This document shows, piece by piece, positions 1 through 47,961 of a stretch of DNA of 47,961 bases. Position numbers and translations under genes: made by a program. The stretch comes from Cercozoa sp. M6MM (taxonomy: Eukaryota > Protista > Endomyxa: Ascetosporea): assembly GCA_040357565.1 (NCBI GenBank), contig JBDODJ010000081.1. The stretch is one strand, 5' to 3'. The notes under the pieces are model-generated. The model saw nothing but the letters and a program-made list of their open reading frames with translations, was not told where the DNA came from and ran no database searches. The stretch's first letter is position 1. Every line of letters starts with the position of its first letter.

Positions 1-10
1 GTGTGTGTGG

Positions 11-41
<31 letters not shown>

Positions 42-140
42 TGTGTGCGTGTGTGTGTGTGTGTGTGTGTGCGTGTGCGTGTGTGTGTGTGCGTGTGTGT
101 GTGTGTGTGTGTTCCTGTCCGGTGTACGTGTGTGTGTGTG
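1..140 (+). repeat. (TG)n microsatellite, probably intronic, ahead of a terminal exon of a gene starting outside the window
   Basis: Imperfect TG run followed by ...aatatag, an acceptor-like site at about 151, and a short GC-rich exon-like stretch of undetermined frame. Confidence 0.8.
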
Positions 141-327
141 CAATAATATAGGTGGCTCAAGCGATGGAAGCATGCCGCTGAAGCCGCCTCGCAGCCAGAA
201 TAGCTGCCTGTCCAAGTGGAGTCACGTCTAATTGATTGATGTTTCTATTGAAACAACTACGCGGTTCTGTTTCTATTTAGTCAGGTCTCATTCTGAGTTC
301 AGTTTCATGTGTTGCTCAAAGGATGAG

Positions 328-2140
328 TTACTCAGCTACTGGTAGCCAACGTGCTAGAAAGTCGCGATCGTGGCCACTTGAGTCCTCGAGTTGTCGTTGT
401 TCGCGAGCGACGTTTTCTGCCTTGGAGAGAGCTGACTCAACGTGTCGGTACCGCGGGTTCTTGCCGTGCAGGTATGGGTCGAACTTGTCTCCGACGATAT
501 CAATCTCGCCCGCAGCCGCTTTCGTTTCGACCGATGGCACGACTGGCGCGTGCTTTTGAAGAGACTTGAGATTGCCGAATCGAGTGACGCGACTGGTCGG
601 AGCTTTCACCTGCTGCGGTGGTTCCTCGAGCTCGATCTCACGGATGACCTCTTTGACTGACTCGCTCGAAGAGAAACGTCGTGCAGCCTGCAAAGCACTG
701 TGTGTTTCCTCAGTCCTTCCGTCAGTGTTGGACCCGGCAGTGTCCTGAGCAACGTGCAGGGCACTCACAATCTTGGCCATGTTTCGAATCGGCAGTTTGC
801 GCTGCGTGCCAGTGCGAAGCACTCGGAAGAACTGCTCGTCACAGAGGGCCAGGAAATGTGCCAGCGACAGGAAAGAGACGCCGACAACACTGCCTTCGGC
901 AAGCTGGCAAGACGCAACGCAGTGTCCTCTGTGCAGTGCGTTGAAGCACCCGTTGTCGAAACTGCACAACACGAGTTCATTCGAGAAGGCACACGAGGTG
1001 ACACACGACTCCGTCTCGGTCTGTGAGAGACCTTCAATGTTGCCACTCGACGCACTCAGAGAGAACAGAGATCCTTCGACACACATGGTGTGCACAGAGG
1101 ATGCGCATTGGATTGCTCGTACTGCCTGCGTGGCTAGTTGCGTGTGCCACACGATTGACCAGTTCGTTCGGCACGACTGTGCTCCAGCGAACTGCGAGTC
1201 TCGACACTCTGCGTCGAGATGGCCGAAGCAACGACAGGTGTCACAGTACTCGGAACACGCCTTGTCGCGACTAAGAAGCAAGACAGTGCTGCCGAAACTG
1301 ACGGCCAAACTGGAAGCATCGTTCTCGCGGAATGCCAAGCAGCACTCGTTGCTCGTCCCGTCGTCGTCCTCGCTCGAGACTTCTTCGTCGCGCTGCTTGC
1401 GGACAGAGATACACTCGAACGGAGCACTGATGCGGTGCTTTCGACTCGTGTCTGAATCCCACAGCCAGATGCAGCGAGCTGTGGCGTCTACTGCCGCTAC
1501 GATACCTCGCTCACTTCGCGTGCACGCATCGAAACGTGCTCTTGCGTCTGGACATGCCAACACACGAACAGCAAGTTTCGGCATCATATTTCTTCGGTTT
1601 GGTGTGTCGATTTTGTGCATCGCATTCAACAAGGCTTGATTGTTCAGTGAAAGAACTGCGTTCGGCAAGCTCGAGCACAGCACGAGAACTGTCTTCTGCT
1701 CAATGTGTATCGAGTGAGGCTTCAGACGTAAGTACGTCAGGCGACTGTCTGTAAGTTCGCTCGCGTTTTGCTAATCTTCAGTAGGCGGAATCGAAGAAGG
1801 ACAACTCGTACCAGTGGTGTCTGAGTGCTTGCAGAACTGCAGCACGCAACTCACGCTGGCTTTGCCTCGACGCTGCTGCACATCGCAGGTCGTGATCACA
1901 AGAGTGTCGTCACTGCGCAGCTGCAATAGAACGGCTGCTGAGCACGGCAACTGGGGTGAAGGCGAGCTGTCAACGCATATACACAAAATCGTAAATTCAC
2001 TGCAGGGAAGCTCCGAAAAGCCTACTGGAACTACTTAACTACCGATACCTCGGGAATAGCTGCAAACTACTCACGACTTTGGCTTTCGGGCAGAACATCG
2101 CGTTTGGTGACGCGATTGAAAGGAGCTGCGCGTATAACAT
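328..2140 (-). CDS. Hypothetical protein, about 566 aa, possibly beta-propeller/WD40-like with a low-complexity C-terminus
   Basis: The 451-codon ORF extends upstream through two GT-AG introns (2048-2000, 1811-1749) to an ATG at 2140; spliced length 1701 nt is in frame. Beta-strand-like repeats (e.g. VTSCAFSNELVLCSFDNG) are only suggestive of the fold. Confidence 0.6.
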
Positions 2141-2307
2141 GTTTCATGCACCTGTAGGAAAATTAGACGGGCTTCAGCAGTCAGTATGTGAGACACTGCT
2201 TCCAGTTGGTCATTTTTGGTATTTTCCCCGTTCATTGATGCAAATCCGCGCGGAGAGCCAGTCGAGGAAACAAACCGGGTTATGTCGACGCCGCTTTCCA
2301 GTGTCAA

Positions 2308-5300
2308 ATGGCGAGAATCAAGCGTGTGAGTGAAGACTCTGCCTTGTGCGTTCAGGCAAGTGCTCGCTACCCGAACTTGTGGACGATCGTGCGCGAAGTG
2401 CTTACTTTCGCGCAGTCACGAGAAGCGCAACGTATCGTGCTGAATGTTTCGGAGCGACACCGTTTCTTTAGCGTTGCTAGTGACGGAAACGCTTTCGATG
2501 CGGCTGATCTCGCACAGTTCGGTCGCTTTGCAACGGGAGTGGTGAAACTGAATGACTTGCCACCAGACGCAGTCGCCACTGCTTCGCCGCGAGTGACTGT
2601 GCTGCCCAACGTGGATTCTCCCTTCGCGCTCATGTCTTTCGTGTGCTGCGTGCGAGTGGACGTCACCGAAACACGCGATTTCGAAGGAAGTGCGCGACTG
2701 ATTAAAGTGCTTCGTGACGGCAAGGTGCTCTCATTTCACGAGATAACCGAAACGAAAGGCAACAGCGACTCGCAAGCACACAAGTTGCACACCGTGATTG
2801 GCGTGAGCGATATCTTCTCGCGACAAGCAGTGCGAGCACGCATGAGCAGCTTTCGCTTTGCAGACTTTGTCCGCATCACAGAGGACCTTGCTATTGTAAG
2901 CGACTGCCGAACTGCATTCTTGGTGCGCGATCTTGACGCAGCGAGAGGCAAGCGACACAAGCACGGCACTGGTGGTACTGTCTCAGCTGATCTGAATGAG
3001 CACTGACTGAGGCATATGTGGACTAGACAGGTGCCGGACAGGAGAAATGTATCATCAAACCTGCTGCTTCTGCTCGAGCGCTGTTGCAGTCGCTGCGACC
3101 GCAGGCGCACGAAGCACTTGCATCGCGCAACATGGAAATCCTTGAGGCGGAGAATGCCGTCCGTGCACGTGACGGATGCGGAAAGGTCGTGCTGAAAGTG
3201 CAAGGTCGCTTGTCACGCACGCTCTTCGCTCATGTCGGGGCCGATGTGCAGTTTCTCTTCTGCAACGGACTGCGAGTGGATAATGTTTCTCTCCACAAAG
3301 TGATCGACTCGATGCTGCGCAAGTTCGTGCGTGCTCACCTCGATGAATTTCACGGCGTGTTCGCACAGCAACTGACTGCTTCGTGTTTGTCAACGCAGAT
3401 CCAAAAGGTGTTTTTAAATTTACTGAATGTGCGAAGCGATTAGCTCGAATATCCATGAAAGCTTAAAATTCAAGCACAGGATATGCGACCATCGGCAGTG
3501 TGCGACGCAGTTCGTGGTCTGTATCTAATCAATGTGTTTTCAAAGCCGGCCTACGCATTAGCTCCGACACCGAGCGAGAACAATCCACTGCAGTTTTCGC
3601 TGGACGAAGCGTCGTTGCGTCGCGTCTTGCCGTTGCTCGAAAACACCGTCGATGCTGCTTTACAGCGCTTGCATCGTTTCTTCCTTCAACGTAGCCACTT
3701 CGACGAGAACTCAAGTGGTTCCAACAGCGAAAACATGCTCGATAATGTTCGAATCTACAGTGAGACCGACGACAATTCTGCCGACAGCAGCGACGACGAG
3801 AGGACGAAAACGAACGCTCATGCTCGAACATACAAGCCACTCAGTCGAAGACGACCTCGAAAAGTACCCTGGCAGCGTGTGCGATCGGCAACGGTGACAC
3901 TCAAGGCCGGACGCTTCACGGTTCGCAATCCTATCGAGATGCAGCAAAAACAGAAAAGACCAACAACGACGCAACCCTTTGTACGTTTAAATACGTCTAA
4001 TTTATCCAAACAAACTCTCTTGACTTTGATGTTTTACAGAGACGCAAAAAACGACGGCGCATCAATTCTGCTTGCTCTCAGTTGCGCATTGATGGTGTCT
4101 TGGCGTCGACTCGCGAAGAGAAACCGAGACCAAGACGTACCAGCGATGCTACTATGGTGGACGAAAGTGCGTCAAAAACAGGTGCTCCTTTTTTAATGAG
4201 CGAATCGGGCGCGACACTCCAGCGACTCAGAGAATCGAACGCATTCGACCTCGACTTTTCGGTTTTCGCGCGCTTTCGCACTTCCCGCATGACCGCCGAC
4301 GAGCTTGTTGAGCACGCACAACATGTACAGTATATCTGTTCTCAAGTTGAAGTGATGGATATTAAGTGATGCTCGCTTGGTTTCGGAACAGCGAACAGAA
4401 GAGAGACGCAAGCACCGGTACGCAGAGCCACACGCCAGCAAATGGCTGGAAGAGCAACGCGTGATGCATGCTCCTCCACTAGCGAACGATCGCGTGACGC
4501 GACAAAGCATCGCGGACGCGCGTGCTGTCGGTCAGTGCGAAAATCAGTGGCTGCTCGCAGTTTCACGCGGTGGTATGCATACCTCACGTTTTATACTATC
4601 AAATGAATGAGCGGCAAAACGCGGTGCTACGCTCATACACCTGCCTACAGTACTGCTTGTGGCCGATCAACACGCAGTGCACGAAAGAATACGTTACGAT
4701 AAACTTCAACAAATGGTGTTGCAGCATCGCGCCTTTCAAGCCCAATCGTTGCGAAATCCTATTGTACGATTGGCTGCTTTATACCGTCTGCTTTATGCTC
4801 TGCAACACTTTTTAATCATAATTATTGATAGGTGCTCACAAACTGTGACAAGACCTTTCTTGACTGTCTGGAGAACAAGACAAAGTCTGTCATTCGAGAC
4901 TGGGGCTTTCGATTTCGCGTCGAACTGCAACAGCGTCGCTTGCTTCTAGTACACCACAGATACTGTCGGAGAAATGTGTTTGGGCAGACATATACTGCCA
5001 CACCACAGCTCGCATTCCCTGACTACGTGAAGAAACCCACGGCACGTTTTTTCGTCAACCTTGCCATCGAAGCGTATCAATGATTCATCTGAAGCAAGTG
5101 AAAGACAGGCCGTGTGTATCTATGCAACTACAGTTCTCAAAACGTCCAAGCCGTCGCACAACGGCCTCTCACGATACAGCACGAACTGGCCACAGCAGCA
5201 TGCAAGAAAGCAATCAAATTCGGCGACGCGGTATCATCGTATCGTTGTGTCAGTGAAACGAGAAGCATTTTGTTGTCTCAGTTGACACAACGACAGCAAC

Positions 5301-5449
5301 AACAGCTGTGGCACAAACTCTCTCGGTGCCGCAATCCCTTCCAATGTGCTCACGGCCGGCCCTGCGTTTTTGCTCTCTGTCGCATTGGAGGCAGCTCAGA
5401 AGTTACAGAAGATCCTGTTGTACATTTGCACACGCTTCTGCACAACTAG
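2308..5449 (+). CDS. MLH3: MutL-family mismatch repair/meiotic endonuclease MLH3 (about 10 exons)
   Basis: MutL-like N-terminus (MARIKRVSEDSALCVQAS); endonuclease motif DQHAVHERIRYD; ACKKAIKFGD and PFQCAHGRP, typical of MLH3. Exons are joined in frame by short GT-AG introns. Confidence 0.88.
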
Positions 5450-5752
5450 CAAAACTGCATGCTAAGCCAAGCCACAAGCTGGCACATTTTTTTAGCGGCG
5501 ATAATCGGATACACAAGGACTCCACCCAGCTGCGAACTATTCATGTTATGTTTAAATAACGGTGTCCATTACAGCTATTGCTCCAGAAAATCTAAATGCA
5601 ATCAACGGAATCGATTATACAAAAACAAAAAACTGTTCTTAAAAAATCCCAGCGCTCTATGTCCGTCACGAAAGCATGCGCCTGCCTGTGTGGGAGCTGT
5701 AAAGTGATACAGGCACACGTGTGCACCTACTTTTATAGAAAATTAGTGTGGT

Positions 5753-7023
5753 ATGGTGACTGCGTCGTGCCCCGGCAAGGTGCTGATCACGGGCGGCTAC
5801 CTCGTGCTGCAGCACCCGAACAGCGGCCTCGTATTGCCGCTGTCGGCTCGGTTTCACTCCAGCGTGACCGATGCTAGCGAAAGTGCCACAATTCGCGTAC
5901 GTGCGCCGCAACGCTACGGCGACAGTGCCGAGTTGGTTTACACGTTCAGCGCAGAGGTAGTGCGTCCTTTCCGTGCCTTGATGTCAGTGCAGCGGATTTC
6001 TTTGTGCTGCTCAGAATGATGCGCTGCGACTGACGCAAGAAACTGCAGGTGACAACAGCGTGCGCGAGGACAACAAATTCGTGCGTTTCTCGCTGCTGTT
6101 CTCGCTCGGCGTGCTACAACTGCTGTATGCTTTGGATCCACATGACCCCTTGTCCCTTGTCCCTTGTCCCTTGTCCCCCTGTACTCCTTATCTGCGATAC
6201 AATTGAGCAGAAAAGGCAACTTGCGCGGTCTGCAAATCGATTTGCGTGGTGACGACGCTTTCTACACGGTACGTATTGGCGTGCTTGACTGCGCTTGCCT
6301 CGGCATTTAAGCTTCCGACCTGCGCAGGGCGAGGGAGGCAAGACAGGCCTCGGCAGTTCGGCGGCGCTGTGTTCGTCGCTCGTGGCGGCGCTGTTCGCGC
6401 AGCACCTACCAGGAGAGTACCCTGCGGGCACACACCTCGATCTGCAGTACAGGTATACTCGGTTAGGGTGTATTGTTGGGGTCAATATGAGGGCAAGAGG
6501 GTGGTGTGGGTATTGTGTACTTACTGTGCAGGGATATTGCGCATCGTGTAGCACAGGTTGCTCACTGTGCTGCACAGGGCAAGGTCGGCTCAGGCTTTGA
6601 TGTCGCCGCTGCCTTCTTTGGTGCGCAGCGCTATGTGAGGTAGACTCTTCCTTCTTGTGTTCTGTTGTTGGGACAGTGACCCTGTGTGTCCAGATTGCGT
6701 CCATGCTTCCTGATGCCGCTGCTTGAACTTGCCGGCGCTGGCACGGAACTCTCCTTGACGACTCTGTCCTCCCTGGTACTCCTTCCTTCCTTGTTTGTAC
6801 CTCTGTCCTACCGACCCATCTCGCATGCAACCTGCGTCCAATGCAGCTGCTGGAGACGGACTGGGAGTGGCAGGTGCAGCCGTTCGCACTGCCCGACTCG
6901 CTCACCGTGGTGCTAGCTGACGTGTTCGGTGGCAGCGAAACGCCTTCTATGGTACCCTCTCTATACACACGATGTGTAAATCTACTTGTATTTTATTTGT
7001 ACCACTATATATCTATATATATG

Positions 7024-7057
<34 letters not shown>

Positions 7058-7697
7058 GATATGTGTGTGTGTGTGTGTGTGTGGGTGGTAGGTGAGGAAG
7101 GTGCTGGCTTGGCGCGACAGTGGCGACGAAGCGCAGTGCAAGTGGCGACACGTGGCGCACTGCAACGCGCACATCGACGCCTGCTTCGACCGACTGCGCA
7201 GTGCCGACAGCGACGACACCGACGAGTTGTCCGCTGCCTTTGTGCAATGGAACGATGCCATGAAGGACATGGGTCAGTCCACTGCCTGGTTTGTCCTTGT
7301 TATATCTACCTGATGTGCTTGATACAGGCGACTCGGCGCAGGTGCCTGTTGTCCCGTCGGAACAGCTGCCGCTGCTGAGTGCCGTTCGCGCCCTCGACGG
7401 CGTCGTTGCCTGCGGTGTTCCCGGCGGTGTGTGCTGCTATGCTCATACCCACTTATGTATACCTTCATGCTTTTAATGTAGCCGGTGGCTACGATGCCAT
7501 TTTCGTGCTGTGTCGCACCGAGACTGTCGACAGCGTGCGCCAGCAGCTGCGCAGTCTGCGTGGCGAGAGTGGCCAGCAACTCAAGGGTAGCACCCTGACC
7601 TACTGACTGTGCTGCGCACCTTGTGACTTGTGCTGCCTTTGTAGTGGCCCCTCTTGACGTGCACTACGATGCCGCCGGCGTTTTGCTCCAGGATTAA
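5753..7697 (+). CDS. ERG8: Phosphomevalonate kinase, ERG8 (GHMP) type
   Basis: Spliced motifs [43 protein letters not shown] and [12 protein letters not shown]. Confidence 0.92.
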
Positions 7698-8048
7698 CTT
7701 GACTATTGCGAGGCCGGTCCGCTCCAGTCACAGCGCAGGAACGTATATGGTAAGCATAAGCACGCACACGCGACACGGACTGCCTCCGCTCGACTCCCGA
7801 TTTCGGTCGAGTTAAACGCTAGCTTTGCCACGGCAGGCGTGTAACACATGGTTATGAACGCGCTCTTCGACGCGAAGCGAAGGCTGTGACGTTAAGCTGT
7901 ATTTGGCCAAAGAGCCACGCCAAGTCAAGTTGGGTCAAAAAGGCCACGCCACGCAGTTTTTTCGTGTGTGGGTGTGTCCGTTGGGTGTAATGAAATAATA
8001 TCTCTGTTAAAAGTCTGAGGAACACTAGTGCAGACGCAGCGACTAGAG

Positions 8049-10657
8049 CTAGAAACCAAACATGCCAGCGTTGGCGTATTTCCTGCCAAATCAAACACAA
8101 CACCAATTTACACCACACCACACCAATCAGCAGCAGTAGCAGTGAGGCAGGCAGGGAAGAGTTTGCAGAAAACAAAACGCACATGGGAGGCACAGGCGGG
8201 TGCGGCACGGCGCAGAACTGCAGGAAGGAGGGCCGCAGCTCGGCGTCGAAGCGGCAGACGGCGGCCTGATTGCCGCTCTGATCGCAGTAGTTGGGCGCAC
8301 TGAACACTGTGGCCAGACGGCCGCCGTGCTGCAGCTGGTAGCCAGCCATCTTGACCTCGTGCGAGCGCACCACAAAGGCCTGCGACAGGTGTCATAGTGG
8401 GTGCATCATTCAATCCGCCCCCTTAACAAACACACGGTACAACTGACCAGATTGTTGCGCTCGCAAAAGGCCTCTGTGACGTCGCTGCCGAAGGAATGAC
8501 CCACACCACGTTTCGATGCTTGCAGTCCTTGGTGCATGCCCTGTGTACACATGTCATACAGTCAGAGACATCTAATCATAGACATCATACCGGGTCGTTC
8601 CACAGGAGTTCACACATGATGCCCTATGGTAGGAAGGTTGAGGACAGGGGTATAGGGGCAGGGAGTATAAAGGACATGGGCATGGAGGGTACATTCTCAG
8701 GTGGTTGCCGGAAGCGCTTGGTGTCCTCGATGTCCTTGAGCGTGACAGGACCGCTGGGCACACCGCCGTGCGTCACAAACACGCGCCCGTTCTTGCCTGC
8801 AGACAGGAGGTGGGGTTGGGGGTAATGCAAACTCAGTAGTAAGGTACCAGAGCCGTCCGAGCCGCCAGTGAGCACCTCGGGTTTCTCAGTTACACGCGGC
8901 TACACAGAAACACAGAGTGTGTCCGCGCGGAAGCTAGTCAGAGCCAACTGGTCAGAGGAAGCTGGTCACAAGTACCGAATCGTCATGCAAGGCAGCGGCC
9001 GGCGCGACCACGGCAGCCAGCGGCATGGCCTCGAACGCCTCCTTAAACAGCGCCATCACCTGACTGTCGTACTTGTGCTTCACCTCGCCGGCAAAGCCGT
9101 ACATCTGGACATATGGACAGTCCAGATGTACGGTACAGCTGGACAGTCCAAAACATGACTACCTGATTCATGGCACTCGTCTCGTGATTGCCGCGCAGCA
9201 TGTACACGCTCTGCGGCAGCGCCAGTTTCCACGCCAGTCTACACACAAAGTTAAGGCGGCTCCATACATGTAGTTGAGGGTGCGGAGGCAGTTTAATTAA
9301 GGAGGCGCCCTACAGGAGCAGCGCAATTTCGACTGAGAAAGAGCCGCGATCGACGAAATCGCCATTGAACAGGTACTGCACAGACACACAAACAAGTGCG
9401 TACACGCAGCCTTAAAGAAACGAAACGCAGCGTTAACTCAGAGATAAGGGTACAGGATTGGTCTCACTCGGCATGCCGAACTGCTCGAACAGGTTCAGCA
9501 GGTCGTAGTACTGTCCGTGCTGTACAAACCAACTTGCTGGTGCTTGTACTGCAGTACGCAGGTATGATGTGTACCGTGTCACCAACGACGGTGAACTGCG
9601 CCTCCTCCTCTGCCGTGTCTATCCAATCAATCAAGGAATCAAGAGGGAGAATGCAGTGAGGGTTAAGGGGAAGGAGGTTAAGGGGGCTTGCACCCTCAGG
9701 CATAGCGATGCGCAGCAGCGTCGACTGTCGCCGGAAATGATCGATCGCTCGCATCAACAGAGCCACGGCATAACGACGGTGCAGTCGCTTCTCCGCGCGG
9801 AAGTGCTGCACAGGCAACACGCTCGTTGACACACTTGTTGACACGCGGGTCTGCTTGAGCAGAGAACACGCACCCGCGTGAGGTGCTCGCAGAAAGCCAC
9901 GTCGACGGCAAAGTCGTCCTTCTCGTCGCGCAAACGCGGACCGTCGTAGCTGTCCTGCACTCACAGACAACCTTGTTTGAACTCCCTTGTTTGAACAACC
10001 TTGTTCGAACAACATTGTTTGAACAATTTTGTTGTGTGTCAGCAGTACCTCAACAATAATAGTGCGCCAGTCGATCTGCACGTTCTCGTCGCGCGACAGG
10101 GCGGCTACAACCACAGTGCGGTCAAAGCATGCGATCAAAGCGTGTGATCAAAGCGTGTGATCAAAGCGTGTGATCAAAGCGTGTGATGAAACCGTGCAAT
10201 CAAACAGGGCAATGGAATGTACCGAGCACTCGCTGCTGTCGCAGAAGTTTCTCGCACGCCTTGAGCTGCGCGGCGGCCGACTGGTCGCGCGGGTACAGCG
10301 CCACCACCTTGCGGAAATCCTTGCGTGCCGCGGCAAACTTGCCCCTGTCCCACGCGTCACACATGAGTGAGCAGCCCTGTGAGTGACCACATTGCTAAGA
10401 GAAACGCACATGTTGAGACTGGCACAAGCACGACGGTAGTAGCCCTTGGGATTGCCTAGTTTCAAACACTCTGACGCGTCCTGCTCCGCTGCACCGTCTG
10501 GGGGGGAGGGGGTAAAGGGGTCTACGTTTAATTAAACAAGCGGTACAAGCTTCGGTCTTGAGAAACATGAGGGCACGGTTCGAGTGCACAGCCGCACGCA
10601 CTGACTTAGCCTCTGAACACACTGGTGTATCAGGCAGAACACACACGCGCACACACG

Positions 10658-10711
<54 letters not shown>

Positions 10712-10721
10712 NNNNNNNNNN

Positions 10722-10771
<50 letters not shown>

Positions 10772-11047
10772 GGCACTGCGGGCTGTACCATCGCAATCAA
10801 GGTCGCCTAGCTTTTCGAGAGCCGCGCTGAATACAAACACGTCATTTGAAAGTCATTCAAACAGCAAAAGTAGCGTAAAGTGTCGCACAACGCACGTGTA
10901 CTTGTCGATCGCGCCCTCAAAGTCCTTGCTCTTGAACAGAGCATTGCCTAAAGATGTGTGTCATAATACACTAGTGTATGAGGCATTTAAAACTGCTGTA
11001 CCGGCCAAGCGAAGGTCGGCAGCCTGTTCAAGCTGCTGTTGTGTCAT
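8049..11047 (-). CDS. PPP5C: Serine/threonine protein phosphatase 5 (TPR repeats plus PPP catalytic domain)
   Basis: TPR N-terminus (GNALFKSKDFEGAIDKY, HSNRALMFLK, KGYYRRA); GDTHGQ, FNGDFVDRGSFS, LRGNHET, VRSHEVK, TVFSAPNYCDQSGN; PP5-type end HPPVPPMKYANAGMFGF*. Confidence 0.95.
10133..10187. repeat. Intronic 13-bp tandem repeat (GATCAAAGCGTGT) x4
   Basis: Directly visible inside a PP5 intron. Confidence 0.9.
10640..10768. repeat. Intronic (CA)n microsatellite containing a 10-N gap (10712-10721)
   Basis: Directly visible; reads (UG)n on the PP5 pre-mRNA. Confidence 0.95.
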
Positions 11048-11429
11048 TGTTGCGTTTTTTGCAACGGCACGCCCTGTGAGAAACGCTGCGAAAACAACAA
11101 TTGTCACTGCGGTCGTGTCCCAAAATCACCAAAAAAAGCGCTCCCAGAAAACAACTCCCCACCACTCTTTACGCAATATCGACCTTCCGCCTACAGCACT
11201 CCGAACAGCCTACAATCGTGTTTAACGGAGTTAACGGTCGAAACCGTGCTGGCTACAACCCCGCCACTTTGCTGGCTACAGGTGATGAACCACAAACCCC
11301 CAAGTCCTGAAGTCCTGAAGCAGTGCACTGGACGAGTATTGTAGTAGCTGCATCTAAAAAGAAAATTTCAATTAATTTGACCCTCCGAGTGGGCAAGACT
11401 CGCATTTTGGTTTATTGTTTCGGGTCAAG

Positions 11430-12211
11430 TCATTGCTCCTTCTTCTCGCGGAAGTCGTCGCGCGTCAGCAGCACTGTGTCAAAGATGAGAAGCATAAACC
11501 AAAAGACACCTGAGACAAATGGACTGTACGAGGGCCGACGTTGTCGCCGGTCTTCTTGTTGTGCGCAACGTGCGAGCCGTCGCAGTACTGTACAAGACAG
11601 GTTTCACATAGCACCCAGAGAATTAAAAAAGCTGGGCTGTCCTACCGGGAACTTCTTGGAATTCCAGCAGCGGCACATGGCGATCTGGCCCTACCACGAA
11701 TTTCATCATCCAATTCACAACACGTGTTGAGTGCTATCAAGGGCAAGAGTACGTTGGCGCTCTCCTGAACTTCCTTGCAGCACACACGGTCGACAACCTT
11801 GGGCTTGGTGAGTTTCACTCGGTCTGCACACAAAGACAGCGCGTGCAGCCACACACAGCGAGCCAGGACAGCATCAAAGTGGTACGGTTGACACGGCCGG
11901 ACTTGCTGCCCTTGGGCAGAGAGTCGTACACCAGCACAGCAATCACCAGCAGGAACGGCAGCAGCTGCATCTGTGAGCACACATACACAATGCTATTATC
12001 CCTTCTCTTTTGTTCAGGTGGATGGGTACCCACTGCTGCTGCGATAGCTCAGTCCAGCCACTCCTGCAAGACAAGCCAGGCCGCCAAAACAAGCAATATA
12101 AGCAACACAACGCCTGGTCTGAAATATTTTGAACCACGTGGCCGGAAGCGGCAGCGACGACAGGTACTTGGGCAAGCGGCGCGTCACAAAGTCTTGGATT
12201 TTATCCATCAT
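11430..12211 (-). CDS. CISD2: CDGSH iron-sulfur domain protein, NEET family, CISD2/NAF-1-like (7 exons)
   Basis: Spliced product MMDKIQDFVTRRLPKYLSSLPLPAT...MQLLPFLLVIAVLVY (TM)...KPKVVD...[35 protein letters not shown]; the 3Cys-1His cluster motif is intact. The CDGSH exons are not shown in the ORF track. Confidence 0.92.
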
Positions 12212-12708
12212 CTGCGCACCAACGAAACGAGATTTCTCCAGAACAGAACGTGTTGCAAAACTCGACGTGTGGACTCGCAAACCGCACAGCAATAGAGATT
12301 TTACTTTGCAGGGGTAGTTTAGAAGGTCAAAAGAACAACTATTTGTGTGCGATGCTGGAGTTTTGCTTGGCAGGTTTTATGGGCTCAAAAGAGCTCGAAT
12401 TTCGGAACGCAAGAGTTGAGCCTGGGAAAGTCAACTTGCTAGGAATTAGGGAGTTGTGTCCCCTGAACAAGACTTTCTCCGTATGAACAAGATTTTAGGA
12501 GACAAGACGTTAGCCCGTAAGAGAGGATTTTCTCTCTCAAGAACGTTTCGGATCAGTTAGTTAAAGCTGTACACGCGGTACTAAAAAATGGACTGGAAGA
12601 TTCCATAGTACGAGAACTTGAGTGTAGAGCGCCTCTAACCGTGTGTAGGTCGCTCGAGGTGGTATAATTTGTTGCGAGAACTTACTCACAGACACACACA
12701 GTTTCAAG

Positions 12709-13326
12709 ATGGCGTACATGCTCCCCCACCTGGAGTCGGGCTGGGCCGTCGACCAGGCCATTCTGTCCGAAGAGGAACGAGTCGTTGTTGGTACCGAACA
12801 CTTTGCCATGAACCCAGGTGTACCGATTGTTAAAACTGTCGGTGTGCAGTGAGATTTGGACGCGACACGGACCCAGTGTGCATGCAGATGGATGAGCACC
12901 TGTACGAGATCGCCGAGATGGTCAAGCAGTACGCCATCATCTACCTCGTCGACATTGAGCAGGTACGTGTGTGTGCTTGTGTGTGTATTTCTACCGACTG
13001 TGCTAAGCTAGACTGATGTACCAATGGACAGGTTCCGGATTTTAATGTCATGTACGAGCTGTACGACCCGTGCACGATCATGTTCTTCTTCCGAAACAAG
13101 CATATGATGGTCGATCTCGGCACCGGTAACAACAACAAGATCAACTTCCTCATCAATGACAAACAGGAGATTGCCGACATCATTGAGGTACGCATAACAG
13201 CAAGAGTTGTCTGCCTAACATGTTACGTGTCTTTTCTGTATCCCGCAGACTGTGTACGAGGGTGCGCGCAAGGGCCAGGGTCAGGTCACGTCACCCAAGG
13301 ACTACTCGACGTCATACCGCTACTAA
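12709..13326 (+). CDS. TXNL4A: U5 snRNP thioredoxin-like protein Dim1/Dib1 (4 exons, 142 aa)
   Basis: MAYMLPHLESGWAVDQAILSEEERVVV...MYELYDPCTIMFFFRNKHMMVDLGTGNNNKIN...SPKDYSTSYRY*. Confidence 0.97.
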
Positions 13327-13516
13327 CTCAGTTCCGTTCGCGTCGGTTGTTTCAGTTCACGTCAGTTCAGTCAGTTTTTTCGACATTCACGGCATCATTC
13401 AGTTCAGTTGTTGGGTGATCACGACACGACGTAGCGCGATAGTGCACGATAGGGACACGATATGCGACAGTAAGATTAAATTAAAGGGAAGAGCCAAGGT
13501 CAGGGCTCGCGTTTTT

Positions 13517-14341
13517 TCACAAACGAGAGCGGAACTCGCGATTGTCTGTGCGTTGCATTCGATTCAATTGCTTGTCGACTTCCTTGCTTCTACAAAAGAG
13601 ACAATGGAGGAAACGGGCACAGGTGGATAAAGAGAGTTGTATGGATATGAGGCACCGATTTCGAGGCAGGACGCAGGCCACAAAGATAAAGGTGAGCACA
13701 GCGACGCTGAGGAGCGCGATGGCGAAGACATTGTTCTCGAAAAAGTAGCGGAAGAAACGCAGGTGCTGCACCTGCGTGCCCACCAACATGTCCACTGCCG
13801 TCAGTCGTGCGTAGACCTGCCACAAGACACACGCACAGTCTTGCCTTTATCCCTACTCCTGCGACGCAAGAAGAGTCTACCGGAAAAGCACGTGCACAGA
13901 ACTGCACGCACGGAATCGAGACGGCCAGTGCTACCCCTGAACAGGTGCGCGTATAACTGAAACCCCACGGAGTAAACAACTGTTCCTTACATGTGTTGGC
14001 GAGGAAGGCGTTCATGTAGGTGGCATTCGGCAGCATTGGGTAGATACGCAGCAGGCCCGGCACGCGCATGCCGAAGCGGAACAGTCCCTTGAGAGCAGCG
14101 CACATCATGTGCAGTGCAAACAGCGCAAACGCCAGCACGCCAAAGAACGGGAGACCTGGATAGGAGGAGGGTACAGGGTAGGGGGAAAGGGTAGGGGTAA
14201 AGGTTGGGAGTGGGGGAGAATGGAGAACGCCACCTCGCGGACTCAGCGCGATCAAGAAGTCGTTCAGGAACGGGTGCACCGGCTCGTCCGGCAGCATGAA
14301 CAGACACACGTGGACGATCCACACTGCACACACACAATCAG

Positions 14342-14374
<33 letters not shown>

Positions 14375-16229
14375 CATATATATATATAAATATATATACA
14401 TATATATTCAAGTACATACCCAAAGAGACGCACATGAGCACAACGGACAGCAGCAGCTTAAACCACGGGGTCAGCGGGTTGCCTCCTCGCTAATGCAACA
14501 GACATCCTTCAGTCAGTGCGAACTGACTCTTTCGATGAGGAATGTGTACCAGTTTGTAGGCCGTCTCGATGATCTCAAAATCCTTGCGCAGCTCGTACAG
14601 CTGCTGCTCCACGCCGCGGAAGTGCTTCACACGTCGCCGACGCACGCGCCACGACTGGTTGGCCTGCCCAGGTCACACCAGTTCGTCACCCCAGTCACCG
14701 GGACCAACTTGATCCACGCGCAAGTCTCTCTACCGTTTTGTCCTCACTCTCCTCACGCTGCACGAGCGACTCGCACTCCTGACGCACCTCGCGCGCCTTC
14801 TCGCCTGCGCCAGGCAACAAAAAGAATGCGTTTTCAGACTAGAGGTGTCTCATTGCATCGTCACAGCTTTTCTGATATATGCTTGTCGAGTTTGGTCATC
14901 ATCTGATTTAACAACGACAAAGCACGAGGCGGCTCAAAAAAGCGATCAAAATTTCTCAGACCTCATGTCATGGGTCAATTTTTGTCAAGCATATACGCTT
15001 GAACTTAGCACACGGTGCAGAAAACAGCCCACAAACCTCATGTGTGCACGTTGTACCAAGTTTTTGACGCATGGTTTCATACTGGCGCAGAGTGATGGGC
15101 GAGGGTCGGTTCTTCCAGGCGAAAAAGAGATCCACGGGCAGTGCGAACAGTCCGATGCCTGACAGATGAGTCTCCCAGTCGAAAAAGGCAAGCATACAAC
15201 TCAAAGAGCTTAGCGTACCAGCAAACAAAGCGAAGAGAAACCAGCCGAGGAAGGAGAGGAGTGCCATAGCGAACTGACCCGACACAAACGTACTGTTGAT
15301 ATCGAAATGACACCGTCTCTATGTGATGTGTTGTACCACAGGCAGAGTGACACGGAACTCGAGTTTCAGATCAGCAGACTTTTGCTTGGCCGCCATTGCC
15401 ACAAGGTCCAGCGACACTGAGGACGAATTGCCCACGTGCACGGTGTTGGAGTCTGCACCCATCATACGCATGGCACGATCACTGATATGACAGGACTTGC
15501 ATTTTCAAAAAGGGTACAGCTCACGGAACGTGCAGTAACCGGCAGCTGCGTATCGCTCTGAAAACACACAGAGTTTAGGCACACAGATCTGCTAAAGGTA
15601 TGCGCAAGTACCAGGAAAGGGTAGGTGAAGGCAAAGATGGCCACAAAGACAATGAGCGACACGATGGCGTACTTGAAGCCATCGCAGATCTGCTGACTCT
15701 TGCTGCCCTACAGTGTGTGTGTCCTCTCTCTCTCGCTCCCTTTTGCACTGGAATAATTAGACAGAAGAAAGACGTACTTGCTCGCCCATGTATGCCTCGT
15801 AGTACCAGAAGGCGAACGGGATCACAAAGGCCAGGAACAGCGCCGACAGCACGAACACGATCTGCCACAGTAGCCCAATGTTGAGCGACCCAATGTCGGC
15901 GTAGCCTGTCGCATTCGCCGCATCGTACGGCAGAATCATCACCTGTACAGATCAACCACCAGTCAGCACACTGGTCTCCCTTTGTAGGCAACAGCACACC
16001 TGTCCAAACGCGAGGGCAAAGCCGAGAATTGTGACGACTTTCGGCAGCCACGCCTCTGTCCTGTCATCTGGATGTGCGTACTTCACGAACACGACAAAGC
16101 ACAGACCTACGGTACTCTGCGTATTAAGGGCATACAATTCACATCTGTGTAGTCCTTGATACCAACGAGAACACAGGAAAGAACGACGCCTGATATTATC
16201 ATGAACACATCGGCTCCGGAGAGACCCAT
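13517..16229 (-). CDS. LMBR1-domain multi-pass membrane protein
   Basis: KYAHPDDRTEAWLPKVVTILG, ILPYDAAN, VIPFAFWYYE, GIGLFALPVDLF, IYPMLPNATYMNAFLAN and VQFCARAF match the LMBR1-like family pattern; many TM segments. Confidence 0.85.
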
Positions 16230-16532
16230 GTCTGCTGTTAGCTTTCAAGGCAGCACCTAAAGGCTGCCTCACGTCACTAACACTGAGTTCACACACCCAG
16301 ACGCTGCAGTACAACACTTGGCCTTTCTTGTGCCGTTCAAAGTTTGAGCTGAGCGTTGCATTTATTGGCTCACCACTCGTACAAATGAACGACAAGAGCC
16401 GATGTTGTCGTCACTGCAAGCTGGGTTCGGGTGCGACCAAGCCGCAGTAGGTGTGTCATGTTTTGATCACATTAACCAGGTTCCTCGGTCTAGGTTGACG
16501 TTCGTATTGATTAGCTGCTGCAAAACGTCATC

Positions 16533-18281
16533 ATGGAGGACCAGACCACAGGCGCAGAAGACCAGGCTGGTGTCGTATTTCTCGACAGTGCATCTTCCAC
16601 GAGGGTCTTAGATGAGGCCTTGACTTCGATGGCTCCTTTCAACAAGGTACTCGAGTAAAGACTCTTTTGCTACCTGGTATACATTGGATCTGGTTTGGCA
16701 GGAGTACTACGCCAACAGCGGCGGCTCTTACCCATTCGCACGTGTCTCTGCCGATGCGGTATGACCTGTTGAGGCGAAGGAGATGCTCTAAGGTGGCAAT
16801 TGCTGTGTGCTGGCAGATTGAGGAGGCACGCCGAGTGATCGCCGAGAGTGTGGGAGTGCATGAGGCCGAGCACGTGGTGTTTGGCGCCAGTGGCACTGAG
16901 TCCAATAACCAGGTGCTGTTCGGACTGTCGGCACGGGCCTTTCTGCGGCGAGGCAGTCGCCCTCGGCAGCAGTGCCTGGTGACGCAGCCGTCGGAACACG
17001 CGTCGGTGCTGCGTCCGCTGCAGCAGTGCGCGCAGTTGTTCGGTCAGCGCGTGCAGCTGCTGGACGTCGACGCCGACGGTCTCGTGCAGCCCTCGCAGCT
17101 GCGTGCTCTGCTCGAGAGCAATGCCGCTGCCGACGCCGACACTGTCGTTGTCTCTGTCATGCAGGCCAACAACCGGTGTGTTTCGCTCTTCTTACTGTTC
17201 CTTAAGCCTCTCTCCCTGTGGATACACACCCTGCATTCCGTGCTGTAGCAATGGCAGCGTGCAGCCAGTGCGTGAACTCCTGGCCATCTGTCGTGAGTTC
17301 GGGTAGGCTTTTACCTCCTTTGCTGCTCTAAATTTAGCCCTTCCGGTTAGTGTTCCCTTCCACACGGACGCTTGCCAGTCGTACGGCAAGATGGACCTGG
17401 ACGCCTCGTGTGCCGACTACATCACACTCAACTCGCACAAGATTGTACTCTGGATATTGTATCCTACCCTCTGTGTGGATACGAAGGGTGTGTGTATGTA
17501 GCATGGACCGAAAGGAGCCAGTGCACTGGTGTGCACAACGTCGGAGGCGCGGCAGCGACTGCAGGAAGCACCTGCACTCATGGCAGGCTGCGCGCAAGAG
17601 GGCGGTCTGCGTGCCGGCACCCACAACACTGCTGCGTACCTCTGACACATTTCGCTGTATATATCCCTTACCATTTATCTTATGTATACATATATCTATA
17701 TATATATATATATATATATATGTATACCTTGTATACCTCACTATACAGAATCGCCGGCTTTGCGGCGGCAGTGCGTGCGCTGGTGTTGGACAAGGAGCGC
17801 AACGCCGCCTTCCGCCGGCACTCGCGGCAGCTGCGCGACCTGCTGTGGCAGCGTCTGCAGCAGCTCTGCGGACAGAACGTGCGACTGGTGGGACCGCCTT
17901 GCGATGGTCCGCGTCTGTGTAGCCACCTGTGCGTCACCTTCCCCAATGCGTGTCTCACTCAACTGCGTGCCTTCCTGGGTACACTGCAGTCCTACTCAGT
18001 CTGTGAAACTCGGTTTGTGAACACTCCCAGTCTGCCTTGCTTCAATATGTGCTGGTGACACAGGTGACAAGAACATCTGCCAGTCCGCGGGTGCCACATG
18101 CAACAAGGGCAGCACCGACGGCGCCATCTTGCGTCTTACCATCGGTATACTGTCCTCCCGCAGTGTACATAGTGCACACAACAAAGGAAGCTACTTGTTG
18201 TTCTTGAAAGGTGCCTTTACGGAGGAGACCGACGTCACCGAGTGCATCGATGCACTGCGCGAGTTCTTCGCGACCAACTGA
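16533..18281 (+). CDS. Group-I NifS/IscS-like PLP enzyme (cysteine desulfurase or selenocysteine lyase), non-NFS1 type
   Basis: FLDSASST, SGTESNN, EHASV, VSVMQANN, FHTDACQSYGK, NSHKIHGPKG (PLP lysine), QEGGLRAGTHN and SAGATC (catalytic Cys). Confidence 0.85.
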
Positions 18282-20014
18282 AACGGCAGCGACCTGCGCT
18301 GACCCTGCACAGGCTGGGTCTTCATGAGCTGCAAAGCACGACGCGATTGCGTCAACCTGGACCCAAAGTGCCAGGGTGTCTCTTGGTCTAATCGATCGTT
18401 TCGGTACGCTCTATCTACGCTGCTGGCGCTGCGTTCCGTTACGCCAAAGCGCGGGGTATTTCAGGAAGAGGATGACTATATTACTCGTAGTTCGTTACGT
18501 TTACTGTCACAGTATGACGTGATGTTACTGACGCTCAATGGCCCAATCAGTAAGGGAAAGGAGAGACTAAATAAATCATTCAATTAGATAAGTCCGGTCG
18601 TCACTCAGTTGAGTCGCGTCGACGTTAGAACTGAAGGTGAAATACCCCTACTGCGTCTCGAAGTGATCCCACTGGATCTCGACCGAAGGAAGACGTCCTT
18701 GGTCGTAACAATGCGTTGAAGAAAGAAAAAAAACTCCACCTGTGAACACACGACGAAGTGAGTGGAATGGAAACCAGCCAATGAGCTAACTGACCAGGCT
18801 GAAGCCGTGACGGAGCTTTCTGCTTCTCTGCAAGGACTCTGTCCAGGCAAGATCTACAGCAACAGCAATCCACTGAGTCAGTAGTTAGGTCTCAGAGCAA
18901 GGTACCAAGCCAAAACACTCTTAAACTCTCTCCAGTCTCAAACTTGTTTGAGACATGGATTATGACCTCCACGCGGACGGGTCAGAGCAATGACTACTGA
19001 AAATGTGCAGTAACAATGAACTACTGTATCCGCGCGGAAGCAACCTACAGCTTACAAAAAATCCTCAGAGCAGTTGTCTCCGCTTCGAGCCTCCCGTCCA
19101 GCACCAGTGCTTTGCCGCCCAACTGAACCGTTGAGGTAACTCACTCTTTCAGCTGACACTTGGACACTCTACCTCCAAGAACAGACTTTCTTACGTTCCT
19201 TAGTTTTTTTTTGTGTCACTGGCAAAGTACCCTCAATTTACCAAGGCCTGATCCCTATCTGAGAGGGCTGCGGTAACATTACGGATGATACGTTAGCGGA
19301 CGACTATCACGGCAGTGATACGACAACTAATCCCGAACGGAAACGGTAAACGAAATAACCAGGCAGACCAGTTGGACTACCATTGAAGCAACAAGAGAAA
19401 GAAGAGTAAGAGTGTGTGGCTTTGCGCTACTGCTGCTTATAGAGTTGAAAGTGGACCTGTCTGAGCACTCCGGTACATTGCGTCTTCGGGCGCTTCCGCA
19501 CCGACAGAGGTATCAACTTCGCCGGTGGCACTCCCGAGTATTTGAAGTCGCCACAACCAATGGATCGCTTGAGTCCGTCGGCATCGGGCAGAAGAAGATG
19601 CCAAAAGTCCAGCGCAGCTTGAGCTTAAGCTTGTGAGGCGTTTTGCTGCCATCAGTCAAGCACTGGAGAAGCCACGGGAAAAAGAAGAATGCTTCAAATA
19701 CAGTTTTCGCCCGAGAAAAAAAAGAGAATGCTTCGGTCTGAAGGCGGTGGTGTGAGGGTATTTTTGTGCTGCGGGCGCATATGTAGTAAGCACAACTGAG
19801 TACCAACACGAAGAGAAACTTGTGAAATACACACAATTTCCTTCACAGTTCCGTCCTCTCCTAATAGGAGGTACGAACTACTTTCGCTCCTTCCTGCTGG
19901 GTGGGGAGGAGAAAGCGGGGAGGCAACGGGATTGGCGCGAATCGAATACGGGCAAATTCAACTGAAACAAAAAAATCCCAAGTCCACTGGTACTGCTTGC
20001 TAAACGGGCTCGGT

Positions 20015-22071
20015 CTAGTCCTCCTCGGAGTCGTTTTCGTTCTTCTTGGAGAGCGCAGACTCCTCGTCGCTACAGACACAGGACACACAGACAGATGATG
20101 GATGGCAACCAAGAAGACAGGGTGTACCGGTACTCCTGCCAGAGTTCGTACTCCTTGCTGCCTCGCACGAGCATGCGCACGACCTTGACAGGGTGCTCCA
20201 TGCCCTGACGACTGCCACGACCAACGGCCTGCATCTCTTGCGCACGCACCTGCCGACACAGACACCATATATATATATATATATAAGTTTATATACAGAT
20301 GGATAAGCATCTGTATAGTCAGACTCACCTGTTCGCGAGTGCCAACCAGCGCGTCGAGCAGGAACACGTGCGTCGAGTTCAGCAGGTTGGTGCCACTGGC
20401 CTTCACACAAGCATACTGTAGAGACATACCCCTACAAGACAGGATGCGTACCGACGACTTCAGCGACATGGCTAGCACGCGTGCTGCGCCCTTCTTCAGC
20501 TTACCTCTGTCAAACACACACACATAATATATATATATATATATAAATAATACATATACATATATATACATATAAGAGAGTACTCTTGCGAGAAAGCAGC
20601 GAGAGCCTTGCGACGCTGCCACACGTTGCCGCGACACGTGACACACGTGATCTTGTACTCGTCTGCACACACATTCGCAGTGTCCGCGCGGACGCAAGTG
20701 GGGGGAGTGGGCAGTACTCAGCAGCGCCACGACGAGCTGCAGCGTCTGGTCCTGCGCCGAGAAGAGCACGATGCGCGCCTCGTCGCTTTCCTTCAGCAGA
20801 CGCTGGATGTGACGCGCACTGCACCGGCATCAACATCGATACAGGCAGGGATGAGTGGGAGGCAGGTGTATGGAGTACGCGTAGGCCAGTTTGGATCCGA
20901 TCAGCACACGCAGACGTGTGAAGGTTTCCTCCTCGTCCAGGTCCTGTCGCATACATCAGATATATATATATATATATATATACATGTATTATAAACATAT
21001 TAATATATGGTGCATATATATAATATTGAAGGTACCGTGACGTCGTTCATCGGCTTGGGTTTCGGCATATCCTTATTCTGTACTCGGGGTGGAATAAGAG
21101 TGTGCTGGTGTGCTGGTGTGGAGACAGAGCCTACCAGTCGGCAATTCGCGTACTTGCGCAGCTTGTTCAGCGCGGCCTGCTCGGAGTCGCGCAACTGCAC
21201 GCAAACACACCAACAGGCACACATAGACATACATACACAGACATAGACGCACATAGACATAGACATAGACATAGACACAGGCAGACACAACACAGGTGAC
21301 ACACCGAGGTGTGGTGCGCCAGCTGGAGCTTGCGCATCTTGTACTCGCGCTCCATCGACGCCAACGAGACCGTCTGCAGGCAGGGTTGGGGGGGGGGGGG
21401 CAAAGGGTCACAGATTCACAGGTATGGGGTAGAACATAGGTGCAGCGGTACATGCGTGTACTGGAAGTAGTTGCCGCCCAGTAGACTGTCGGGACAAACA
21501 CAAGTCATCAAGTCATCCAGTCATCCAAGTAGTCAGAGACACACGAGCACACAGACAAAGCAGTCCCTACCGAGCCGGGTTGCCGGCGTTCTTGTTGCCA
21601 CGCCAGTGCTCCAACAGCTGCAGTCACGTGCGATAGTAAGCAAGCAAGCACGCAGCACACACGCACATCCAAGGTTGAAACTACCGTGTCCAGGTCGTTG
21701 ACTTGACGTTGCAAGCGATCGATCTACACGTGGGTAGGGTAGGAGGGTAGGGGTACGGGGGTTAAGCATGTCGACACACCTGGTAGCCAAAGTTGCGCAC
21801 GCGAGAGTCCAGCACGTCGATGCGTTGACGCACCACCTGAGAGGCGCAGCACACAGTGTGTACACAGAGACAGACACAGATACAGAGACAGACACAGACA
21901 CAGAGACAGACACAGGAGAACCTACCTCATCCACCTTGATGGGACGCACGTTCAAGTTGCGGTTGCGGAACCTACCCTCATCAGTCATCAGTCATTCAGT
22001 CAGTCAATCAGTCATTCAATCAATCATTTGTTCAATCATTCAATCAGTCAGCCAGCCATTCAGTCATCAGT

Positions 22072-22107
<36 letters not shown>

Positions 22108-23551
22108 ACATGTAACCGTAGTAGTGCCGCTGCAGCAGCAGCTGCGGCAGCGACGTCGCCAGCACCTGATATCATATATATACATATACACACACACACA
22201 TGCAGACAAGTTGGAATGACTCAAGAGTGACAGGTCGCACCTTCTCCTGCGTCGACGTGCACGTGTCGTGCAGCATCTGCACACACATACACAATAAAGT
22301 ATCAAGATACAAAACTATGAATATGTAAATATATGTATAGTGAAATAATGTACATAAACATATATATGTATATATCAAAACACAGAAAAAACATGTATGT
22401 ATAGTGAAATAATATGTGCATTAATATATATATATATATATCAAAACACACAAAATGCAAAGTTTAAAACAAGCCCAACCTGCTCCGGCACGAGGCCGTC
22501 GATTTCGTGCACCTCCTCTTCAAAGGCTGCCAACACACAACACACTCAGTTCCTTCAACAGCAAACAGAAGAAGAAAGAAGAGTACGCGGTGTCTCATCC
22601 TCGAGACCGATCGATTTGCGCTACAGCAGTTACAACACACATAGCACAGCGTTTCTCCCAACACAGCGTTTCTCCTCACACAGCGTTTCTCCAAAACGCA
22701 CCGTTTGACGACGCAAAAGTGCACGCTCAAACAGACGAGCCTGCGCGTGGAGCGGTAGTTGTGTTGTTCTGGTCAGTGCTGGGAAGGTCAAAACTAGAGC
22801 CTACCGGCCAGTCGGTCCGCGCGGCTGGCAGCGACGGACTAACATGTTGCACCGGTCAGTCAGTTCAGTCACACAAATACGAGAAAGGAAGGAAAGGCAC
22901 GTGTTGCTCACTTGCTCGTTTCCTTGGCCGTAGTAGCGGTTGCACTGAGTCAAGTCAAGTCAAGTCAGGTGGGTCAGTTGAGTCAAGTTGATCCAGTCCA
23001 GTCCAGTCCAGTCCAGTCCAGTCCAGTCCAGAGAGAGGCAAAGTACCGATCCAGCCAGCAGCATCCTGTTGTTGTACTGGACACACACACACATGTAACA
23101 TATACATATGTAAATATATATATATATATATAAATATACAGCTATATACAGCTATATACAGATATACAGCTATACAGCTATATACAGATATATAGAGACA
23201 TATATATATATACAAATATACAGATATACAGATAATATAGAGACACAAGACGCACCCTGTCGCCGCTGCGCGAGTCGGCCCAGTTGAGCTGCACCATGGG
23301 CGTGCCGTTGAGTCGCATGTCCAGGTACTTGAAGTAGCCGTACAGCGACCCGTTGCTCGCGTCCGAGAAGGGCGTCGCCGACAGTGCCCACTGCAGGGTA
23401 CACTCGTACAGTACACGTGTACAGTACGGTACACTTGGACAGTCCCAATTGTACAGTCCATATTGTACAGTCCCAATTGTATAGTTCATGCTACCTTGCA
23501 ACCCTCCGAGGAAACGTAGCCCCAGGCACGCGTGCGGGCCGACTGATCCAG
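20015..23551 (-). CDS. SNF2-family (Rad5/Rad16-like) helicase, C-terminal part; 5' part lost in the assembly gap
   Basis: WALSATP (motif III), GSKL, RIVLFS, ASGTNLLNSTHVFLLD, EMQAVGRGSRQGMEHPVKVVRMLVRGSKE; many short exons; ends DSEED* at 20015. Confidence 0.8.
21980..22103. repeat. Intronic (TCAG/TCAA/TCAT)n tetramer array plus (AG)n
   Basis: Directly visible; reads as CUGA/UUGA repeats on the pre-mRNA. Confidence 0.85.
22948..23031. repeat. Intronic pentamer arrays (AGTCA)n and (AGTCC)n
   Basis: Directly visible in a SNF2 intron. Confidence 0.9.
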
Positions 23552-23651
23552 NNNNNNNNNNNNNNNNNNNNNNNNNNNNNNNNNNNNNNNNNNNNNNNNN
23601 NNNNNNNNNNNNNNNNNNNNNNNNNNNNNNNNNNNNNNNNNNNNNNNNNNN
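23552..23651. other. 100-N scaffold gap of unknown true size
   Basis: Run of N with fragments of different genes on either side. Confidence 0.98.
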
Positions 23652-24374
23652 AACACAGGTGAGACACACCAGCACCGCGGTTCTCACTCTTGATGTCGTA
23701 CCAAGCGCGCATCTCACTAGGTCAAGAACACAGTAGGGTAGGGGAAGGGTAGGGGAAGGGCAGAGGAGGGTCAAGTCAGGCTGGCCAGAGGTGACTACCC
23801 GCCGTGGTTCAGCGTGATCGGTCGCATCGGTGCATTCGGCACGACGACTCGCACATTCGACGACGGCAGCAACTGGTCCAACTGAGCACACAAGGACATC
23901 GACTCACATACGTGTCCACCTTAGGGTCTATTTGACATTTTACTGTGTGTGCAATCGAGTGGTAGGTGTCGCCCAGTCCCAGAAGCCAGATCAGCTACAC
24001 ACATACCCTTGTAGAATTTCGTACGTTTTAGAATACGTGTATATGCACCGTGTACTCGTGCTTGGTGGGCACGCGCACATGAGCATCTGCCAGCAACTCG
24101 GCCACTCGCCGGCGACTGCGACGAGTTCGCGGCGCTAAACGATCCTCATACACACTGACCTGACACTGACCCTCGGCACAGACACATGGTAGGAGTACCC
24201 TCGGCCGCCTCTGCCTGTGCGATCGCCTGGTCAATCTCCTCGTCCAGTGTCTGAGTGAAAACGCAAGCATTTGCGCGTGTGCATGCAGAGTCGAACGGAA
24301 CATACAGTCGCAGGCGCTGTCGAGAACAGTCGCACCGCCGTTCGCGCAGAAACGCGACGAGCACACAGAATCAT
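23652..24374 (-). CDS. Acyl-protein thioesterase/phospholipase-carboxylesterase (LYPLA/APT-like), N-terminal part only
   Basis: Spliced HEYTLIWLLGLGDTYHS...NVRVVVPNAPMRPITLNHGGEMRAWYDIK; Arg/Ala/Ser-rich N-terminus MILCARRVSARTAVRLFST; truncated by the gap. Confidence 0.82.
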
Positions 24375-24659
24375 ACTGAAGTAGTTTATCCCAATAAACA
24401 AAACCGAGCACACGCGTGGGCACAACCAAGTTCGTGATCGCCGTCCTGAGCAACTTCACCGTGACTCGAATTTTCTGGCTCTCGGAGAAAACGCCAAAAA
24501 CGGCATCGTTACGTCCTGTGGGACTGTGGCACCGTGTGCTGCGTTTGTTTTTAGGTAGTAGCCTTTGTGGCGGTCCTATTTGCGCACGTGGTGACTCGTA
24601 GCCACCCAGATTATTCCCGTATTTGGAAATGCCATTTGTTTTCAGCGCCAACTCAGATA

Positions 24660-25070
24660 ATGTCGCGAGGCAAGCAACGTGATATCGACCGTGCGCGCGC
24701 TCAGGCATCATTCCTCTGAGTCAAGCAGCCTTGTATGTGCTGATGTATGTGTTGTGTAGGCGCGCTCCAAGAAGGCTGCCGGCAAGTCGGCCGCAGCGAA
24801 AGCCGGCCGCAGCACGCAGCAACAGGCCTTGTCGTAAACCTCCTGTGTTCTCTGGAAACAGGTTGTTGCACGTGTGCTGGTGCTTTCTGTGTTGGCAGGG
24901 ATGCCGACATCATGCGACAGAAGCAGGAGCGCGCCAACGCTCGCCGCCAGCAGGCCAGCGCCAGTGGCTCCGCCGGTGGCAGAGCCTCGCTCAACCAGAG
25001 CAAGGCGCCCTCCAAGAACAAGGCCAACCTGTCCGCCAAGGAGCTCCGCAAGCTCGCGCACCGCAAATGA
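24660..25070 (+). CDS. SERF: Small EDRK-rich factor (SERF/4F5 family), 96 aa, 3 exons
   Basis: MSRGKQRDIDRARAQARSKK...DADIMRQKQERA; introns 24705-24759 (GC-AG) and 24834-24898; spliced length 291 nt. Confidence 0.85.
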
Positions 25071-25225
25071 TCGACTGAGCCTCGCCTGGCGGGGCACTGG
25101 CTGGACGGCAACTGTTTTTTGTTTAACTGTTTTAGTATTTACTGTACTAAACCACACTCGACTCGCCTCATCAGATAGGATAGCACAGGCACGGCAGGTC
25201 GCGTCGGTTCAGTTTCGTTTGGTTG

Positions 25226-25307
25226 TGGTCGGTCAGCGAAAGAAAATCGGCACAAGGACAGCTCAGGGCAATGAGTTTGTGTCCCGCGCGTCACACAAAA
25301 CCAACCA
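25226..25307 (-). promoter_or_regulatory. SECIS element (type II, GUGA core) in the 3' UTR of selenoprotein S
   Basis: Minus strand: helix I UGGUUGGUU/GACCGACCA; quartet GUGAC (25294-25290) opposite CGAU (25249-25246); helix II GCGCGGGACA/UGUCCUUGUGC; unpaired AAA (25278-25276); apical mini-helix CUCA-UUGCCC-UGAG. Confidence 0.88.
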
Positions 25308-25466
25308 GCTCTGTTCGAAAAGTTCGTGTGTCTGTGGGATGGGTGGGTTTCGACTTTTCGTTTCAGTCGAGTTTTCTGCCGCACCAGACTGTCTCGCAGT
25401 CTGTGCGTGGCGTGGCACCGGCAGCTGGCTCTCGACACGTACGAGCTAAAGCTGCGAAAACGGTGC

Positions 25467-26143
25467 CTAACGTCGTCAGCCGCCGCCTCGGTTCATGTGA
25501 CTGTATCTGTGCAAATTCACAAGACCACGTCTCGATTTTATCATCCAAGTTGATAATTCCAGCTGAAAAATTCCAGTTGATAAATATCAGCCTCAGTTCA
25601 TTTACCTGTCGCGCACATTCGGCATACGACGAACATCGTCGCTGTTGGGATTGGAGCGGCGTGTTGGTCTGTAGCCTTCCGACCTAAGTGGGAAAGCACA
25701 ACAACAACTCAACACCTCAGATCGATTGTAATAAAGCTACAGTACGGGTCCTCGCCGAGTGACCAGAGAGTTGAGGCAGAGATCTTGTCCTGCCGTTTCT
25801 TGGTCCTCTTTGGACGCTTCTTTGGCTCTGGCTTAGGCTTTGGCTGTTCAACGACCCGACGTTGGCGAAGCTTGGGCGTTGGTGACTCGCTCCTCCGCGC
25901 GGAAGCGAGCTTCGCGGCCAGTCTGTCCACTGCCGCCTGTCTCTGCTCGGTGTCATCGCTGCGCGTTGCTTTCGTCGTGCGCTTTGACGTCCTTAGCTTT
26001 GAAAACAGCAGAAACAGCGCCACAAAGAAAAACACGAGATGCCATCCGTGGCTCTTCAGCAGCTCGGTAATGCCTGTTGAAATGACAGAACATCATAATA
26101 CACGGCTTCGGGTGAGGAAAAAAGCACCTCCATCAGGAAACAT
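25467..26143 (-). CDS. SELENOS: Selenoprotein S, 153 aa, Sec (UGA 25478-25476) at residue 151
   Basis: Exons 26143-26128, 26073-25746, 25683-25606 and 25506-25467 (462 nt). LLKSHGWHLVFFFVALFLLFSKL resembles the SelS GW-containing TM region; then a basic coiled region, YRPTRR and the terminal GGG-U-RR*; SECIS downstream. Confidence 0.85.
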
Positions 26144-26548
26144 GGGGAGCCGACTTTGCTGTAGTTGCACTTAGGTGCGCACAATAAGCCGCACGCTTGC
26201 CCTAAGATTGGCTTCGGCTTTTGTTTAAAAAAAAAGTGCCTCTGCATAGACTGTACTGTATATTTCCGGAGTTCTACTGTGCGCTGACGTGTGCCATACA
26301 CACATAAATGCTATTCGCGGTGCTAAGTAGACGCGCGGGTGGCCTGCGCATTCTCCGATCAAATTTGGGCCGGTGTGCGGCAGTGCAAGGTGACAACGAC
26401 TGGGGTGTGTTGTTCTACGATACGGCCGCCCGAGATGTAGGACATCTTTTCATGATTTCTGCCTGTGTTAAAAACCCCTGTCACACAGGTAGTTGCGGCA
26501 GTGACGGACTTGTGGGATTGGCCGAGCAAGCAGCGGCGATTTGAAATT

Positions 26549-29500
26549 ATGGCACTGTACAAATCGCGGTACAAGGACCTGATCTTTAAGGACGAGGCTT
26601 TCGAGAAACTGGAGCCGAACACTTTCATTCATTTGGCCGCCTTGGCTGCTCGGCTGGGCGAACACAAGAATCACATCAAAGGTATCTACCCCCCCCCCCC
26701 TCCATCCATCTCAGCTATTTACCTTGTGTTGGATGCTTGGGTGCGCACCATTTGTGTTGCTGCAGCCTTGAAACGCCTCGAATCGGCACTAACGGCGCAA
26801 CCGGAGGCTCAACTCGACGTGCATTGGCTACGAACGCTTGCTCTATTTTACCGCAACAAGTCGAACGGAGTGTATGTTTGTGTGTTGTGTGTGTGTGTGT
26901 ATGTATATATGTACGTATGTGTGATAGCGATCCGAAAAACAAGCAGCAGCTGGCGTCGGTCAAGAGAGGTTTGCCGATGTTGTGGCGACTCCTCGAAAGT
27001 GGCAGACTGTACCACGCGACCCAGGGACGGCAGCGCGTGTGTCGGGAGGCGTCGGAGACCGTGTACCAGTTGATCAGGATCGAAAAACGCGGTCGTATCG
27101 CGTCTGATGTGGTGGATGACCTGCTGACTGCTGCCGTATATTTACCCCTTCAGCCTCACATGTTCACCCTCACATGTTACCCCCCCCCCCCCCCACTTGT
27201 CCAGAACAGGCACCGAGAGCTCGCGCAGAGTGGTGACACGCTCTTGTACCTGCACACGCTGCTTGCAATATGGAAGTCGCTTTCGTATGTCTCACTTGAG
27301 TTTCTCACTTCGGTCTGCTGACCCTAGATACCCCTGCTGACTGTCTTCCTGTCATGCCCTGTTGTGTGCTTTGTTCAGCTACCTGGTGGACACGCGTCGA
27401 CTCTGCGTGAGCGCAGAAACGAAGCAGGCGATCAATCAGGAGGTGGCATCACTCAGGCGAGGGACCACTCAGGGCGAGGACTACTTGGCTTCCTGTGGCA
27501 TGGTTGTGTGTGAGTAGAAGAGAGAGCTGATGATGTTGCTGGACACTGTCAAGAAAGACACCCCCGATAGTGTCGGCGAGCACAAGGAACTTTTTGACGA
27601 CATCGCACGCGAGATTTCCCAAGTGTTGGACAGTGTACCGACCGAACTCGACCCGCTGCGACGTGTACCCGCTCTTTTTGACTAGTCTCTCTGAGTGTGT
27701 GTGTGTGTGTGACATCCCTCTTGTGTGTATGTGTGTGCAGTTGCTTGAAACGAAGAAGGGCTTGATAACGCGAGCGTTGTGCGAGCAGGAGCGACAGGAG
27801 CTGCGTCGGTCGTGTGCTGCTGACGTGGCCTCACTACCGAGCAAGGTCGACGAAGAACTGGTGCCTCCCGACACGCTCGCCGTTCTCGCCTTCATCGCAC
27901 TCCGACTCGAGCTGCCCGACATTACTGTCAAAGGTACTACAGTACACACACACATATATATATATATATACATCTATTTAGGTATATGTATATGTATTAT
28001 AGATATTAAATATACCTGTGTCTCACTGGTGTCCTACCCTCGTGCATGCAGCCATCGAGGCACTGGCGTCGTCACCGACGTCGCTGAACATGACGACGAA
28101 AGCGCTTGAAGTGTTCGTGTTCGAGTTCCAAAGTTTAAGTCAGTCTCGGTGCCTCCTTACATTTGCCCTGTCCTATGTCGCGCTGCTTCTATATCTCTAT
28201 CTGTCTCACTTTCTATCCGTTTGTCTATCCACCGATCTCCCTCTCTACTTATCTCTCACCTCTATCTACGTATCTCTCTATCTATCTCTCTATCTACCTA
28301 TATCTCTATCAATCTGTCTATGTCTGTATGTGTCTAGCTGTTTCTCTGTCTGACTGTTTCTATATCTATATCCCTAGCTATTCTTTCTGCCTTGCACCTG
28401 CTATCTATTGAGTTGAGTCTTTGATTTCTTCAGAAAGAAGCCAATCGACAGTGCACTCGTGCAGCAGATGGTGCCGCTGCTGTGGCAGTGTCTCGAGAAT
28501 CGAAATCTGCACTTCCTGCACGTATTTGCTCTTGCACATTTTCCTCTGCCTGTTTGCACTTTGCTTGTGCTGTTTAGAATGAGGCGAAAGAGTTGGAGCG
28601 TATCTTCCGAGTCACGCAGGACCTGCTCAAAATGACGAAGCCTCCGCACTGTCACGCCGGCAGTCGCACCGACGCTTCCCTTCGCTTTGCTTGCGGCAAG
28701 CTGGTAACCTACCTTCCGTCCTGGTACCCCCTGGTTCCTTTTGCTTACTCTGTTTTTGTGTCTCCAGCAAACGCATCTGCGTTTGCTGCAAAAGGCCCCT
28801 AACGACATCGATCGTGCGGTCCGGTTGTGCATCGTTGGCGCGCTGTTGGATCGCATCAGGTAGCCTCTCGTGTGTTGTTCCCCTCATACTCACCTTACGC
28901 CTGCGTGGCCTTACTGAAACGTAACTTGAGTGTGCAGATACGTGGCCCGAACATTCAACAAGAAGGTGAATCAAGAGACATTGCAAACGATTCTCCGAAC
29001 GGTACACTTCTCTTTCGATCCAGTGCCAAGTCGTTGTGCAAGGCCATCTTTCTTGCAGAAAGAAGATGCAGCGCCCTTTTTCAAATCCTCCTGGCTGCGG
29101 GAGAACGACGTGCCTGTGCGTCCTTGTCGAGGCCTTGTCGATCGCGCACGCGTCGCACTTGCTTCCTTCGCTAAGTTCACCGACTCGGCGTCAGAGTCGA
29201 AGGAAGAAACGGTGCAGGGACCATTGCAGGAGGAGGAGTCCTTGCAGGAGGAGGAGTCCTTGCAGGAGGAGGAGTCCTTGCAGGAAGAGTCGTTGCAGGA
29301 AGGGTCGTTGCAGGAAGGCCCTTTGCAGGAAGAGTCGTTGCAGGAAGGGTCGTTGCAGGAAGGCCCTTTGCAGGAAGAGTCGTTGCAGGAAGACCCTTTG
29401 CAGGAAGAGTCGTTGCAGGAAGAGTCGTTGCAGGAAGACCCTTTGCAGGAAGAGCCGTTGCAGGAGACGGTACAGGAGGTATTGCAGGAGCCGCTGCAGG

Positions 29501-29763
29501 ACGGAGAGTCGCCGGAGGCCGAGTTTCCTGAAGCTAGATCCGAGAACGCTGACACTCAGAAGCTTGAGCAATCTGAAAGTGAACATGCCGTCTCCCCAAG
29601 TGATGATGCGCTGCCAGACGACTCGGAGGATTTGGGACCATGTGATCCGGAGACGTTGCGTTCAAAGCACGATTCGGAAGAGTTGGAGCCGCTGGCAAGC
29701 GACTCGGAGGAGTTGAAGCCCGACTCGGACCTCTCAGTCGCTGCTAGCGCGACTGTAGAATGA
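26549..29763 (+). CDS. Hypothetical alpha-helical protein with a long acidic repetitive C-terminal tail
   Basis: Series of Leu-rich exons joinable by GT-AG introns from MALYKSRYKDLIFKD to ...SATVE*; no family recognised; exon limits approximate. Confidence 0.6.
29224..29500 (+). repeat. Coding minisatellite of 15- and 18-nt units (TTGCAGGAAGAGTCG-type) encoding LQEES/LQEGP/LQEDP/LQEEES
   Basis: Directly visible, about 18 in-frame units. Confidence 0.93.
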
Positions 29764-30043
29764 TGGCTTTTCCGTCCGGTTGCAATCAATCAAATGCTCT
29801 ACAGACTGTATTCATGTGCAGTTTCTTTGCAATTAAAAACAGACGTTTTCTACGGGGAGCCTCGAGCTCCGTTTGGTTCTTCAGACAGGCCACAGACGTT
29901 CCAACGCTGGGAGCTCAGTTGTATGGGTGACTTTTATGTATTGTTTTGTATCATATAAAGTTACCCATCTGATGACGCATTTGGCGTTGGGGGCAGTTCT
30001 ACGCAACTTCAACTTGGACAGAAAGAAATAGAAAGTAGCAGTA

Positions 30044-31593
30044 CTAAAGAAAGGGCAATGCACGCAGGCACTGCCCTGAAGAAGCTGCGGCGACAAAATC
30101 GCAAAAGTCGCTCAGCTCAGCGTTCAGTTCGCATTCAAGCTGAGTGCCTTGATCAGTTCCAGCGCCGCAGTTCGTACCATGTTGACTTGAGAAGGAGTGA
30201 GACTTGCCCGTGTCACAGTCGATAGAACTGTCACTGACAGGAAGTGCTGCCTGTGAGTTCGCTCGCCAGACACCATCGGACTCGCCAAAGAGAACAGCTT
30301 CGAGTGAGTCGATGCTTTCGCTGGAGGAGACCTGTGCCTCCTGTCTCGAGTCAAGCAGACTCTGTTCGACACGCCGCGATAGCAGCAGTTTGGCCACCAC
30401 GCGTTCATCTCGTCCGACGGAGTGTCGAAGCAGCGAGTGTTTCGACCAGTCGGACGCTGTCGTTCGTCTGCCTGGTTCGAGGCACAGGCAGCGACTCACA
30501 AAGTCAGCGACGCAGCAGCGTTCGACGCGAGGGACACTGCGCGCATTCCTGGCTATCACACTTCGAATCTCAGCAGTTGCATCGGCCACAGTGTTGTTGT
30601 CGAACTGCACCTTGTTCCTACAGCATCCAGTATCGTCACAGTACTACAACAAAGCGTTCCCTAGGTAGGTTGCCCACACCAGTCAGGAAGCAAGGCTCTA
30701 GAAGGCCAGTTGTCGTCGGAAGGACTGCCCAGAGTGTCGAAAATCGAGGCAAGCACCTGCAACTCGCCTGGACCGGCGAACAGGTCGCTCCCGCAGACAC
30801 AGGCGGCAACACACGCCGCGGCGGCCCAGAGGTCCGACTGTTGGGAGGCCTGATCATGCTCATGCCCCGATGAACTACTGTAGCATAAGAATCAGTGAGG
30901 GAACTCGCAAAGAAAGAGACCTCTCCTCCGAAGAACAATTCAGGCGCTCGCGTATGACACGTGCTGACGTAGAACGCCGGCACTCACGCCGAGAGTCTTT
31001 GCAGAAAGGCGCAGTCGGCCCCGTCTTTGTTGCTTTGCTCTGCCTCAGGGTAGGTCTGCAGGCGGACAGCACCGTAGTCGCCAAGACACATGCTTCCGTT
31101 GCTCCGGATGAACACGTTGGTGTCACAAACGTCGCCGTGCACCAGTCCACACGCGTGCAGTCGCATCAGCGAGCGTGCCAGCGTCCGCGCGGCCACACGG
31201 GTCACACTCATTCGCGTGCGCCAGTGCACTCGCGTCTGTCGCATCTGTCGCAGCAAATCGCGCAAATTGCACTCGCAACGCTCGGTTCGTAGGATTAGCG
31301 TCGATCCTTCCGACCGACAGACCGGCTGCCTCAACTTTAAAATCGGACCTTGACCCTCGTCGAGTTCCGACTCATCCGTGCCTTCAAGCACGCGCAAGGC
31401 GAGCACCTCCCGCTCGGCTGACCTTCGCACTCGGATATCCGCGCAACTCGTGTGCTTTTCAACCGTGCACTCGCTTACGGCAAACACCTGCGACTGAGCG
31501 CCTGCCCAACGTCAATTCTGTTTTGGAAATCCACAGCTGATCGATTTTTATACCTTCACCGATCGCTCGTCCGACTGCACTAACGCCGTTCAT
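30044..31593 (-). CDS. Divergent CDK-like (CDK20/CAK-like) protein kinase or pseudokinase, with in-frame TGA at 30986-30984
   Basis: IGEGAQSQV (Gly loop after intron removal), SAEREVLAL, LVHGDVCDTN, DYG, TRAPELFFG, SDLWAAAAC, IFDTLGSPSDDNWP...LPDWNKVQF, CLCLEPGRRTTA; 3' end approximate. Confidence 0.75.
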
Positions 31594-31756
31594 GCAGCAC
31601 AGGCATTTATTGGCGCTACGCTAAGTACATTATTGCACAATGCAGCTTTTGCTTGAGAGCCCCAAATCTTGTCGCTTCTCGAGCCAAAAACGTGTCAGCA
31701 AGCCAAAAGACGCTGCCACGTGCTGTGTCGTATATCCGCTGTGTGTTCATAAGAGA

Positions 31757-34498
31757 ATGCAGGCGGCCGTGCGCGCTGGCGCTGCTCGGCGCAGTGCTCG
31801 TGCATTTTCGGCACTGAAGCCAGAAGAGCAGTTCGTCAAATCGCAATACGGCGGTCTCCACGATGAAGACCGCATTTTCACGAATGTGTACCGTCAGGGC
31901 GATTGGGGCATCGAGGGCGCCTTGCAGCGGGTAAATTTTGTGTTTTTCAGATTGCATTTGCAAGGCCGTTTGCTTTGTGTTGGCAATCCTGCACTGCTTT
32001 GTTCTCGTTGTTGACACGTTGAAAGTGTTGCCTTGTCTGTTGCTTTGCTTTCTTCTGTGCAAGCAGCACGAGTGGATGACGTGTTGACTTGCTTGACTCG
32101 TGTATCTATGTGTATGCGTATATGTGTTTGTCAGGGTGACTGGCACCGCACGAAGGACATGCTGCATATGGGCCGCCAGTGGATCGTCGACGAGATCAAA
32201 AAGTCCGGTCTGCGCGGTCGCGGTGGCGCCGGTTTCCCGTCAGGCATGAAGTGGAGCTTCATGCCGCCTGACGATCGCCGCGATGACAGGCCGCACTATC
32301 TCGTCGTCAACGCTGACGAGTCCGAGCCGGGCACGTGCAAGGACCGCGAGATCATCCGATCCGACCCGTACACTTTGTCCTTTACCCCCCCCTGTTAATC
32401 ACTGTGATCCTATTTGTCCACAGGCACAAGCTGATCGAAGGCTGCGTGGTCGCTGGCACTGCCATCGGCGCTCGCAAGGCCTACATTTACATTCGGTAGT
32501 GCCGTCTTTTGCTCCCCTGTGTACCTGTGTAGACAGTGTATGTGTGTATTAATGTATGTGCACAGTGGCGAGTTCTGGGAGGAGGCCAACATCCTGCAGG
32601 AGGCGATCGACCAGGCATACAAGAAGGGCTTCCTCGGCGAGAACGCCTGCGGCGCCGGTCTCGGTCGCTTCGACGTCTACGTGCACCGCGGTGCCGGTGC
32701 CTACATCTGTGGCGAGGAGTCGGCGCTCATCCAGTCCATCGAGGGCAAGCAGGTAGCTGCCTCACACATTATGTTTTTGCATTTATCTATTTTATTATAT
32801 ATAAATAAATAAATATATATATATATATTATATGTGGTATATCTGTATGTTGACAGGGCAAGCCGCGTCTGAAGCCGCCATTCCCGGCCGGCGTCGGTCT
32901 CTACGGCTGCCCGACCATTGTGACCAATGTCGAAACCGTCGCTGTGTCACCTACGATCCTGCGTCGCGGCGGTGACTGGTACTGCTCTGCACGTGCTGAA
33001 CCCCGTTGCTTCCTTTTCCCCCCCCCCCCCCCTGTAGGTTTGCCTCGTTCGGCAGACCGAACAACGCGGGCACGAAGCTGTTCTGTATCTCGGGTCACAT
33101 CAACAACCCGATCACGGTGGAGGAAGAGGTGTGTCTGTCTTTCATTGTACTAGCATGCTACTGCTAGCATGCAGGCCGTGTGTGTCTACACTGTTCCTGT
33201 GTCTCCACTGCCCCTTGTGTGTGTGAGGACAGATGAGCATCCCACTGCGCGAGCTCATCGAGAAGCACTGTAAGGACGTGATCGGCGGCTGGAACAACCT
33301 GCTGGCCATCATTCCGGGCGGCTCCTCGGTGCCGCTGCTGCCCAAGACCGAGTGCGACGAGGCACTGTACCTCTCTCTGTGTTCTGACCCTACCCCTGCC
33401 TCTTGACCCTGCCTCTTGACCCTGCCTCTTGACCCTGCCTCTTAACTCCCCTACCTTGACCCCCCCCCCCTTCCCCAGTATGGACTTTGACGACCTGGTG
33501 GCACGTGGCTCGGGTCTCGGTACAGCCGCCGTGATCGTGATGAACAAGCAGACCGACCCGATCGCCGCGATTCGCCGCTTGTCGCACTTCTACAAGGTAG
33601 TCACATAGTTTAACCCCCCCCCCTTGCCCGGCTGTTATACCCCCCCCCCCCCCTCCGTGTACAGCACGAGTCGTGCGGACAGTGCACGCCGTGTCGCGAG
33701 GGCACGCCGTGGCTCGAGGACATGATGAAGCGCTTCGAACTTGGCAAGGCCGATCAGGCCGAGATTGAGGCTCTCTGGGGTACGCTAGATTCCTATCCCC
33801 TCCCTTGCATGTGTGTTGGTTACCACCTGCCTGTTTGTGTGTGTGAACAGACGTGTCCAAGCAGATCGAGGGTCACACGATCTGTGCTCTCGGTGCCGCC
33901 GCCGCGTGGCCGGTGCAGGGCCTGATCCGACACTTCCGTCCCGTGATGGAGGAGCGCGTGGCTGCTGGCTACGGGTGCATACTTTCATTTTTGTGCCTAC
34001 AAACCAGCATTCAGAGATCTATATATATATATATATATATATATAGATATTATAATATATATATAGATATTATGTATGCACACTATGTATCTAACAATAT
34101 ATGTGTATTTTACAACACATACACATATGTTTGCACAGCACGCCGATCGATTTGGAGAGACGGTTCGAGCAGCTCATCCACGAGCAGAAGGTCAGCACCG
34201 TCGAGCCGGCCGAAGTCGCTCTCAATGCGTACCACTCTCTTCTATCTCTGTCGTACTTGGCAAGCACAGTACCCCTGTGTGTCTGTGTATGTGTATGTGT
34301 GTACGCGTGTGCAGCTCGCCTGCCCCGGAGACGCCGGCCATGAGCGACTCTTTGCGGCAACGAATCATGCAGGTGCAGTAACAGAGATAATCGACCCCGA
34401 CGTCAGAGCTCGCTTCTTTTGTTTTGTTTCGTTGTTTTCTTTTTATTTCTCCGCAGAACACCAGCGAACACCCAGCCAACTGTCCCGCCGACGCCTAA
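31757..34498 (+). CDS. NDUFV1: NADH dehydrogenase (complex I) 51-kDa flavoprotein subunit
   Basis: Presequence-like N-terminus; [75 protein letters not shown]. The stop is at 34498, or at 34381 if the last intron is retained. Confidence 0.97.
33384..33478 (+). repeat. Intronic C-rich 13-bp tandem repeat (CTTGACCCTGCCT) x3 plus degenerate copies
   Basis: Directly visible in an NDUFV1 intron. Confidence 0.9.
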
Positions 34499-34656
34499 AT
34501 CAACCCCAAAATAAAGCTCTAAGCCTAAGAATTCTGATCAGTCTTGGCCAGCAGTAGCCAGGTCGAGCCGAGCTATAGCATTTACGCAACTTAGAGCACG
34601 CTGCGTGTGCAAGTGTGTGTTAGTGCAGTGTGTAGGTGTCCACGGTGACCAAAAGA

Positions 34657-35390
34657 ATGCAACGTGCTGCGAGACGCGGCATCCGCGCACTGATGGGTCA
34701 GCCGAGCCGCGCGGAAGTCGAGGGTCGTCACCGCATGATGCAGGAGGTGCAGCGCGATATGGGACGCGCCAGCACCGACAGCGTTGCGCAGGTCACGGCG
34801 CAGAAGACGGCTCAGGAGGCGTCGAGCCAAGCACCGCGGTGGTACCGAGATATCGGCACAGTGCTCGGCATGGCAGCACTCGCCGGCACGGTACCGTCGC
34901 CTGTCCGAATGGACCAAGCATCAGTGAGTCCAAGGAGAGTACTGTGTTGCAGGTGTTCTGGCTACGCGAGGACATCACGGCCTTCGATGTGATCAAGGAG
35001 TCGAAACGGCGCACGCGGTACGAAGAGGCCCTGCAGGCAGGCGGCGGCACCAAGAGCGCCGAGCAGTCGCCATCGCACGGCATGAGCGCCATCGAACAAG
35101 AGGCGTGGATGCACTGGTACGCATACATGCACATATGCCTATCACATATCTGTGTCAATTTATGTGTATATAGTACACCTCTATGTATACATACACAATA
35201 TTATTTACATATAGATAGTAATGTACATGCAGAATATGTGGTACACTGTATGTGGCAGGACGTCGCTCAAGGGCAAGAACGACGCCAAACAGGCGGCACG
35301 TCTGGCCAGGGCCACTGTCATGCTGAGTGATGTACCACCTTTCTCTCTATATGGTGTGTGTATGTGTATACTTGTCTTGTGCATGTGTGC

Positions 35391-35446
<56 letters not shown>

Positions 35447-36782
35447 TTATGTGTGTGTGTATGTATGTTTATGTGTGTGTGTGTGTGTGCAGATCGTGTC
35501 GCAGCAACGGCGTTTCTCAGAGGCGGAGCGCGTGCTCCGTGACTACATTGACTTTGCGCACGTCGTGATCGCCGATGCCGGGTCGGACGACGCGGCCGCC
35601 GTGCGGTCCAAGGTGTTGCCGCCGGCCGTGCCCGTGATGCTGCGACTGGCGCAGCTGTTTATGCACGTGCACGAGGCACTGGCGCAGAGGAGCCCACATA
35701 CGGACGGTGTAGGTGCCAGTGGTGCCACCTCGGACACGCAGCGATCGGCATCATCGTCATCGCGACGCCACTCGGACCTTGGACAGTACGCAGAACAACC
35801 GCTGCTACAGGATGCCGAGGAACTCATCTGCGAGGCTATTGTTGTGGCCGAGTCAATTCCTGGTACACTTGTACTGTAGCCATTTTAAGCCATGTGGTTG
35901 CCTCTTATTTTGGACTTATTTCCACAGAGGATGGCCTGGATGATGCCGGACGAAACGAGTTGCTGGCAGCAGCACATGCACAGCTCGTGTCGCTCTTTGC
36001 CTACGTACTGATCCGGCTCTTTTTCTCGTGTGCTTTGACTGAACCCTTGTCTCCGCCTGTTGCAGCAACAGCGATGGAATGCCGTCATTGCTGCCGGCGA
36101 GGAGGCCAAGCGACTCACTGCACTGTACGCTTCCTGTGCACCGATATGTTTAGTCTGGTTGGTTAGTATATGTACATGGATGTGACTACAGGACGGAACA
36201 CGAGACGAAAAGCCTTCTGGGCAAGGCCACAGTGAGTGCAGAGGCACTGCTACGCCGTGCCTTCCTCTTGAACGACATTGCTGTGGCCGAGTCGTTCCAA
36301 GCCACCGTGGTACCACGGCCTAGCACACACAGAACCGTTTGGAACGTCTGTACCCTGCAGGATGTTGAGTCGTCAAAATCACTGCAAAAGAAGGCTCTAC
36401 GCGACGCGCGTCTTGTACCGCCTTTTTGTTGTTCCCTTTGGTTTCTTCTCACTCGCATCGCGACAGGCCGAAACTCTTGTCGTTCGTTTCTTTGCCAAGA
36501 ACGGCGTCACGCTCGTTGACGACTGTACACTGCACCAACACCGCTTCTGCACTGTCTGTGTGCTACTTACTAGTTTGTGTGTACGTTGTAGCACTGGACC
36601 GAAAGAGCCCCACCGCTGTGCTGAACGAAACTGCGCTGGCGCGTGTGGCCTCTGTGTTTGTGAACACTGCCGTGACCTCAATGAATGTAGTCATTGCTTT
36701 CGTCTTCTTGTCTCTTCCCGCTGTTTTGTATCGAGAAGTGCTTCGTAGGAAAACAAGCTGCACGCTGCGCAAAACAGCGTGA
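34657..36782 (+). CDS. Hypothetical protein, possibly mitochondrial, with one TM segment and helical (TPR-like) segments
   Basis: MQRAARRGIRALMG start; hydrophobic IGTVLGMAALAG-VFWL; QRRFSEAERVLRD, DAEELICEAI and AEALLRRA helices; GC-rich exons with GT-AG introns; 3' end approximate. Confidence 0.55.
35345..35490 (+). repeat. Intronic (TG)n microsatellite running up to the acceptor
   Basis: Directly visible, ends ...gtgtgcag. Confidence 0.93.
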
Positions 36783-37838
36783 CACTGGCGCGCACTTTGT
36801 TGCCCTTCCTCGTCTCTGATAGCAAGTCGCTCGTCTCGCAACAACTTCTTGTACTGCGTCTTTGTTTTCCTCCGCTTGCGCTGTGTCATGCCTTTTGTGT
36901 GCGCGATTCAGATGCTCGAGGTCAATCTAAACAAGCTGCTAGCCCGTGAAAAGGCTGCTGCTCAATTGAACGACGGAAAGGCTCGGCCGACGACTCATGG
37001 CAATGTCGACGATTTGCTGGAGTATTAAGGCAGCGCCGCGTCGCCCCAATGCGTTTCGTCTCGTTAGTTAGTTGAGTTTTCTCGAAAACCAACAAAGTAT
37101 TCCCCTGCACCAGTCCGGGGTGGGTCCAAGAGCATGGCCGTCTACTGCCCGCTTAGGGTAGGACCATACAGCTCTCCTTTTGAACTTTTGACGTTCCCCA
37201 AGACACCAAAGTGGACTTCACGGTTGGAACAGGTAGCGGGCTACAAGTAGAGAGGCGTCGCAAGCGGCGTCGGGTCTTCCCGTCGTCGTCCTCCGTCTCT
37301 CCCACTCGAGAACTTAACAAAACAGACAAACTGGCACAGACTTGGGCCACCACTGCTATGAGTGGTGGCCTAGTCTATGTCGGGCCTGTCGGTCCAGTGC
37401 CTGCTGGGAGGCTGGTTGCCTTCGACAGTTGCTTCCTCGTCTCAGGAGATCTTGGTGCCTTGGTGCATTGTGTTGAGTGTTGGCCAGAAATTTTATGTCT
37501 TCAATTGTGCGCCATTGGGCCGCATTGGTGCTGTTTCTGATAGTTCCGTTACCTTGCATTCCAGCAGGCAGTGGTCGAGTGTGTCTTCTGCAATGCGTTT
37601 TGTCTACTATGAACTGAAACTTTGTTTTGTATGTGTCAGTTGCGGTCAGTACGCACTGACAAGATCTAGAGTGCACGTCTACGTTATTTCGGTTGACTTG
37701 ATTGTTTTTCATCACCCCGAAGAGCCATTGAACTAGTCACGAATCAGTAGTTGCAGACTTGCAGCGAATAGGAAATTTACAATGCTACAGTAACCGCTGC
37801 GTCACGACGGAGAACGCTGACGGATATCGAACTTATAT

Positions 37839-39157
37839 CTATATGCTACTGAGATTGCTGAGCTGGCTGAGGCCTGAGAGCTCAGGCACCGCTGGCTCCT
37901 GGTCCGATTTCGACTCGTTATCGGAGACGCCTTCGAGGGTTAGGTCAATTACCGTGCTGGGATCGTGGATGCTCGTGAAACCTTCATCTTCATCGCTCGC
38001 AGTGTCGTAGTTTGCGTTCCAAGGCACGGTCTGTTCGTCACCGTCATAAACTTACAGGACAGGAAAAACACTGTGTTCTATATTACGATCGATAATACCA
38101 CAACACGCTGACATCGTCTTTTTGGGCTTGGTTTCAGAGGTTGTGGGTCTTGAGGTCGTTCTCGCTTGACAGTCACAGTGTTTTTTTCGGTTGCTCGCAT
38201 CGCTTCCGTGGAAGCTTGGTCGCGTAGATTCCGCTTTTCGTTCTCTCGTTCGCTTTCTTGCTGTTTAAAAAGCTGTTGCCTTTTGGTGTTATTGATCTGG
38301 TTTGCTTGGAGTGGCGCAAAGTGTACGTCAGCTCGCCGACCTTCTGCCCAGCTTCTTGTCAGTATTTCTGTGTCACTGTCCTCGTCAAAAAGACTGTCCA
38401 TGCTCTCGCTTGGACCCACCGTCGTGCATGTAGCCGCTGTTTGGTGTGCTACCTCTACCTCAAGTGGATCCTGCAGCTCATGATCAGCGGCATGATCAAC
38501 CACCTCGCTGCCATTGGGGGCGAACGACTCTTTCACTTCGACCCGACTTTCAACTGATTCTTTTAAGTCCCCATTGTTGACCCGAGCCTACAGTTTTGTG
38601 TAAGTTTACAACGGGCCAAAATGTGAGCTTCAGTTGTAAAATGAATAAATAACTCAGAACCCTAATGCCACTGAAAGACTGTAACTACCGTCGCTGTATC
38701 AGGATTCGGCAACTCTACCGAGGTGGTATCGTTTGCGAAGGATTGCAGTCCGAGTTGTTTTTTGAGTTCTTCAATTTCGTGCTCCGCGGCTTGCAGTTTT
38801 TTATCCTTGGTAGACAGTGCGCACCTGCTGAGCACACCACCCAGTAGACGAATTAAATAAAGAAAACTGTGTTGCGAAGGAACTCAAGGAAGTTACGATA
38901 GTTGAAAGATCTTGCGAAGCTTGCGATCAAGGACTGACTGAAAAAGTAATGTTTCCTGTGGCTAAAACAGAGGTTTCAGATTGTACCTCTAGCGTAAGAG
39001 CGTATCGCTCATCGATCGATCTTCTAGCCCTGTCAGCTGCAGCGTTTTCCTTCTTTTTGACGCGCACAGCTGCTTCAACAGAACCGGCGTTTGAACACTC
39101 TTTCGCACTGTTTCTGCCGGAGGCCAAAGATAGCCAGCCCCAGACGCGTTGAAACAT
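37839..39157 (-). CDS. Hypothetical low-complexity/coiled-coil protein; 3' extent uncertain, may continue towards 36.8 kb
   Basis: Exon-like ORFs MFQRVWGWLS..., KKLQAAEHEIEELKKQL, ...KPSPKRR and ...VIDLTLEGVSD, separated by short GT-AG-bounded spacers. Confidence 0.45.
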
Positions 39158-39543
39158 GTTTTATCGCTAGTGCAATAGCACCACCTGCGGTTGCAAACCG
39201 CTCAGGATTATAAATTTTAGCAAAGTTTTGCCGTATGTCCGCGCTGAAACCCGACCCAGGCAGGTCATCTTCATACTGACCTAGGCAGCTATGGTACAAC
39301 TCTAAATTGCTTCAACAGCAAGGATTTGACGATGTCACAGAGCAATTGAGTCATTGACATGACAGAATTGCGACATTTGAGGACAGAATCCCTTCCAGTC
39401 AATTGATATCCGCTCAGTCAAAGGTGGTCACCGAGAGCCAACATGCCTCTCTCGCACTACCAGCCGCCAGTTCGAAATTCAGAAAGTGCGATTCCGTGTT
39501 TTTACTGCCCTCAAGACAGTGTGTGTATTGTTTCAAAGGTGCT

Positions 39544-41371
39544 ATGTTGCTTCAAATCAAAAAGAACAATGGACTTGAGGCCAGCTGGTGGTTGTGGTTG
39601 GCATGTGGCTGAGGTTTGAGAGTGAGTGCGAGTCTCTCTGCGTCCCACGTTGCCCTGCATTACACTTTGATGCCGATGCGGTATGGCCTGTCGTACTCAA
39701 AAGTAAGGCTGTGTCCGCAGGTCCAGGACGATGCAGTGCTGCTCGCAAGTCAGCGACGAGGTCGCACTCTGCGCCTACGTCGACGACTCGACTGGCGAAT
39801 TGTGTAAGTTTATCGACAGAGTGTATAATCACTCTGACCCTGTTCTGCTTGATTTACTTGCTGTCGATGGTGCAGCGAACGAGATGCGCGTGGAGGCGCG
39901 AGTGAGCGAAGACATCCAGGGCTACTTCTCGTTTGGCTTTGGACAAGGCATGGTCAATGCTGACGCAGTGATCTCCAATGTGCACTTTGACGGCACCGTA
40001 CCGTACCGTTTGCCCTCTTTTCTTCTTCAAACTCCTTGATATTACCATAGCAAGACTGTAATATTCCTACAGTGAAAGCACTGAGATTGAGATCACGGGC
40101 AAGTCCGGCGCAGCGATCACGCCTCGAGAGCCATCGCACGCTCTATTTGAGCGCACCGACTACTCGTACTGCTTTCTTTTTTCTTTGGTTGCATAAATGC
40201 ATGGGGAAGCCGTTGTCTGTATGTGAGCAGTGTCGAGGAAGGTGAGGTGCGCATGCAGTACACGCGTCCGCTGAGGGTGCCGGATGACCATCCTGCCTTT
40301 GGCGACGACACGCGTTACTCGGTGGAAGTCATGCCTGCCGAGACGCCGCTGGCTACGCTGCCTGTCGTGATGGCGCAGCACCCAACCAGTCGCTTCGGCA
40401 GCGGCAGTTTCACGCGACACACGCGCCGCTTCGTGCTCGAGCTGCCGCTGCACCGAGCCTCGGCGTGCGATTTGGGCACTACGCCGATTTCACCTCCTGC
40501 TGTACCCTCTCTATCCTCTCCTCTTCGCGTGAAGTGCGGTAGAAATGTCGTTATTGTACAGAGTACGAGCTGGCCTGGTCTGCTGACTGCACATGTGACG
40601 CTCATGCTGCTGGCCTGGCTGCGTACACTCACTCACCGAGTCTGCCAGTGTTTCGACTGTATTGTATGTGTGTATGTGTGTGCGCGCAGTGTTCGCTCCA
40701 CTGGCAGTTTGGTGCGGTGCACGCAAGCGCCTGGCCTCGCAAGAGAAGGCAGTACAGCGCTACTTTGAGCTGCATCGTGTGTTCGCCACACTGACTGCGA
40801 TTGCCACCTTGGGTACTGTGTATATATATATATATATATATCTATATACTGCATGTTTAAATATTTGTGTGTGCACAGCTGGCTTCGCGTGCATCGTGTC
40901 GCATGTGCAAGGTGCACACTTCTCGCACGGACACGGCATCGCCGGACTGATCGTGGTGCTGCTCACGGTGTGCCAGGTGCTGCTGGGCGCGCTGCGGCCG
41001 TCGCCGCAGAGCGAGTCGCGTACCAAGTGGCGACTGGCGCACTTGTGCACCGGCACCACTGTGCTCACCGTGGCCTACGGTGCTGTTGTGTTCGGCGTGC
41101 TCTACCTCATTTCGTACCTTCGTTTCTACTACCACTATGGTCCTCTGAGCACCGGCACTTATAACTTAAACTGTTTGGTAGTATCTACGGCCAAAGCGAC
41201 ACCACCACGAGCTTCTTTGTTCTGACCGGCGCCTCCCTGTTGCTGCTGCTGCTGGGTACGACGATCGACCACATGCGCAACGGCAAGAAGCAAGACAACG
41301 CTGACGACAGCGCCGAGAGTCGCCTGCTGGCCGATGATACGAGAGACCACATCTTCATCAACAGCGCATGA
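39544..41371 (+). CDS. DOMON + cytochrome b561 domain protein (CYBDOM/ferric-chelate reductase-like); start uncertain
   Basis: DOMON-like GYFSFGFGQGMVNADAVI and MQYTRPL; b561 His ligands in AHVTLMLLAW, YFELHRVF, HGHGIAGLIV and WRLAHLCTG; LGALRP motif. Confidence 0.85.
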
Positions 41372-42110
41372 TCACGGCACTTCGATTCCGTTCACGTCGA
41401 CGTCACCAGAGTTGAAGCCGTGTCGAACCAAGTCCCGAGACTCCAGTGGGCATGCCCAACGGCTCGAATATAGTTTTAGTAACAGAAAGCACAATAGTAT
41501 TTAACTACGTGCGGTCAACGCACGGCAAACGAAGACCTCAGTGCACTATATGTCTGGGAGTTTCGTTACTGCCAACATCAAACAACCTACTCGGCTGACT
41601 ACTTGCTCCGCGTGGAAGCAACTATCAGTCATGCCAAATAAGAATTGGAGTGTTTTGTTAAGGTTGAGAACTGGTAACCTAACAATTGAGTGCTGCCTAG
41701 CTTGGCATACCTGTGGTATTGGAAAGAGGCCTAGCTTGGCATACCCAATACCAGGTACCTCAAAGGATACCGTGCTTGTTGAAACCAAAGCAACTGACTT
41801 GCTCTATCTTGAGCAAGCAAGAGGGTTTTCAACTGTAACTACGGCCCTACCTTGGGGTAACCTTCTCTCTTCTGATATCTTTCGGTTAATTGAGACGTCG
41901 AACGAACACTAAATTAAACGACCTTACATTCTTAATTTTCTTTAGTCGTCGTCTTCACTAGAACTGACAATCTCACAATCGACAGTTTGACAATTGAAAA
42001 CCCCGTAAGCAATGAGGTCCCGTTTCATCGAGCAAGCAGAGCGTGGGAACTGAGCTTTCAAAAATATCCCACGAAGCTTAAGATCGGAAACAGGAGTCGC
42101 AGAATTCTCA

Positions 42111-42682
42111 CTAGACAAAGAGGTGAACCGCGGCCATTATTAGTGAGTAGCAGCTCTCAAATGCGACATGAATGAGTGCCACTCGCATTCGAGCGTCGCG
42201 GTTGCTGATCTCCCAAAACGCATTCGTAAGTTTCAACGACGCATTGGCGATAGAGAAGGCAACGGCGTATTGCACCGGTGAATTTCCTGCCTGCACGCAT
42301 AGCACTTCAAAGATCAGCGCCAGCACGAACAACGAAGCTGCTTGAGCCGTCATACAGCCTGCGTTCCATATTGTGTTCAGTTTGTCGTAAGTTATATAAA
42401 TTAAATTTAGACTAAGTTTAGTTATACTGTACCTTTGTGGTAGACCGACATGGCTTTACTTCCTCGAGTTGCCGTTTTCGTGCACTGCTCATACATAGAC
42501 AGTAAGTACTTTGTTTTTCGCCAGCACAACCGTCGGTTCGGGCTGTTGTTGAGTTCAATTGTCAGTTGTCCAGTCACCTTTATCCAAGTCGGCCCGAAGA
42601 GGGCATGGCAATACCAGAAGTGGCCCAGTATGAATCCACACACGGCAGACACGGCTGCATGTGTGAGGACGTGCGTGTCCAT
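42111..42682 (-). CDS. DUF1761-like small membrane protein
   Basis: AVSAVCGFILGHFWYCHALFGPTWIK matches the LGxxWYxxxLFGxxW signature; further TM helices end ...ALIHVAFESCYSLIMAAVHLFV*. Confidence 0.7.
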
Positions 42683-43004
42683 GAGTGCTTGTACTGCACA
42701 CAGGCGTTTAGTTGAAAACCAAAAGCCAGAAACCGACACTCAATACTGACTTACCAGTCGACATCTCGAGCGCTTTGCCTTCAGTGCAGTTGACTGAAGC
42801 TTCTTTCAAGATCGTTGTCCGAGTATGTAGTTTACTTCTACGCTACCAACAACGGGTTTTGGGCGATTCCAATCTGTCAAAACTGGGCAAAACTCACCTC
42901 ATTCAAGCACGTGTCGCATTTCAAGGCAGTACCGATATTAATTTACATGGCGGATCGGGAGGCAGTTGCAGTACAAGACACTGTAGTTTCACACGGTAGA
43001 GGTG

Positions 43005-43753
43005 ATGCACCAGAGACTACAAGAGTTACGACAAAAACGCGACTCGACAGGTGCCGACGCCGCTGTGGATGTTTCGGACGAAGAGACAGGGACGAGCGAC
43101 AACCTGGACGCCGACGCGTGGTACGATCGGCGATTTCGCCGCTGCAGTCGCCGTTCATCGAATCCAGTTGACCAGCGAAAACTCAAAGCGCTTTTAAAGC
43201 CTGTAAAAATACTCGACACAAAATATCTTCCCTATCGTTTCTCAGCTTTCGTAATGTCTGTGTCGTACAGGCACGTACACTGCAACAAACGCATACTCAA
43301 GCCGTATCAAAGCGAGCTGAGCAAATGCAACTCCTGTGCTACCGACTGGCCGAAGGAGACATCTCTGATGTCGAGGCACACCTGAGTGCACAGGTGCAGC
43401 GAAAGCAGGTCATGGCGGTCACGAGGCAAGCCGTGATTGACATCAAGGCAATGACGCAACAGACGCGCGAAGTGAGCGAAACGATCGACAGTGAGAATGC
43501 CGACGACAACGCAGTGCTGCTGACCATGACACACAACGCCTTGAACAGCGCGATTCGCGAGTTCTCCCTTGCACGGGGCGACTTTCAAACTGCCGTATTG
43601 CCTCGCAATGTACCCGTCCCGTGATGAATTGTACCTTCCATTTGTGTGCAGTCAACACGCTTCGAGCAAGTGCTAAAGGAGAAAATGGAACGCAAGATTC
43701 ACGCTGTTTTTGGGTACATAGAAAGTAATATACAGTCATACTGCATATATATC

Positions 43754-43792
<39 letters not shown>

Positions 43793-44481
43793 ACGGACAT
43801 ACACCGCGTTACTTTCTTCGTGCAGCGACCGAGACAGCGCCGAGAGTGACAACGAAGCAGCACAGCAAATGTTCGACGACCTCGACACTTTGATGCGCAC
43901 GCGCGATGCACCACAGCGGCTGCAGCGATTGCTCCAGGTAACGCGACACACGTTTGAACTGCTGGCAGATAGTCCGAGTCAAATGTATTTCTTGTCCCAC
44001 TGGGCAGATCTCACCGCAGACAGCTGCTGCTGCCATTGCTGCAGAACGACGCCATCTGGTATTGTACTGATTTATCTAACAGACATTACGTACTACAAAT
44101 ATATACTGCAGGCGGCCAGCGATATCGAAGACAACATGGAGCAGCTGGCCTCGATGTTCCAGGAGCTGCTGCGACTCGTGCTGGAGCAAGGAGAGTTTCT
44201 CGACAACGTCACCGACAACGTGCAACGCACGCACAAGCGACTGCACAAAGGCGAAACCAACGTCGTTCAGGCCGCCACTTCGCTGCGGCGGGCACGTCGC
44301 TGTCGCCTCTTTTGTTTCTGCTCCGTTTTGGTACGCAGTATATTTACACGGTCTGCTTTGTTCAAATGATGGATGCCAAGATTTCTTCACACAGATCGTG
44401 GCTCTGGCGCTACTGGCGGTGTACTTTCTCATGCGGCAGCAGTCTTCTTCATCAACGACATCTAGTGGCGGCTCAAGCTAG
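43005..44481 (+). CDS. Syntaxin (Qa-SNARE, plasma-membrane-like)
   Basis: MHQRLQELRQ N-peptide; SNARE motif IEDNMEQLASMFQELLRLVLEQGEFLDNVTDNV; basic RRARR followed by a C-terminal TM. Confidence 0.88.
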
Positions 44482-44956
44482 CTCGGTGCGCAGAGCCTCA
44501 GATTCCTTGACTTAGTTAACCGCGGTATGCCGATGTTCCCCTCGCTCAGTACCCGGAGAAGGAAACAAAAGGCCGCCAGGCAGGTGGCTGGCTGAGGCTG
44601 GGCCGACGCCTCGAACCGTAACACGTCCGTCACGTCAGTGCTATGGTTATTTTGTTTCCGCAGCCCATTAGTAATTCAGGCTTTGGCGGTGCAAAAAGAG
44701 GGAGTACCCACCCAAAACACAACCAAGCCAGTTATTTTTCATTTCGAAGTGCACGAACATTTCAAGGGCGGCGGGGGGGGGGGGGGCCCTAGCGCTGAAG
44801 AGACGGACGGTAGATGGACACGATAATAATACGAAACTAAAGCGATCGCGAATTCGAAGGCGAGGGCGAGACGGGACGACGCTCCCCGTCCCGTCTGCGC
44901 CCCCCCCGAACGAGACAGACATGAATCGGTCGCGAAGTGGCCTGGCAGACGAGAAG

Positions 44957-46931
44957 TTACAGGCCCTTGTTGTAGTGCAGCGTGTCGTACGCGTGGAACT
45001 TGTCCTACCCACAAAAGGATAGGTGTGGAATGGCGATGAAAGAGGCAAGCAGGAGGCACCTCGAGTGCAGCACCCGAAACAGTCGGGAACTGTGGGAAGA
45101 GTCCCACCGAGAAGGGCAGCGCCGGCAGCAGCGTACAGGTGATGACGGCCAGATTGAGCGGCAGCTTGAGTCGCGGGTTCTGGCGGACCACAGGCATTCG
45201 CTCCATCAGCGACATGATCATTCCCGGCACGGCAATGATCGGAATCGGACTGGGTATCATGGGGGTAAGAAGGGGTAAAAGAAGAGGTCAAAGAAGGGGT
45301 CAAAGAAGGGGGGCAAAAGAAAGGGTAAGGGTCAAGGGAAAGAGAGGGACAAGGCTACAGCACAACGCGCGTCAGCATGGTTTGCAGCAGCGCTCGTCGG
45401 CCGGCCTCGACACTGGTGCCGACGCGGTGGCCGTCGTCGTCGAACACGTCGATGCCGTCGAACCACTCGTTGCTCCGCATGCACATTACGTTCACCGTTC
45501 CTGCCGCAGCAACTGCACACACAAACACATGCATACACACACATGCATACACATACATGCATACATACACACCCATACACATACAGGATGGTACCTGCCA
45601 TATAGGGCACGCCGAATCGCGCGACCGATTTGACCAGCGGCGACAACGTGGCACGTTCCGCTACAGAGCCATATGTAAATCTATGTATCTATATATATAT
45701 ATATATATTGGTATATATGTAATACTTATATATTAAAGTTGTATACGGGGAGTAAAGGCAGGTACCAAGCCGGGAAAGTCCGTGTGCCAGGAAACAGCTC
45801 ACAGTCACCGCCAGGGCTGTTGCACACGCGAGTCTCGAGATAGACAGCCCAAGCAAAACCGACAAAAGGTTGTGCGGATAGGTACGATACCATAGGCGGT
45901 GGCCACCTGGGCAGTGGATTGCGGGTTCGTCTTGTTGCCGTTGTAGTAGTTCACCGCTGCAAAGTGACACACATAGTACTCTCTCTATTTATACATAAAT
46001 ATAATATGTATATATAAATAGATAATAAATAGATATACAGATAGGTAGGGAGGTGGATAGACAGACAGATATATATATATATATATATAAGGGAGGACAC
46101 ACCGACGTTGTAGGACTGGTTGAACCACTGCCAGAACAGCGCGGCCGAAGGCGACGTCGCCGTCAGCATGCCCAGGCAGACCGGCACTGCACCCAAGAAA
46201 GGGGTAAGGGGTAACCCAAGTAGGCACCAAAAACTAAGGGAGGAGAAAAGGTAGAGAAAAGAGGGGGGGGGGGTACTACCATTAACAGGAACGAAACTGC
46301 ACATGCGGAAGGGCAGCGGGATCACCTCGCCTGTCTGCGGGTGCACCGAGGCCTCCTACACCACACGCAGAGTAACACCTGCCATTTACAACCAGTCTTG
46401 CAAAGAAAAGACACCTTCAGTCGACGAGCCTCCCACAGTTGCGCCGAGTCATCTTCCGAATTTTCGACAAACCTGCCCTCCTCGTAGTCGCGCAGTCTGT
46501 ACAATAATAACACATGCCTCCTCCTGCCAGACATCTGCATTCCTCTCAATCCTCGGCGTACAGTTGCTGTGCCGCGCTGATCTCGTCGAGTGACTTGAGC
46601 GCCAGAAGCGGATCGAAAATGCCCCTGTGTGACACGTTCAGATTTTGGTGTATTTTTTGTATTTTCCTTTTGTTTGATTTTAGATTCGCACACAAAACAC
46701 CGAGAGTCTCGTACGTGACTGCGTTACCGAAAGTGCTGGAATCGACCTACACTCAAAACACGGGTCCCAACGCACTCCACTCCACTGAGCACACACTCAC
46801 ACTCACTCTCAAATCGGCACTTTCAGATCGGCAGAGGACTGCCCTTTTTGCGAGAACACCAGACACATGTGCGCACCTGCGAGCGACTCAAGCGAGCACT
46901 GCGGCTCCTTTGGATCAAACCTTGGAGTCAT
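44957..46931 (-). CDS. SFXN: Sideroflexin (mitochondrial tricarboxylate/serine carrier family)
   Basis: GRFQHFRGIFDP, HPQTGEVIPLPFRMCSFVPVN, FWQWFNQSYNVGVNYYNGN, NVMCMRSNE, LFPQ and the terminal YNKGL*. Confidence 0.95.
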
Positions 46932-47185
46932 CTGTACACCCGCACACGGCAACGCGCACTAAAACTATGTTTGTGAGCACGGGGTCCTAGCTGATGCACC
47001 GTTAAAAAACTCGAGATTTGGGACAGCTTAAACTCTGGGCCAAAACACGATCGAGCGACAGTGTTAGTGGTCATCGTATACGCCTGCTGCGTGTAGCACA
47101 TCGTTGCACTCTGCGAGCCGCGGCATAGGTAGAGTGCATCTTTTGGGGGCGTTGGGAAAAACCAAAAATGTTGTGGTGTGTGCAG

Positions 47186-47961
47186 ATGACGCGAGGCGGC
47201 GACGCGGACGGCGATGCGGGCCGTCTGATGATCACGCAGCTCGTGCTGTGGAACTTCAAGAGCTACGCCGGTCGACGGTAGCATGCTATATGTGTGTCTG
47301 TGTATGTATTTATATATGTTTAAATATAAGTGTATGTATATATGTGTATATATATATGTGTGTATGTTGTGTATGTATGTTGCTGCAGTGTCGTTGGTCC
47401 TTTTCACAAGCGTCTGTCGGCGGTTGTGGGTAGTTTACCCCCCTGTTTACCCCCCNNNNNNNNNNNNNNNNNNNNNNNNNNNNNNNNNNNNNNNNNNNNN
47501 NNNNNNNNNNNNNNNNNNNNNNNNNNNNNNNNNNNNNNNNNNNNNNNNNNNNNNNTGTTTACCCCCCTGTTTACCCCCCTGTTTACCCCCCTGTTTACCC
47601 CCCCCATATACCCCTATACCCCCATATACCCAGGCGCCAAGAAGAAGCTGCGTGCGAAGAAACTCGACTCGCTGATCCATCGCAGCGACGCGTTTCCGAA
47701 CCTCGAGGAGGCCTCGGTGGAGGTGCACTTCTGCGACATCAAGGACGATCCGCACGACGCCGACGCCTACAGCATCGTGGGTTTACCCCCCCCCTTTACC
47801 CCCCTCCTCTTTGTTCCTCTTCTTACCCACCCGTGTTTATCTACCTTTTTACACACCTTTACCCCCCACATTACCCCCCTATTTACACCCCTGTTTACCA
47901 CCCTGATTACCCCTCCTATTTACCCTCCTGTTTATCCCCCTGTTTACCCTCCTATTTACCA
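47186..47961 (+). CDS. SMC4: Condensin subunit SMC4, 5' part (runs off the window; Walker A exon lies in the 47456-47555 gap)
   Basis: RLMITQLVLWNFKSYAGRRVVGPFHKRLSAVVG...AKKKLRAKKLDSLIHRSDAFPNLEEASVEVHF. Confidence 0.93.
47433..47961 (+). repeat. Intronic C-rich degenerate repeats (CTGTTTACCCCC / TTTACCCC type)
   Basis: Fill the SMC4 introns on both sides of the 47634-47779 exon. Confidence 0.9.

What the first reader, a model, noticed from the sequence alone, without database searches (positions are those of the whole stretch)
25226..26143. Hidden selenoprotein S: in-frame UGA three codons from the end plus a GUGA-type SECIS
Seen: four GT-AG-joined exons give MFPDGGITELLKSHGWHLVFFFVALFLLFSKL...EGYRPTRRSNPNSDDVRRMPNVRDRYSHMNRGGG-TGA-CGA-CGT-TAG. 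About 180 nt downstream lies a hairpin with every SECIS hallmark: helix I, UGAC/CGAU quartet, 10-bp helix II, AAA and an apical mini-stem. Established: SelS/SelK proteins are single-TM ER proteins with Sec among the last residues of a Gly-rich tail; GUGA is a rarer variant of the AUGA core. Inference: this organism recodes UGA as Sec, and automated annotation would truncate the gene.
Basis: partly seen in the sequence, partly recalled or inferred. Interest (0 to 1): 0.78.

Follow-up and report, generated by a model that had tools for sequence, protein, structure and literature searches.

The report
Hidden selenoprotein S in marine amoeba
A four-exon gene of a marine amoeba encodes a selenoprotein S-family membrane protein that the public annotation cuts off at a UGA codon; that codon is likely read as selenocysteine with the help of an RNA hairpin 180 bases downstream, an ordinary arrangement for this family, here in a lineage with no published selenoprotein data that I could find.

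Summary
Confirmed, and ordinary in kind. The four minus-strand exons give 153 codons with TGA at codon 151, then Arg-Arg-TAG. The NCBI protein from this contig (MES1910474.1, Cercozoa sp. M6MM, now Lemnamoeba sinaloensis) has the same splicing but stops at that TGA. It passes the Pfam SelS cut-off (30.7 vs 29.8 bits). Of 18 relatives, 15 also end in Gly-Gly, and the one with DNA reads Gly5-TGA-Gly-TAG. A type II SECIS lies 182 nt downstream. It fits Rfam SECIS_1 end to end but below threshold (17.9 vs 35 bits); 114 of 20,000 shuffles of the 3' region give such a match. GUGA cores are common in algae and sponge (PMC3473315). The Sec machinery and transcript could not be tested (no genome held; no RNA run listed). 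Extras: no Cys in the protein, so no human-type Se-S loop, and a borderline hairpin right after the stop. The scan noted a similar SelS gene on other DNA (e1-9530236). New member of a known family.

The parts
26128..26143 (-). Exon 1 (ATG; residues 1-5 and first base of Gly6)
   Evidence: matches NCBI protein P0001
26074..26127 (-). Intron 1, 54 nt, GT-AG
   Evidence: implied by P0001
25746..26073 (-). Exon 2: hydrophobic helix, cytosolic helix, Pro/Lys-rich linker; carries the Pfam SelS match
   Evidence: 31.4 bits, cut-off 29.8; helix 6-67
25994..26050 (-). Predicted single transmembrane segment, about residues 14-32
   Evidence: Kyte-Doolittle 19-mer mean 1.62-1.67, modest; pLDDT 89-93 over residues 11-30; coordinates
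25892..25924 (-). Degenerate p97-binding VIM-like motif, residues 56-66 (R-x5-AS-x2-R against RX5AAX2R); weak lead
   Evidence: strict motif not met; loose motif in 1 of 7 proteins examined; motif from PMC5725882
25684..25745 (-). Intron 2, 62 nt, GT-AG
   Evidence: a profile of 15 relatives aligns across it to GYRPTRR
25606..25683 (-). Exon 3 with the GYRPTRR motif shared with relatives
25507..25605 (-). Intron 3, 99 nt, GT-AG; retention would end the protein at a TAA overlapping the donor; an in-frame alternative acceptor at 25501 keeps the UGA in frame
   Evidence: P0001 uses the 25507 acceptor
25467..25506 (-). Exon 4 coding part ending GGG-TGA-Arg-Arg-TAG
25476..25478 (-). In-frame TGA, codon 151, inferred selenocysteine
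   Evidence: same position in L001
25467..25469 (-). TAG, inferred true stop
25415..25466 (-). Stem-loop starting at the first base after the TAG (-23.1 kcal/mol); possible counterpart of the mammalian SELENOS proximal stem-loop; borderline significance
   Evidence: PMC6844570, PMC3628699
25350..25403 (-). Two small hairpins between the proximal stem-loop and the SECIS (about 25403-25385 and 25370-25350); role unknown
   Evidence: boundaries chosen by eye
25226..25307 (-). Type II (form 2) SECIS candidate: G-UGAC / CGAU core, AAA 11 nt above the core, apical mini-stem

Best explanation
This gene encodes a selenoprotein S-family protein whose in-frame UGA at codon 151 is likely read as selenocysteine, directed by the SECIS-like hairpin 182 nt downstream, giving a predicted 153-residue single-pass membrane protein ending GGG-Sec-Arg-Arg. 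Shown: the reading frame, the family match, the UGA three codons from a TAG, the same UGA-then-stop layout in a relative, and a hairpin with SECIS geometry. Inferred from established eukaryotic Sec biology: SBP2 binds the kink-turn core and eEFSec delivers Sec-tRNA; failed recoding would give the 150-residue form that the database lists. Inferred from mammalian SELENOS: ER location, p97 recruitment through the cytosolic helix, and redox chemistry at the Sec on a disordered tail. The protein has no cysteine, so any redox partner of the Sec would have to be another molecule.
For: Pfam PF06936 above cut-off, no other family under E 0.07. The NCBI model has the same three introns; the authors state transcript reads trained their annotation (PMC11069148 passages). 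An independent profile of 15 relatives matches residues 8-127 (27.3 bits, E 2e-10 for one target). 15 of 18 relatives examined end in Gly-Gly and none of those 15 has Cys in the last 10 residues; they include the Aureococcus cluster. L001 reads Gly5-TGA-GGC-TAG. The human tail ends GGUG (PMC6844570), and algal SELENOS is almost always Sec-containing (PMC7539508). SECIS core and AAA fall on the matching Rfam model positions over the full model, 1-64 of 64; positional null 114 of 20,000. The TGA-to-core distance is 182 nt, with no AATAAA or ATTAAA between the TAG and the neighbouring gene. The model has a long helix then a low-confidence tail, as described for human VIMP. The rhizarian Bigelowiella has 23 selenoprotein genes.
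Against: No Sec machinery could be shown in this organism, and no tRNA gene lies in the window. The Pfam score is only 0.9 bit over cut-off, and pairwise BLASTP to relatives is not significant (E 0.20; E 4.2 or worse). The SECIS is below Rfam's threshold, has C where the consensus has K, and is not unusually stable. No relative's 3'UTR was available, so there is no covariation test: L001 ends 37 nt after its TAG. DNA behind the UGA was seen for only 1 relative. TGA is a normal terminator in this genome. The tail has about 19 extra residues relative to the relatives. The VIM is degenerate and absent from 6 of 6 relatives checked.
Confidence: 0.88

Rival explanations
1. The organism has lost selenocysteine use. 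UGA is now the true stop, the protein ends at Gly150, and the hairpin is a decaying relic or a chance fold.
For: Machinery untested. SECIS below the Rfam threshold. TGA ends two other genes in the window. SECIS-like patterns occur about 1.3 times per resampled window.
Against: The hairpin keeps an unbroken 9-bp helix I, the core, and the model's 11-nt core-to-AAA spacing. A match this good in this 3' region arises in 114, and at the observed strength 2, of 20,000 shuffles. A second stop still follows within three codons, as in the relative L001.
Confidence: 0.08
2. The last intron is mispredicted or mostly retained, so the protein ends before the Gly-Gly-Gly-UGA tail and makes no Sec form.
For: No RNA reads were laid (one search listed none). 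Retention gives a TAA stop at the donor, and four other acceptors give different tails.
Against: The NCBI model uses this intron. Only the 25507 and 25501 acceptors restore the Gly-Gly end seen in 15 of 18 relatives. The intron is 36% GC against about 55% for the surrounding 2 kb.
Confidence: 0.02
3. UGA is a general sense codon (Trp or Cys) in this organism, or is read through without selenium, so the tail carries an ordinary residue.
For: Nothing specific; a stem-loop just after the stop could in principle aid non-specific read-through.
Against: In 689 codons of 11 Pfam-matched stretches there are 10 TGG, 20 TGY and 0 TGA, although these came from stop-free frames and so are biased. The class-V aminotransferase and the convergent neighbour end on TGA. 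A SECIS would not be needed.
Confidence: 0.02

Closest known systems
Selenoprotein S (SELENOS / VIMP; Pfam PF06936) of mammals
   Same: Short N-terminus, one hydrophobic helix, cytosolic helix then disordered tail, YRPxRR / RPGRR-type motif before a Gly run, UGA at the C-terminus, type II SECIS in the 3'UTR, stem-loop at the very start of the 3'UTR.
   Different: 153 vs 189 residues. Sec third from last rather than penultimate. No cysteine at all, so no Cys174-Sec188-type bond. GUGA rather than AUGA core. About 19 extra residues between the YRPxRR motif and the Gly run compared with the algal relatives.
SelS-like proteins of Aureococcus anophagefferens and related unnamed marine records (P0002, P0005-P0031, L001)
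   Same: N-terminal GW motif, Pro/Lys linker, GY-x-P-x-RR motif, Gly-run end, TGA followed by a near TAG in L001, no tail cysteine.
   Different: 22-35% identity in the alignment. L001 is intronless and ends Sec-Gly-stop. No significant hairpin in the short stretch after its stop (z 0.33).
Selenoprotein K (SELENOK; Pfam SelK_SelG, recalled)
   Same: Sec third from the end, no resolving cysteine, and an RRM-x-x-V/I stretch before the Gly-Gly end (all SelK features recalled, not retrieved).
   Different: No SelK Pfam match for the whole protein or the 39-residue tail at E up to 10; the N-terminal half matches SelS.

Membership tests
Selenoprotein S (PF06936) | Profile match above the curated cut-off | tested here: met
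   30.7 and 31.4 bits vs 29.8; narrow margin
Selenoprotein S (PF06936) | Single N-terminal transmembrane helix after a short N-terminus | tested here: met
   One hydrophobic stretch at residues 10-32, mean hydropathy 1.6-1.7; confident helix in the model. Prediction only.
Selenoprotein S (PF06936) | UGA (Sec) or Cys within the last few residues, after a Gly-rich, basic tail (definition recalled; the defining paper was not held) | tested here: met
   TGA at codon 151 of 153 after GGG; net charge +21 after residue 32; same in L001
Selenoprotein S (PF06936) | Resolving cysteine upstream of Sec (human Cys174); known from mammals, not shown to be family-wide | tested here: not met
   0 Cys in the protein; 5 of 6 relatives have none and 1 has a single Cys in the membrane segment
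Selenoprotein S (PF06936) | p97-binding VIM (RX5AAX2R) | tested here: inconclusive
   Strict motif absent; loose form at 56-66; absent in 6 of 6 relatives
Selenoprotein S (PF06936) | ER location and role in ERAD | not testable with these tools
   Inferred from mammalian SELENOS
Eukaryotic type II SECIS (Rfam RF00031) | Helix I, UGAN / GA kink-turn core, helix II, unpaired AA, apical mini-helix, in the 3'UTR | tested here: met
   the 3' core is CGAU against the KGAW consensus
Eukaryotic type II SECIS (Rfam RF00031) | Covariance-model score at the gathering threshold | tested here: not met
   17.9 vs 35 bits, E 0.28; PMC3753652 says non-metazoan elements are the hardest to predict
Eukaryotic type II SECIS (Rfam RF00031) | Conservation and covariation across orthologous 3'UTRs | not testable with these tools
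   No relative's 3'UTR obtained
Eukaryotic selenoprotein gene | Sec machinery (tRNA-Sec, eEFSec, SBP2, SepSecS, PSTK, SPS2) in the genome | not testable with these tools
   No genome held; nothing on it in the text or readable supplements of the two genome papers
Selenoprotein K | Pfam SelK_SelG match | tested here: not met
   No hit at E up to 10

The most novel reading that the evidence does not exclude
This is the first sign of selenocysteine use in Apofilosa/Endomyxa, and it marks a protist branch of selenoprotein S that has no resolving cysteine and a SelK-like tail, so its Sec works through intermolecular diselenide or selenylsulfide bonds. The stem-loop straight after the stop codon is an ancient or convergent feature of C-terminal Sec recoding shared with mammalian SELENOS.
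Probability: 0.3. Interest if true: 0.42.

Novelty: new member of a known kind. Interest (0 to 1): 0.22.

Why it matters
It corrects a database entry (a 150-residue 'hypothetical protein' is likely a 153-residue selenoprotein S). It also predicts a complete, unannotated selenoproteome in a cultured rhizarian amoeba with a near-complete genome. That gives a free-living-side reference for asking whether the related ascetosporean and phytomyxean parasites kept selenocysteine. The cysteine-free tail is a natural test of whether the Cys-Sec loop of human SelS is needed for the family's function. None of this is a new mechanism.

Tried and rejected
Whole genome: none held, so no machinery search. 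Sequencing runs: no RNA holder listed. Contigs of 3 of the 5 listed runs were laid. X1 is identical over 24600-26458 but may be the source sample and is not counted. X2 and X3 give short, depth 2-2.4 pieces that do not reach the SECIS; X2 covers the TGA unchanged, 2 bases from a contig end. The 4 listed differences are 3 intronic and 1 synonymous, too few to weigh. ARAGORN found no tRNA in the window. Rfam on 1601 nt found no SECIS. ESM Atlas gave only unnamed bacterial clusters at 0.87-0.91 and TM under 0.5. PDB sequence searches with the protein and with alignment A4 found no SelS chain. Locus searches: P0002 in metagenomes 0 of 593 candidates; A3 1 of 250; P0020 in viral contigs 0 of 94; P0030 in prokaryote genomes 0 of 603; A4 too divergent to search. 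The second SECIS-pattern hit at 14676 (-) has only a 6-bp helix I and lies among exons of an LMBR1-like gene; I treated it as chance and did not follow it. I considered the class-V aminotransferase 8 kb away as selenocysteine lyase and rejected it as support: none of 27 PDB hits is so named; nearly all are cysteine desulfurases. SelK membership was not supported. The post-stop hairpin looked strong with tuned ends (z -4.0, 0 of 200 shuffles). A fair control gave z -3.3, with 54 of 1060 random starts reaching -3 and 34 of 1060 reaching -3.5, and a 12-nt-step scan missed it, so it is kept only as a lead. No complex prediction was run, as no p97 sequence was available from the tools.

Full report
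Observation. The minus strand of 26143-25467 holds four exons joined by GT-AG introns of 54, 62 and 99 nt. The joined frame is 462 nt: 153 codons and a TAG, with TGA at codon 151 (25478-25476) after Gly-Gly-Gly and before Arg-Arg. A search with exon 2 returned one protein among 19 candidates, the NCBI record from this same 47,961-base contig, MES1910474.1, 'hypothetical protein MHM6MM_003060 [Cercozoa sp. M6MM]'. It is 150 residues long, identical to the spliced model, and stops at the TGA. M6MM was placed in Apofilosa (Rhizaria) and has since been described as Lemnamoeba sinaloensis, a marine amoeba (passages of PMC11069148 and PMC13746701). The first paper says transcript reads trained the annotation; whether reads cover these introns I could not see.

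Family. The protein matches Pfam Selenoprotein_S at 30.7 bits (cut-off 29.8, E 3.7e-7) over residues 7-77; the next family scores E 0.074. A search of 1.84 billion representatives found one other protein at E up to 0.001, P0002, also above the SelS cut-off. From it I reached a cluster that includes an Aureococcus anophagefferens record and, with a profile, 26 proteins at E up to 10. I examined the 18 non-self hits down to E 3e-13 and left out the 7 weakest. Of the 18, 15 end in Gly-Gly with no cysteine in the last 10 residues; the other 3 diverge in the tail. The one relative with DNA, L001, reads five Gly codons, TGA, one Gly codon, TAG. A profile of 15 relatives built without this protein aligns residues 8-127, across intron 2 into GYRPTRR. 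Against this, pairwise BLASTP is not significant, four further relatives score below the Pfam cut-off (13-18 bits), and PDB searches found no SelS chain. An AlphaFold2 model (mean pLDDT 62, pTM 0.23) has one helix over residues 6-67 and a low-confidence tail, like the helical-then-disordered layout reported for human VIMP (PMC5725882 passages).

SECIS. At 25307-25226 the RNA folds into a 9-bp helix I, an internal loop, G-UGAC opposite CGAU, a 10-bp helix II with one bulge, an unpaired CAAA and a 4-bp mini-stem: a type II element, 182 nt from the UGA. On a 121-nt stretch Rfam SECIS_1 aligns over all 64 positions with core and AAA in register, at 17.9 bits against a gathering score of 35; the 1601-nt search missed it. 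The 3' core has C where PMC3753652 gives K. By my own pattern such elements are not rare: 2 sites in the window and 16 energy-passing sites in 12 resampled windows. In the 393 nt behind this stop, however, 114 of 20,000 shuffles pass the same cut-offs and 2 reach the observed strength (cut-offs recalled, last threshold post hoc). The element is thus supported by where it sits, not by its own score. GUGA is the majority core in Chlamydomonas and Ostreococcus and in 12 of 21 sponge elements (PMC3473315 passages), so it is unremarkable in a protist.

How it likely works. Shown: frame, family, UGA position, relative's layout, hairpin geometry. Inferred from established eukaryotic Sec decoding (PMC6627142 passages): SBP2 binds the core, eEFSec brings Sec-tRNA, translation ends two codons later at TAG, and failure gives the 150-residue form. 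Inferred from mammals: an ER membrane adaptor for p97 in protein degradation, with a redox-active tail. A loose VIM lies at residues 56-66, but the strict motif is absent and 6 of 6 relatives lack even the loose one. TGA otherwise acts as a stop here: two neighbouring genes end on it, and 689 codons of Pfam-matched stretches hold 10 TGG, 20 TGY and no TGA, a count biased by how the stretches were chosen.

What differs from the textbook case. Human SelS has a penultimate Sec188 proposed to bond with Cys174 (PMC3628699 abstract and passages). This protein has no cysteine, and of 6 relatives 5 have none and 1 has one in the membrane segment. Its Sec is third from last, which I recall as the SelK position, yet no SelK profile matches. 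A 52-nt stem-loop starts at the first base after the TAG (-23.1 kcal/mol). Mammalian SELENOS has a proximal stem-loop at 3'UTR bases 3-36, and 6 of 8 human C-terminal-Sec mRNAs can form one; the two papers disagree on whether it helps recoding. My fair control puts this hairpin at roughly the 3-5% level, and L001 shows none in its short flank, so it is a lead only.

What could not be tested. No genome is held and no RNA run was listed. The Sec machinery, splicing and the mRNA 3' end are therefore open; the convergent neighbour's stop lies about 155 nt beyond the SECIS. Neither genome paper contains 'seleno' in its main text or readable supplements, nor does a Rhizaria-wide preprint. Full-text searches for selenoprotein + Rhizaria + SECIS (2 papers), selenocysteine + Cercozoa (2 listings, on elongation factors by title) and selenocysteine with Plasmodiophora or Reticulomyxa (20 of 40 listings seen) showed no survey of this lineage. 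The library lacks most subscription papers, and the supplement of PMC7539508, which may list rhizarian SELENOS, could not be read. That paper reports 23 selenoprotein genes in the rhizarian Bigelowiella natans, so Sec use in Rhizaria is known. Other papers seen: PMC2761289 passages and PMC10298544 passages (not useful). The paper defining the SelS/SelK family was not held and is recalled.

Earlier scan notes. None exist for this genome or sequence. A word search showed a similar SelS gene with a GUGA SECIS and a post-stop hairpin in another eukaryote (e1-9530236) and a GUGA-core SECIS in a foraminifer-like protist (e1-7354405). Both are unchecked AI notes seen after my reading was formed.

Verdict. 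Real, and about 88% likely to be a functional selenoprotein S gene; a new member of a known family with a known recoding signal. Interest 0.22.

Noticed in passing
window about 16534-18281 (+): Multi-exon class-V PLP enzyme (Pfam Aminotran_5). Its best PDB hits for the main exon are bacterial cysteine desulfurases, ahead of the mitochondrial enzyme, and it has an acidic N-terminus with no obvious mitochondrial presequence. It may be a cytosolic NifS-like or selenocysteine-lyase-like enzyme; its origin was not tested.
   Followed up: partly
window about 24750-25070 (+): Small basic gene converging on the SelS gene and ending in TGA at 25068-25070. It resembles SERF/4F5 by recall only (no Pfam hit for the last exon). 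The two 3'UTRs share under 400 nt and may overlap.
   Followed up: partly
window 14676 (-): Second match to my SECIS pattern (GUGA core, 6-bp helix I) among exons of an LMBR1-like gene; treated as chance.
   Followed up: no
window 25563 (-): An upstream AG inside intron 3 would give an alternative tail ending Gly-TGA-TAA; no evidence that it is used.
   Followed up: no
P0004 (Aureococcus anophagefferens KAH8062445.1): A 442-residue NCBI model in which the SelS-like sequence is fused behind what looks like ribosomal protein S6 (recalled) and ends at the Gly run; probably a merged, truncated gene model.
   Followed up: no
window, other genes: Housekeeping genes by Pfam: DIM1 (about 13017), complex I 51-kDa subunit (32015-33950), a protein kinase (30987-31511), a SNARE (about 44200), sideroflexin (about 46100), DOMON / cytochrome b561 (39707-41222). 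Many AC/GT and AT simple repeats, as reported for this genome.
   Followed up: no
window about 29150-29470 (+): Tandem acidic repeat in a coding frame (EE(S/G)LQ-type units).
   Followed up: no
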